Source of the DNA: Coraliomargarita sp. | GTDB lineage: Bacteria; Verrucomicrobiota; Verrucomicrobiia; Opitutales; Coraliomargaritaceae | Assembly (NCBI GenBank): GCA_965216325.1 | Contig: OZ244160.1 | Coordinates: 1,056,001 to 1,120,000 of the forward strand | DNA length: 64,000 nucleotides | Direction: 5' to 3' | The notes under the pieces: model-generated | What the model saw: the letters and a program-made list of their open reading frames with translations, nothing else | What the model was told of the DNA's origin: nothing | Databases searched by the model: none | Position numbers and translations under genes: made by a program | Shown here: in pieces, positions 1 through 64,000 of the stretch | How the letters are laid out: the number at the start of each line of letters is the position of its first letter | Position numbering within the stretch: the first letter of the stretch is position 1

Positions 1-561
1 GCCTAATACTGCACCAAGCCGTTCGATTGTACGGAATTCGCGTTTAGCGACCTGATTTACGATGGCCTCAAGGCGCTCCAAGTCGAAGGCTGCGATATTG
101 TCTTCAATCATCTGTTTCAGATCGACCGAGGATTCAAATTCCGTGGCGACCTTCTCCATTAGCGGGCCTGCCTCGTTTTTCATCTCAGCAGTGGCGATGA
201 CTTCGAATTTTGCCAGCACCCCGTCATTCACGAAGCTACCAAGTAGCGGGATCGCCCGGAGTTGTGGGCCAATACGCTCCCAGACCAGTGAGTGCGCGGC
301 TGTTTCCAAGTAAGGCCCTAGCTCGATCTTCTTGATTTCGTTTAGAATCATATGCTGCTGGAGGATCTCACGCTCGATAATTTCAGCAGATTCTTGCGCT
401 AGCTGTAATTGGCGGCGAGGGATCAGTCCTTGCCACTTCCAGAAGAATATACGCATCGGTTGGCGCGGGTGAAACAACATCTGAATTGCAACCCAGTTCG
501 TCAGCCAGCCGATGACGGCGGTTATGAAGGGAGTTAAGATGAATAGTATCTGCGAGGTCAT
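1..561 (-). CDS. DUF445-family membrane protein (3' end runs off the window)
   Basis: Hand translation from ATG at 561: MTSQILFILTPFITAVIGWLTNWVAIQMLFHPRQP...QGLIPRRQ, matching the IGWxTNxxAIxMLFxP...G(L)IP motif of DUF445. Confidence 0.8.
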   Translation of the reverse strand, partial: MTSQILFILTPFITAVIGWLTNWVAIQMLFHPRQPMRIFFWKWQGLIPRRQLQLAQESAEIIEREILQQHMILNEIKKIELGPYLETAAHSLVWERIGPQLRAIPLLGSFVNDGVLAKFEVIATAEMKNEAGPLMEKVATEFESSVDLKQMIEDNIAAFDLERLEAIVNQVAKREFRTIERLGAVLG

Positions 562-587
562 GTGCTCTTCTGTAGTCTTTGTTAACT

Positions 588-614
588 AAAAAGCCACCCC
601 GCAGGGTGGCTTTT
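588..614. terminator. Intrinsic terminator hairpin, bidirectional type
   Basis: AAAAGCCACC-loop-GGTGGCTTTT just downstream of the 635-2284 gene. Confidence 0.8.
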
Positions 615-634
615 GCAAAGTGTCTGCGGTGCCT

Positions 635-2284
635 TTACTCAGCCGCTTCAGGAGCTTGAGCTGAGGCTGGCATGCCTTGCATGACCAATTCATTGGCAAC
701 CGATTGCGAGCTGATGTAGGCAGAGTAATTCTTGAGCCAGCTTTCGGCTTGAGTGAAGTCATCATTGTCATCGCTGATCTCAGGAATTTCCTTTGTCACA
801 ACGTAAATAAAGAGACCTTCGTCACCGCTGCGAAGCATGTCGGATAGTTCACCTGCATCCATATTTTGAGCCTGTTGTAGTGCAGTGCGGTTTAGGCCGC
901 TTGGTGCGTCACTGGCTTGGAAGCTCTCGAACTGTGCGACAGTCAGGCCAAGCGCTTCAGCGACCTCCTTGAAACTGCTGCCTTCAGCAAGCTTCGCGCT
1001 CAGTTCAGCCTTCAGAGATTCACCGTGTTCGTTGAAGAGTCGGCGTTTTTCTTCGCTTAGGTAAGCAGCTTTAACTTCTGCGGCAACCGACTCATACGCA
1101 GGTAGCTCCGGTGCGATACGATCCTGGAAGATCAGGATGGCATACCCCCCCGGAACCGCATAGGCGTCAGAGTAGTAGCGCTGTTCGTTTAAATCGAATG
1201 CGGATTGCAGCATCTGTGGAGACAGTGCACGCTGAGCTGCTCCGGTTGCGGTAAATGGCTCAATCTTAGTCAGGCTCAAACCTCCTTCGTTGAGTAGACT
1301 ATTGAAGGTCGCAGAGTCCCGCTCGATAGCTTGATCGTAGAGACGGTATGCAAACTCGCTTGCAGCTGTGTTTGCTTTAGTCTCTGCTTCAACAATTTGG
1401 TAAGCCTTCTTAACTGCGTCTTTAACCAGTTCAAAAGTAACGGCTGGCGTTTCTTCGCCCTCCGCTGGTTCAGGCAAAGTTGCCTCGTACTCACTGACGA
1501 AGCGGGTACGGTTCTGCACGAAGTGTTCACGCAGGGATGCTTCATCAATTTCTGCCTCCGCATCCACATAGTTTTCTGTGTCGAATTGGATATAGCTGGC
1601 AACGATACGTGCTGGAATTTCGTAGCTTTGCTTGTTGGCTTCGAAGTAGGCCTTGAGTGCCGCTTCATCTGGGGCGCTTTCCGGAGTAAACTCACTGAAA
1701 GAAAGGGATGCAGTTGCTAGCTCGTAGCTGGTTTGGTTGCGTTGTGTTTGAACGCGAGCTTCAGCAGGAAGCACGTAGCCTGGTCCTGAGAGCACGCTAG
1801 TCACCTGATCAATGCGGTAGTCTTCTTCCATCGTCGTGATGAAAAGGCCGGATGGGATGCCTGGGTTCGATTCAATGTTGTCAGTGAACGTTGTGTAGGC
1901 ATCGATGCTGAATTTGCCGTCAGAGCCGATGAAGTTGCGCTTTGTCTTGAGATATTCGGCGAGCGTATCCTGGTCCGGAGTCGGCACACCAATCTTGTCG
2001 GCAAGGTGCACCAGAGCAATGCGCTGCAGCACCTGCTCGTTACTACGAAGGGGAATACCGCTAACTTGGCTACTCATGTAAGCTTTTTGCTGAATGAGCT
2101 CCATATCGCGCTTGGAATTGAGGTCGTAGCCGTAGAATTCCTGCTCTTGGTAATAGCTAGTATTCGTCGTGCACCCCGGAGTATTACCGATGGTAAATAC
2201 GAAGGCGACGATGATGACAGTGAGCAAGCAGATGAATATCCAGCGCCCGTGGCGGATGAGGTGGTTTTGAATCCAAGAAATCAT
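635..2284 (-). CDS. PpiD/SurA-like periplasmic chaperone (SurA N-terminal domain)
   Basis: 549 aa; N-terminal TM anchor, SurA_N-like region, LKAYFEANKQSYEIP motif typical of PpiD. Confidence 0.75.
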   Translation of the reverse strand: MISWIQNHLIRHGRWIFICLLTVIIVAFVFTIGNTPGCTTNTSYYQEQEFYGYDLNSKRDMELIQQKAYMSSQVSGIPLRSNEQVLQRIALVHLADKIGVPTPDQDTLAEYLKTKRNFIGSDGKFSIDAYTTFTDNIESNPGIPSGLFITTMEEDYRIDQVTSVLSGPGYVLPAEARVQTQRNQTSYELATASLSFSEFTPESAPDEAALKAYFEANKQSYEIPARIVASYIQFDTENYVDAEAEIDEASLREHFVQNRTRFVSEYEATLPEPAEGEETPAVTFELVKDAVKKAYQIVEAETKANTAASEFAYRLYDQAIERDSATFNSLLNEGGLSLTKIEPFTATGAAQRALSPQMLQSAFDLNEQRYYSDAYAVPGGYAILIFQDRIAPELPAYESVAAEVKAAYLSEEKRRLFNEHGESLKAELSAKLAEGSSFKEVAEALGLTVAQFESFQASDAPSGLNRTALQQAQNMDAGELSDMLRSGDEGLFIYVVTKEIPEISDDNDDFTQAESWLKNYSAYISSQSVANELVMQGMPASAQAPEAAE

Positions 2285-2401
2285 TGAATAAGCTGAGGAA
2301 TTTGCAAAACGGAGCAGGCTAGGAGTGCGCCCCCACCTGTCAACTCATTGCTTGCCCCTCAAAACGCTTTTCCTGTAGTGCTTAATCCAGCTGCGAGTGA
2401 G

Positions 2402-3841
2402 CTATTTACTCAGGATCAAATCCGAGATGCGCTGATCGGCTGCAACATTCTCCTTGAGACTCAGAATCTCGTTCAAATAGGTGCTGATTCCCGGATGCGC
2501 CTTCGCTAGCAATTCGGCTCCCTCATTATTGCCATAGCACTCAAAATCCTGTTTAAACTTCTTCAGCGTAATGGATTCCATCGGGCGACCTGGCTGATAC
2601 GCTCGGTCGCGCAAGTCTTCGGTGGTGCTGCCTCCAACGGGGTAGAGATAGCCGAGGTCGCAAAGCCTATTTAGGCTGATATTCAAGATATGGCTGGGGA
2701 CACGAAGTGTCTGGTGTAACTCACTGGACCGGATGGGGTCGATGCCGTTCTGGAAGCGCTGTGCGACGAGTAGCATGACTCCCAGCGATACGACCTCACG
2801 GCTGCGTTGGCTCGTTTTCTGCCAGGCATTCTCGTTGGTCAGGAAGTCGGCATTTTGAACCGCATAAGTGATCTGACCGCCGAGCAGAATTAACAGCCAA
2901 AAGATATACAGACCTAGCATCAGAATGATAATAATCCCGACCGACCCGTAGAGGCTGTTGGTATCGATGACGCGTTGGACATAGAGGAAGGATAGCCAAT
3001 TGTAGACATGCAGCAGGAAGACGACAATAAAGGCGCCGATGAAGGCAGGCTGCCATTTTACCTGAATATTGGGAATGAAGCGGAAAAAGACAGCCAACAG
3101 CACCACGACCATAGAAAACACCAGAATCGGCGATGAATAGCGAATCAACGCGGAAATCAGGTCCCCAAAGGGCAACTGCTCAACAAAGGATACGACTGTC
3201 AATGTTGCAGATGCGACACCCAGCACGGCGCCCATGCTGATAAAGGTCCAATAGACGACAATACGTTCCGACCACTTTCGGCCCTGATCGACTCCCCAAA
3301 GTGTATTGAACGAGCCTTCAATCGAACTGAGCACTTGGATTCCGATGAAAAATAGCATTGCGAGTCCGACGAAGCCGACCCCCGACTGGGCCGATTGACT
3401 AAAGCCCTGTATCATTTGGTAGATCTCTGGATTCAGTTCGGCCGTTCCATTCTCCGGACCGTCGACGTCTAGAGCGACTTGTGGGGCAACAAACTCAATG
3501 ACCTGAGTGATTCCTGCGATTACTTTTTCTTCGCTGCCTTTTTCGATCGCGAAGCCGGACAGCATGATCGCCAAAGCGATGAGCGGACCGATCCCAATCA
3601 GCGAATAAAAGGTCAAGGCAGCCGCCTGGACGGGTATCTTGTTTCGCCGAAGCCCTTGCCAAGTCAGTGTGAGGACACGTAAAAGCAAATAGACTCGTGC
3701 CCGAATCGTTCTCCGGCCCAAGTGTTCTAGCTCCCAGATATCCTTGCCGAGTAATTCTTGCGCGTGATCGATCGGTTCACGCAAGCGCTCCAAGAGAGGA
3801 GCAGTCTGCTTGGCATTAGACTGTTCGTGGTCTTTGCTCAA
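2402..3841 (-). CDS. YihY/BrkB family inner membrane protein with C-terminal winged-helix-like extension
   Basis: [26 protein letters not shown]...[11 protein letters not shown] motifs. Confidence 0.85.
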
Positions 3842-3858
3842 AGTGGCTGAATTAAGTG

Positions 3859-4674
3859 TTACCCTGCGACAATTGACAGTTTAGCATTGTCGTAGAATTC
3901 CGAGAATTCGCCAGATAGGGCGAGGTAACAGATATATCCGTGCCCGCCTAGCCCCATCAGAATCGCAGCCAGCATTAGAGACAAACGCTGGGAGATTGTG
4001 CCCAAAAATAGACCGAAGCTGCCGAGGCCCCATGCGAGCATCAATATCGGCATGCCCATGGACCAGCCGACATACATGCCAAAGCCAACGCCAAATGCCG
4101 CACGTGCGCGTGCAACAGGGTAGATGTCGGTTACAGAGAGAAAGAGGAAAATAGCGATCAACAGATCAAAGGCTCCGAGCATGAGAAAGGGGTAGTTTAT
4201 GATCCCTCCCATGTCTTGATTGCTCATCATCGCTGAAATGCTCTTCATGTGCGGGATGATCAGAGCTAAGGCTGATGCCAGAGCGACCACGCCGAGGCCG
4301 GTGCTTGCGATGGAGGCAGCCCGATTCAGACTTTTTTCGGCATGCTTGAGGTGTCTGGTTTCCGGAGTGTCCGCTTCGGCTGCTGCCAGCATGTCTACGA
4401 CGTTAATGTCGGTAAATTCGTCATCGCCGCCAACCCCCTCTGCTTGTTGGCCCGCATTAATGTCTACCTTCAGCTCAATCTTTTTCTTGGTCGGAAACAC
4501 TTGTTCCTTCAACTCTTCGTTCAGTGCAATCGGCACCCATTCTTCTTTCTCTTCGTCAAAGTAGAGCGTATTCTCCGAAATCTGCCCGGCCTCAGCCAGT
4601 GTTTGTAGTTTCGGAATATTGAAAGGGCCACGCGATTCTGCGTTCTCTGGTGTGCGGATGTAGTAGTCAGGCAT
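3859..4674 (-). CDS. GYF_2 (DUF4339) domain membrane protein
   Basis: YYIR...RGPF...LAEAGQI..TL.F..EW N-terminus plus several TM helices; start moved to ATG 4674. Confidence 0.7.
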
Positions 4675-4754
4675 AGCTAAGGTTGGAAAGTAACGGATTT
4701 GATTTATGCCTATTTTTGCTCCGTTCAGCAAGCGTATTTGCCTATTAATAAAGG

Positions 4755-5627
4755 CTAAGCGAGGATTTGGTGAATCATGGCCTGTGCCTGTTGCTGATAG
4801 GAGCCGCCAAACTGATTCGCATGATTTAGTATGTGATACAGATTATAGATGGGCTTACGTTCTTGGTAGCCCTCGCTTAGGGGCCATGCGTCTTGATAGC
4901 TACGGTAGAACTCAGGCGAAAAGCCACCAAACAACTCAGAAAATGCTAAATCAGCTTCCCTGTCTCCGTAATAACAGGCTGGGTCAAATATGACAGGCTC
5001 ACCACCTGTAGTAACACTTACATTGCCTGACCATAAGTCTCCGTGGAGTAGGGATGGCCGACAAACACGCTGCTCAAGTTTAGAATGCACCACGCTCAGT
5101 AGGGTATCTCTTTGTTTGAAACGTAAGCCCTGTTGCTCAGCCAGTGCGAATTGAACCCCGAGTCGGTGTTCGCTAAAGAAATCCGCCCAGAGGGGACTCG
5201 GTGTGTTAATTTGCGGGGAGCTGCCAATTGCGTTATGATGCTGCCAACCGAACAGCGGTTGAGTCTGCCTGTGTAAGGCTGCCAACTGTTCTCCAAGGCA
5301 AGTCCATGATTGCGGAGTGTGGGTGCCGAACTCCAGAGCCTCAAGAATCAAGTATGCTTGCTCGCGGTAGGTTCCATGAGCGATTGGCTGCGGAGTTCGA
5401 ATCGTTTCTGTCGCACTGATTTCGCTCAGCGCCCTCGACTCACAGATAAACGTGTCCAAAACGTCACGGTCGTTCAGCTTAACAAAGTAACTCCGTGTGG
5501 CCCCCTTCAGCAGGTAGGCCTCATTGATGCAACCGCCATCGCATGATTGAACATCTATTAACGTAAACGCTTGATGCGTGCTCTGTTCGATTTGCTCGGA
5601 GAGCAAAGATCGCAACTGCTTATTCAT
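4755..5627 (-). CDS. Fructosamine kinase family protein
   Basis: [36 protein letters not shown] motifs. Confidence 0.9.
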
Positions 5628-6096
5628 TTTGCGCTGGACGCAATTCCTCAAGTAAGTTCGCGCAACCGTCCTCAATCAGGTCAAGGACATGCTCGAAGCC
5701 CCGATCGCCTCCGTAGTAGGGGTCTGGAACCTCTATATCCGAATGTTTGCTACAATATTTGCAAAACAACTTGATCCGGTCGTGAAACTGGCCAGCGGGG
5801 TCGAGACTCTTTGCTCCTTTGAGGTTATCACAATCCATCGCCAAGATCAGGTCATAATAGGATAAGTCCTTGGGCTTAAGTTGGCGCGACCGACCAATGA
5901 TGGGGATGCCTCGACCGCTCATTGCGCTTTGCATCCGGTTGTCAGGCGGTTCCCCAATATGAAATCCTATGGTGCCAGCGGATTCGATTTCAAAGTGATC
6001 GCTAAGCCCGGCTTGATCAACGAGATGCTGAAGCACGCAATGCGCTGCGGGTGATCGGCAAATATTACCCATACAAAGGAATAGAATTTTATTCAT
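5620..6096 (-). CDS. Low molecular weight protein-tyrosine phosphatase
   Basis: [12 protein letters not shown]-loop and DPYYG. Confidence 0.95.
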
Positions 6097-6106
6097 ATTA
6101 TAGTGC

Positions 6107-7090
6107 TCAATCTGGGTGTGCTGCGATGTGCTCGGCTGCAACACGTTCGAGGTCGTCTATTTGCACAACTGTGCCAAGCGCGCCTCGAATCTTACGAGAA
6201 CCGGTCATGCCTTTGGTCAGCGCGATAAACTTTGGTCGCATCCAGCGCAGGTCGCTGTGACGCTCCTGTCTAAATGGACGATCCATTATGCCGCGTGTAT
6301 ACTCAATGATTGTTTCCCAGCGTTCCGCTATGGTTGGTGGCTCCGGAATGACTCCGTGTGCCAAATAGTGCTTGATATCCCTAAAAATCCACGGATAGCC
6401 CAGTGCAGCACGTCCAATCATCAGCCCCGAGCAACCGGTCTTTGCGCGAACATCGATGACATCTGCAGCACTGCGGATATTGCCGTTCCCAACGACCGGA
6501 ATAGTCAGTTCCTCTGCAACTTCGGCGATAATCGGCCAATTCGCCTCACCTCGGTAGCCTTGCACCTTGGTGCGGCCATGAATTGCAAGTGCCTGTGCAC
6601 CTTCCGATTCAACAATATGCCCGACTTCACGCGCCACAATCGTATCATCATCCCATCCTGTGCGGATCTTCACCGTAACTGGAACCTCCGGAATCGCCTT
6701 AATCACTGCCCCTGTTACTTGGCCTAGCTTTTGTGGGTTGCGCAGCATCGAGGAGCCGGCGTCCATGCATATTACGCGCTCCGCCGGGCAACCAAAGTTA
6801 ATGTCGATGAAGTCCGGCGACATGCGGTCCACGATCAATCGAGCAGCCTGGCCCATGGTTTCTGGGTTGGAGCCAAAAATTTGCACTCCCATGGGGCGCT
6901 GCTCCTCGGTAAAATCGACAGTTTCCCAGAGGCGGTCGTCGCCGCGAACAATTGCATCGGCCTGCACGAACTCGGTAACCATCACGTCCGCCCCCTGTTC
7001 CTTGCAGAACTGGCGGAATATGATGTCTGTAAAACGGGCCATCGGCGCTAAATAGAGCGGAAATTGACCTTTTTGGAACCAAGGAAGCAT
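6107..7090 (-). CDS. dusB: tRNA-dihydrouridine synthase
   Basis: [42 protein letters not shown]. Confidence 0.9.
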
Positions 7091-7220
7091 TTTGATGTAA
7101 AACTTGTAATATTTAGTGGAATAAAGCTGACTATTTGGGCTCTATTCTCTGGTACTTACGCTATAATTTCACACATAGATTCTAAACCAACCACATAAAC
7201 AATACTAAAACCCACTAGTT

Positions 7221-7466
7221 ATGAAGACACTAATCATCCCATTCCTCCTCGTTGCTGCTGCACTGACTGCCCAAGCAGGCTGCCCAGATGGCGCATGCGC
7301 CAAGTCCGAAAAGGCGGCTGCATGTGACAAGGCTAACAAAGCTTGCGACAAGTCCAAAAAGGCATGCGACAAGTCCAAGAAGGCTTGTGATAAGGCTGAG
7401 AAGGCTTGCGACAAGGCTGAAAAGGCTGCGGCTACCCCTAAGGCATGCTGCCCAAGCAAGGCGTAG
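7221..7466 (+). CDS. Small secreted Cys/Lys-rich protein with five ACDKxxK heptad repeats
   Basis: 81 aa, signal peptide ending A-Q-A; 21-bp repeats at 7320-7424 diverge mostly at synonymous sites. Confidence 0.8.
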   Translation: MKTLIIPFLLVAAALTAQAGCPDGACAKSEKAAACDKANKACDKSKKACDKSKKACDKAEKACDKAEKAAATPKACCPSKA

Positions 7467-7489
7467 TCCTCTGCTGGTAATTTCATCAA

Positions 7490-9007
7490 TCAGCCTCGTG
7501 TCTCATTTGAGCGCGGGGCTTTTTCACGCACGCAGTAGCCGACCCCAAAGGTCCATGCCGTGCCAATTAGGATCAACCAAGTCCAACCTAGTGGTAATAG
7601 GCCGAACTCAATGAGTCCGAGCAGCAGGCTGCACAGCACTGCTCCGCTCAGCATCGCGAACCAGTTCACGTTGTCGGATCCGCGCTTAGCCAAGATGCCC
7701 AAGAGGAAAATTCCTAGCAGTGCGCCATAGGTAATACTTCCAATTTTGAAAGTCAGCCAGAGGAAGCCGGTTGCGTCTTTCAGCGCCCAGGCGATTACCG
7801 CTAAAATCAAACCAAAGACCACCACAAAGCCACGCGAGATCCACAGATCATTTTCGGGCTTAGCTGCCGATTTGCTGGAAACGAGAGGACGATACAGATC
7901 AACCAGTGCGGTTGAACCGAGTGCGCCCATTGCGGAATCCAAACTCGACATCGCGGCGGCTAGGACACCAACCAAGAGCAAGCCTCTAAGGCCGCTAGGC
8001 AATTCATTGCCGATAAACCAAGGGAATACCTTATCGGCAGCAAGCTGGCGATTTCCATCGAGTCCCACCGTTGGTAATTCAGCTCCAGTGTGGACTTGGA
8101 AGTAGGCAAATAGTGCGATACCTACCATAAGGAAGAGGGCGGCAATCGGTAGTGAGACGAAACCACTGAGGATCACACTCCGGCGTGCGGAGCGCACATC
8201 TTTGCACGTGAGCATTCGCTGAGTGAGGTCTTGGTCGGTGCCCAAGGCAGCTGTTGTGCTGACGAAACCAAAGAGTAGGGCAATGTAGAGGATTTGCGGG
8301 TCATTGAACCATGCTGAAAGAGTATCCGTGTCTGGTTTGAATTGAAACATTTCAAAGCGCCCATGTTCCTGTCCTAAGCTGATGATTGTTCCCCAGCCAA
8401 TGCTTTGGCCAATGTAGGCCAGCACAATCAAGCCGCAACTAATGAAGACCACTGCCTGCAGCACATCGGTCCAGATAATACCACGAATACCACCACTCCC
8501 CGTATAGACGACTGCCACAAGTGTAAATACGACCAAGCAGGCCCAAAAGGGCACCCCCAGTATTAAGTGCAAGCCTGTTGCTGCGATCATTAGGCGGACT
8601 GCCGAGGCCATCAGACGCGTAACAATAAAAAAGGCAGTGGCCGTATAACGTGTGCGATCGCCAAAGCGCTTAGCCAGAAACTCATAGATCGTTAAGCTGT
8701 TGGCAGTGTAAAATGCCCCAAGGAAGATCAGTGCTACAAAAATACGCGCTAAAAACGAGCCAATACCCATTTGGAGAAAATTCATATTCTCAGTGAAGCC
8801 GACCCCGGGAGTGGCTAAGAAGGTTGCGGCACTGACTTCGGTTGCGATCAAGGAGCCCATGACTGCGAGCCATGGCATTTGGCGACTACCAGTAATGAAG
8901 TCCTCGGAATTGCCACCTTTACGGGACTGATACCAGCCGATACCGAGGACTGCACAGAGATAGGCAAGGACTATAAGAATATCGAGCGGGCTAAGCTGGG
9001 CAAACAC
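7490..9007 (-). CDS. Sodium:solute symporter (SSS family)
   Basis: SLIATEVSAATFL, GGIRGIIWTDVLQ, DQDLTQR, AAAMSSLDS. Confidence 0.92.
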   Translation of the reverse strand: MFAQLSPLDILIVLAYLCAVLGIGWYQSRKGGNSEDFITGSRQMPWLAVMGSLIATEVSAATFLATPGVGFTENMNFLQMGIGSFLARIFVALIFLGAFYTANSLTIYEFLAKRFGDRTRYTATAFFIVTRLMASAVRLMIAATGLHLILGVPFWACLVVFTLVAVVYTGSGGIRGIIWTDVLQAVVFISCGLIVLAYIGQSIGWGTIISLGQEHGRFEMFQFKPDTDTLSAWFNDPQILYIALLFGFVSTTAALGTDQDLTQRMLTCKDVRSARRSVILSGFVSLPIAALFLMVGIALFAYFQVHTGAELPTVGLDGNRQLAADKVFPWFIGNELPSGLRGLLLVGVLAAAMSSLDSAMGALGSTALVDLYRPLVSSKSAAKPENDLWISRGFVVVFGLILAVIAWALKDATGFLWLTFKIGSITYGALLGIFLLGILAKRGSDNVNWFAMLSGAVLCSLLLGLIEFGLLPLGWTWLILIGTAWTFGVGYCVREKAPRSNETRG

Positions 9008-9115
9008 GGTTATGACACTGGATATCGTTGCCGCTTCGTCAAGGAGCCATCGTATACTTTAAGACAGCAAGCTTTCTGCTGGACAGTTGGTCTATCTCAA
9101 TAAAGATAAGTATCT

Positions 9116-9496
9116 ATGACTCGACCGATAAGCGCATTGATTGTGGACGATGAGGAGCATTTGCGACTCTACTTAAAATTGGTTCTCAAACAGGTCGGAT
9201 TCGAACAGTTCACAGAAGCCTCGAACGGTCAGGAGGCAATTGACCTCTACAAAAGGAAACCGGCAGACCTCGTGTTGATGGATGTCAACATGCCTATCAA
9301 AGAAGGGATGGAGGCACTCGAGGAAATAATCGAGTACGACCAGGATGCAGTCGTGGTAATGGCATCGTCCGTGGCCTCTCGTAAGGCGGTTGAGGCAAGC
9401 TTGGAGAAGGGCGCCTCCTATTACATTCGCAAGGATACTCCCAAGGACGAAATTATAACTATCCTAAACCGGCTTATCGGTGAGATCTGGGCCTGA
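9116..9496 (+). CDS. Single-domain CheY-like response regulator
   Basis: IVDDE, DLVLMDVNMP phosphoacceptor, YYIRK. Confidence 0.9.
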   Translation: MTRPISALIVDDEEHLRLYLKLVLKQVGFEQFTEASNGQEAIDLYKRKPADLVLMDVNMPIKEGMEALEEIIEYDQDAVVVMASSVASRKAVEASLEKGASYYIRKDTPKDEIITILNRLIGEIWA

Positions 9497-9506
9497 TTGA
9501 TTTTCC

Positions 9507-9707
9507 ATGACCGAAGAACATCCAGATGAGGCTAATGAGCACGGGCCACTACAAGGGCAAGTATCGGAGGTTCGCTATTCCTTACGAGAAATGATGGAGG
9601 CTGTCAAAGCGGAGCGTCGCGACTCCGCGCTCGGACGTGAATTGGTCGATACCACTGAGATCGAAAAAATGTTCAGTAACCGAATTCGGAAGAAGAAACG
9701 CTCATGA
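9507..9707 (+). CDS. Hypothetical protein (66 aa)
   Basis: ATG-started ORF tightly between regulator and ATPase, ATGA overlap with the next gene. Confidence 0.65.
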   Translation: MTEEHPDEANEHGPLQGQVSEVRYSLREMMEAVKAERRDSALGRELVDTTEIEKMFSNRIRKKKRS

Positions 9708-11407
9708 GTTTGATTGTCCGCGAAGCTTTAGAGCAACATCACGTTGCAATCAGCCAGGAGGTTTATGACCTGGCCTTGCAATATAGTGACGAGGGCACAC
9801 TCGATTTGATCGAGTATATGATCGACGAGGATATCGTCCCGAAGGACGTCGGTTGCCGCATTTGGAGCACCCATATCGGCTTTGCCTATGTCGACCCAGT
9901 ATCCACAATCATTAGTAGTGACGCTATCGCCAGCTTGCCTATTGAGATTGCGCGTAAGGGGAATGTAATGCCCCTGTATGAGATTGAGGGAGCACTGACC
10001 GTCGCAATGCCGGATCCTCAGAATGAGGCACTGATCGATCGATTAGCGGCGATCACCAATAAGAAAATCAGCCCGGTTTTTTGCCTGACCCGCGAAGTTC
10101 AAGACGCCGTCGAACTTCACTATTCTACAGAGAAGAGCGTTCGTGAGCTAATTGAACAATTTGAGCGCAGTCACGGCGCGATTCTTTCCCAGATAAATCC
10201 GGAAGAACTGGCTGACCTTTCAGAGTCCGAATCAGTTTCGAATCTGTGCGACTCACTCTTGTATCTTGCGATCAAGGAAAGAGCATCGGATATCCATATC
10301 GAACCAACGGAATACCTGACTAATATTCGTTTCCGAATCGATGGTCGCCTGCAGAATCTGTTCAAGGTAAACGCCGCATTGCATAAGCCACTGATTTCAC
10401 GGATTAAGATTCTGTGTAATCTCAACATTGCGGAGTCGCGCTTTCCACAGGATGGGCGCTTTTCGATTCCACTTGGTTCCGGTCGGGTCAACATGCGTGT
10501 GTCCATACTTCCGACCACTTATGGAGAGAAGGCTGTCCTGCGCATCCTGGCTCTGACCGGAAAAAAGGACTTCAAGACCTTGGATCAGATGCTGATTTCA
10601 CAAAGTGTGTTACAACCGCTTAAGCGCGTGATCCATAGTCCAAATGGCATGGTTTTCGTGACTGGCCCAACTGGTTCGGGGAAATCGACGACACTGTATG
10701 CCTGTCTTCAAGAAATAAATACTCCGGAAGTCAACATCTGCACGATTGAAGATCCGGTTGAGATGCGGATGGATGGAGTGATTCAAAGTCAGGTTAACAC
10801 GCACATTGACCTTCATTTCTCGACTATTTTGCGTTCACTGCTGCGCCAAGATCCGGACGTCATTCTCGTGGGGGAAATTCGTGACTTGGAGACAGCAAAG
10901 ATTGCGACGGAGGCGGCCCTAACTGGACACTTGGTTTTTTCCACGCTGCACACAAACAGTGCCATTCAGGCCGTTGTCCGCTTGGTTGAAATTGGTATTG
11001 AGCCATATATGGTTGCGCCGTCAATTCAGGCAGTGATCGCACAGCGCTTAGCTGCACGTATTTGTGATAGTTGTAAGAACGCCTACACTCCGCCCACAGA
11101 AGTGCTCGCGCGATATTTTCACGATTACGACCAGTTGCCGTCTCCTGTCTTCTACCAAGGTCGCGGTTGTCCGCATTGTCGTGAAACTGGCTACCATGGG
11201 CGTATTGCCTTCCATGAAATGGTGCTCGTGTCCGATGAGATACGTTCACTTATTTCTAGCGGTGGCAGCGAGACTGCTCTTGCTAAAGCCGCCCATAAAA
11301 TGGGCTACCGACCACTCCGTTACGATGGCCTAAAAAAAGTCCTGCTCGGCTTTACCACCATTGACGAATTGGAGAAGCACGCGTCCTTCGACTGGGTTGC
11401 GGGGTAA
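9704..11407 (+). CDS. GspE/PilB family secretion/pilus assembly ATPase
   Basis: ASDIHIEP, GPTGSGKSTT Walker A, TIEDPVE, LRQDPDVILVGEIRD, CxxC...CxxC. Confidence 0.93.
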   Translation: MSLIVREALEQHHVAISQEVYDLALQYSDEGTLDLIEYMIDEDIVPKDVGCRIWSTHIGFAYVDPVSTIISSDAIASLPIEIARKGNVMPLYEIEGALTVAMPDPQNEALIDRLAAITNKKISPVFCLTREVQDAVELHYSTEKSVRELIEQFERSHGAILSQINPEELADLSESESVSNLCDSLLYLAIKERASDIHIEPTEYLTNIRFRIDGRLQNLFKVNAALHKPLISRIKILCNLNIAESRFPQDGRFSIPLGSGRVNMRVSILPTTYGEKAVLRILALTGKKDFKTLDQMLISQSVLQPLKRVIHSPNGMVFVTGPTGSGKSTTLYACLQEINTPEVNICTIEDPVEMRMDGVIQSQVNTHIDLHFSTILRSLLRQDPDVILVGEIRDLETAKIATEAALTGHLVFSTLHTNSAIQAVVRLVEIGIEPYMVAPSIQAVIAQRLAARICDSCKNAYTPPTEVLARYFHDYDQLPSPVFYQGRGCPHCRETGYHGRIAFHEMVLVSDEIRSLISSGGSETALAKAAHKMGYRPLRYDGLKKVLLGFTTIDELEKHASFDWVAG

Positions 11408-11410
11408 TCG

Positions 11411-12259
11411 TCAGTTGCTTGAATCTACAAGCTGAATGCCTCCGTCTACAAATTCGATGCTACGCTGTTTGTAAAGGGCACCAAGAGCTTGCTTAAAGGC
11501 TTTCTTTGAGCAGTCGAACGCGTCGCGAATCGACTCCGGGCTGCTACGATCATTGAAGGGCAATGAGCCGCCTGCATCGTTGAGTGCCTTTAGGATTTGA
11601 TCGGTCAGCGGTCCTACCCGGTCATAACCGGATGGGTCACGGCGCAGGTCGATTTTGCCTCCGGCACGAACTTTCTTGATGTAACCGGTAAATTGATCGC
11701 CTGGTTCCAGTTTGTCTGAGGTTTCCGAGTAGAAGAGAAGGCCGCGGTGCTTGCGATCAACGATCGCCTTATAGCCCAAGGGCGACTCAGCATAGACCAG
11801 CACATCGACCGGTTGGTTCGGCTTGTAGTCCGGTTTGGTTTCGCTCAGGTGTCGATGCAGACGCGTCGATGCAACGATTCGATCGGTATATTCATCCAAG
11901 TAGACGGCAACAATCACACCATCACCTTTGCGTAAGTGCAGGTCACCTTGCTCGCGATAGGGAAGTAAAAGGTCTTTGCTGAGCCCCCAGTCCAGAAAGG
12001 CGCCGACGTTAGCTTTTACATCCAGCACTTCGAGATAGGCGAACTCACCAACCTGTGCGAAGGGTTTTTCGGTGGTCGCGACTAATCGGTCTTCGGAGTC
12101 GTTGTAGAGAAAGACCTCGATCTCTTCGCCAATTGCCATTTCCGACGTGACATAGCGGTTCGGGAGGAGAATATTGTCACGACCTTCACCATCTAAATAC
12201 AGGCCGTGCTCCGACTCTTCAACTATTCGTAGTCGATTGAATTTACCGATCTCAGCCAT
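11411..12259 (-). CDS. cvfB: CvfB/YitL S1-domain RNA-binding protein
   Basis: [43 protein letters not shown]. Confidence 0.88.
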
Positions 12260-12262
12260 CTG

Positions 12263-12616
12263 TTATTTAAAGGAGTAGGGCTGTTCGGGCAGATCTTCGT
12301 TGATGCCGACGCGATCCTTCACGATCGGAATGGTCATTAACACTGTAGCCTTATCGTCAGCCTTTCCGGTATAGGTTACCAAGCCGAGCCAAGGACTCTT
12401 TTTTTCAGTAAAGCGGTAGCCCTTGTTCTCAAGGTCTTTGCCGAGTGCATGGATCTTGGTTTGGCTCATGCCGCTGCCCGCAAACTCAAGAATCACGTGG
12501 CCATGCTCACCCTTGAGCTCATCGTGAGTGCACTCCACGTCGGGCGTATGCTTCTGAACGGTGACCAGCACTTTGGCGGCTTTCTCAAGACTGTGGCGTA
12601 AGCTTCTCGGTTTCAT
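12263..12616 (-). CDS. Hypothetical protein
   Basis: 117-aa ORF immediately upstream of cvfB on the same strand. Confidence 0.7.
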   Translation of the reverse strand: MKPRSLRHSLEKAAKVLVTVQKHTPDVECTHDELKGEHGHVILEFAGSGMSQTKIHALGKDLENKGYRFTEKKSPWLGLVTYTGKADDKATVLMTIPIVKDRVGINEDLPEQPYSFK

Positions 12617-12664
12617 CGTGAACTAATATGTGCGCTCTTGTTGCTTTTACAAGTCTGGTCGAGA

Positions 12665-12729
12665 GTAGAAGCGGCATCTTGCCGCTTTCAATCAGGTCTG
12701 CAATAAAGCGACTGGAAGCGCGCTCCTAC
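12665..12729. repeat. Inverted pair of GTAG-type REP hairpins
   Basis: GTAGAAGCGGCATCTTGCCGCTTT ... AAAGCGACTGGAAGCGCGCTCCTAC. Confidence 0.7.
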
Positions 12730-12730
12730 T

Positions 12731-13489
12731 TTACTGGGTCAACGCCGCCTCGATCGCTGCGTTCTGAAGTTCGTTGAGTTCAAGGATGCCCGTTGCGCCT
12801 AGCGCGAGGAGTTCGTCGAGTTGTTCGCGATCGAAAGTCGCTTCCTCGCCGGAACTTTGCACTTCAACATATTTGCCAGCGCCGGTCATGACTAGGTTCG
12901 CATCAACCGTCGCATCCTTGTCTTCGATGTAGTTGAGGTCGAGCACGGAGACATCCTGATAGACCCCGACCGAGATTGCGGCTACTGAGTCGTTAAATGG
13001 ATTCTCTTCGAGCTCACCCGCTGCGATCAATTTGCGCACGGCAATCTGTGCCGCAACGTAGGCGCCCGTGATCGATGCGGTGCGCGTCCCGCCATCAGCT
13101 TGGAGCACATCGCAATCGATCCAAATGGTCTTGCCGGGCAGTTTCTTCAGATCGAACACCGCACGCAGTGATCGACCGATGAGGCGCTGAATCTCGATCG
13201 TTCGACCGTCGGCTTTGCCTCGGGAAATGTCGCGTTGTTTGCGGTCCAGCGTGCTGTAAGGAAGCATCGAATACTCGGCTGTCATCCAGCCGCCCTCGAC
13301 ACCTTGCGCACGCATCCAACCCGGCACACGCTTATCAATCGAGGCCGCACAAATCACACGGGTATTGCCAAAGCTCACCAGCACCGATCCCAGAGCGTGT
13401 GGAGCAATGCCAGTCTCAAATTTGACCGGACGGAGTTGATCTACCGCACGTCCATCCGGGCGGGTGAAAACAGTTTGTTCTTCAGACAT
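12731..13489 (-). CDS. rph: Ribonuclease PH
   Basis: RPDGR, TAEYSMLP, EIQRLIGRSLR, DCDVLQADGGTRTASITG. Confidence 0.97.
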   Translation of the reverse strand: MSEEQTVFTRPDGRAVDQLRPVKFETGIAPHALGSVLVSFGNTRVICAASIDKRVPGWMRAQGVEGGWMTAEYSMLPYSTLDRKQRDISRGKADGRTIEIQRLIGRSLRAVFDLKKLPGKTIWIDCDVLQADGGTRTASITGAYVAAQIAVRKLIAAGELEENPFNDSVAAISVGVYQDVSVLDLNYIEDKDATVDANLVMTGAGKYVEVQSSGEEATFDREQLDELLALGATGILELNELQNAAIEAALTQ

Positions 13490-13498
13490 TGTGTAAGG

Positions 13499-13526
13499 GA
13501 TACGAGATGCGTGATACAGGACGCGA
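13499..13526. repeat. Degenerate heptamer tandem repeat
   Basis: GATACGA GATGCGT GATACAG GACGCGA. Confidence 0.5.
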
Positions 13527-13551
13527 GTGTTTAATGGATAGGATAGAGACG

Positions 13552-13581
13552 AACCGTTAATTTACGTGAATTAATGTTAAT
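13552..13581 (+). repeat. Left 30-bp inverted repeat
   Basis: AACCGTTAATTTACGTGAATTAATGTTAAT, 29/30 identical to the reverse complement of 13962-13991. Confidence 0.9.
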
Positions 13582-13942
13582 GCTTAGTCTCGGAGCTGTG
13601 CTGTTCTGGCTTTAAAGTTCTGATGCCAGCGATCAGAGTAAAGAAACCTCCGAAGGCTAAAAACAAAGAAGTGATGTGCAGCGATTGCCACCCTTCTTTT
13701 GCCAAATGGGAGAGTCCGTTCGCTTCCCGCATTTCGTCAACCAGCATAGTTTCCATGTTCTTCTCAAGCAGTATTGCTGGATATTTCGCTCTGACCCGTT
13801 CCTCTGCCTTACTTTTTGCACATATTGTGTATGAGCTTATATTTTCAGCTACGCGAATTGGAGCGAACAGAGCATAGTAAGCTCCAACTGACATCTGGAT
13901 AACACCAATTATTATAATGCTGATTGCAGATTTCATCATCAT
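13577..13942 (-). CDS. Hypothetical membrane protein (2 TM), AT-rich
   Basis: 121-aa ORF with N- and C-terminal hydrophobic helices between the inverted repeats. Confidence 0.65.
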   Translation of the reverse strand: MMMKSAISIIIIGVIQMSVGAYYALFAPIRVAENISSYTICAKSKAEERVRAKYPAILLEKNMETMLVDEMREANGLSHLAKEGWQSLHITSLFLAFGGFFTLIAGIRTLKPEQHSSETKH

Positions 13943-13961
13943 TTAGATAGAAGTCCGTTTA

Positions 13962-13991
13962 ATTAACGTTAATTCACGTAAATTAACGGTT
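13962..13991 (-). repeat. Right 30-bp inverted repeat
   Basis: ATTAACGTTAATTCACGTAAATTAACGGTT. Confidence 0.9.
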
Positions 13992-14006
13992 TAAAGCATT
14001 CGAGTC

Positions 14007-15176
14007 CTAGTCCTCTTGATCCGCAACCAGGGCTGGTAAATACTTTTCTCGGGCTAATCGCCAGAAAACGAGGAAGAAGGCTGTGAGCGGGATTGCCAAC
14101 ACCATGCCGAGGATACCGCCGAGCGCAGTGCCCCAGAAGAAGATCGAGAATATCAATAGCATTGGCCCCATGCCTGTTTTATCGCCCATCACGCGCGGGG
14201 TGAAAACGTAATCCGTTAGTAACTGGCCGATAACGAAGACGATCGCACATAATCCGATCAAAGTCATGCCACCACCTTCCTGAAAGTAGGCCATTGGCAG
14301 CACTGTCATAATACCGATCATGGTGCCGAGGTAGGGGATGATATTCAGCAGTCCGAGGAAGAGGCCGAGAAGGATACCGAACTTAAGGCCAACCAGGCCG
14401 AAGCCAACGGCAAGCACGATGCCGAGCAGCAAGCCGATGATGATCTGACCACGAAAAAAGGCGATGAGGATGTCGCTGAATTGGCGAGCAAGGAAGACCA
14501 GATCCTCACGACGATCTTCAGGCAGGAAGCCGAGTTGCTTCTCGATGTCGCCCCAGACATTGCGGTCGCCATTTAGAATGAAAAATAGGTAAATAGGCAC
14601 GACCGCGTAGGCAGCCACTTTACTAAAAATACTACCGAAGAAGCCTCCAAGTGTGCCGAGTGAGGTCTGTAGCTTGAAGAGTGCTGCTTTGATCGCGCTG
14701 GTGTTTTCACCGACAAGGTCTTGCAGGTAGATATCAGGATCCTGCCCCAACTTCTCACCCAACCAGGCCCACGCCTCCGGTGCTTTCGATTTAAGAACGC
14801 CAAGGATGTTTTGCTGTAACTCTGGCAGGTGGCGAATTAGGGCGGTAACTTGCTCCAGAACGAAGGGTACGCAGTAGGCCGCAAAGGCCGCCAGGACCAT
14901 AATTACCAAAAAATAGAGTAAAATGATGCCTTGGAGGCTACTCAAACGCGTGCGGGTCTCGACGAACGCCACGATTGGACGCAACAGGGTGGCCATGATC
15001 GCTGCGATTGCGACGGGGAGCAGCACGTCTTGAAAGGTGGTGACAAAGTTACGCAGCAACACGAAGGTGTAAAACGCCGTAACCAGCAGTATCACTGTCG
15101 CCAGAGCCGTCAGTCCTGCGGCAACCATGCGTTTTTGAGTCGGCGAAAGGAACGAAGAGGGCGATTCAGAACTCAT
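14007..15176 (-). CDS. AI-2E family transporter
   Basis: [40 protein letters not shown]. Confidence 0.9.
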
Positions 15177-15419
15177 GCGGGAGAGCCTGAGACATTTTTC
15201 CTAACGATACCAGAACGAATCTTGCCTGATTTGATTCGGTTCCGAGCAGTCGCAAGTGGCTGAAAGTTGGGTATTTTAGGCTTGCAGAGGTGGCCCTTGG
15301 ACCTACTTTCACGCGCTCCTCTGCGGTGGTAGGCACCATCGCGCCGGGCTTCGGCCCATTTCAACAAAAACATCCAACCAAGCCGTTGTTCCTCACGGAA
15401 CCCGGCACATTACAGTAAA

Positions 15420-17078
<1,659 letters not shown>

Positions 17079-17101
17079 GCCCAATCTTACAGCAATTCAA
17101 C

Positions 17102-17134
17102 AAAGGCCTCCGATGAAAGTCGGGGGCCTTTTTT
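17102..17134 (+). terminator. rpsA intrinsic terminator
   Basis: AAAGGCCTCCGA-loop-TCGGGGGCCTTTTTT. Confidence 0.85.
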
Positions 17135-17171
17135 CGTAATCATGATCCTACTCGTAATTGTAATCTCTACA

Positions 17172-17249
17172 GTAGGGGCTTCGCTTGCGAAGCCCGCCGA
17201 TAGAAAAGCGATTCAACAGGAGCGCGGGCTCCGCAAGCAGAGCTCCTAC
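17172..17249. repeat. Inverted pair of GTAG-type REP hairpins
   Basis: GTAGGGGCTTCGCTTGCGAAGCCCGC ... GCGGGCTCCGCAAGCAGAGCTCCTAC. Confidence 0.8.
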
Positions 17250-17305
17250 GTCATGGATTCAAGTGTAGAGCAAGTGTGAATACGCTGTCTAACTTCACGA
17301 TCTAT

Positions 17306-18055
17306 CTACTTGTTCAACTCAGCTCGACAGAAGGTCCAAGTTGCACGAACGCCATAGTCCGTCGTAAAGGCCGCTTCATACTCACGCAGCAGGCGACGCA
17401 ATGTTCCAATTGAGGTGCCTCGTGACACATTACAACCAGTGCCATGAAGCGACTTCCAAAACTCCAGCGTACTTGGATAGTGGTAGCGATGGCTTAGTGT
17501 TTCCATACGCTCAAGCTTTAAGCCGGCAACATCCATCGCCTCCTGCCATTCAGCAGAACTTCGCCAATTGACGGGACTCTTGCCATCTAAAACGTGATCC
17601 AACTCAGGCAAAGAAGGAGCGACGAAAAAACCGAGTAGCATATGGCCACTGGACTCAAGTCGCTCAGACCAGTTTTTCAAAGCCGTAGCAGGAGAAGGCG
17701 CCCACTGCAGCAGGCTACAACTGGTCAGGAAATCATATTGACGCTCGCGCCAACCTGATTGCTCCCATGCATCCAGCACTCTATAATTTGCAGTCGGTAA
17801 TCGCTCGCGACATTGCTGTAACATCTCGGGTGAAATGTCTGTGCAGTCGAGATGTTGAAATCGGTCCGCTAGATGCTGACTGAACAAGCCTGTGCCTGCG
17901 CCCAACTCGAGGCAGCTCCCGTTTGAACCGTCCTGCGGAAGCCACTCCGCGAGCCAACGAGCTGCATCGGCTTGCACGGAAGCATGCAAATCGTAGCTAC
18001 CAGCTTTACGTGCAAAAGCTGGCGACTCCTTCGGCATGCTGGCGCCCGTGATCAT
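17306..18055 (-). CDS. bioC: Malonyl-ACP O-methyltransferase
   Basis: F..KAGSYDLHASVQ, LELGAGTG SAM motif, last gene of the bio operon. Confidence 0.85.
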   Translation of the reverse strand: MITGASMPKESPAFARKAGSYDLHASVQADAARWLAEWLPQDGSNGSCLELGAGTGLFSQHLADRFQHLDCTDISPEMLQQCRERLPTANYRVLDAWEQSGWRERQYDFLTSCSLLQWAPSPATALKNWSERLESSGHMLLGFFVAPSLPELDHVLDGKSPVNWRSSAEWQEAMDVAGLKLERMETLSHRYHYPSTLEFWKSLHGTGCNVSRGTSIGTLRRLLREYEAAFTTDYGVRATWTFCRAELNK

Positions 18056-18657
18056 TGTAATTCGGCGACCAAAGGGAGTAGGTCGTTGTAATCGTGTCCG
18101 TGTGTGACGCTTGTGTGGTCGGGAAATGAATTACGTAGTGCGCCTGCATCCATCAGACTGTCAGCCTCACCGATCACTGCATGGACCCGTTGGAATGCTT
18201 TCTCTGGTGCACTCTGTGTGGCAAGCATCTCCAGTCCCCAGACTAGCGAATCTACAGAGTAGGGCAAGGTGTCGACCGACTCGTTGCTGAGCCCCGCAAG
18301 ACGATAGAATAACTTCAGTGTGGCTTCGGGCTTGCACTCCAGCTTGCTCTGTAGGCTTTGTAGGACTTTTTGGGGAGTCACCCCACCCATTTCGGCTTCT
18401 TTGCAGAATGCCGGAATCGGTGCCAAGCAAGTGAGCTTGCATGTGCTGTCGATTTGCTCGAAGGCATTCATGAGCAATAAGCTGCCGAGTGAGTAACCGC
18501 CTAGGTGGGTTGCACCTGAAGACAGCACTGCATCGACCGCGCCTGGTTCCGGTGCAAATACTTGATGCGTGGCATCGGGGAGTGCACGCTCGGCTGCAGC
18601 TTTGAAACGCTCCGGCTGGATGCCCCAGCCACTGATCCATGCCCATGTATCAGACAT
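18052..18657 (-). CDS. Alpha/beta hydrolase, probable pimeloyl-ACP methyl ester esterase (BioH/BioG-like)
   Basis: ISGWG oxyanion motif, GYSLG nucleophile elbow, C-terminal GH; lies between bioF and bioC; start at ATG 18657. Confidence 0.7.
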   Translation of the reverse strand: MSDTWAWISGWGIQPERFKAAAERALPDATHQVFAPEPGAVDAVLSSGATHLGGYSLGSLLLMNAFEQIDSTCKLTCLAPIPAFCKEAEMGGVTPQKVLQSLQSKLECKPEATLKLFYRLAGLSNESVDTLPYSVDSLVWGLEMLATQSAPEKAFQRVHAVIGEADSLMDAGALRNSFPDHTSVTHGHDYNDLLPLVAELQ

Positions 18658-19786
18658 GCGTTTCCTGCCTCTCTTTGAATTTATTGATGATTGGCAGGAC
18701 CATCGACTCAAATGCTTCAATCGATAAGTTACGGTTGATCGAAATGCGGAGGCGGGCAGTGCCTTCAGGAACACTCGGCGGGCGAATCACGCCGACTCGA
18801 ATGCCCGCTTCATTGAAACGCTGACCGAGCTCAATAACTGAAGCATTCTCTCCGACAATATACGGAATGATCGGGGAGTCGTAAGGATGATCGAGGCCAA
18901 GTAGGCGTCGGACATCTGAGGCAAGTTTGAGCCACTTAGATTGCTGCTGCAAGAGCTCACCCTTAACGAGTTCCACAGCCTGCAGGGATGCGGCAATACC
19001 GGCAGGCGCCGGATAGGTGGTATACATGAACTCTTTCGAGAAATTGAGCAGATACTCGCGGATGTTCGGATCGCGGAAGAGACTGATCGCTCCTTGGCTC
19101 ACGAAGGCTTTACCCAGAGTGGTTACCAGAGCATCGACTGCGTCGGCGACGCCAGCCTGAGCACAGAGACCTTTGCCGTACCAACCGATTGCGTGGGCTT
19201 CATCAACGATCCAGAAGAAATCGTATTTGTTCTTTAGCTCGGCAATGGCTTTCAGGTCCGGCCAATCGCCATCCATACTGAAAAGACTTTCGGTCAGAAC
19301 AAAGATGTTACGATCGGCATTAGCCGCCAACAGCTTCTCTAAATGCTCGGTGTCGTTGTGATTGTAGCGAAACATGCGAGCACCGCTTTGCAATACACCG
19401 GCAAGGGCACTGACATGCATGAATCTGTCTGCAAGAACGAGGTCTCCTTTTCTCGGCAACAGTGAAAGTAGATTGTGATTCGCCGAATAGCCGGAGTTCC
19501 AGACCAGACACGAAGGATATTCGAGCCACGATTTAAAGCTCTCTTCGAGTTGCTGATGAATGGGCAGGTAGCCGTTGACGACCGGTGAGCCAGAGGTCGA
19601 CGAGCCATAGCGCGCCAAAGCCTCAGTCGCAGCTTCGATCACTTTTGGGTGATGCGCTAGGTCGAGATAATCATTGGTTGCAAGATTGAGCGTGTAATCT
19701 TGCGAACATTTAAGGCTGCGAATGCTGGCCTCGTTTCGCTTTTGCTCAAGCCCTTCAGCAACTCTGTCAGATAGCCACTGGTTCAT
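18650..19786 (-). CDS. bioF: 8-amino-7-oxononanoate synthase
   Basis: TNDYLDL, SGYSAN, ESLFSMDGD, VDEAH, TLGKA, IRPPSVP. Confidence 0.95.
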   Translation of the reverse strand: MNQWLSDRVAEGLEQKRNEASIRSLKCSQDYTLNLATNDYLDLAHHPKVIEAATEALARYGSSTSGSPVVNGYLPIHQQLEESFKSWLEYPSCLVWNSGYSANHNLLSLLPRKGDLVLADRFMHVSALAGVLQSGARMFRYNHNDTEHLEKLLAANADRNIFVLTESLFSMDGDWPDLKAIAELKNKYDFFWIVDEAHAIGWYGKGLCAQAGVADAVDALVTTLGKAFVSQGAISLFRDPNIREYLLNFSKEFMYTTYPAPAGIAASLQAVELVKGELLQQQSKWLKLASDVRRLLGLDHPYDSPIIPYIVGENASVIELGQRFNEAGIRVGVIRPPSVPEGTARLRISINRNLSIEAFESMVLPIINKFKERQETHV

Positions 19787-20426
19787 AAAAAGGAGCCAAG
19801 TTAGAGATATCGACTGCGTTGTGCTTAACGTGTCCCCAGATCGGGATGCCCAAGTTGGTTAGGGTCTCATAGTTTGTGGCAGTCACGGCAGGGTCTTCAT
19901 CGACCGTAACATCATTGAAAATAATTCCAGCAGGAATCGACTTCGGCGCATAACTATAGGTCAGCCGCGTTTGGTTCATCGAGCCCATACGGTTTTGGAT
20001 GACGATCACCATGAAGTCCACGTCGAGTTCACGAGCGAGATCGGCATAGTCCTTACCGGAATGCTCAAGTGGGACGGCGATACCGCCTGCGCCTTCAATC
20101 AGTTGGACGTCTGCTGCTTCAGGTAGCGCTTGAAGAGCATTGAGCACCTTCGAAAAACTCAACTCATCGCCTTCAGCTTCGGCTGCTTGAACCGGAGCCA
20201 AAGGGGCTTCGTAGCTAAACAAGGTTCTGGCAGAGGCAAGCTGCGCATCGGCAACTTGAGATAAGGCCCAGTCGGCATCACCGGACTCACCCTGTGGCAC
20301 TCCGGACTGAACGGCTTTAACTATTTCAACGGATTTGCCCAGTCCAGTCAGAGCGCGGGCGAGGGCTCCAGTAACTCTGGTTTTGCCGACCTCCGTATCA
20401 TGAGCGGTAATGAGAATTTTGATCAT
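19767..20426 (-). CDS. bioD: Dethiobiotin synthase
   Basis: DTEVGKT, K.VQSG, IEGAGG. Confidence 0.93.
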   Translation of the reverse strand: MIKILITAHDTEVGKTRVTGALARALTGLGKSVEIVKAVQSGVPQGESGDADWALSQVADAQLASARTLFSYEAPLAPVQAAEAEGDELSFSKVLNALQALPEAADVQLIEGAGGIAVPLEHSGKDYADLARELDVDFMVIVIQNRMGSMNQTRLTYSYAPKSIPAGIIFNDVTVDEDPAVTATNYETLTNLGIPIWGHVKHNAVDISNLAPFYEPVAI

Positions 20427-21379
20427 GCGATTGCCTCCTGACGCTGTGGCTTAACGGTCATCCCCAATTCTTGGATGACTTCTTTAACGGATTCGACCGA
20501 GGCGGTTTCTGTTTGAAGAATCTTCTTCCCGACATACACCCCGTTGGCACCAGCCTTGAAACACAGTGTTTTCATTTCCTTCGACATCAACGGAACTCCG
20601 GCAGCAAGCGAGATGATGGAATCCGGCATCAAGAGCCGCGCAACCGCAAGGACTCGTGCATACTCAAAGGCGTCAATAAATGGCAGTCCCTCCAGAGGCG
20701 TGCCGTCGACAGCAACGAATGCGTTCAGCGGAACGATGTCCGGATGCTCTTCTAGATTCGCAAGCTCTTGCAGCAGGCGCATGCGATCCGCTACAGATTC
20801 TCCCATGCCGATAATGCCGCCGCAGGAAAGTCCCAAGCCAGCAGCTTGAATATTCTTAACGCACTCCGCGCGCTCTGAATACGGACGGGTGGTAATCACC
20901 TTGGGATAATACTCGGGTGAGGTGTCGAGGTTGTGATTATAGTGGCTGGCTCCGGCTTCTTTGAGCTGCACTGCTTGCTCATAGCTAACCGTCCCCATGC
21001 TGCAACAGGCTTGGAGCCCAACCGATTGGACCGCACGAATGATCTCGATGATGCGATCGAAATCGCGACCTTGGGGCACGCGTCGCCATGCACAGCCGAG
21101 ACAAAATTCAATCGCACCTTCGTCGTAGGCTTGTTGCGCGACCGGGAGCACTTGCTCGACGTCGAGAATGGCTTCGCGGCTGACAAAGGTTTGGTGGTGT
21201 GCGGACTGGGGGCAAAAGGCACAGTCTTCGGGACACGCGCCGGTTTTAACCGAAAGCGCTGCATTGAACTGAACGCTGTTCCACGCCGGTCGTGAACGCC
21301 TTTCCTCAGCGATCCGATCCATGAGTTCTTGGAAGGGGAGATCGAATAGCTCCTTAATAGTATCTAGCGAGTATCTCAT
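20423..21379 (-). CDS. bioB: Biotin synthase (radical SAM)
   Basis: KTGACPEDCAFCPQS, YNHNLDT, GGIIGMGES. Confidence 0.92.
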   Translation of the reverse strand: MRYSLDTIKELFDLPFQELMDRIAEERRSRPAWNSVQFNAALSVKTGACPEDCAFCPQSAHHQTFVSREAILDVEQVLPVAQQAYDEGAIEFCLGCAWRRVPQGRDFDRIIEIIRAVQSVGLQACCSMGTVSYEQAVQLKEAGASHYNHNLDTSPEYYPKVITTRPYSERAECVKNIQAAGLGLSCGGIIGMGESVADRMRLLQELANLEEHPDIVPLNAFVAVDGTPLEGLPFIDAFEYARVLAVARLLMPDSIISLAAGVPLMSKEMKTLCFKAGANGVYVGKKILQTETASVESVKEVIQELGMTVKPQRQEAIA

Positions 21380-21382
21380 GGC

Positions 21383-22741
21383 TTAAGCATTCTTAACAAC
21401 CGCGCTGATCGAGGCTGCTGTTTGTTTGCACAGTAAATCCATTTCTTCTTCGTTCATGATCAGTGATGGAATCATATAAATGGTGTTGCCGATAGGGCGT
21501 AGCAGTAGCCCGTTCTTCAGCGCATCGAGGTAGAACTTGAAACCAATTTGCTCTTCGACAGCGAAGTCGGGTTTGCCGACGCCACGCGAGATATCCAGCC
21601 CGCAAGCAAGGCCCCGTTGGCGAATTTCCGAGATGTAGGGATGCCCTTCAAGGTGCTGGAGAATCTTCTGCTCAAAGATCTTGATGCGGCGATCAATGGC
21701 TCCTGAAGCAATCATACCCTCAAGCTTTTCAATGCTCTTCACGCTGACGGCAGTGCAGAGCGCATTGGCAGCAAAAGTATGGCCGTGGAAAAAGGTTTTC
21801 ATCTCGGCAAAATCACCAAGAAAGGCCTGATACATTTTCTCGGTGGTCACAGTCGCTGCGAAGGGCAGGTAACCGCCATTCAGTCCCTTCGACAGGCATA
21901 GGAAATCGGGGCAGACATCCTCAGCACCGCAAACAAACATCGGGCCCATGCGCCCAAAGCCGACGAAGATCTCATCCAAAATCAAATGAACTTCGTATTC
22001 ATCACAAAGCGCACGCACCTTCTTCAGATAACCTTTCGGGTGAAGCTTTAAGCCGCCCGGACCAAGAATCCACGGTTCCATGGTCAAGAGGGCGATGTGC
22101 TCACTCCGTTCCTGAAGCAGCTGGGTCAGTGCTTGAATGGACTCCGAGTCATCTTGAAACGATACCTTGCCCGCATACTCCTGGCAAATAGGCGCAGGAA
22201 TCACATGCTTATCAAACATCCACTTGCTAAAGCGATTGTGGAAACCACCTGCGTCGCCAACCGACATGGAGCCAATGGTGTCGCCATGATAGCCATTACG
22301 AATCGCGATTACCTCACGCTTCGTTTCCCGACCAGTCATTTGCCAGTATTGAAAGGATAGCTTAACTGCGGTTTCGATCGCACAGGATCCATTGTCGGTG
22401 AAGAAGGAGCGTGTGAGACCTTCCGGTGTCAGGCGTGCGAGCTGTTCGCAGAGTTTTGCGGCCGTCGGATGGCCCAAGCCCTTGTAGCTCACATGCGCCA
22501 TTTGGTTCATCTGCTCGACGAGTGCGGCATTCAAATCCGGATCATTATGCCCGTGAACCTTGGACCAATTGGAGGCGTTGCCATCCAGATAGCGTTTGCC
22601 TTCAGTATCCGAAATCCAGCAGCCCTGAGCGCTTTGCAGCTGGGTTATTGGAAAGTCCACATAGTCCTTCATCGGAGTGAAGGGATGCCAGGAATGCTCC
22701 TTGTCCCACTGATCGATTTGCACTTTAGAATCTACGGCCAT
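21383..22741 (-). CDS. bioA: DAPA aminotransferase
   Basis: WHPFT, NGYHGDT, DEIFVGFGR, LSKGLNGGYLP, HGHTF. Confidence 0.93.
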   Translation of the reverse strand: MAVDSKVQIDQWDKEHSWHPFTPMKDYVDFPITQLQSAQGCWISDTEGKRYLDGNASNWSKVHGHNDPDLNAALVEQMNQMAHVSYKGLGHPTAAKLCEQLARLTPEGLTRSFFTDNGSCAIETAVKLSFQYWQMTGRETKREVIAIRNGYHGDTIGSMSVGDAGGFHNRFSKWMFDKHVIPAPICQEYAGKVSFQDDSESIQALTQLLQERSEHIALLTMEPWILGPGGLKLHPKGYLKKVRALCDEYEVHLILDEIFVGFGRMGPMFVCGAEDVCPDFLCLSKGLNGGYLPFAATVTTEKMYQAFLGDFAEMKTFFHGHTFAANALCTAVSVKSIEKLEGMIASGAIDRRIKIFEQKILQHLEGHPYISEIRQRGLACGLDISRGVGKPDFAVEEQIGFKFYLDALKNGLLLRPIGNTIYMIPSLIMNEEEMDLLCKQTAASISAVVKNA

Positions 22742-22765
22742 GCAGACAGCTGTAGAAATCTTTAT

Positions 22766-22794
22766 TGTTAAGGCAATCTTATATTAAGTTAACA
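22766..22794. promoter_or_regulatory. BirA-type biotin operator
   Basis: TGTTAAG-N15-GTTAACA 25 bp upstream of bioA, resembling the TGTaAAC-N14/16-GTTtACA BirA box. Confidence 0.6.
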
Positions 22795-22804
22795 CGGATT
22801 GAGC

Positions 22805-22966
22805 TTAACAATCCTGCTCCTGGCAGCAGGAACCGCGGTCGATATAGCACTGCAAGCATACGTAGTTCCCGTCGATGCGCTCACTGGTGGGCGCTCCACA
22901 ATACTGGCAACCACCGATGACCTCTGTCACATGTTTGGAGGGCTGTTGCGGTTCTTTGTCTTTCAT
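22805..22966 (-). CDS. Small Cys-rich protein (53 aa; CxxC...CxxC...CC...C), not in the ORF track
   Basis: Hand translation MKDKEPQQPSKHVTEVIGGCQYCGAPTSERIDGNYVCLQCYIDRGSCCQEQDC*. Confidence 0.65.
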   Translation of the reverse strand: MKDKEPQQPSKHVTEVIGGCQYCGAPTSERIDGNYVCLQCYIDRGSCCQEQDC

Positions 22967-23095
22967 CTCCTGTAATATCTTGGTGCCTCAAGGGGCCTGC
23001 AATTACGAATACGTGCCAGCCACGCTTTCGGATTGATTCCGCTGCATGAGGTGGCAATTCTGCAACGCTTCACTCCAACAGAAGAGATCATAATT

Positions 23096-24004
23096 ATGGC
23101 AAAAGGATTACTTTTTTCCGGACAAGGTGCACAGCAAGTCGGCATGGGTCGCTCGCTGTATGATAACTCGGAGATCGCGAAGGCGCTCTACGACGAGGCC
23201 AATGAGGTGCTTGGCTGGGACCTGAAAGGAATCTGCTTTAATGGCCCCGACGAGGCATTGACTGAAACAAAGGTCTGCCAGCCAGCCCTTTATGTGCAAG
23301 GCTACGCGCTCTACAGCATCCTTAAAGATCAGGACAAGCTCGACGACGTGACTGCGGCGTGCGGACTCAGCCTCGGTGAGCTCACTGCACTTGCTGCTGC
23401 GGGCGTCTACGATTTTGCAACGGGCCTTAAGCTGGTCGCTGAGCGCGGTCGCCTGATGCAAGAAGCTTGCGACGCGACGAAGGGGGGCATGGCTGCGGTT
23501 ATCGGCGGCACACCTGAAGCGGTGCAAGAGTTCTGCGACAAGTTCGACATCGAGATCGCCAACCTGAATTGTCCGGGGCAGATCGTCATTTCCGGCGAAA
23601 ACGAGAAGGTGCTCGAAGCCGTCGCCAATTCAAAGGAAGCAGGCTTTAAGCTCTGCAAGCCGCTCAATGTGGCTGGTGCGTATCACAGCCGCCTGATGGT
23701 GTCTGCACGCGATGCGTTCGCAGAGTTCATCAAGGATTTCGACTTTAAGGCTCCAGAGATAGCCGTTTACACCAATGTGACGGGTGCCCGCGTGTCCGAA
23801 CCGGCCGACATCAAGGAAAACCTCGTCAAACAGGTCGTTTCCTCGGTTCGCTTCGAGGACAACCTTCGCAACATGGCTGCTGAAAACAGCCTGACTGATT
23901 TCTACGAGTGTGGCCCTGGCAAGGTGCTCGCCGGCTTCGGTAAACGCATCGACCGCTCGCTCAACATCACACCGGTTTCCGAATTCGAAGACCTTTCTGC
24001 CTAA
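23096..24004 (+). CDS. fabD: Malonyl-CoA:ACP transacylase
   Basis: FSGQGAQ..GMG, GLSLGE, ANLNCPGQIVISG, VAGAYHS, ECGPG. Confidence 0.95.
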   Translation: MAKGLLFSGQGAQQVGMGRSLYDNSEIAKALYDEANEVLGWDLKGICFNGPDEALTETKVCQPALYVQGYALYSILKDQDKLDDVTAACGLSLGELTALAAAGVYDFATGLKLVAERGRLMQEACDATKGGMAAVIGGTPEAVQEFCDKFDIEIANLNCPGQIVISGENEKVLEAVANSKEAGFKLCKPLNVAGAYHSRLMVSARDAFAEFIKDFDFKAPEIAVYTNVTGARVSEPADIKENLVKQVVSSVRFEDNLRNMAAENSLTDFYECGPGKVLAGFGKRIDRSLNITPVSEFEDLSA

Positions 24005-24020
24005 ATTAGGCAGAAAGCCT

Positions 24021-24156
24021 CTCTTAATCTTACTCATAATCCTACTCTTAATCCTAGCGCAGCCACCAAGTGCTAGGATTAAGTGCAGGATTGTTCGTTT
24101 CAGTAGTGGACAAGTCCGAAAAAGATTATGATTAAGACTAAGATTACGATTAAGAC
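24021..24156. repeat. Hexamer-periodic inverted repeat (TTAATC/TTACTC tract facing GATTAA/GACTAA tract)
   Basis: CTCTTAATCTTACTCATAATCCTACTCTTAATCC ... GATTATGATTAAGACTAAGATTACGATTAAGA. Confidence 0.8.
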
Positions 24157-24174
24157 TTAATAGTCTCCCTCTCA

Positions 24175-25980
24175 ATGACCGATCTGAACCATACTCGCAA
24201 CTTCTGCATTATCGCGCATGTCGACCACGGCAAAACGACGCTGTCTGACCGTATCCTCGAACTGACACGCACTGTCGAGATGCGTGAGATGAAGGACCAG
24301 CTACTCGACTCGATGGACCTGGAGCGCGAGCGTGGCATCACGATTAAGAGTCACCCGGTATCCATGGTCTATAAGGCACAGGATGGCCAGGACTACACTT
24401 TCAACCTGATCGACACGCCCGGACACGTGGATTTCTCCTATGAAGTGTCCCGTAGTTTGGCCGCGTGTGAGGGCGCGATGTTGCTGATCGACGCAGCACA
24501 GGGCATCGAAGCGCAAACCGTTGCCAATGCGCACCTTGCGATGGAGCAGGGGCTCGAAATCATTCCAGTTATCAACAAGGTGGATCTTCCAGGCGCGGAC
24601 ATTCCGGCCATTCAAGCGCAGCTGGAGGACGTCCTGGCAATTCCTGCTGAAGAGGCCGTGCTCACCAGCGGCAAGACCGGCATTGGCATTGAAGACCTTA
24701 TGCAGGCTGCAGTTGCACGTGTGCCGAAGCCACGTTGGGCAGAAATCAATGGCCTGCGCGTGCTAATTTTTGACTGTGTTTACGATGCCTTTAAGGGTGT
24801 CATTTGTTATGTGCGCGTATTCTCCGGTTCGGTGAAGCGGGGCGATACCATTGTTACGATGAGCGACCAGCGCAAGGCGCAGGTCAAGGAGGTCGGTAAG
24901 TTCTCGCCGGAAATGACCAAGCAAGAGACGCTGGTTCCCGGGGACGTCGGCTATATCGTGACGAACATTCGTGACGTCGCCGACATTAAGTTGGGTGACA
25001 CCATCACACTCGCCAATGCACCTGCCGAAGAAATGCTTCCTGGCTATAAGGAGGTCAGTCCGATGGTGTTCAGTGGCATTTATCCGATCGACACTAACGA
25101 CTACAATAAGCTGAAGGCGTCCGTTGGTAAACTGCGCCTCAATGATGCGGCCTTTGTGTATCAGTCTGAAAACTCAGTGGCGTTGGGCTTCGGTTTCCGT
25201 TGTGGTTTCTTGGGGCTATTGCACATGGAGATCATTCAGGAGCGCATTCGCCGTGAATACGATCTCGATGTGATTTCCACCTATCCGAGCGTGGTATATC
25301 ACGTAATGAAAACGGATGGTGAGCAAGTCGAAGTGCACAACCCGGTCCACCTACCAGACCCGGCCGAGATTGACTACATTGAAGAGCCGATGATCAAGGC
25401 CTCCATTCACATCCCAAGCGATTCGATTGGTGATGTGTTGGCGCTGATGAGTGAAAAACGTGGCCTGTGTGAGCACACTGAGACGATTGATGATACTCGT
25501 GTGATGCTGGTTTGCCGCGTGCCTTTGAATGAGATTTTGGTCGATTTCAACGACCGCCTAAAGAGCATCACACACGGCTATGGCTCAATGGACTACGAGA
25601 TGGACGGCTATGAGCAAGCCAAGCTGAACCGCTTGGATATCCTTGTGAATGGCGAACAAGTGGATGCGTTCTCATCGATTGTTCACGTGGATAAAGCCGA
25701 AGGCAAGGGCAGGGCGCTTTGCGCACGCCTCAAGGAGATCCTGCCACGCCAGATGTTCAAGATCGCCATTCAGGCTGCAATTGGTGGCAAGGTGGTTGCC
25801 CGCGAGACCATTAGCGCATTGCGTAAGGACGTGACCGCAAAGTGTTACGGTGGTGATATTTCCCGTAAGCGTAAGCTACTTGAAAAGCAGAAAGAGGGTA
25901 AGAAGCGCATGAAGAATATTGGCAGCGTTTCGATTCCTCAGGATGCCTTCATCAAAATCCTTAAGACATCTGACAGCTAG
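24175..25980 (+). CDS. lepA: Elongation factor 4
   Basis: IIAHVDHGKTT, DTPGHVDF, GFRCGFLGLLH, KCYGGDISRKRKLLEKQK. Confidence 0.98.
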   Translation: MTDLNHTRNFCIIAHVDHGKTTLSDRILELTRTVEMREMKDQLLDSMDLERERGITIKSHPVSMVYKAQDGQDYTFNLIDTPGHVDFSYEVSRSLAACEGAMLLIDAAQGIEAQTVANAHLAMEQGLEIIPVINKVDLPGADIPAIQAQLEDVLAIPAEEAVLTSGKTGIGIEDLMQAAVARVPKPRWAEINGLRVLIFDCVYDAFKGVICYVRVFSGSVKRGDTIVTMSDQRKAQVKEVGKFSPEMTKQETLVPGDVGYIVTNIRDVADIKLGDTITLANAPAEEMLPGYKEVSPMVFSGIYPIDTNDYNKLKASVGKLRLNDAAFVYQSENSVALGFGFRCGFLGLLHMEIIQERIRREYDLDVISTYPSVVYHVMKTDGEQVEVHNPVHLPDPAEIDYIEEPMIKASIHIPSDSIGDVLALMSEKRGLCEHTETIDDTRVMLVCRVPLNEILVDFNDRLKSITHGYGSMDYEMDGYEQAKLNRLDILVNGEQVDAFSSIVHVDKAEGKGRALCARLKEILPRQMFKIAIQAAIGGKVVARETISALRKDVTAKCYGGDISRKRKLLEKQKEGKKRMKNIGSVSIPQDAFIKILKTSDS

Positions 25981-26003
25981 ACGTATCCAAACGATTGATA
26001 CAC

Positions 26004-27218
<1,215 letters not shown>

Positions 27219-27280
27219 TTTTCAGTCGTCCAGTCAGCTTGATTATATTTCCCAAGCCACAACTTATTTGCGCCTATGTC

Positions 27281-27308
27281 ACTACGCACAATATATATTA
27301 TGTCTAAT
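27281..27308 (+). other. dif-like XerC/XerD site
   Basis: ACTACGCACAA-TATATA-TTATGTCTAAT versus E. coli dif GGTGCGCATAA-TGTATA-TTATGTTAAAT; intergenic. Confidence 0.75.
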
Positions 27309-27380
27309 TGAGGTTGCCGTGAGGGTCGTGCCCGTGTCCTAGTATCTTGCAACTGTTGAATGGCTTATTGGAAGCTGGCT

Positions 27381-27410
27381 TTGACATGCGCTCCACTTTA
27401 CTCGCATGAT
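27381..27410 (+). promoter_or_regulatory. Putative sigma70 promoter of malQ
   Basis: TTGACA-N18-CATGAT 24 bp upstream of the ATG. Confidence 0.45.
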
Positions 27411-27434
27411 GTCAACCCCTCTTACTAAGCGAAA

Positions 27435-28970
27435 ATGAGTTCACAGCAGAAACCTCTCTACGACTGGCTAACAAAACGTGCTGCTGGCGCGTTGCTTCAC
27501 ATCAGTTCCCTTCCATCAGCAACTGGCATCGGTAATTTTGGTTCCGGTGCGTATCGCTTTGTCGACTTTTTAAAATCCGCTGGTTTGTCGGTCTGGCAGT
27601 TGTGCCCGCTTGGGCCAACTGGTTTTGGTGACTCACCGTACCAGTGCTTTTCGGCTTTTGCAGGAAATCCCTATTTTATCGACCTTGAGCCGTTAATTCA
27701 CGAGGGCCTTATACATGAACATGAGATGGCGCCACTGCGCGCCCTTCCGTTAAACTCAAGCAACTACGGCGAGCTATATCAGGCAATCTGGCCGGTGCTC
27801 GAGGTCGCTTACGAGCGCTTCGCAGCCTCAGGCGCAGACCACATCCAAGACTACGGCTGCATTAAGCATTTCCGCACCGAACAGGCGCGTTGGCTCGATG
27901 ATTACGCCCTTTTCATGGCCTTAAAGAGCAACTTCGGGGGCAAGTGCTGGCTCGATTGGCCTGCTGGCTCACGAGACTATGCAAAAGCCAAGAAAGCGAA
28001 ACTTACAGCAAAGCTGACTAAGGCATTCGAAGCGCAGGTATTCTACCAGTATCTATTCTTTGCCCAGCTTGCAAAGTTACGAGCCTATGCGGCTGCAAAT
28101 GGCGTCGAAATCGTTGGCGATGTGCCGATTTTTGTCGCCTTGGATAGCGCCGACGTTTGGGCGAATCGCGCCCTCTTCCAATTGGAGAAATCGGGCAAAC
28201 CTAAGGCTGTGGCGGGTGTTCCGCCGGACGCCTTCTCCGATGATGGGCAACTTTGGGGGAATCCGCTTTACGACTGGAAGAGGCATCAAGCGGACGAGTT
28301 TCAATGGTGGATTGAACGCATTCAGAGCAATCTCGCCTTCTTCGACATTGTCCGACTCGACCATTTCCGTGGCTTCGAATCGTATTGGTCGGTGCCTGCT
28401 GGCGATGAGACTGCGCGTAATGGCGAGTGGTTGCCCTGCCCTGGCCTGGAGTTGTTTGAGGCAATCCAGAAGGCTTGCCCGGACGCTAAATTCATTGCTG
28501 AAGATTTGGGCGTTATCACGGAGGAAGTTGAGGAGCTGTGTGCAGCGACTGGCTTGCCACGCATGGCAGTATTGCAGTTTGCCTTTGGTGATGGGCCGCA
28601 AAATCCTTTCTTGCCGCATAATATCGGCAGCAACTATGTCGTGTATTCAGGAACTCACGACAATGAGACAACTGTGGGTTGGTATGAGTCTGTGGATAGT
28701 ACAGTTCAGGACCACGCACGCCGTTATTTCAGTGTTTCCGGTGAAAACATGGCATGGGACTTTATACGCGCTGCACTACGCTCGCATGCCAAGTTGGCAA
28801 TTGTACCTTTGCAGGACTTCATGTCGCTTGGTAATGAGGCTCGTTTCAACTCCCCGGGTGAAGCGATGGGCAATTGGCAATGGCGCTACACCCCTGAGCA
28901 ATTGGATCAACTTCAACACGACAGTTCCGCCTACATTAAAGAGCAACTCGGAATGTATGGTCGGTTGTAG
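27435..28970 (+). CDS. malQ: 4-alpha-glucanotransferase (GH77)
   Basis: LLHISSLP, DSPY..SAFAGNP, GVPPD.FS..GQLWGNP, RLDHFRG, AEDLG, GTHDN. Confidence 0.96.
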   Translation: MSSQQKPLYDWLTKRAAGALLHISSLPSATGIGNFGSGAYRFVDFLKSAGLSVWQLCPLGPTGFGDSPYQCFSAFAGNPYFIDLEPLIHEGLIHEHEMAPLRALPLNSSNYGELYQAIWPVLEVAYERFAASGADHIQDYGCIKHFRTEQARWLDDYALFMALKSNFGGKCWLDWPAGSRDYAKAKKAKLTAKLTKAFEAQVFYQYLFFAQLAKLRAYAAANGVEIVGDVPIFVALDSADVWANRALFQLEKSGKPKAVAGVPPDAFSDDGQLWGNPLYDWKRHQADEFQWWIERIQSNLAFFDIVRLDHFRGFESYWSVPAGDETARNGEWLPCPGLELFEAIQKACPDAKFIAEDLGVITEEVEELCAATGLPRMAVLQFAFGDGPQNPFLPHNIGSNYVVYSGTHDNETTVGWYESVDSTVQDHARRYFSVSGENMAWDFIRAALRSHAKLAIVPLQDFMSLGNEARFNSPGEAMGNWQWRYTPEQLDQLQHDSSAYIKEQLGMYGRL

Positions 28971-29029
28971 CTCAGGCGTCTCGCCTGAGTCTTAGGTCTA
29001 ATTTAACACAGGCGAGACGCCTGTGTTAC
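28967..29029. repeat. Inverted pair of GTAG-type REP hairpins
   Basis: GTAGCTCAGGCGTCTCGCCTGAG ... CACAGGCGAGACGCCTGTGTTAC. Confidence 0.75.
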
Positions 29030-29031
29030 GC

Positions 29032-29445
29032 CTAGATGTAATACATCTGCTCATTATCCCTGACGATGAAATCTTCCAGCGTGTAAGCCTTCACCTTTTC
29101 CTCGAAGCTCTTGCCAATATCGCACCAGATGCCGGCAACGCGTTCGCCCGAGTGACCATCAGTGTCGAAGTTGCGTTCCAGTAGTTCGCTGTCGACCGCG
29201 TTGATGATCTGAGCTAGGCCAATCTTATTCGGCTCGTGTGCGAGCGCATAGCCACCCTGCTTGCCTCGTTTGCTGGTGATCAGGCCGGATGTGCGCAGCT
29301 CGTTGAGGATTTGCACCAAATAGTTGGCCGGAATCGCCTCGGCCTCAGCAAGCGTGTCAATGTGGGCCAATTTTTCTTGTCCGTAGCTACGCCCTAATTG
29401 GGCCAAAACGCGGCAGGCATACTCAAGCTTGTGGGACAGTTTCAT
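29032..29445 (-). CDS. Rrf2 family transcriptional regulator (CymR-like, lacking the IscR Cys triad)
   Basis: MKLS...YA.R, IPANYLVQIL, SKRGKQGGYALA. Confidence 0.9.
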   Translation of the reverse strand: MKLSHKLEYACRVLAQLGRSYGQEKLAHIDTLAEAEAIPANYLVQILNELRTSGLITSKRGKQGGYALAHEPNKIGLAQIINAVDSELLERNFDTDGHSGERVAGIWCDIGKSFEEKVKAYTLEDFIVRDNEQMYYI

Positions 29446-29604
29446 TGTCCTTTTCTTAGGCTCTTGACCTAAGAAGTAAACTTATTTCTCAGGGCGGTTA
29501 AAATTACACGCGGATGGGTGTTGTAAGTGACTCATTCACAGTGCTATATGCGCGAGAATAAAAATATGTTTTAGCGTGACTTTTTAGTGGCAACTTTAGG
29601 CTAA

Positions 29605-32166
<2,562 letters not shown>

Positions 32167-32171
32167 GCGCC

Positions 32172-32264
32172 CTCTTACTCCTAATCCTACTCTGAATCCT
32201 AATCTATCCACAGCACTGCCATAGAAAGATCCGATTAAGAGTAAGATTAAGATTATGATTAAGA
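32172..32264. repeat. Hexamer-periodic inverted repeat, same family as 24021-24156
   Basis: CTCTTACTCCTAATCCTACTCTGAATCCTAATC ... GATTAAGAGTAAGATTAAGATTATGATTAAGA. Confidence 0.8.
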
Positions 32265-32285
32265 ATACATAAACACTTTAAGATA

Positions 32286-34784
<2,499 letters not shown>

Positions 34785-34810
34785 GAGATTCGTAACAAAC
34801 TATCTTGCCA

Positions 34811-34840
34811 GGGCCGTTCCATCAAGGAGCGGCCTTTTTT
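34811..34840 (+). terminator. gyrA intrinsic terminator
   Basis: GGCCGTTCC-loop-GGAGCGGCC-TTTTTT. Confidence 0.85.
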
Positions 34841-34892
34841 ATTATGGTTCAACAATTTGACTCATTTTTTTCTAGTTTGTGATCATGATGCC

Positions 34893-35117
34893 ATGGTCGG
34901 AGCCATCATCGCGTCTTCAGGTAGTGCCTCGCATCCCTTTGCCATTCTAATCGGGTTCTTCGCACTGTTTGGTAGTCTCTTTTACCTCTCACATCTGCAG
35001 GCGACGAAGCGGACAAAGAATTTAGCGACCGTGGCGGAATCGCTCAGTCTTGCGTTCAGCCAAGAATGGCCCCTACCTTTCCGTAATGCTGTGGGCTCGC
35101 TAGATCTATCAAGCTGA
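34893..35117 (+). pseudogene. Short TM-containing ORF, possibly a truncated gene remnant
   Basis: One TM helix then KRTKNLATVAESLSLAF, early stop, followed by ~230 bp without a clear ORF. Confidence 0.35.
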
Positions 35118-35351
35118 GCACACAACGAGCTTATAGGCCCCTTGGTCTACAGTAGGGATTCAAGTCTATGGCGACACATATTCGGCCGCCATTGCTGAGG
35201 CTGATTTCCGGCGCATTCGTGTAGTGACTGAGTCGTTTCATTAGTCTAGCATGAGCGTTCCGTGGACTATTACTTCGAGCACTTGTGGAGATGCCTATGC
35301 TAATGCGGGAATTCCTTTGCTAAATGCCAGCTTCCGCGAATTGTGGTTGCC

Positions 35352-35813
35352 ATGGCAAAAAGCTTTGAGTTGAAGGGCTACACTGTGGCGATTGGATTGC
35401 TGGTGCTCACGGGGATCGTGGGCATGCTCTTTATCGTGCTAGGCCCACAGGCTACCGAGAAAAGTCCTGGGGTGCTGCATGTGGGGGTTCGCTATGTCGA
35501 TGAGAGTAGTATTGCATTCGCACGCTTTGATAAGTCGGGGCCGGGCGCCCTACTCCAGTTCTTTAATGCTGACGATACTATGGTCTATCAGGTCGGCGAC
35601 CTGAAGATTGGGCGCAATCTGGTTCCGATTGAAACGGAGAATTTGCCCAGTGGCCAATATACCGCACGTCTCAGTGCGCCGGAGTATCAAACCGTGACAA
35701 TTGAAGTACAGGTTGAGGGGCGCATGCTGAACCCAGTTAAGGATACGGAATTCACGCTCGGCACGCACGCCGACTATAATATGATCGGGGTGCGCTTTCG
35801 ATCGGTCGACTGA
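35352..35813 (+). CDS. Hypothetical membrane-anchored protein
   Basis: N-terminal TM then beta-rich domain. Confidence 0.7.
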   Translation: MAKSFELKGYTVAIGLLVLTGIVGMLFIVLGPQATEKSPGVLHVGVRYVDESSIAFARFDKSGPGALLQFFNADDTMVYQVGDLKIGRNLVPIETENLPSGQYTARLSAPEYQTVTIEVQVEGRMLNPVKDTEFTLGTHADYNMIGVRFRSVD

Positions 35814-35835
35814 AAATAGCCCTGGTACCAGTGTA

Positions 35836-36951
35836 CTAACGCACAGCTTCGAGTGGAACGAGTTCGATTAAGGTAATTTCCGTTGGGCAATTGAAGCGCA
35901 TTGCGGGTAGTCCTTCGAAGCGATTTGAGCCTGCCCCCGCGGAAACATTCAGATAAGGGACTCCGATGCGCCGGAAGCCATGTGCCCAGTCGCGCGGAAC
36001 TTCGCTATCGGTTACGAGTGGTCCATACCATGGCACCTTGACCTGTCCACCATGTGTGTGTCCTGCAAGGCAGAGATCGATCGGGAGCTCGCCCACGCCA
36101 AGCGCGTAGTTCGGCGAATGCCCCATGAGAATACGGAAGTCGGATGAGTCAGATGCATCCAGCCACTGGTTGACCGAACGCTGTGCATAGCTGAAGTCGC
36201 GCGACTGGTTCAGGTTTAAGCCGTGCAGACTTAAGACTCCACCTACAGTTTCCACCTGAACACTACTCGAGGACAGCATCTGCATCGGCGCGAAGGCTTC
36301 TACCCTGAAGCGGTAGAGTAGATAATCCGTGTCCCCGTAGACGCCGTAGGTGCCGTAGCGCGGACTGGTTGTGCCGATCAAATCGACCAACTTTGGTAAT
36401 TCGCTATTGGTTGTGAGTGGTCGAACTGGTTGCACGAAATCACCGGTATTCAGAATAATATCTGGATCCAGTTCACGGATTATCTCGAAAAGCGCCTCTT
36501 CTTTGGCGCCAATTGCACCCGACTGTATGTCGGCAATGTGTAGCAGACGAACCGGGTGTGTGAGCTTCGGTGTGGCAATGCGCACGTGGCGAACCTCATG
36601 CCTGTTCGGCTCCACATGGGTTACCCAATAGCGCAGAAAAAACAAGTCCAGGGCAATAAACAGATAGATGCCAGCAATCCAGTAGAAGCGCGGAGTGCCG
36701 ATGCGCCCCATGATCGCAAAAAGTATAGACAGGCCTACTAAAGTCCAAGGCAGTTCCCAGAGGTTGAAATCGTATGCCCTGTGGATCTGCGCAAAGTTTG
36801 GGCGCAGCATACCCGCTTGCACGAACTGGTAGTTCCGGTAGCCAACGTAGACGCCGAATGCGACGAGAGCAATTAAGATCCACAACCAAACGCGTGACTT
36901 TTCCGGACGGGTGGCGATATCAACCATTCCGATTTCGTTGATTGGCTTCAT
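35836..36951 (-). CDS. Membrane-bound metallophosphoesterase (YkuE-like)
   Basis: HIADI, TGDF, GHSP, LAGHTHGGQ. Confidence 0.88.
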   Translation of the reverse strand: MKPINEIGMVDIATRPEKSRVWLWILIALVAFGVYVGYRNYQFVQAGMLRPNFAQIHRAYDFNLWELPWTLVGLSILFAIMGRIGTPRFYWIAGIYLFIALDLFFLRYWVTHVEPNRHEVRHVRIATPKLTHPVRLLHIADIQSGAIGAKEEALFEIIRELDPDIILNTGDFVQPVRPLTTNSELPKLVDLIGTTSPRYGTYGVYGDTDYLLYRFRVEAFAPMQMLSSSSVQVETVGGVLSLHGLNLNQSRDFSYAQRSVNQWLDASDSSDFRILMGHSPNYALGVGELPIDLCLAGHTHGGQVKVPWYGPLVTDSEVPRDWAHGFRRIGVPYLNVSAGAGSNRFEGLPAMRFNCPTEITLIELVPLEAVR

Positions 36952-37409
36952 TTGAGTGATTGGCGGCGCAATAGAAGGCGCAGGCTGAAAGGCAGTAAGG
37001 CCAGCGCACCAAATAACCAGCAGAAGACCAGTTCAAAACTTGCACGAAAACCGGATCGCTGTGCTTTTTGAAAAATTACAGTGCCGATCGCAATATTGAG
37101 CACCTGCCAATTGCAAAACAGGGCCAGAAAGATCATCGGGTGTCGTGAGAATTCCTGCGCGGCGGAGTAGCTGACATTCGTTTGCACTGAACCCGGCAGG
37201 AGTGCTGCATCATAAGACATCCATAAGACATACACGAGCACGAGCGCATAGAGTGGCGACAGCACAAAGGGTTGCGCAAGTGCTTGGACCCAGCGTTGCC
37301 GAGCAAAAAAGACCATCGCAAACCAAGCAGGTGCCGTCATTAGGGCGATAAACAAAAAAGCACGCTCCAAATCGTGTGCTCCAAATGTTTCAATCAACCA
37401 GATCGGCAT
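36948..37409 (-). CDS. ABA4/DUF4281-like membrane protein
   Basis: PAWFAM.F.., LYAL..VY pattern, four hydrophobic segments. Confidence 0.6.
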   Translation of the reverse strand: MPIWLIETFGAHDLERAFLFIALMTAPAWFAMVFFARQRWVQALAQPFVLSPLYALVLVYVLWMSYDAALLPGSVQTNVSYSAAQEFSRHPMIFLALFCNWQVLNIAIGTVIFQKAQRSGFRASFELVFCWLFGALALLPFSLRLLLRRQSLK

Positions 37410-37503
37410 GGTCTTTAGGAGTGAAAATGAACGTGAGAGTGACGGTGGCTAACTGCGGGATAGGCGTGATCACTTTTGCCCGAACCTTCACGGTTCACTC
37501 TCC

Positions 37504-38418
37504 TTAGTCGTTCTCTACGATTAAGGAGTAGGCTTCGATATAGCGTGCAAGTGTGCCCTCAAGCACCTCATCGGTAAGTGCCGGAGGCGGCGGGGTCTTA
37601 TCCCAATCAAGCCCTTCAAGGTAATCACGAACAAATTGCTTGTCGTAAGAGGGCTGTGCCCCTCCTGGTGCATAACTGCCCTTGGGCCAGTAGCGGGATG
37701 AATCCGGCGTCAGGATTTCATCGATCAAGTAGAGTTCCCCGTCTTCATCGGTGCCGAACTCAAACTTTGTATCCGCAAGAATGATACCAGCCTTGTCTGC
37801 ACGTGCTGCACCGAGTTGATACAACTCAATGCTTAGGTCGTGGACTTGTTTGAATAGATCTTCACCGATCAGGTCTGCCGCGGGTGCGCAATCGATTGGC
37901 ATGTCATGGCCGCTGGCGGCCTTGGTGGTTGGAGTGAACAGTGGTTGCGGCAGTTGGCTGCTCTCCTGAAGCCCTTCGGGTAGCTCGTACTCAAAGAGTT
38001 TACCATTTTGCTGATAATCTTTCCAGCCAGATCCAGATAGGTAGCCACGCACGATTGCCTCAATGGGGAGTGGCATGAGCTTCTTTACGATCATACTGCG
38101 CAGTGCCAGCTCTGGGTGATCCTGCGCCAGTTCAGCAATGCGCTCTGCATGATTGTCGACTAAGTGATGGCGTGTCAGCTTGGCGGCCTGCTTGAACCAA
38201 TAGAGGCTGATTTGAGTGAGCAAGGCACCCTTGCCGGCCAGACCTTCGTTCATGATGACATCGAAGGCAGAGACGCGGTCGGTTGCGACCATGAGCAAGG
38301 CATCTCCCATATCGAAGATTTCCCGCACTTTACCTTGGGCTACCAGCGGATATGGTAGGCCTTCGACCTTCATGAGTGCCTTCTCGGGCAAGCTAAATGG
38401 CAGTTGAGCTGTAGTCAT
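37504..38418 (-). CDS. purC: SAICAR synthetase
   Basis: GKVRE, TDRVSAFD, RGYLSGSGW, ADTKFEFG, DEILTPDSSRYW, DKQFVRDYL. Confidence 0.97.
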   Translation of the reverse strand: MTTAQLPFSLPEKALMKVEGLPYPLVAQGKVREIFDMGDALLMVATDRVSAFDVIMNEGLAGKGALLTQISLYWFKQAAKLTRHHLVDNHAERIAELAQDHPELALRSMIVKKLMPLPIEAIVRGYLSGSGWKDYQQNGKLFEYELPEGLQESSQLPQPLFTPTTKAASGHDMPIDCAPAADLIGEDLFKQVHDLSIELYQLGAARADKAGIILADTKFEFGTDEDGELYLIDEILTPDSSRYWPKGSYAPGGAQPSYDKQFVRDYLEGLDWDKTPPPPALTDEVLEGTLARYIEAYSLIVEND

Positions 38419-38505
38419 GCTCACTAAATGAGTGTGCAATCCCGCATTCGCAAACGGTTTCTTTCCGTTCAAATGAAATTTGTGACATTTATATCAAAAA
38501 AAGAC

Positions 38506-38533
38506 TTGCAGGAGCTAAGCCGAAACGTAGCTT
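38506..38533 (+). promoter_or_regulatory. Putative promoter of the tRNA-Glu cluster
   Basis: A-tract UP element, then TTGCAG-N16-TAGCTT. Confidence 0.45.
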
Positions 38534-38548
38534 CTCGGCTTCTTTCTT

Positions 38549-38630
<82 letters not shown>

Positions 38631-38671
38631 CTCAATAGAGGCGGCATCTTAGCGACAACAAGAAAGCTCCA

Positions 38672-38759
<88 letters not shown>

Positions 38760-38793
38760 GATCGAGGTGGCATCTCAGCACAGCAAGGAGGCA

Positions 38794-38884
<91 letters not shown>

Positions 38885-38901
38885 CATCCTGCATATGGTA
38901 G

Positions 38902-38929
38902 AAAACTCCCACACGTTGGGAGTTTTTTT
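38902..38929 (+). terminator. tRNA operon terminator
   Basis: AAAACTCCCA-CACGT-TGGGAGTTTTTTT. Confidence 0.85.
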
Positions 38930-39037
38930 GTGGCTGTTCCGAGCGATGAGAACCTTGGTTCGACGAAGCGAGAAGAAGCGAGCAAAGATGGGACTGCTCC
39001 TCGAGCAGGTCGCGACGCGATGACGCCGCGCGGCACC

Positions 39038-39102
39038 AATCCCCTACGGGATGTCATTGGAATCTTACAACGACCAAAAGCTCCCACAGCTTGGGAGCTT
39101 TT
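39038..39102 (+). repeat. Degenerate duplicate of the tRNA-Glu 3' end plus a second terminator
   Basis: AATCCCCTACGGGATGTCA (18/19 identical to the tRNA end), then AAAAGCTCCCACAGCTTGGGAGCTTTT. Confidence 0.8.
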
Positions 39103-39184
39103 GAAGCATATTTACTAGCCCTCGTCATGGATAAACGTTTTGCTGATGCAGAATTCAGTCAATCCACTGAATGGAACCTGTATC

Positions 39185-40117
39185 ATGAAACAGATCCTAT
39201 TCACACCTATATACCAAGAACGCGTCTGGGGAGGCACCGACTTCGAGGCTAAGCTCGGGCGCCAACTGCCTGCTGATAAAGTCATCGGCGAGAGCTGGGA
39301 GATCGTCGATCGCCCAGAGGCACAGTCTACCACCAGTACGGGAAAAACAATTCGCGAGCTGATTGCAGCGAATCCTGTGGGCATCATGGGGGATGACTGG
39401 GACGCAGCCCGCCCATTCCCAATCTTGGTCAAATGGCTCGATTGCCAGGAGAAGCTGAGTCTTCAAGTGCACCCGCCGGCAGACATCGCACCGAGCCTGA
39501 ATGGTGAGCCTAAAACCGAGAATTGGTATATTGCTGATGCAACCGATGATGCGACACTTATGGCAGGCCTTAAGCACGGTGTGACACGTGAAGATTTTGA
39601 GACTGCGTTGAAGAACAACGAACTGGAGCCCCTTGTGCACCAAATTTCGGTTTCTGCAGGTGAATCAATTTTCATCCCGAGTGGACGCATCCACGCAATT
39701 GGAGGTGGCAACCTGATTTTGGAGATTCAGCAAAACTCGGACACCACATACCGCGTCTACGACTGGGGGCGTGTTGGCCTAGATGGCGCTCCTCGTGAAT
39801 TGCACATCGAAGAGTCGCTGAAGAGTTCCGATTTCAATGACTTTGAGCCTGACACCCTGAAGCCTACCGGTGAATCGCAGCTTCTTGCTGAGAGTGATGT
39901 GTTCAATCTTCGCAAGGTCTGCCTGTCTGCTGGCGAGACACTGGAGTTTGCCGCCGGAGAGCCCAAAATCTTGAGCGTAGTGGTTGGTAGTCTGACCGAA
40001 ACGGATGGTGATCAACTGAACAAGGGTGATAATGCCCTACTCCCTGCTTCAGAGTCGTTCAGCTACACCGCTAAAGCGGACTGCGAGCTGTTGGTGACAG
40101 ATCGGTTCAATCGCTAG
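39185..40117 (+). CDS. manA: Type I phosphomannose isomerase
   Basis: RVWGG, IGESWE, LSLQVHP, KTENWY, IHAIG, EIQQNSDTTYRVYDW. Confidence 0.92.
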   Translation: MKQILFTPIYQERVWGGTDFEAKLGRQLPADKVIGESWEIVDRPEAQSTTSTGKTIRELIAANPVGIMGDDWDAARPFPILVKWLDCQEKLSLQVHPPADIAPSLNGEPKTENWYIADATDDATLMAGLKHGVTREDFETALKNNELEPLVHQISVSAGESIFIPSGRIHAIGGGNLILEIQQNSDTTYRVYDWGRVGLDGAPRELHIEESLKSSDFNDFEPDTLKPTGESQLLAESDVFNLRKVCLSAGETLEFAAGEPKILSVVVGSLTETDGDQLNKGDNALLPASESFSYTAKADCELLVTDRFNR

Positions 40118-40138
40118 TCATTCAGCGCTTTGTTTATC

Positions 40139-40167
40139 AGCCGTCTCCTGTGTGAGACGGCTTTTTT
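40139..40167 (+). terminator. manA intrinsic terminator, target of the IIC intron
   Basis: AGCCGTCTC-loop-GAGACGGCTTTTTT. Confidence 0.9.
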
Positions 40168-40169
40168 GT

Positions 40170-42083
40170 GTGCGCCCGGCAGGGCGCACTTACTCGACAG
40201 TGATTATTAATGGAAATTGATGAAAGTCTGTTACTCGCCCGGCAAGGGGAAGAGTTAGCCGAAGGGCAACTGCGGCATCGCGAGGTGTTCGTGGGAAGGA
40301 AGCCTATGGCAAAGCACTGGCCTGACGAACAGGAATCGCATAAGAGGCGTTTGCGTTGGATGAGGAGGCACAGAACTTCAAAGTCCGAAACTTGCCCGGA
40401 AAGCGCAGGCGTATATGCGGCAGGCATAAGTGTGACGGTAAGTGCGCATTACCCGGGGAGGTCTCTGAACATGCTACTGGCTACCAGTGTCGCGAGGCAC
40501 TGGGATGTGTTTAGAGAAGTCAGCCGAGATCATAGTAGCCTGCACAGGTCGCGGGCGAAGGATCGAACCGAAGAACGACAACAAGGACTGAGACCATGAG
40601 CGAGAGCAGGGAAGCAGAAGCTGGCGGCACCACCCGTCAGACCCGCGTGGAAGGAACCGGACGGCATCTGGGGCGAGTCCATGCGGGCGCATCAAGCGCG
40701 CCATTGGCCTTGGAGAACCGAGTTGCTCACCAATACGACCTGATTCGACAGGTGACCGAGCGCGGCAATATCAAAGCCGCGTGGAAGAAAGTGCGCCGCA
40801 ACGGCGGCAGAGCGGGCATCGACGAGCGCGACATGGAAGCCAGCCTGGCGTATCTAAATGCGCACTGGGAGCAGATCGAATCGCAGTTGCTGACCGGGAG
40901 GTATCGTCCCCCGGCAGTGCTGCGTCTGGAGATCAAAAAGCCGGGCGGGGGCACCCGCAAGCTGGGCGTTCCCACGATCGTTGACCGTGTGTTGCAACAA
41001 GCGGCCTTGCAGATACTCAGCCCGATCTTCGACCCCCTGTTCAGCGAACACAGCTACGGGTTCCGCCCCGGACGCAGCGCAGGACAAGCGGTCGAACAGG
41101 CGCAAAAGTATCAGCACGAAGGCAAGAACTGGGTCGTGGACATGGACTTGAAGGCCTTCTTCGACGAAGTGAACCACGACCTGCTGATGGCGCGGGTGCG
41201 CCGTCATGTGAAAGACAAAGCCATGCTCAAACTGATCCGCTCCTGGCTTAAAGCTGGAGTGATGATCGGCGGGCTGGTTCAACCCACGGAGAAAGGCACG
41301 CCTCAGGGTGGGCCGCTCTCTCCACTGCTGTCCAACATCATGTTGGACGATCTGGATAAGGAACTGGAGAAGCGCGGCCATAGCTTCTGCCGCTACGCGG
41401 ACGACTGTAACATTTACGTCGCCACGCAGCGCAGCGGCGAGCGTGTGCTCGCTTCGATCACGAACTATTTGGAGACCAAACTGAAGCTGAAGGTCAACCA
41501 CCTCAAAAGCGCGGTGGATCGTCCGAGCCGCCGGATCTTCCTCGGCTACAGCTTCACTGGGGGCAAGCATAGCCGCATTCGCGTGCCCAAACAGACGACT
41601 CAAAAGATGAAGTCCAAGCTGCGGAAACTCTGCCGCAAAGGGCGCGGGCGCAACCTGCGCCGCTTCATCGCTGAGACGCTCAATCCAGTGCTACGCGGCT
41701 GGACGAACTACTTCCGCCTGAGTCAGACGAAAACCTTCGCCGGGGAACTGGACGAATGGTTGCGACATCGCTTGCGGTGCATCCTCTGGCGACAGTGGAA
41801 ACGTCCCCACACCCGCTACAGGAAGCTGGTGCAGCTTGGGCTCAGCCCCGAATGTGCACGCAAAAGCAGCTACAACGGACGCGGGGCGTGGTTTAACAGC
41901 GGAGCCTCTCACATGAACCAAGCCCTCCCACGCAAAGCCTTCACGCAAATGAAGCTCCTATCTGTCTATGATTTGCTCGAATTGATGAGAGCCGAAATCC
42001 TTCTTCGGAACCGCCGTGATACGTGAACCGCACGTCCGGTGGTGTGAGAGCTTGGAGCGGGCAACCGCTCCCGGCTACTCGAT
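40170..42083 (+). mobile_element. Group II intron, class IIC
   Basis: 5' GTGCGCCCGGC; domain V GAACCGCCG...CGGTGGTGTG; domain VI ending CTACTCGAT; starts 2 nt after a terminator U-tract. Confidence 0.93.
40596..42026 (+). CDS. ltrA: Group II intron reverse transcriptase/maturase without endonuclease domain
   Basis: RKLGVPTIVDR, SYGFRPGR, DMDLKAFFD, GTPQGGPLSP, RYADD, RGWTNYF; ends NRRDT within domain V. Confidence 0.95.
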   Translation: MSESREAEAGGTTRQTRVEGTGRHLGRVHAGASSAPLALENRVAHQYDLIRQVTERGNIKAAWKKVRRNGGRAGIDERDMEASLAYLNAHWEQIESQLLTGRYRPPAVLRLEIKKPGGGTRKLGVPTIVDRVLQQAALQILSPIFDPLFSEHSYGFRPGRSAGQAVEQAQKYQHEGKNWVVDMDLKAFFDEVNHDLLMARVRRHVKDKAMLKLIRSWLKAGVMIGGLVQPTEKGTPQGGPLSPLLSNIMLDDLDKELEKRGHSFCRYADDCNIYVATQRSGERVLASITNYLETKLKLKVNHLKSAVDRPSRRIFLGYSFTGGKHSRIRVPKQTTQKMKSKLRKLCRKGRGRNLRRFIAETLNPVLRGWTNYFRLSQTKTFAGELDEWLRHRLRCILWRQWKRPHTRYRKLVQLGLSPECARKSSYNGRGAWFNSGASHMNQALPRKAFTQMKLLSVYDLLELMRAEILLRNRRDT

Positions 42084-42371
42084 ATTCGCGGAACCAAGCG
42101 TTCCGGATTGGCGATATGGATCGCGATTACTTGCTTGGAATTCCACTTGGAAGTGGGCCTTAAAATCAATTATACACTGAATCTGATGGGTTGGATGCCC
42201 CCGTGTCATTCAGTTCGCTGATGCCGCTCCCCGCCGCCGCGCAGTGCCCCCTTCTTTGAGCCAGTCTATCAGGAAATCAACGTTTTAGCCTAGCTCAGCA
42301 CAAACGACATGGAGCAAACACAGACGCAACACGACAAAACAAGAGTGATGCCGGAGTCGTTGGATCATCAA

Positions 42372-43337
42372 TTACGCCGAAACTACGTTAATAGGCGCGT
42401 TGTCGAGATAAGCTCTCAGATTCTGTATTGCCTCAACGAGTAAGCGTCGACGCGCAGGTTCACTTGCCCATGCGATATGTGGTGTGATAAAGCAGTTCGG
42501 CGCTCCTAGTAAAAGGCACTCTTTAGACATCGGCTCGGCGGTTAAAACATCCAGCGCAGCACCACCCAGGTCCCCTGAGTGTAGCGCAGCCGCCAGATCG
42601 GATTCATCGATCAACCCTCCACGCGCAGTATTTACTAGCAATGCCCCAGGCTTCATTGTGCTAAGCCGTTTGGCATTAACAAAACCGCTCATCTCGGCGG
42701 TCTGTGGGCAGTGTAAACTCACTAGATCAGCTTCTTTGAATAGCACTTCGTTTGATACCCACTCAAACCCATCCCAGTCAGGAGCCTCTTTAGGCGTGCG
42801 TGCGGATGCGATGATACGCGCTCCGAGTGCGTGGTAAGTTGCTGCAACACGACGACCAATCGTTCCGAAACCTACGATGCCAACAGTCATGGACTCCAGC
42901 TCTAGGGGCGCGCGTTGCCAGTAGGAAAAATGCTTACTTGCAATCCAATCTCCCGAGTGGACGCTGTCACTGTGTCGCGCAACCTGATTGCACAATTCGA
43001 GGCCAAGGGCGACCGCATGTTGAGCAGTGGCGGCAGTGCCATAACCGGGAACATTGCATACAGTCAGGCTACATTCCGCAGCACATTCCATGTCGACAAT
43101 GTTGTAACCTGTCGCCAACACGCCAATAAACTTCAACTGATGTGCAGCTTTTAGCACCTCAGCACAGAGGGGCACCTTATTACTAAAGACCACCTCACAA
43201 CCTTTAATGCGCTCAGCGATGACCGAATTTTCGCTTGGAGTATGCCCATACAAGCATAGCTCGCCAAACTCTCTGAGCTCGCTCCAAGCGCTGTCGTCGA
43301 AATCGAGAGTTTCCGCATCTAAGACGGCGATCTTCAT
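42372..43337 (-). CDS. D-2-hydroxyacid dehydrogenase (glycerate dehydrogenase-like)
   Basis: ATGYNIVD, GFGTIG, SLHCP, NTARGG, TPHIAW. Confidence 0.92.
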   Translation of the reverse strand: MKIAVLDAETLDFDDSAWSELREFGELCLYGHTPSENSVIAERIKGCEVVFSNKVPLCAEVLKAAHQLKFIGVLATGYNIVDMECAAECSLTVCNVPGYGTAATAQHAVALGLELCNQVARHSDSVHSGDWIASKHFSYWQRAPLELESMTVGIVGFGTIGRRVAATYHALGARIIASARTPKEAPDWDGFEWVSNEVLFKEADLVSLHCPQTAEMSGFVNAKRLSTMKPGALLVNTARGGLIDESDLAAALHSGDLGGAALDVLTAEPMSKECLLLGAPNCFITPHIAWASEPARRRLLVEAIQNLRAYLDNAPINVVSA

Positions 43338-43340
43338 ATT

Positions 43341-43937
43341 CTACTTTAGACGCTGGATAACATCTGCTTCACGCATCTCATGGATGAGCCTATTGACATA
43401 TTTGCTCATGCCGTTGCTTGCGTTGCCAGACTCTGACTGAAATCGGGTGCGATTAAGCCAGACCGCTGCTTTGATTTCCTTAACGTAGAGTGCAGCTTCA
43501 ATAATGGCTCCAACTTGCACTTCCCAACTGTGGTGGTCTGTGCCGAAAATGCTTTCCTCTGCATGATTTCGATGCGTGTTATGATCTTGACGTGTGATTG
43601 AGAGTGCATGCGCGAAAAGCACTGCGCGATTGTCCGCCCCATAGAGGTAGGCATTCAAACTATTCGAATTGATCGACGTCATTGCCGGATATGAAATGTA
43701 AGATGCCTCAGCGTTCACGCCAGCTCGTCGCAAAGCCCGAGTCATTTGGTCCTCGAACGAAATGCGATTTGCGCCCTCGTAGGCATAACCTACCACAAGA
43801 ACTTCATAACCCTTCTTCCCTTCCCATTTCGAGTTGCCTATCGAGCCTATTGTGTCGAGAGAAACGGACGAGGTTTGGCAACCCGCCAAACCAAATACGA
43901 AAACAATCAGTAGAATTAGTGGAGGTACGGATTTCAT
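43341..43937 (-). CDS. Hypothetical lipoprotein
   Basis: LAGC lipobox after a hydrophobic stretch; start at ATG 43937. Confidence 0.7.
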   Translation of the reverse strand: MKSVPPLILLIVFVFGLAGCQTSSVSLDTIGSIGNSKWEGKKGYEVLVVGYAYEGANRISFEDQMTRALRRAGVNAEASYISYPAMTSINSNSLNAYLYGADNRAVLFAHALSITRQDHNTHRNHAEESIFGTDHHSWEVQVGAIIEAALYVKEIKAAVWLNRTRFQSESGNASNGMSKYVNRLIHEMREADVIQRLK

Positions 43938-44032
43938 TGGTAATGGTTTGATTTCTTTAAATAGTATTAGTTCCAAACGTAATTTGATTATTTTTCACAA
44001 TCTGGCCAGAGCAATCAGGCCTTTTAAACCAA

Positions 44033-44767
44033 ATGGCACTACAGGTTTACTATCAAGATGAAGACTATGTGGTGATCGACAAGCCCTCGGGGCTACTCGT
44101 TCATCGGACAGCGCTCGATGCCTATGCAGATGAGTTCGCGGTGCAGCTACTGCGAGATCAACTGGGGCTTGAGGTCCACCCATGCCATCGTTTGGATCGC
44201 CCGACCTGCGGGGCTCTTCTTTTCGCTCTGAATAAAAAGGCTTTGGTTTACGCAAAAGAGCAATTTCTAGAGCGAACCGTAAAGAAAGTCTACCATGCTG
44301 CGGTTCGTGGCTGGCCCGAGGATCGCGGGTATATCGACTATGAACTTCGCTCCGAGGAGAACCCTGACAAAACGCACACATCGCAAACTGGGTATGATTG
44401 TATCAGTCGTAGCGAATTGCCCTACCCTGTCGGACGTTACTCAACAAGTCGTTTTGCACTGATGCGCTTAAAGCCTGAAACCGGCCGTAGGCATCAACTG
44501 CGCCGACATATGGCTCATATAAGGCACCCAATTCTGGGAGACACCACCCATGGAGATGGCGCGCAGAACCGGTTTATTCGCAAATACTTCAACTGCCACC
44601 GCTTACTTTTGCGCGCCACGAAATTGGGCTTTAAAAGTATGTCTGGCGCCGAGGTGATTGTCGACGTTGGTATGGGCGCAGGATTTGCCCCCATGCTCAG
44701 CTCGTTGAACCTAATGAATCCCGCTGAAAAAGAGCCCAGATACGGTCACGAAGATCATCAATTTTGA
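44033..44767 (+). CDS. truC: tRNA pseudouridine synthase (TruC/RluA family)
   Basis: DKPSGLLVHR, HRLDRPT, TGRRHQLRRH, PILGD.THGD. Confidence 0.85.
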   Translation: MALQVYYQDEDYVVIDKPSGLLVHRTALDAYADEFAVQLLRDQLGLEVHPCHRLDRPTCGALLFALNKKALVYAKEQFLERTVKKVYHAAVRGWPEDRGYIDYELRSEENPDKTHTSQTGYDCISRSELPYPVGRYSTSRFALMRLKPETGRRHQLRRHMAHIRHPILGDTTHGDGAQNRFIRKYFNCHRLLLRATKLGFKSMSGAEVIVDVGMGAGFAPMLSSLNLMNPAEKEPRYGHEDHQF

Positions 44768-46610
44768 TCGGCTTGCTTAAATAAGCATCCATTCCAGCCT
44801 CCAAGCATCGCTCCTCGTCCCCTGAAAGTGCATTCGCAGTGAGCGCGATGATTTTTGTATACTGGTTTTGTTCACCAACCGCGCCTTCGCGAATCGCAAG
44901 GCATGCTTCGATGCCATCCATCACTGGCATTTGTAGGTCCATCAACACCAGATCATACGGCGAATGCGTCATCTGTTCCAGTAGTAGCTTTCCATTTTGA
45001 CAGAAATCTGCGGTCCAGCCCAATCTACGGAGCATTAATTCAAGTAGTCGCTGATTCGCTAAATTATCTTCTGCCACGATGATTCGCAAAGGAAGCTCAT
45101 CTGCTGCTTTAGCTGTGTTTTCGGACTTTCGAGCGTGACTGAGTGTCGTGCCCTCCTTCGAGCCATCAGAAGGCAGATCTGTGGTATCGGCAAATGGAGA
45201 CTTTGTATCGTGCTGCATGCGAATGGAACGAACCGTCAATTCAACAAAGAACGAAGACCCGCCACCGACGACGCTTTTGGCCCAAACGCGACCATTCATT
45301 GCTTCAGATAGGCGTTTGCAAATCGCTAAGCCCAAACCTGTGCCACCATACTTACGTGTAGTGGATGAATCCGCCTGCAAGAATGGCGAAAATAGCTTAT
45401 CGAGCTGATCAGGCTCAATCCCGATGCCGGTGTCGCTCACTTCAAATTCCAACTCACATGGACCTCCAACTGTAAACGAAGAGCGACGGCTCACACGTAT
45501 CGCAACCTCGCCCGCTTCGGTAAATTTGACGGCGTTACCAATCAAGTTGATCAAGATCTGACGTAATCGAGTTTGGTCCCCCTCAATAATGCGCGGGACT
45601 TCTTTCTCGATCGAGAGTGTTAGTTGGATCCCCTTCTTAGTTGCATCGGCAAAGAACATCGAGACCAGGTCTCGCAGCAGGCGCAGTAGGTTGAACTCAT
45701 GCTGTTCGATTTCCAGATTCCCGGATTCGATCTTGGAGAAGTCCAAAATGTCGTTGATCAAGGCCATCAGCGTTTCGCCACTCTTTTTTAAATTGTCGGC
45801 GTAGTCTCGCTGCTCTTCGTCGAGCTCTGTTTGCTCAAGCATGTCGACAAAGCCGATCACACCGTTGAGTGGCGTGCGGATTTCATGGCTCATGGTCGCG
45901 AGGAAGTCACTCTTCGCACTATTTGCAATTTCAGCATTTCGTGCAGCTGCTTTAGTTTGCTCAATGGCTTCGTTCAGGCGAAGATTAAGTGCTTCAAGCT
46001 CTTCGCGAGCCATTTCAGCATCCTCCATCATACTTAATGCGACCTTACGCCCTTCTCTCAGTTCGCTCGCACGTTCCACTAGATCAGCATTTGCGCTGAC
46101 CAGCTCTTTTTCTGCACGTTTCCAGCGCTGTTCGGTCTCATTGCGTTCACTAAGCGTTAAATGCATCGTCTTGATAACCGAATCGAACTCTTTGAAATCG
46201 AACGATCTCGGCATCAATGAAGACCCTCCTTGCCTGCTCTCGGTGAAGTGATCTTCAAGCAGTTGCAGATTCCCCTCCACCATATGAGATAAGTGGCGAG
46301 CGACTAATATCGGCACGGCAACGCCGAGGCTAAGAATCGCCAAGGATAAGGTCATATCCTGAATGAATTGACGGTTCAGTTCTGCCAACCTCTCGTGACG
46401 AATCACTTCAAGCTCATCTATATGCTTCCCCGGGGATTCAGCCCCGCTCAAAATCATTTGATTAATTTGAGTCATACGAGACTCACGCTTCTCAATGTAA
46501 TCAGTGACCTTGGTGGAAGTTAGCCACCCAATAACGAGGAAAAGCACTAGCGCAATCGGCGCACCTGCATACAGCATGAAGGCTCGAGATATCGATTTTA
46601 CCTCACTCAT
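44697..46610 (-). CDS. Hybrid sensor histidine kinase with receiver domain
   Basis: 2 [32 protein letters not shown]-terminal MDLQMP receiver. Confidence 0.95.
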
Positions 46611-47421
46611 GTGTCTTCTTCTCCTGCTGTATTTCTGTGAGCATGTCGGCGATACGCCCTGTTTCAGCTGCAGCAGTGACTGCGTAGCGAGGAGCTTGGC
46701 CTTTCATCGCCAGCAAGCCGTTCACCTCGTTCTTCAAGTCAATGATACGTTTTTCCCGGCGGAGCATTCCCTTGCGGAAGCGATCCAGGTCTTCCATCAT
46801 TTGTTGGAGTTCCGCATATCGCTTAAAATTATCCGGCGAGCAGACTAAGCATAATTCAACAACATATCGGTCCTTAAAAAAGCGTCCCGTAGTGTTTAAG
46901 TCTAAAACATCCCCTCCCACTCGCCGACAACTCAAGCTCGTGGCCTGTTTCAAGTTGTTGCGTTTAATCCGTTCAGTAAGGCGTTCCAATTTGGATGCAT
47001 CTATACCAAGCAGCAGGTCCAACTGTTTTCCCTGTAGTTGGCGACTCGGGTCGAACCCCATTAATTGGTAAAAGCCACTACTAATCCTACCGACCATTAG
47101 GCTACTTGCGTCGTATTCGATCAAACTGATAGTCGATCTCTCGTACAAATAGTCCAGTTCACTTTCAAGGTGGGTAACGTGTTCATTACGGTCACGCTCA
47201 GCTTTCTCCAGACTCTTGAGCAGGCTGCGTTCGCGCCAAACAAACCCAGTGACCGCCAAACCGCTAAGTCCCGAAAAAATTAGAGTTGGAATCGGGGCAA
47301 CTCCAAAGCGTGAAATAACCAAACTAATTGTGGCAAAAGCAAATACCCCGGAAGCAATGGAAATAAACAGGCTAAGGCTATTGCCTGTGTGCTTCGCTGG
47401 ATTGCTTTTTGGGGGAGGCAT
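46603..47421 (-). CDS. Membrane protein with PAS-like domain and C-terminal coiled coil
   Basis: 2 TM, PAS-like segment, REKRIIDLKNEVNGLL...PRY tail; overlaps the kinase start. Confidence 0.7.
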   Translation of the reverse strand: MPPPKSNPAKHTGNSLSLFISIASGVFAFATISLVISRFGVAPIPTLIFSGLSGLAVTGFVWRERSLLKSLEKAERDRNEHVTHLESELDYLYERSTISLIEYDASSLMVGRISSGFYQLMGFDPSRQLQGKQLDLLLGIDASKLERLTERIKRNNLKQATSLSCRRVGGDVLDLNTTGRFFKDRYVVELCLVCSPDNFKRYAELQQMMEDLDRFRKGMLRREKRIIDLKNEVNGLLAMKGQAPRYAVTAAAETGRIADMLTEIQQEKKTHE

Positions 47422-47472
47422 CTTAGTTGGTTAAAACTAAGCGAACTTAGTTCAGGTCTTCTACTGCACTGC

Positions 47473-47838
47473 TTATAAATCGACTTCTGTAGCGTCTTTC
47501 CAGAGCTGTTCCAGTCGATAGAGATCACGCATGGCTTCAGTTTGAATGTGCACCATAAAGTCGAAACCATCAACAACAACCCAACCGCTGCCGACTTCCC
47601 GGTCTTCGCCGATCAATTGGACGCCATTTTCCTTCAGCGCCTTATCCAGCGCAGCTTTCATCGCTTTGATATGTGGATCGGAGGTGCCAGTCGCCAAGAC
47701 CAAGTAATCGGTTATTGAGGACTGCGCGCGCACATCGAGTACGCGAATATTTTCGGCTTTCTTATCCTCAAGTGCGGCAATTGCACAGCGGACATCGTCA
47801 AGAGTGGTACGGTTAGATTTCGGATCTTTGGAAGACAT
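47473..47838 (-). CDS. rsfS: Ribosome silencing factor
   Basis: DKKAENI.VLDV...SITDY.V.ATG, W.VVD, R..Y.LE.LW. Confidence 0.95.
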   Translation of the reverse strand: MSSKDPKSNRTTLDDVRCAIAALEDKKAENIRVLDVRAQSSITDYLVLATGTSDPHIKAMKAALDKALKENGVQLIGEDREVGSGWVVVDGFDFMVHIQTEAMRDLYRLEQLWKDATEVDL

Positions 47839-47853
47839 AGATGTAAAAACGGT

Positions 47854-48456
47854 TTATTTATAGAGCTCGTGCTTCGAAATGAAAGCCTCAACTGCGGGCG
47901 GAACCATGCCCCTGATGGGCTTGCATGCCTTTCGGCGTTCTCGCAGTGCACTGGAGCTTTCCGGCATCAGGGGCGCAATCAATTGCCGATAGTCCAGATT
48001 TGAAATTCCTGGGGCGCTCAGAGAATAGCCAGGCCGCGCAAACACCAAAAAGGTAACCAGTTCAGCAAGTCGATCTGAGTTGCGCCACTGCCCAAGTAAC
48101 TCGAACTGATCGGCACCCAGAATCCAGTAAAAGTCCGCCTCTGGAGATTGCTGGCAAAAATATTCGACGGTTTGGTAGCTGTAGCTCACACCTCCACGGA
48201 CAAGTTCATGATCAGAGATGTCGAACTGTGGCTCATTGGCAGTTGCGAGCGCCAACATTTCCAAGCGTTGAGCGTCGCTGGCAAAGGCACCATGCTGTTT
48301 GAGTGGCGATTGTGCCGCCGGAATGAAGCGCACTTGATTCAGTTTTGCCTGATCCAGGGCAGCTCGCGCAAGTGCTAGGTGTGCATTATGCACTGGATCG
48401 AAGGCTCCACCGTAAAGAGCGATTTGTTGGCGGCTTTGCCCCGAGTTCACTTGCAT
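47854..48456 (-). CDS. nadD: Nicotinate-nucleotide adenylyltransferase
   Basis: GGAFDPVHNAH, ILGAD, SSSALR. Confidence 0.95.
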   Translation of the reverse strand: MQVNSGQSRQQIALYGGAFDPVHNAHLALARAALDQAKLNQVRFIPAAQSPLKQHGAFASDAQRLEMLALATANEPQFDISDHELVRGGVSYSYQTVEYFCQQSPEADFYWILGADQFELLGQWRNSDRLAELVTFLVFARPGYSLSAPGISNLDYRQLIAPLMPESSSALRERRKACKPIRGMVPPAVEAFISKHELYK

Positions 48457-48527
48457 ATCTTTTGATCTATGTTTTCTGCTTGTCCCATTACCGACTTAAC
48501 TGCCTAAGCAAAACACCCTCGTCCAAC

Positions 48528-49196
48528 ATGCAAACTGAATCCGAAGAAGCTACCCATTGTTCTTTGGCCGAAACGCTTGAACACACCCTGAGTTCACATA
48601 ACGAAGAGGGTCCCTCGATTGGTGAGCTAACCGAAGCAGTTGGTGACAAGGGCTTTGGTCTTTTATTAATCATACTCTCGCTACCAAGCGCCCTGCCGGT
48701 CCCAGCGCCGGGCTACAGCACCCCCTTTGGTATCGCGATTGCACTGATTGCCCTCCAAATGCTCATCGGTCGCCACACTGTTTGGCTACCGGGCCGCATT
48801 ACGCGCATACGAATTGCCCCAAAAATAGCGGGTAAGATGATCGGTGCAGCGAGTAAATTTCTACGTGCGATCGAGCATCTGATCAAGCCACGCCAGCGAT
48901 GGATTCGTTCCCGTGGAGGGCAATCCGGTCTTGCGATCGTCATTTTAATCATGTCGTGCCTGATGATGTTGCCAATCCCCTTGACCAACACATTCCCTGC
49001 AATGGTTATTTTCATGATCGGGGTCGGCCTGTCCGAAGAAGACGGCCTACTTGCCATTGCAGCCTTTGGTGTCGGGCTTGGCGCCGTGGCACTGTATGGA
49101 TACATTATCTATCTGGTCCTAACGCAGGGGCCCGAAGCAGTGGAAGAGATCAAAGACTGGATCAAAGCGGCACTGTTCGGAGCCGAGACGGAGTAG
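48528..49196 (+). CDS. ExoD family exopolysaccharide synthesis protein
   Basis: KGFGLLLIILSLPSALP.P.PG.ST.FG, LPIPLTNTFP, EEDG. Confidence 0.9.
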   Translation: MQTESEEATHCSLAETLEHTLSSHNEEGPSIGELTEAVGDKGFGLLLIILSLPSALPVPAPGYSTPFGIAIALIALQMLIGRHTVWLPGRITRIRIAPKIAGKMIGAASKFLRAIEHLIKPRQRWIRSRGGQSGLAIVILIMSCLMMLPIPLTNTFPAMVIFMIGVGLSEEDGLLAIAAFGVGLGAVALYGYIIYLVLTQGPEAVEEIKDWIKAALFGAETE

Positions 49197-49252
49197 CTGT
49201 ACTCGCTAAAAGAAGTTGCAGAGCTGCATATCTCTCAGCAAGTTAGCTTTCA

Positions 49253-50521
49253 ATGGATGTGTTGAGTGCATGGCGTAGCCTACTAATCCCCGATAACGGA
49301 TTTCAGTTTCACGACCTATGGCAGGTGCTTTGCGTTTTACTGACACTCGTGGCCATTCGACGCTTGGTGCCGCCAATTGAAATCAGGGACCGAACCAGGC
49401 AGTATTGCACTGGCCTTTGGTTTAAAGAGCAGCGGACCTTCCTGCTGTTCTGGATTTTAACAACGGTCTACTTTCTGTTGGGTGTTTTTGTCTTTGGGCA
49501 AGAGGTGTCGATTTTTCGCCTCTTTGCCTTTCTCGGAGGAGCGTGGGCACTTATCGGGCTGGCAAGTAGCATGATCCCTGATCGCTTTTGGGCGAAATCC
49601 ATTGCAGCAGTCTGTTATGTTGGCGCCAGTTATTGTGTCCTAGCTCAAGCCGGTGAAGGCGTCATACTGTTGGATCAATTCTCGTTCACAATGGGCAAGA
49701 TTCGGCTCTCGGCATGGACGATTTTAGCCGGTCTCGTTACCATCGCATTTACGCTGTGGATCGGTTTGGCCATTTCTCGTCTGATCGAGAATCAGTTACA
49801 CAAGGCGCGCCGCATTACGCCGTCGATCAAAGTGTTAATTGCCAAGGTAGTGCGCATTTTAATCGTAATTGCCGCCTGTATGATTGCACTCGATTCCATG
49901 GGGATCGACCTGTCGGCACTGACAGTGCTCGGCGGTGCTGTGGGTCTCGGTCTTGGTTTTGGCCTGCAGAAAGTCGTTTCCAACTTTATTAGCGGCATCA
50001 TTCTGCTGACGGACAATTCGATTAAGCCTGGTGATGTCATCGAAATTGATGGCACTTACGGTTGGATCAACAATCTGCGTGCTCGCTATGCATCAATCAT
50101 CACACGCGATGGCACCGAACATTTGATTCCAAACGAGGATTTAATCACACAGCGTGTCGTCAACTGGTCATTTACCGACGATCTGGTGCGGCTAAAGATC
50201 CCCATTGGGGTTTCCTACAACGAAGACCCACACCAGTGCATTCGCCTGGCCATTGAAGCAGCAGAGTCGGTTGACCGCATCTTGAAAGACCCCGGACCGG
50301 TTTGCTTAATGAAAGGTTTCGGTGATAGCTCGGTCGACCTTGAACTGCGCATTTGGATTTCAGACCCAGCCAAGGGTGTCTCCAACGTGCGCAGTTTGGT
50401 GCTTTTGAAAGTTTGGGATGCGTTTAAAGAGAACGACATCGAGATCCCCTTCCCTCAACGGGATTTGCACATTCGCTCGGGCAGCTTGGTCACCGAGCAG
50501 ACGAACTCGGCTTCGAGTTAG
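49253..50521 (+). CDS. Small-conductance mechanosensitive channel (MscS family)
   Basis: GLGLGFGLQKVVSNFISG, IPNE, VVNWS, IEIPFPQRDLH. Confidence 0.93.
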   Translation: MDVLSAWRSLLIPDNGFQFHDLWQVLCVLLTLVAIRRLVPPIEIRDRTRQYCTGLWFKEQRTFLLFWILTTVYFLLGVFVFGQEVSIFRLFAFLGGAWALIGLASSMIPDRFWAKSIAAVCYVGASYCVLAQAGEGVILLDQFSFTMGKIRLSAWTILAGLVTIAFTLWIGLAISRLIENQLHKARRITPSIKVLIAKVVRILIVIAACMIALDSMGIDLSALTVLGGAVGLGLGFGLQKVVSNFISGIILLTDNSIKPGDVIEIDGTYGWINNLRARYASIITRDGTEHLIPNEDLITQRVVNWSFTDDLVRLKIPIGVSYNEDPHQCIRLAIEAAESVDRILKDPGPVCLMKGFGDSSVDLELRIWISDPAKGVSNVRSLVLLKVWDAFKENDIEIPFPQRDLHIRSGSLVTEQTNSASS

Positions 50522-50534
50522 TTACGGATTCGAT

Positions 50535-50791
50535 GGTGGCGCGTGCGCGTCACGCGCCGTATTCATTTGAGACCGTTTAGGCTTACAAGGCTGTGATGCG
50601 CACCGAGGACGGTGCTGCGCTACCGTTCACTCGGTTCGGGTAGATACCCCGCGACGCTTGCAGGGTGTATCCTGTTGGTAGGGTCGCCTCGCCGAGGCGA
50701 CCGTTCGGCAATGGGGTGTATCTTGTGTAGGTGAAATTTTGGTTGTTTGCAGGGGCTCGGCAAACGGCGGTCTCAGCGAGACAGCTCTACC
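50535..50791. repeat. Cluster of GGTAG-type REP hairpins (BIME-like)
   Basis: GCGCACCGAGGACGGTGCTGCGCTACC; GGTAGGGTCGCCTCGCCGAGGCGACCG; CGGCGGTCTCAGCGAGACAGCTCTACC. Confidence 0.7.
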
Positions 50792-50827
50792 TTTTTGTTG
50801 ATACTCTGCCCCTTGCGGCGTGGAACT

Positions 50828-51274
50828 TCATTCGGAAGCCACTTTCGCCTGCCCTGAAAGTGCTGCCTCAAAGGTGTGCCACGGCAACGTTGCACACTTA
50901 ATCCGTGCGGGGAATTTACGGACCCCCGCGAGTGCAGCAACAGCTCCATCGGCATCCAAGTCGGTCTGCACTTCCTGAGTAAGCACCTCGGTCACACGTG
51001 AGTCCAACTGCTTGGCTTCTGCGAGCGTCTTGCCGATCAAGACCTCCGTCATCATGGATGCCGATGCTTTGCAGATCGCACAGGCTGCTGCTTCAAACTG
51101 AATCGCTTCGATCGTATCACCATTCAGCTGCAAAAAGACGTTCAGCTTGTCGCCACAGAGCGGATTGTAGCCCTCCGCAGTATGCGTGTAGCTCGCAAGC
51201 ACACCATAGTGCCTCGGCCGCTTGTTGTGGTCGAGGATGATATCCTGATACAGGTCGTGCAGATCGTCACTCAT
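50828..51274 (-). CDS. sufU: SUF system NifU-family sulfur-transfer protein
   Basis: [31 protein letters not shown]. Confidence 0.93.
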
Positions 51275-51279
51275 GCAAG

Positions 51280-52512
51280 TTATCCGAAGAAACGCTGAAG
51301 CTTGGTGACCGCATTGACCAAACGCTCGACGTCATCGAAGTTGTTGTAAAACGCAAACGAGGCCCTCGCGGTGGCAGGCACGCCAAAACGCTTCAGTAGT
51401 GGTTGGGTGCAGTGGTGACCAGCACGGATTGCGACTCCATCGGCGTCCAGAAAGGTGCCGATATCATGCGGGTGAATCTCGTCGATTAAGAATGAAATAA
51501 CCGAGGCCTTGTTTGGAGAGGTTCCATAGATGCACAGACCATCAATTGCACTGAGTTGCTCGGTTGCAGCAGTGAGCAGAGCTTGCTCATGCGCAAGCGC
51601 CCCGACTCGATCAATGCCACCGAGATAGTCGATAGCGGCCGAAAGCCCGATCACACCCGCAATGTGTGGCGTGCCGGCTTCAAACTTACCAGGGATGCCC
51701 TTGTAGGTGGTTCCGTCGAAGTCGACCTTTTCGATCATATCACCGCCGCTTTGGTATGGTGGGAGGCGTTCAAGCCATTCGCGCTTCCCCCAAAGAACTC
51801 CGATGCCGGTGGGGCCAAACACCTTGTGACCTGAAAACACGAAAAACTCGCAGTCGATATCCGCGACATCCACCGCTGTGTGTGGCGTGCTTTGTGCACC
51901 ATCGACCAAGACTGGAACGCCCAGCGCATGGGTCTTGCGGACGATCTCTTTGACCGGATTGATGGTGCCGAGTGCATTGGAGCAATGCACGACCGAGACT
52001 AACTTGGTCTTCTCGCACAGCAGCTGATCAAAGGCTTCCATATCGAGGACTCCATCGTCGTCGACCGGAACGACCTTGAGGACTGCTCCAGTCTTCTCAC
52101 AGGCGATCTGCCAGGGCACTATGTTCGCATGGTGCTCCATGTGCGTGATCAAGATCTCATCACCAGCCTTCAAGATCGATTGGGTGAAACCGTGAGCGAC
52201 AAGATTAATGCCCTCAGTCGTGCCACGGGTGAAAATGATCTCATCTTCATCGTCGATATTGATGAACTTCGCAACTTTGCCGCGTGTTGCTTCGTAGGCA
52301 TCCGTTGCTTGCTCACTGAGATAGTGGACCCCTCGATGAATATTCGAATTCTCCAGCGCGTAGTAGCGTTCCAAGGCATCAATTACCTGCTTTGGCTTCT
52401 GTGCAGTCGCAGCATTGTCCAAATAGGTCAAGGGCTTGCCGCGCACTTCGCTGGCAAGTATCGGGAAATCGGCTCGGATGGCATCCAAGTTGAATGGCTT
52501 TATCTCAGTCAC
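51280..52512 (-). CDS. sufS: Cysteine desulfurase
   Basis: [30 protein letters not shown]. Confidence 0.96.
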
Positions 52513-52626
52513 AGCGCTTAGGTTTCGAAGATGACACAGAATCTCAATTGAATTCGGTGGAATTATTTTGGCGCTCCCATTCGGAAAAATCTGGAGATAC
52601 CTCAGTTAGATCGCTTGATTGAGTGC

Positions 52627-53307
52627 ATGCATTACAAACAGGACGGTAAGATACTCACCTACGCCATCGTGCTCACCGCCCTCATTACTGCATCGATTCT
52701 CGGGCTTTCGATGTATTTTTCCAGCTCGACGGTCCACGACTTGTTGACAGAAAACCATGCGCTGAACAAAGCGATTCGGAATCTAACCGATGAACAGCAG
52801 ATCGGCTATGCGACACTGCAATCCAGAACTCGCAACGAATTTGGAGAGCCGGAGAGTGTGGTGCGTTTTGTGCAGACGGCCCCGGGCGATCCGCGTGAGA
52901 TCGTTTCGGAGCAGCTTTTCATGGTTGAAGGAGACATCGTCCATTTCGACGCCTTAATCGTCAAATTCAGCGACCGCTACGTCAAAGAAGGCAAAGGGCG
53001 CGCACTTTACCTGTGGCGGCGCGTCTACAGTGAACACACCCCACCCTCCAGTGGTGAAGCGATCGAGCTCCCAGGCAGCGCTCCAGAGCGTTACTACGAG
53101 ATTACGAAGACCTTGAAAATCAAGGATCGAGACATTTTCTGGGAGGCGATCTGGGACCTCGCCAATGACCCGCAGCAACTCAGCCAGTATGGGATTACCG
53201 CAGTCTACGGTGAGGCGATCTATTTCAAATTGGCTGCGGACAAGCTCTATCGCTTTAAAGTAAGCCCCCAGGGACAGCTTTACGCCGAGGTCGTCGACGC
53301 TCGTTGA
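52627..53307 (+). CDS. Hypothetical membrane-anchored protein
   Basis: N-terminal TM, short coiled coil, globular domain; no family recognised. Confidence 0.75.
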
Positions 53308-53379
53308 AAGACGCCCCTTCTTCTTCGTAGATGACATGGGCGTTTATCAGGAGCACGGAAGTGCTATGATGATAAACTT

Positions 53380-54468
53380 ATGCAAAACCCCACATCATCT
53401 ACACGGACAACTAAGAACGCACTGGGCACAGTAATCAAGCTTGGCATTGACGTGCATGCGAGCACCTACGTGGTGGTCATGAAGATCGATAGCAGCGCCC
53501 CTTCACGCGCGAAGCGCATGAAGCCTGATATCTTCCTTCGATGGATTAAGCAGCTGAGCACTCAGTGCGAGCAGTTGCAAAGTTGCTACGAGGCCGGTCC
53601 TTTTGGTTACAGCCTGCACCGCAAGCTCAAGGCGATGGGCGTGAACAACCACGTAATCCGCCCGATCAACTGGGACACTCATGGTAAGAAGGTAAAGACC
53701 GACGCGCGTGATGCGTTGCAAATGGTCTTGAGTCTGGACGGCTATCTGCGGGGCAATGACCGCAGCTTCAGTGTCGTGCGTGTGCCCAGCGAGCAAGAAG
53801 AGCGTCACCGCAGCCTAACCCGGCAGCGTGAAAGCTTCGTCAAAGAACGTGGCCGTGCGGCCAAGCGTGGTAAGAGTCTGGGACTGTATTACGATCAACC
53901 CTTACCCAGCGGCTGGTGGAAGCCGCGCAAATGGATGCAGCTACTCGAACAGCTCGACGATTTTTTGATCAGCCTGCTGGAGCCACTGCGGTTAAACTGC
54001 CTGCACTTTAGCGAGCTAATCAGCAACATCGAAGAACGTATCGAAGCGCTCGAGCCGGAACGGGTGCTGCCTAAAGGCATGGGGGTGGTCCTCTATGAAC
54101 AGATCGAACGTGAGGTCTGCAACTGGAAGCGATTCAACAACCGCAAGGCGGTCAGTTCCTTTACCGGACTGTGCCCAAGCGAAGACACTAGTGCAAATCG
54201 GCGTTTCCAGGGCTCGATCAACAAACACGGCAGTCCCCGCCTGCGGCATATGCTACAAGAGTGCGCCTGGTTATTGATCCGGTGGAATCCCGGCTACAGT
54301 GGGGTGCGTAAATGGCAGGCCAAGCTCAGCGACGAGACCACCAGTAAGGCGACCCGCAAGAAAATTGCCGTGGCCATCGCCCGGCAGTTCGCCGTGGACT
54401 GGTGGCGCATACGCACTGGCCAATGCAGTCTCGAAGACTTCGGACTGATAAGCAGACAAAACCCATAA
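53380..54468 (+). CDS. IS110 family DEDD transposase/recombinase
   Basis: LGIDVH (D), CYEAG (E), KTDARDA (DD), C-terminal GLCPSEDTS and INKHGSPRLR. Confidence 0.95.
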   Translation: MQNPTSSTRTTKNALGTVIKLGIDVHASTYVVVMKIDSSAPSRAKRMKPDIFLRWIKQLSTQCEQLQSCYEAGPFGYSLHRKLKAMGVNNHVIRPINWDTHGKKVKTDARDALQMVLSLDGYLRGNDRSFSVVRVPSEQEERHRSLTRQRESFVKERGRAAKRGKSLGLYYDQPLPSGWWKPRKWMQLLEQLDDFLISLLEPLRLNCLHFSELISNIEERIEALEPERVLPKGMGVVLYEQIEREVCNWKRFNNRKAVSSFTGLCPSEDTSANRRFQGSINKHGSPRLRHMLQECAWLLIRWNPGYSGVRKWQAKLSDETTSKATRKKIAVAIARQFAVDWWRIRTGQCSLEDFGLISRQNP

Positions 54469-54790
54469 GTCCGAACCAACGCTAAAGGCCTTCACCCTCT
54501 GATTTTAACGTTCTTTTGCAGTTTTCCTTTGTGCGGAGTGAGTCTGACCAAGCCCCTGTTGCCAACACAACGATTTTGTAGAATAGGCCACTTCGCCACC
54601 AAGCTTTTGAATGACCCAATGGATAGGTCATAGTGTGCTCTTCTGAGAAACACTCAGAAACACGGATAGCAGGTTATCCCGGATCATCGAAACTCCGAGG
54701 CCATGCGCGGTGGACGCTCAAAGACGATTGCAATCAAAACAAACCACTTATCTTATGTAAAAACACTCACACGCTTCTACACTCTTGACA
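54469..54790 (+). ncRNA. Putative bridge/seek RNA of the IS110 element (exact ends unknown)
   Basis: Stem-internal loop-hairpin at 54533-54596 whose loop strands match the IS flanks; further hairpins downstream. Confidence 0.65.
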
Positions 54791-54802
54791 GAAACGAACA
54801 TA

Positions 54803-54908
54803 GCAGGGGCTTTGCTTGCCTTCGAGCATGAGCTCAGGCCGAATGGCGAAGCCCGCATCAGATCAGTCGCATTCACATCGGTTCGGGCGTCGCAAGCAAC
54901 GCCCCTAC
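54803..54908. repeat. REP pair of the 17172 family, abutting the IS right end
   Basis: GCAGGGGCTTTGCTTGC...GCGAAGCCCGC and CGGGCGTCGCAAGCAACGCCCCTAC. Confidence 0.7.
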
Positions 54909-54976
54909 AATTTCCAGTAATAGCGATTCCAACAAAGCGAGTTGCCATTCCAGAACTTCCTGTTTGTTTACGCCGC

Positions 54977-55237
54977 ATGGGCAAAATCATCTTTAAACGT
55001 TCCGGCGTCGAGTTCGAGTGGACTGGCGACGATGAAAGCATTCTTGAACTCGCCGAGGCGAATGACCTCGATCTCGATTTCGGCTGCCGAATGGGCAACT
55101 GCACGGCCTGCCAGCACGAGGTGGTCTCTGGTGAAGTTGAATATCCCAATGGCCATACAGGGGAACCCGATGAGGGCTATCAGCTGCTTTGCTGCTGCAC
55201 GCCGATGGGCGATGACGATGTTATCATCAACGCCTAA
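54977..55237 (+). CDS. 2Fe-2S ferredoxin
   Basis: [10 protein letters not shown]...LLCC plant-type motif; start at ATG 54977. Confidence 0.92.
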
Positions 55238-55258
55238 TCGTATTCTATATTTAACTAT

Positions 55259-55292
55259 AAAAATGCCGCCCCGAATTGGAGCGGCATTTTTT
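55259..55292. terminator. Bidirectional terminator
   Basis: AAAAATGCCGC-loop-GCGGCATTTTTT between convergent genes. Confidence 0.85.
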
Positions 55293-55315
55293 ATGATACT
55301 AAATCGATTCGCGGC

Positions 55316-56959
55316 CTACCACCATGCTTCGGCTTGAACACCAAAGGTGATGCCGTCGGTATCATTGCCGTATGTGGTCGGGGCAACAAAGGTTTCGAAG
55401 TCATCACTCCACCAAGCATAGGTGACAAACATCCGAATTGCCGGGCGAGCAAAGTGCCCTCTGCCTGGGGTAATCTGCGGGGCAATGGTAAGCTTGTAAA
55501 CCTCGCCGGAGATATCGGAGATGTCAGAGTCGGTGTGATCGACACCTGCCTCAAAAGCCAGCGACCAGTAGTCGTTGAAATGGTAGACGGGACGGACACC
55601 AAACGAAACCCATTCAATTTCGGAGTCCTCCACTAGACCAGCGTCCACCAGGTCATAGACAAAAGTCGCCTGCATGGTCCAGTTGGTGTTGTCTGGTTCG
55701 ATGACGAAGTCATCGGTAAAACGGAAGTGCCAGATGTCAGAATAGTCGACTACGGTTGGGTTCATTGCATCACCTGAGCCAGTGCCGTCGAAGTCGGGCT
55801 CGGTTGACTTGAAGTTCGCAGCTGCACCAAAACCGTATTGGACCATGGCCCGGTTGCGCCCACCAAGGATCTCGGAACTTTCATGCAGGATACCGAAGGC
55901 AGCACCCGCATCGCCCTTGATATTGACGTCATTGTTGCCATTCGGGCTATCATTGTCGTCGAGGTCGGCGATCGCGGCCCAGAGCATTGCTTTACCGCCC
56001 GGCACGTCGATGTCCTTAATGCGCACGTCCAGGGTATTTTTACCATTGATTGTTGCATCCTCGACATCGACACCACCGCCTTCAAGTTCGTCAATGCTGC
56101 CCCCGAGCCATGCGACTGAGAGTGTGCCGAAGTCACCCAATTGGATGTCTTGGACGCCGCCACCGAAACCACTCATATCGAGGTAGTAGAAGTCGGTCAT
56201 GTGCACATCGTAGCGATCGTAGTAGATTTGCCCGGCCCAGAAGGTGGCCTCTGGCTGCTCCGCCCAAACGCCCTTAGCAGAGGCGTAAGCCTGCCGCATG
56301 GAGAAGACCGTGTCGTCGGCGTTGGACGTCGGGATGACGTAAGATGGCATGAAGCCAACGTAGAATTCCGTGCCTTCGGGAAGGTCGAGATCCGGGAAGG
56401 TGTAGCCAAAGAGCATTTCGACATAGGTCTCGGCCTCATTACCCAAACGGTATTTGGAACCAGCGCCCGGCGCTTGGAAAGCCTCCATGGTATTGCCGTC
56501 ATCATCTACACCCAGCCCCGAGCGGAAGTAACCGCCAAACTCAAAGCCGCGTGTAACGTCAAATTTATCGAAACTCTCCTCTATCTGAGCCATCTGGGCT
56601 TCGCTGAGCGCATCGCTCTGAGCCGCTGCAGAGTTCGCAGTATTGGCTGCGGTGCTGGCCTTTGCTTCGGCGGCGACCGCACGTTGCTCCACTTGAGCAA
56701 GCTTCGCTTGATCTTCGACGCGTTCGGACTCGAGTTCTTCGACTCGATTTTTCAGTTGCTTGATCTCCGACTCGTAACTTGCACGCATCGCTTCAATCTC
56801 AGCACGTATTTGCGCGAACGCATCGGCCTGAGTCTGAGCAGCATCGGCAGATGCTGTGGCGGCTTCTTGGGCAACGGCCTGATTGAAGACAAACAGGCTG
56901 CTACCAGCGACTGAGAGCATACAGAAAGCTCTCCTCATTGCAGGGTAATTGGTAAGCAT
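55316..56959 (-). CDS. Carbohydrate porin, LamB/ScrY family with N-terminal coiled coil
   Basis: FGGYFRSG, YRLGNEAETY, WAGQ.YY.R...H..DFYY, RPAIR.F, FGVQAEAWW; start uncertain. Confidence 0.9.
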   Translation of the reverse strand: MLTNYPAMRRAFCMLSVAGSSLFVFNQAVAQEAATASADAAQTQADAFAQIRAEIEAMRASYESEIKQLKNRVEELESERVEDQAKLAQVEQRAVAAEAKASTAANTANSAAAQSDALSEAQMAQIEESFDKFDVTRGFEFGGYFRSGLGVDDDGNTMEAFQAPGAGSKYRLGNEAETYVEMLFGYTFPDLDLPEGTEFYVGFMPSYVIPTSNADDTVFSMRQAYASAKGVWAEQPEATFWAGQIYYDRYDVHMTDFYYLDMSGFGGGVQDIQLGDFGTLSVAWLGGSIDELEGGGVDVEDATINGKNTLDVRIKDIDVPGGKAMLWAAIADLDDNDSPNGNNDVNIKGDAGAAFGILHESSEILGGRNRAMVQYGFGAAANFKSTEPDFDGTGSGDAMNPTVVDYSDIWHFRFTDDFVIEPDNTNWTMQATFVYDLVDAGLVEDSEIEWVSFGVRPVYHFNDYWSLAFEAGVDHTDSDISDISGEVYKLTIAPQITPGRGHFARPAIRMFVTYAWWSDDFETFVAPTTYGNDTDGITFGVQAEAWW

Positions 56960-57024
56960 AGCCAAACGCTAAGTTAGCCAGCCTGTGTGGTCAAATCTAA
57001 CTGTGCGTTTCTCAGCACAAAAAA

Positions 57025-57816
57025 TTAGTCCGCCTTGCAGACTTCAATCCGTTCAAAACTGCGCGCTAGACCGGTTGTTGAGTCGATATCGATTAAGCAG
57101 CCAGCGATGCGCACATCCTCGCTGGCAACTGGAAAGCGACGCTTCATCCCATCCAAAAAGGCTTCGATAACAGGCTTGGCCTCACGCCCAAGCACGCCTG
57201 CATAGGGGCCACACATGCCGGCATCGCTTAGATAGGCGGTGCCCTGGGGCAACACACGCCCGTCGGCGGTGGGAACGTGGGTGTGCGTGCCGACCACAGC
57301 CGCAACCCGACCATCCAGATGCCAACCAAACGCAATCTTCTCGGAGGTGGCTTCCATGTGGGCTTCTGCAAACAGCGCATCACACTGATCACCGAGTTCG
57401 GCAATCTTAGCATCCGCCATTTTGAAGGGGCACTCGTCGGATTTCATGCCAATGTAGTTGCGCCCCAGTACGGTAAACAGACCGAGCTTAAAACCATCCT
57501 TTTCGACGACAAGGTGTGTGCGCCCGGGGTTTTGTTTCGGTAAATTTGCCGGACGGCAGACCTGCTCCAATGTGCCGATCTCGTTCTCGAAATTTTTCTG
57601 GTCCCAGACGTGGTCGCCGAGCGTAATCGCATCGACGCCGGCCTTTACGAGTTCATCAGCGATTTTCTTGGTAATACCGGAGCCACCCGCTGCGTTCTCA
57701 GCATTCGCAACGACAATATCAGCCCCCAGTTCCTCACGCAAATTCGCGAGGCGCTCGATTACAAAATTACGGCCCGGCCGGCCTACAATATCTCCTAAAA
57801 ACAGCAGTTTCGGCAT
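57025..57816 (-). CDS. ymdB: YmdB-family metallophosphoesterase
   Basis: [34 protein letters not shown]. Confidence 0.9.
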
Positions 57817-57857
57817 GATCGCGAAGGCTGGGTCAATTCCACAAACTCGGCAAGCTC

Positions 57858-58382
57858 CTATCCATTTTCGGCAGACATGCCTTTACGACTCGGAAACAAC
57901 CAGTCCATCGCATCCTCGAGAATGACGTAAAAACACGGCACAAGAATTTGCCCCGCGCGGATCTTCCCCCAGAGATCAACTTCGTAACTCACCGAAATTC
58001 CAGTCGTGTAATTCGACTCTGCAGTATTGGCACCGCTTTCTCGCCAATTCCGGCGGTAGCCAGTTGAGAGGTCCGCTTGTGGATACAAGTCGGCGCCCGC
58101 CTTCCGTGCCCTTGCCTCTGATTGACGCAGGCGGGCCCAGGCTTGAGCTAAATCAAGGTTTTCCGTAAAGGCTTGTGCCTGCAATTAGTCTAGATCGTCG
58201 CGCTGAAAGGTGTCCCACCACGGGACTGCCGCAATCGAAGTTTCCTTCGGTTGATTGGTGCTAAAGGTCTCCGGCAAGGGCTGCAATACACTGGTATCAC
58301 GCTCAGTTGCAGTAAAGCAGCCCGCTAAGCATAGCGAGAGGGCCATGCTTAGCGCCATAGCCAATCTCCACGTAGCGTTCAT
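57858..58382 (-). pseudogene. Disrupted TolC/NodT efflux lipoprotein fused to an RND permease C-terminal remnant
   Basis: LAGC lipobox, WW..F, in-frame TAA at 58185-58187, N.DL..A.AR, YEVDLWGKIRA, then LVPCFYVILED. Confidence 0.8.
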
Positions 58383-59020
58383 TTGGACAGCTCCTTTGCT
58401 AATAGACCACGCATGCCCGCGATGGAAAAATCATAGATATGTTCTGCGATGACGTCGACATCGGGCATCGGCAAGCGTGGCCCTCCACCCATTTCACGAA
58501 TGAGGCGACTGAAATTATAAAACTGAAACTGTGAGACGATGCTCACCATGGCTAAGCGAATACGCTGCTCGGATACCTTGTCGCCCAAGATCCCTTCGAT
58601 TGCGTGGCGCATATTCGCTCGGTTGTGTCCAATTAGCTCTGAAAAAATCAAATCGACCGCAAAACTGGGCTCTGCGAACTCCTTTGCTACAATGCGGGAC
58701 AAATAGCCGGCTTCTGATTCGCAGAAGATTTGTGAAATCATGGCGTGGATGTGTTGGCGAAGCCGCTGGTGTGGGCTCGCCGTGGCACCCTCAGGTAGTG
58801 CGACTGGAAAGGCTTCATTCGCGAGGCGATACGCCGTGCGCAAGGCCTCCTCGTAGAGGGACTGCTTGTCGCCAAAATGGTAATTGACGGCGGCAACGTT
58901 CGCCTCTGCCTGCTGGGAGATGGCCGCAATCGTGGTCTGCTCGTATCCGCGTTCCGCAAATAAGGCCATTGCGGCCTGCAAGAGTCGTGAACGAGTGCTT
59001 GTCTCTACTTCTGTTGCCAT
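58379..59020 (-). CDS. TetR family regulator (CecR/DUF1956-like)
   Basis: TRSRLL.AA..LFAERG, ANVAAVNYHFGDK, H..DFS.AG. Confidence 0.9.
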   Translation of the reverse strand: MATEVETSTRSRLLQAAMALFAERGYEQTTIAAISQQAEANVAAVNYHFGDKQSLYEEALRTAYRLANEAFPVALPEGATASPHQRLRQHIHAMISQIFCESEAGYLSRIVAKEFAEPSFAVDLIFSELIGHNRANMRHAIEGILGDKVSEQRIRLAMVSIVSQFQFYNFSRLIREMGGGPRLPMPDVDVIAEHIYDFSIAGMRGLLAKELSK

Positions 59021-59035
59021 AATTCAATTGATCAA

Positions 59036-59053
59036 TTTAAACGTCCATTTGAA
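59036..59053. promoter_or_regulatory. Putative TetR autoregulatory operator
   Basis: Imperfect palindrome TTTAAACGTCCATTTGAA 15 bp upstream of the start codon. Confidence 0.4.
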
Positions 59054-59322
59054 TCATTTGTTTCATCTTTTTTCAATTTATCCTTGAGGGGGTGGTTTAG
59101 CCCCCCACGACCAGCCTCCAACAATCCAGTCCAAACTGCTCCCGGGATCGAACCAGGCAGATCCTTGCAGCCCAGAATCCGTCTGGTTTGCCGCTGATAT
59201 GAAACCCGATATCAGTTCTGCTTACGGGCTTGATTTAGAGCGATTTTACTGTCTTCATCCTTCGCTTTTCGCACGGGCACCCTGCCCGCATTAGCTAAAC
59301 ACAACCATCCAACCACACCAAA

Positions 59323-61107
59323 ATGAAAACAGAAGAAGCTATCGAATTCCCGAAGCAGGACGAAATTGGTCCTGAAATGAAGGGCGCCGATGTCATGGTC
59401 GCCGCGCTCGAACGCGAGGGTGTGGATGTGGTGTATGCTTATCCAGGCGGCGCATCGATGGAGCTGCACCAAGCCCTCACCAAGAGTAAGACCATCCGCA
59501 CAATCCTGCCACGTATGGAGCAAGGCGGTGGTTTTATGGCACACGGCCATGCACGTGTAACAGGTAAGGCATCGGTCTGCATGGCAACATCCGGTCCAGG
59601 CGCAACGAACTTGGTCACCTGCATCGCAGACGCCTATATGGACAGCATCCCGCTGGTTGCGATCACCGGACAGGTGTATCAACAATTTATCGGTAAGACA
59701 GCCTTTCAGGAAACTGACTTCTACGGCATGACGCTACCGATCGTGAAGCACTCTTACCTTGTTCTGACCAAGGAAGACCTTCCACGCGTCATCAAGGAAG
59801 CCTTCCACATTGCACAGACGGGACGTCCTGGTCCTGTTGTGATCGACATCCCGAAGGACGTGCAGCAAGCGATTTTCGCTCCAACTTTCCCAGCAGAAGT
59901 CGATATCCCGGGGTACAAAGTCAACACCACCAAACCGGAAGCATCGGATGAGGAGCTCATCGAAGTTCTTGATTTGATCGGTGGTGCAAAGCGTCCGGTT
60001 CTCTATATCGGTGGTGGTATCATCTCTGGCGAGGCACACCAGGAAATGCGTGAATTCGCAGAACTGACTGGTTTGCCAGTTGCGTCCACACTCATGGGCC
60101 TTGGCGCATTCGACGCGGAGCATCCACAATCGCTCTACTGGTTCGGTATGCACGGCACCGTTGCTGGCAACTGGGCTGTTTGCGACAGTGACCTCCTGAT
60201 CTGTGCGGGCGCACGCTTCGATGACCGTATTACCGGCCTCGTTTCCAAGTTCGCACCGGATGCGACGATTGTTCACATCGATATCGATGGCTCTGAGCAC
60301 AACAAGAACAAGCGTGTTCAATACCCGATCCACTCCGACGTTAAGTATGCGCTGACTCGCCTGAACGAACTGGTGAAGGCTGGCAAGTTCAACAAGCCCG
60401 ACCTCAGTGACTGGTTCAACACGATCAACAAGTGGAAGGCAGAGCACCCATTCAGCTACGACAAGGGTGAGCACATTACCCAGCAAGAAGCGATCGAAGC
60501 GCTCTATGACGAAACCAAGGGTGACGCAATTATCACGACTGGTGTTGGGCAGCACCAAATGTGGGCAGCTCAGTTCTTCAAGTTCCGTGAGCCACGCACT
60601 TACATCAGCTCACTTGGCCTTGGCACTATGGGCTTCGGCCTGCCTGCTGCCATTGGCGCAAAGGTGGCTTGCCCGGACCGCGAGGTGATCAACATCGACG
60701 GCGACGGCTGTTTCATGATGAACATCCAGGAACTGGCGACTGCGAAGGTTGAGAAGATCAACGCAAAGACCATCATTCTGAATAACCAGCACCTTGGTAT
60801 GGTGGTTCAGTGGGAAGACCTCCTCTATGAAAGTGTCCGCGGTCAGACCATCCTTTGCGACAAGGACAACATCGGTGGCCCGGACAATGTCGACGCGATC
60901 TATCCGGACTTTGTTAAGATCTCTGAAGGTTTCGGTGTGAAGGCTCGTCGTGTTGTTAAGCGTGAAGACCTGCGCGACGCAATCAACGAGATGCTCGCAC
61001 ACGACGGCCCGTATGTTTTGGAAGTGATCGTCCCATACACTGAGCACGTCTTGCCGATGATTAAGCAAGGTCTCTCCGCGAAGGAAATTTTGCTCAAGTC
61101 CGAGTAA
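59323..61107 (+). CDS. ilvB: Acetolactate synthase large subunit
   Basis: [41 protein letters not shown]...NN. Confidence 0.96.
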
Positions 61108-61124
61108 GGCATACATTTTGCATC

Positions 61125-61158
61125 AAGCGGACACGCCGGCACGGCGTGTCCGCTTTTT
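61125..61158 (+). terminator. ilvB terminator
   Basis: AAGCGGACACGCCG-loop-CGGCGTGTCCGCTTTTT. Confidence 0.88.
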
Positions 61159-61207
61159 ATTTGCTCCCACCATAGCACATTCAGAAACCAACGACATAAA
61201 CGACACC

Positions 61208-62245
61208 ATGAACCGCAACACACTCCTCCCCCTTGGAGTTTCATTCTTTTTAAGTGCCATTAGCCTGTTAGCTGATGTGGTTACAACAGTCGACGGCGCA
61301 CGCCTAACCGGCACAATCACTCTAATCGATAAGGGCTCGATCCACATCGATACTCCCTATGCGGGGTCGATCGTGGTGAAGCAGGATCAGGTTTCTACTT
61401 TTGAGACCGAGTCACCTGTCGTCGTGCGTTTGGAAAGCGGCACGGTTATGGAGGGAGCGGTTGAATCCTCTACAGGCGGAAAGCTGAAAGTTGAGTCTGA
61501 GGACGGTGTGCTCGAAACCAACACCGCGAAGATCGCAGCGTCCTGGAATCCGTCTGCCGAAGATCCGGAAATTGTGCGCAACCGCAAGACCTGGAAGTAT
61601 GAGGCTGCGCTCAATCTCAATGGTAAAGAAGGTAATACGGATAAGTTCTACTTGGGAACTAGCCTCGCCGCGACACTTAAGGGGCCGGACGACGAGTTTC
61701 GCATTCGTGGTGAATACGAGCAAGGCGAAGAAAACAACAACAAGACCGATGACCGTGCGGCCGGTGGCGCTTCGTATGAGTCCTTTATGGGCGGCAAAAA
61801 GACGGGCTGGTATGTGCGCACGAATTTGGTGACTGATCCCATTAGTGACATCAAATTCCGCTCAACCTCTGCTGGCGGCCTCTCCTGCCGCTTCATCAAT
61901 AAAGACAACCAGAAGTTGATTGCTCGCGGCGGTTTGGGTTATCGCTTCACCGACTATGATAGCGACCGAGAGGATGATTCACAAGGCACCTTAGATACGA
62001 TCCTTGAGCACACTTACCAGTTTAACGACGACTTCTTCATGGAAAACTTGCTGGTTTACACACCGGCGATCGACGACTTCGGCGACTACACGGCCCTGCA
62101 TGACAGTGCGATCAAGATTCCAGTCGGTAGCGGTGAGAATTTCTGGATCCGTATGGGCATCAAGAACGAATACGAAAGTAAGACCTCCGCAGAAGAGAAG
62201 TTGGATACCAGTTACTACACCAAGCTGATCTACACCTGGGAGTAA
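61208..62245 (+). CDS. DUF481-family outer membrane beta-barrel protein
   Basis: Signal peptide, D.V...DG..LTG N-domain, GNTD, alternating beta strands, terminal YTW. Confidence 0.8.
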   Translation: MNRNTLLPLGVSFFLSAISLLADVVTTVDGARLTGTITLIDKGSIHIDTPYAGSIVVKQDQVSTFETESPVVVRLESGTVMEGAVESSTGGKLKVESEDGVLETNTAKIAASWNPSAEDPEIVRNRKTWKYEAALNLNGKEGNTDKFYLGTSLAATLKGPDDEFRIRGEYEQGEENNNKTDDRAAGGASYESFMGGKKTGWYVRTNLVTDPISDIKFRSTSAGGLSCRFINKDNQKLIARGGLGYRFTDYDSDREDDSQGTLDTILEHTYQFNDDFFMENLLVYTPAIDDFGDYTALHDSAIKIPVGSGENFWIRMGIKNEYESKTSAEEKLDTSYYTKLIYTWE

Positions 62246-62270
62246 TTGTCTAGTCAGGTTTACGCTGATG

Positions 62271-62299
62271 AAAGGTCACGTCTCGCACGTGGCCTTTTT
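62271..62299 (+). terminator. Intrinsic terminator
   Basis: AAAGGTCACGT-loop-ACGTGGCCTTTTT. Confidence 0.8.
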
Positions 62300-62303
62300 G
62301 CTG

Positions 62304-62370
62304 GTAGGGTTCGATATCCATATCGAACCGTTTAATCATTCTGACTGCGCGTTAAGGATAACGCGCCCTA
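62304..62370. repeat. Inverted pair of GTAG-type REP hairpins
   Basis: GTAGGGTTCGATATCCATATCGAACCG ... GCGCGTTAAGGATAACGCGCCCTA. Confidence 0.7.
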
Positions 62371-63417
62371 GCGCTTAACAGCAGGCTGGTGCTGGCTCAT
62401 GCAGTGAATCGCGCCGCCTTCGCGGATTATGTAGCTGCAATCGAAAGCGATGATCTCTCGGTCACTAAAGCAGTCACCGATGATCTCCAAGGCTTGCGCA
62501 TCGTGCTCAGGCTGATTGTAGGTTGGTACCAACACCGCGCCATTCAACACCAGATAATTCATGTAGCTCGCAGCTAATGGCTCACAATTTAGCTGCATCG
62601 GCTTGGGGAGTGGCAACTGCATTGAGGCAAATGGTTGTCCGGCAGTGGTTCGAAAGCTCCTCAAGCGGTCGAGATTCTCTTGCATGACCTCGAAGTTCGG
62701 ATCGTCCGGCGATTCGGCCTCGGCAATCAGAATTCCATCCTTTGCATAAAAGCGCGCCAGGTTGTCGATGTGCCCATCGGTATCATCGCCAGCAAGCCCA
62801 TCTCCTAGCCAGAGTGTCTCGCCGATTCCCAGGCCACTACGAAGCTTCGGCTCAAGATGTTGCTTGCGGATAGGACCGTTACGGTTCGGGTTTAATAAGA
62901 CAGCCTCAGTGGTCAGAATTTGTCCTGCTCCATTACTTTCAATGGCTCCACCTTCAAGGACGGTGTTGAAGGCGAAACGGCGAATCGACAACTGATCAGC
63001 GATCCATGCAGACGCTTGATTGTCCTTTTCTTGTCGGGGGAATTTATTGCCCCATGCGTTATACGTCCAGTCTGCCATGGCGAGGCTGGATCCATCTTCA
63101 CTTAGAAGGAACAAGGGACCAAAGTCACGGATCCACACGTCGTCACACTCGTAATCGTAGAGCTCGATGTTTGTGGGATCTCCCGCGCTATCCAGCAGGC
63201 CCTTGAGTTCATCTTGGGCGAATGCCGGACAGAGGATCCGAACGGTTTGAAAGCGTGCAGCCAGAACATAGAGGCTGGCGAGTTGAGGCTTCACTTTATC
63301 GAGCACGCCTTCCCAGAGGTCAGTGCGTGTAGGCCAGGCAAACCAGACGGCCTCCTGTGGTTCCCACTCTGCAGGGAATCGGTAACCGAGCTCTTTGGGT
63401 GTGTTAGGCTTAGACAT
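62368..63417 (-). CDS. aguA: Agmatine deiminase
   Basis: PAEWEP, WIRDFGP, LEGG, DDTDGHID, GGAIHCMSQ. Confidence 0.93.
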   Translation of the reverse strand: MSKPNTPKELGYRFPAEWEPQEAVWFAWPTRTDLWEGVLDKVKPQLASLYVLAARFQTVRILCPAFAQDELKGLLDSAGDPTNIELYDYECDDVWIRDFGPLFLLSEDGSSLAMADWTYNAWGNKFPRQEKDNQASAWIADQLSIRRFAFNTVLEGGAIESNGAGQILTTEAVLLNPNRNGPIRKQHLEPKLRSGLGIGETLWLGDGLAGDDTDGHIDNLARFYAKDGILIAEAESPDDPNFEVMQENLDRLRSFRTTAGQPFASMQLPLPKPMQLNCEPLAASYMNYLVLNGAVLVPTYNQPEHDAQALEIIGDCFSDREIIAFDCSYIIREGGAIHCMSQHQPAVKR

Positions 63418-63467
63418 GAGCGAGATAGAGACTTTAGAGGGACTTGGGTTCGGGTCAAGCGATGCGC

Positions 63468-64000
63468 TTACTGATCAATCATTCGCGCAGTGATATCCGT
63501 GTAACTGTCGATGCGGCGATCCCGGAAAAAGGGCCAAATGCGGCGCATGTCCTCTAGACCTTTCATGTCGCAGTCTGCAAACAGTATTGCCTCTTCGCTA
63601 ACCGGTGCACGCTCGACGACTTGGCCATAGTAGTCCGCGACAAACGACTGGCCCCAAAACTCAGTATCGGCCTCGATTCCTACACGGTTGACTGCGGCAA
63701 CGTAGCATCCATTTGCCACGGCATGCCCACGCTGAACCGTTTCCCACGCGGTGTGCTGGGCTTCTCCTAGCTCGTCCTTCTCTTCCGGAAGCCAGCCAAT
63801 GGCTGTTGGGTAAAAGAGGATTTCGGCACCTGACAGTGCTGCCATACGCGCTGCCTCGGGATACCATTGGTCCCAACAAATGAGCACGCCAATTTTACCA
63901 AATGCAGTGTCCCAGACTTTATACCCAAGGTCGCCGGGGGTGAAATAGAACTTCTCCTCAAAACCCGGATCCTGAGGAATGTGCATTTTGCGATACTTGC
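63468..64000 (-). CDS. aguB: N-carbamoylputrescine amidase (5' part outside the window)
   Basis: YRKMHIP..P.FEEKFYF, ICWDQWYPE, YPTAIGW; adjacent to aguA. Confidence 0.88.
   Translation of the reverse strand, partial: KYRKMHIPQDPGFEEKFYFTPGDLGYKVWDTAFGKIGVLICWDQWYPEAARMAALSGAEILFYPTAIGWLPEEKDELGEAQHTAWETVQRGHAVANGCYVAAVNRVGIEADTEFWGQSFVADYYGQVVERAPVSEEAILFADCDMKGLEDMRRIWPFFRDRRIDSYTDITARMIDQ

Follow-up and report, generated by a model that had tools for sequence, protein, structure and literature searches.

The RNA-guided mechanism of IS110-type elements has been known since 2024 (PMC11208160, PMC11187229). As described for IS621 and ISCro4 (Durrant et al. 2024, PMC11208160; Hiraizumi et al. 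2024, PMC11208158; PDB 9t56), a single bridge RNA at the 5' end of the element has one loop for the target and a further region for the donor, and reads each side on opposite strands; donor and target have a dinucleotide core (CT) in common, beyond which guide bases reach into the other partner (handshake), and DEDD together with a serine forms the active site. The IS1111-group seekRNA elements ISEc11, ISKpn4, ISPst6 and ISPa11 are described (Siddiquee et al. 2024, PMC11187229) with a long non-coding region downstream of tnp, transposases of 330–350 aa with S/T-G at the serine motif, and purified seekRNAs of 82–96 nt, in which the complement of the top strand comes first (5') and that of the bottom strand second. 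Their subterminal inverted repeats, usually 11–13 bp and perfect or nearly so, stop short of the termini, with extensions of 7 bp (left) and 3 bp (right) beyond them; in the same account there is no target duplication, the joined ends form a junction promoter, and ISPa11 targets REP sequences. ISPpu9 and ISPpu10 of Pseudomonas putida are IS110-family elements reported to insert into repetitive extragenic palindromes, and ISPpu9 has a small-RNA gene downstream of its transposase gene (PMC12288879, bioRxiv 10.64898/2026.03.19.712850).

Here we describe an element from Coraliomargarita sp., found in a stretch of 64,000 nucleotides (the window, in which all positions below are counted). It resembles the IS1111 group, as far as that report describes it, in the long downstream non-coding region, the order of the guide strands, subterminal repeats (seen in its relatives) with the 7-bp and 3-bp extensions, the lack of target duplication and the joined ends, which here form a predicted junction promoter; with ISPa11 it has REP targets in common. 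Unlike that group, its transposase has 362 aa (362–381 aa in its clade), the serine motif reads GLCPSEDTSA (SA here; SD, SN or SG in relatives), the subterminal repeat of the window copy is weak, and the conserved RNA is about 197 nt long with a second conserved region. With IS621/ISCro4 it shares the plan of a single RNA with target loop and candidate donor region, the predicted reading of each side on opposite strands, the common dinucleotide core, the predicted handshake and the active site. However, its RNA lies at the 3' end, the strand order is reversed, the core is AG and the candidate donor bases lie in a multiloop. The likeness to ISPpu9 and ISPpu10, which belong to another phylum, is one of description. 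The mechanism is therefore one already published, and the element is a divergent new member and no new kind of system; it does not open a new question.

The element and its transposase

The insertion sequence occupies 53331–54806 of the plus strand (1476 bp) if the core AG is assigned to the right end and counted only there. In the IS1111 convention, which counts the core at the left, the same 1476-bp element is 53329–54804. The 3.06-Mb host genome contains nine copies, eight of them identical over 1473 bp and the remaining one 99.93% identical, and each of them has a REP-like hairpin at whose 5' foot it is inserted; in a BLAST search the RNA region did not turn up on its own anywhere in the genome. 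Judged from these sequences, the insertion sequence is in all likelihood active, or was so recently. The sequence-only reading of this DNA had proposed an IS110/IS1111-type element and asked for other copies to be collected. The nine copies have common flanks and near-identical ends, both IS110 Pfam domains and the layout bear the assignment out, and all its sequence statements hold at their positions. The layout comprises 49 nt of non-coding DNA 5' of the transposase gene and 338 nt 3' of it, alike in relatives, the longer part lying downstream of tnp as in the IS1111 group. Hence, we suggest that this is very probably an IS110-family element of IS1111-type layout with a bridge/seek-type guide RNA encoded in its 3' non-coding region. 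Insertion is sequence-specific, at one motif with a common core in all nine copies and with no target duplication, as is typical of the family.

The transposase gene (53380–54468, plus strand) encodes 362 aa with an N-terminal DEDD RuvC-like domain and a C-terminal Tnp domain, the arrangement of the IS110 family. PF01548 (DEDD_Tnp_IS110) scores 29.2 bits against a cut-off of 29 and PF02371 (Transposase_20) 52.9 bits against 21.3, while NCBIfam NF033542, 'IS110 family RNA-guided transposase', covers aa 21–344 of 362 with 137.8 bits, just below its cut-off of 140. The catalytic set typical of the family, DEDD and the serine of a G..P....S motif, is present: D24, E71, D108, D111 and S271 (the last in GLCPSEDTS) are invariant in six of six aligned relatives and line up with GIDV, CMEA, KTDAVDA and GLTP....S of ISCro4. 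ISCro4 is also the only match of a PDB sequence search at E ≤ 0.01 (E = 3.4e-4), IS621 being absent from it. The IS1111-group mark of a 330–350-aa protein that groups with IS1111 transposases does not hold for this protein; IS4321, taken as the IS1111-group protein reference, matches in BLASTP at 23% identity (56 bits), and the ISEc21 transposase gives no BLASTP match.

The best named protein match is ISEc45 (377 aa; 27% identity over 370 aa, 97 bits), followed by ISSso6 (375 aa; 29% over 309 aa, 92 bits). Both are IS110-like elements of Escherichia/Shigella plasmids and very distant in sequence; they are likened to the present element by protein size and identity, and ISEc45 also by layout, with about 60 nt before the gene and about 250–330 nt after it, measured to the resumption of the IS66 flanks. 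Nothing in the plasmid collection reaches 32% identity to the transposase.

RNA structure and guide strands

The predicted bridge/seek-type RNA spans 54527–54723 of the plus strand (about 197 nt), its ends being placed by the closing helix, in which CUUUG (54527–54531) pairs with CAAAG (54719–54723). In a comparison of 60 relatives, made with a MAFFT alignment and per-sequence folds, 85% of the cells are paired, compared with 38–50% when the partners are slid, and 27 of 35 pairs are changed on both sides, a score reached by none of 500 shuffles. RNAalifold finds a compensatory change in 19 of 23 pairs. One position alternates between G:U and U:G (28 and 26 sequences), which fits the plus strand only. 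The support for the structure comes from this comparison and not from thermodynamics: the folding energy of the 81-nt arm is unremarkable (z = −1.84; 7 of 200 shuffles fold equally well), and so is that of the whole 335-nt non-coding region (z = +0.67; 73 of 100 shuffles equally good). Rfam gives no match to the RNA, just three chance-level snoRNA hits (E > 3).

The target-binding arm (54533–54596) consists of an outer stem with the strands GCGGAGTGAGTCTG (54533–54546) and TAGGCCACTTCGC (54584–54596), a large internal loop and an apical hairpin (54557–54572). RNAfold of 54525–54605 returns exactly the outer stem, internal loop and apical stem (TGTTG/CAACG) that had been drawn from the sequence alone, and all 52 distinct arms of relatives, each folded by itself, repeat this plan, with an apical hairpin above a large internal loop and a long closing stem. 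As in the IS110 family, the two strands of the loop match both halves of the target.

The 5' loop strand contains the right-target guide AAGCCC followed by CU (54550–54557), complementary to the top strand AG-GGGCTT (54805–54812). Once the element is integrated, C54804 is the partner of G54558, the base after the guide, and AAGCCCCTG (54550–54558) is the exact reverse complement of CAGGGGCTT (54804–54812), as had been read at the outset. On the 3' side the left-target guide UUUUGU followed by AG (54574–54581) has the sense of the top strand CTTCGT-AG and so pairs with the bottom strand. TTTTGTAG (54574–54581) differs from CTTCGTAG (53323–53330) at two places, each with T in the RNA and C in the flank, and both differences are U:G wobbles, as claimed before, because the RNA would pair with the bottom strand. 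The match to the top strand thus lies 5' of the match to the bottom strand, which is the IS1111-group order.

Both guides covary with the flanks in relatives, a check that the sequence-only reading had called for. For the right flank, the longest complementarity to the loop averages 8.7 in cognate and 5.8 in non-cognate pairs, and none of 20,000 permutations attains the observed sum over 27 distinct flank 9-mers; for the left flank, with 48 relatives, none of 20,000 attains the observed match, wobble allowed or not. These permutation counts overstate the significance, because the roughly 50 relatives, from Verrucomicrobiota genomes and metagenomes, are not independent of each other. The left-guide match is short, with means of 3.0 of 6 positions beyond the core (strict) and 3.7 of 6 with wobble. 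A mutual-information scan without prior assumptions finds the same columns, the right-target guide appearing as an antiparallel diagonal.

The donor region (54597–54713), folded in 21 relatives, is enclosed by a helix of CACC.. (from 54597) with ..GGUG (to 54713) around a multiloop of small hairpins. In its long-range helix (columns 136–142/255–261) seven of seven pairs are changed on both sides with 95% paired, and in an inner hairpin (columns 179–185/201–208) five of six with 96% paired. The multiloop strand AUAGC-AG-G (54666–54673) reads as the sense of ATAGC (54800–54804), the core AG (54805–54806) and G54807. The four bases after GGATAG are the four that follow ..CATAG at the right junction in 50 of 54 relatives, including all four loci that do not read CAGG (GAGC twice, GAGG and CAGT once each). 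While the earlier reading could assign no donor-binding loop with confidence, GGAUAGC-AG-G can now be assigned as a candidate donor guide, matching right end, core and the target's first base.

The left-end strand is tentative. GUCAU (54627–54631) is complementary to ATGAC (53331–53335) and may recognise the left end: base 3 of this end is G at 27 loci, A at 24 and C at one, and is the Watson–Crick complement of the aligned RNA column at 51 of 52, the covariation amounting to a single split between two clades. GUCAU also pairs within the RNA, with AUGAC (54610–54614), and leaves the core uncovered. A guide complementary to left end and core together (..GUCAU-CU) is not present in the RNA, and TCATC in the last hairpin of the window copy, also considered for this role, is not conserved in relatives.

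These donor strands bear on an alternative that we consider unlikely, namely that the first arm (54533–54596) is the sole guide, a short seekRNA, and that the protein finds the ends by their subterminal repeats. Matches of the second region, GGAUAGCAG among them, would then be structural or coincidental. IS1111 transposases co-purified mainly with 82–96-nt RNAs for which two target matches only are described (PMC11187229), the repeats are conserved in the family, the internal pairing of GUCAU would fit, and with right end and GGAUAG nearly invariant there is little covariation to test. However, 54597–54723 is as conserved in sequence and structure as the first arm, with compensatory changes in its helices, GGATAG and the next four bases follow the right junction in all four variants, and Durrant et al. 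place donor-binding nucleotides in a multiloop for many IS1111 orthologues (PMC11208160). We therefore keep to the reading of one RNA with a target arm and a donor region.

Ends, target and element boundary

The window copy has the left target half CTTCGT (53323–53328) followed by the core AG (53329–53330). Of the nine copies, eight have YGTAG at the end of the left flank and one has CGAAG; AG stands there in all 48 relatives with a scorable left flank. On the right all nine copies open with CAGGGGCTT and continue into GGGCTT..AAGCCC palindromes, in the window a REP-like palindrome of the long form (54807–54856, GGGCTTTGCTTGCC...GGCGAAGCCCGC), the first bases of which, GGGCTTT, are the right target half. 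This repeat family is also present elsewhere in the host genome. Its IS-free copies read GTAG|GGGCTT in 29 cases and GTAGCAG|GGGCTT in one, the CAG-bearing empty form GTAGCAGGGGCTT occurring once in the genome, while the nine occupied feet read ..CATAGCAG|GGGCTT. CAG is absent from the sister units of a 292-bp tandem array, and in relatives it follows ..CATAG also where the downstream targets are different. We assign CAG (54804–54806) to the element because of the 29:1 count of IS-free REP copies, the CAG-less sister units and its retention across the targets of relatives; this assignment is the most likely one from the sequences compared. The empty target would then most likely read cGT-AG-GGGCTTT, and CTTCGT-AG-GGGCTTT for the window copy. 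Compared with the IS-free REP copies, the two junctions share AG alone. The core TAG named in the sequence-only reading has to be shortened accordingly, since the junctions of relatives read ..AAG|ATGAC (left) and ..CATAG (right), and CGAAG stands at the left of one host copy; its target CTTCGTAG|CAGGGGCTT likewise gives CAG to the flank, where it is less likely to belong.

The left end (53331–53379) begins with the right-donor half ATGACATGG (53331–53339) and contains a weak IRL-like ATGGGCGTT (53336–53344); in relatives the left end always opens with A-T-(G/A)-A-C-A-T-G-G-G or with something very similar. In the window copy the subterminal repeat, ATGGGCGTT against ATGTTCGTT, is not significant, 310 of 2000 shuffles scoring equally. 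The initial claim that subterminal inverted repeats are lacking is thus weakly true of this copy only, as the family has them, reaching significance in 18 of 46 relatives (no more than 5 of 500 shuffles attain the score), for example with 16–17 of 23 positions matched. Given CAG in the element, the repeats are preceded on the left by AGATGAC (7 nt, core included) and followed on the right by AGC (3), which is the IS1111 geometry (PMC11187229); the boundary drawn in the sequence-only reading does not give these extensions. The outward TTGACA noticed there, which is −35-like, is present at 54785–54790, inside the IRR-like region (AACGAACAT, 54793–54801), and TTGAC(N) recurs at the right end of all 46 relatives with both ends. 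With the ends joined through CAG, T(A/G)ACAT of the left end lies 16–18 nt downstream in 38 of 46; when CAG is left out of the joint, CATGGG is the best −10 in 32 of 46. In the linear element a promoter scan found no promoter-like sites, and a terminator scan found three terminator-like sites, all in the gene and no more than in shuffles.

The other boundary, with the element ending at 54803 (..ACATAG), a core of (T)AG and the target GTAG|CAGGGGCTT in a CAG-bearing REP variant, is in our estimate highly unlikely. The perfect 9-nt complementarity of the 5' loop strand to CAGGGGCTT speaks for it, as does the one IS-free site that reads tcGTAGCAGGGGCTTTGCTTGCC, and 9 of 10 such sites occupied would be expected if that variant alone were targeted. 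But the occupied REPs share their stem variants (TTTGCTTGCGAA, TTCGCTTGCGGA, TTTGCTCGCGAA and the long form) with CAG-less IS-free REPs, so CAG is no marker of a REP subfamily; it is also missing from the sister array units and retained in relatives with unrelated downstream targets. This boundary would further leave a right-hand extension of 0 bp, against the 3 bp of the family, and lose the predicted junction promoter. The 13-mer target that it requires, GAAGCAGGGGTCA, occurs zero times in a relative genome with at least eight copies, in which YGAAGGGGTCA, the motif lacking CAG, is found five times, a number near chance for an 11-mer (roughly four estimated; reversed control zero). At three loci with G instead of C before the right-hand AG, the donor strand changes too and the target strand does not, as expected if this base belongs to the element. 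The boundary with CAG inside the element is kept below.

It is hardly credible that the complementarity arose by chance and the 3' region is a mere untranslated spacer or degenerate REP, as the shuffle-like folding energies and the missing Rfam match might suggest, because just 148 of 100,000 mononucleotide shuffles of the 335-nt non-coding sequence contain the loop 9-mer, the covariation of guides and targets extends over 27 different targets and compensatory changes affect 27 of 35 pairs.

The orthologous loci of two congeners (flanking genes at 82% and 75% identity) have a different intergenic region with no REP and are thus uninformative on the boundary. Among the sequencing runs listed, no RNA run contains this stretch. 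In the contigs of four runs no joint across the element or its ends, no left-out letters, no empty site of a particular copy and no circle were seen; one short contig resembling an empty site proved to be sister units of the tandem array. The depth of the contig with the element is about 8–9 times that of the flanks, a ratio that is not a copy number.

Proposed recombination cycle

Excision: We suggest that the transposase would bind the RNA made from the 3' region and that excision would turn the element into a circle. The junction promoter of this circle would combine TTGACA from the right end with TGACAT from the left. The circle junction would keep CAG between ..ACATAG and ATGACATG. The multiloop strand GGAUAGC-AG-G would act as donor guide with a one-base handshake, and GUCAU, the weaker candidate, may recognise the left end.

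Integration: In the target arm, AAGCCC-CU of the 5' loop strand would pair with the top strand of the core and right target half (AG-GGGCTT), and UUUUGU-AG of the 3' loop strand with left target half and core (ttYGT-AG) on the bottom strand. Integration would occur at the AG before REP hairpins (cGT-AG-GGGCTTT) and would proceed without target duplication, and empty sites would read ..GTAGGGGCTT.., with no CAG. This mechanism explains the nine insertions beside REP hairpins in the host genome and predicts some 29 further GTAG|GGGCTT sites.

The 3'-RNA branch has seen far less structural work than IS621. With the present element this branch gains a lineage of RNA-guided IS110-family recombinases that is well resolved and very divergent. 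The lineage is found in Verrucomicrobiota as well as in soil and aquatic metagenomes, and it offers at least 27 naturally reprogrammed target specificities, a clear example of the IS1111-type strand order and a donor strand that can be read. Natural series of this kind are of use in working out the rules of guide length, core and handshake in this branch.

Last, the right end contains two AG dinucleotides 3 bp apart (..CAT-AG-C-AG), and the lone IS-free REP reading GT-AG-C-AG-GGGCTT lies outside the window, on the minus strand of the host genome near 1266364. It may be a 3-bp scar of excision in an alternative register, between TAG..TAG junctions, an origin that we regard as quite unlikely. 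If true, a natural bridge-type recombinase can slip between neighbouring cores, and the continuous 8-nt match of GGAUAGCAGG to the integrated right junction would serve excision as well as integration.

Target guides and their covariation with the flanks

The observation behind the sequence-only reading is confirmed: its coordinates and strings were all correct on re-reading, and its drawing of stem, internal loop and stem was reproduced by RNAfold. The interpretation, an element with RNA guides matching both flanks, is right in kind, and the guides covary with the flanks in relatives. Corrections concern the core, the right boundary, the target and the inverted repeats.

The species-genome scan gave 20 loci (47-72% identity), all from Verrucomicrobiota save one labelled Candidatus Sulfotelmatobacter and one 'uncultured bacterium'. 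In metagenomes at least 510 stretches encode a relative, and the best 80 were kept; matches short of the C-terminus removed 11/80 and 2/20 loci, respectively. The motif G(G/T)ATAG lies 120-330 nt past the protein match in 61 of 88 sequences (87 loci and the window); the remaining 27 either stop too soon or come from a subgroup in which roughly 270 nt of additional structured sequence precede the motif. With one duplicate removed, 60 sequences form the alignment. In a sister group sharing about 50% protein identity (metagenome loci L059, L060, L062-L064, L071, L093, L094, L096, L101, L108, L110-L114, L119-L122), a further conserved segment of ~270 nt separates the GGATAG motif from the transposase stop and forms a long hairpin ..TTGGGCCTTGGCTTGCGGAG..CCGCAATCCAAGGGCG...

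Rfam gave no match for the non-coding region of the element. RNAalifold predicts 23 pairs on the alignment, 19 of them with compensatory changes. A hand-written structure comprises six helices with 35 pairs. Over the 60 sequences it is 85% paired, and sliding the partners by 1-3 columns lowers this figure to 38-50%; 27/35 pairs change on both sides, and none of 500 shuffles reached its score. On the alignment, the two helices of the first, target-binding arm reach lower values, 75% and 57% paired, because indels shift the register. Folded individually, all 52 distinct arms have a long closing stem, a large internal loop and an apical hairpin, many with a few weak additional pairs across the loop. 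One pair alternates between G:U (28 sequences) and U:G (26 sequences), a pattern compatible only with transcription of the + strand. On that strand the predicted conserved RNA spans about 54527-54723, with putative ends, and is closed by the helix CUUUG/CAAAG.

The 5' loop strand complements the right flank's top strand, with a mean longest match of 8.7 for cognate versus 5.8 for other-flank pairs (53 loci). This holds for distinct targets: AAGCCCCUG with CAGGGGCTT in the window, and, in relatives, ACACCCCUG with CAGGGGTGT (L043, 73% protein identity), UGACUCCUG with CAGGAGTCA (L028), CGCGGCCUG with CAGGCCGCG (L080) and UAUGCACUG with CAGTGCATA (L088). Several loci match poorly (longest match 4-6; L081, L034, L037, L046, L098, L072) and could represent decayed or off-target insertions. 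The 3' loop strand runs in the sense of the left flank and agrees at 3.0 of 6 positions beyond the core, 3.7 with wobble (48 loci), the signal coming largely from two core-adjacent bases. The covariation proposed as a check by the sequence-only reading is borne out: 0/20000 permutations reached the observed sum for the 5' strand (27 distinct flank 9-mers, each represented once) and 0/20000 the observed match for the 3' strand, counts which, like those of mutual information, overstate significance because relatives are not independent, yet which cover many distinct specificities. In the mutual-information scan, made with no prior assumption, the top-scoring columns for right-flank positions 2, 5, 6 and 8 lie in the 5' strand along an antiparallel diagonal, and those for left-flank positions -1 and -2 lie in the 3' strand.

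Copies, right end and core

Other copies had also been proposed as a check, and the host genome (3.06 Mb, one contig) holds nine, eight identical over 1473 bp and one at 99.93%. Their left flanks end with YGTAG in 8/9 and CGAAG in 1/9; their right flanks start with CAGGGGCTT in 9/9, followed by the GGGCTT..AAGCCC palindrome, a REP-like repeat present at many other genome sites. Every occupied copy reads ..CATAGCAG|GGGCTT. Repeats free of the element read GTAG|GGGCTT (29), GTA|GGGCTT (5), nCAG|GGGCTT (3) and TATAG|GGGCTT (1), and GTAGCAG|GGGCTT only once; 55 further matches of the regular-expression search are mostly the palindrome's opposite strand or unrelated sequence. One element copy lies inside the terminal unit of a 292-bp tandem array, whose sister units read GTTGTAGGG(G)CTTT, without CAG. 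Occupied and element-free repeats share the same stem variants, so CAG does not mark out a subfamily of the repeat. Relatives have CAG (GAG in three loci) after ..CATAG, ahead of unrelated targets.

From these comparisons we conclude that CAG is part of the element, which would span 53331-54806 (1476 bp) with core AG and target cGT-AG-GGGCTTT. The sequence-only reading had ended the element at 54803, with a shared core TAG and CAG in the target. Its statement that subterminal inverted repeats are apparently absent also needs correction: with CAG included, the inverted repeats of relatives start 7 nt in from the left end, counting the core, and stop 3 nt short of the right-hand core, a geometry also stated for IS1111 elements (PMC11187229). 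Ends joined with CAG would place T(A/G)ACAT 16-18 nt downstream of TTGAC(N) in 38/46 loci; joined at the former boundary, the best hexamer is CATGGG (32/46). The 13-mer GAAGCAGGGGTCA is absent from the genome of one relative carrying at least eight insertions, where YGAAGGGGTCA occurs five times, about chance expectation by our own estimate. No excised site or circle was seen, contigs of sequencing runs show no joints, and the orthologous place in two congeners has no repeat.

Several related sites were observed. Window positions 17172-17197 hold an element-free copy of the REP-like palindrome (caGTAG|GGGCTTCGCTTGCGAAGCCCgc), a predicted unoccupied target. The 292-bp array (L006 2990-4510, own genome about 1553950-1555470, outside the window) has at least 5.2 copies at 96% identity, with a long-form REP in every unit. 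The sole element-free GTAG-CAG-GGGCTT repeat (L013, minus strand near 1266364 of the own genome, outside the window) might reflect natural variation, or excision in the TAG..TAG register that left a 3-bp scar. At locus L046 a complete element is directly followed, about 40 nt past its right end, by another right-end fragment, ..CCCATAGCAG (..CCCATAGCAG-GGTC-CCATAGCAG-GGGTCAT..), which suggests insertion beside the remnant of an older copy.

Putative donor strand and left-end candidate

Downstream of the first arm a long-range helix, seen in folds and in the alignment, encloses a multiloop. The 3' single strand of the multiloop, GGAUAGC-AG-G (54664-54673), reads as ATAGC of the right end, then core AG and then the first base of the target. 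In 50/54 loci, including all four non-CAGG loci, the same four bases follow GGATAG and ..CATAG; in the four mismatching loci the RNA has CAGG and the flank CAGC (2), CAGT (1) or AAGG (1). Where G precedes the right-hand AG (three loci), the donor strand also has G and the target strand keeps its usual base, which fits a base belonging to the donor.

For the left end, GUCAU (54627-54631), complementary to ATGAC, is a tentative guide. Left-end base 3 pairs with the aligned RNA column in 51/52 loci, which amounts to one split between two clades; the GUCAU bases also lie in a small internal hairpin and do not cover the core. In Opitutales-type relatives the RNA (window 54610-54631) carries AUGAC(C), which has the sequence of the left end's first bases and can pair with GUCAU; it may be an internal mimic masking the candidate guide or a plain structural hairpin.

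Transposase and known systems

The sole long ORF (53380-54468, + strand, 362 aa) matches both Pfam domains of IS110-family transposases and scores 137.8 bits with NCBIfam 'IS110 family RNA-guided transposase', slightly below the cut-off of 140. Six aligned relatives all keep the catalytic D, E, D, D and the GL.P....S serine, and these residues align with those of the ISCro4 transposase, the one solved structure that the sequence search returned (E = 3.4e-4). ISEc45 and ISSso6 (97 and 92 bits) are closer than IS4321 (56 bits), ISEc21 gave no match, and plasmid-borne relatives are all below 32% identity.

Bridge RNAs (IS110) and seekRNAs (IS1111, IS110) were described in 2024, with handshake bases defined for IS621 (PMC11208160, PMC11208158, PMC11187229); excision and half-match recombination are the subject of two 2026 papers. 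For 93% of IS1111 elements, the prediction by Durrant et al. puts such an RNA in the right end, and its donor bases frequently lie in a multiloop (PMC11208160). Siddiquee et al. report that the top-strand match precedes the bottom-strand match in IS1111 (PMC11187229). The element shares the IS1111 layout in RNA position, strand order and terminal extensions, but its transposase is longer; ISEc45 has the same layout, judged from the resumption of its IS66 flanks. The element is a divergent new member among already described IS110-type RNA-guided elements. Our literature search found no paper on IS110 elements of Verrucomicrobiota, and the supplements of two 2024 papers may cover the clade.

An ORF of 230 aa with no Pfam match and one with a 2Fe-2S ferredoxin domain (Fer2, 49.8 bits) flank the element (window 52615-53307 and 54785-55237); the outward TTGACA is directed at the ferredoxin gene.
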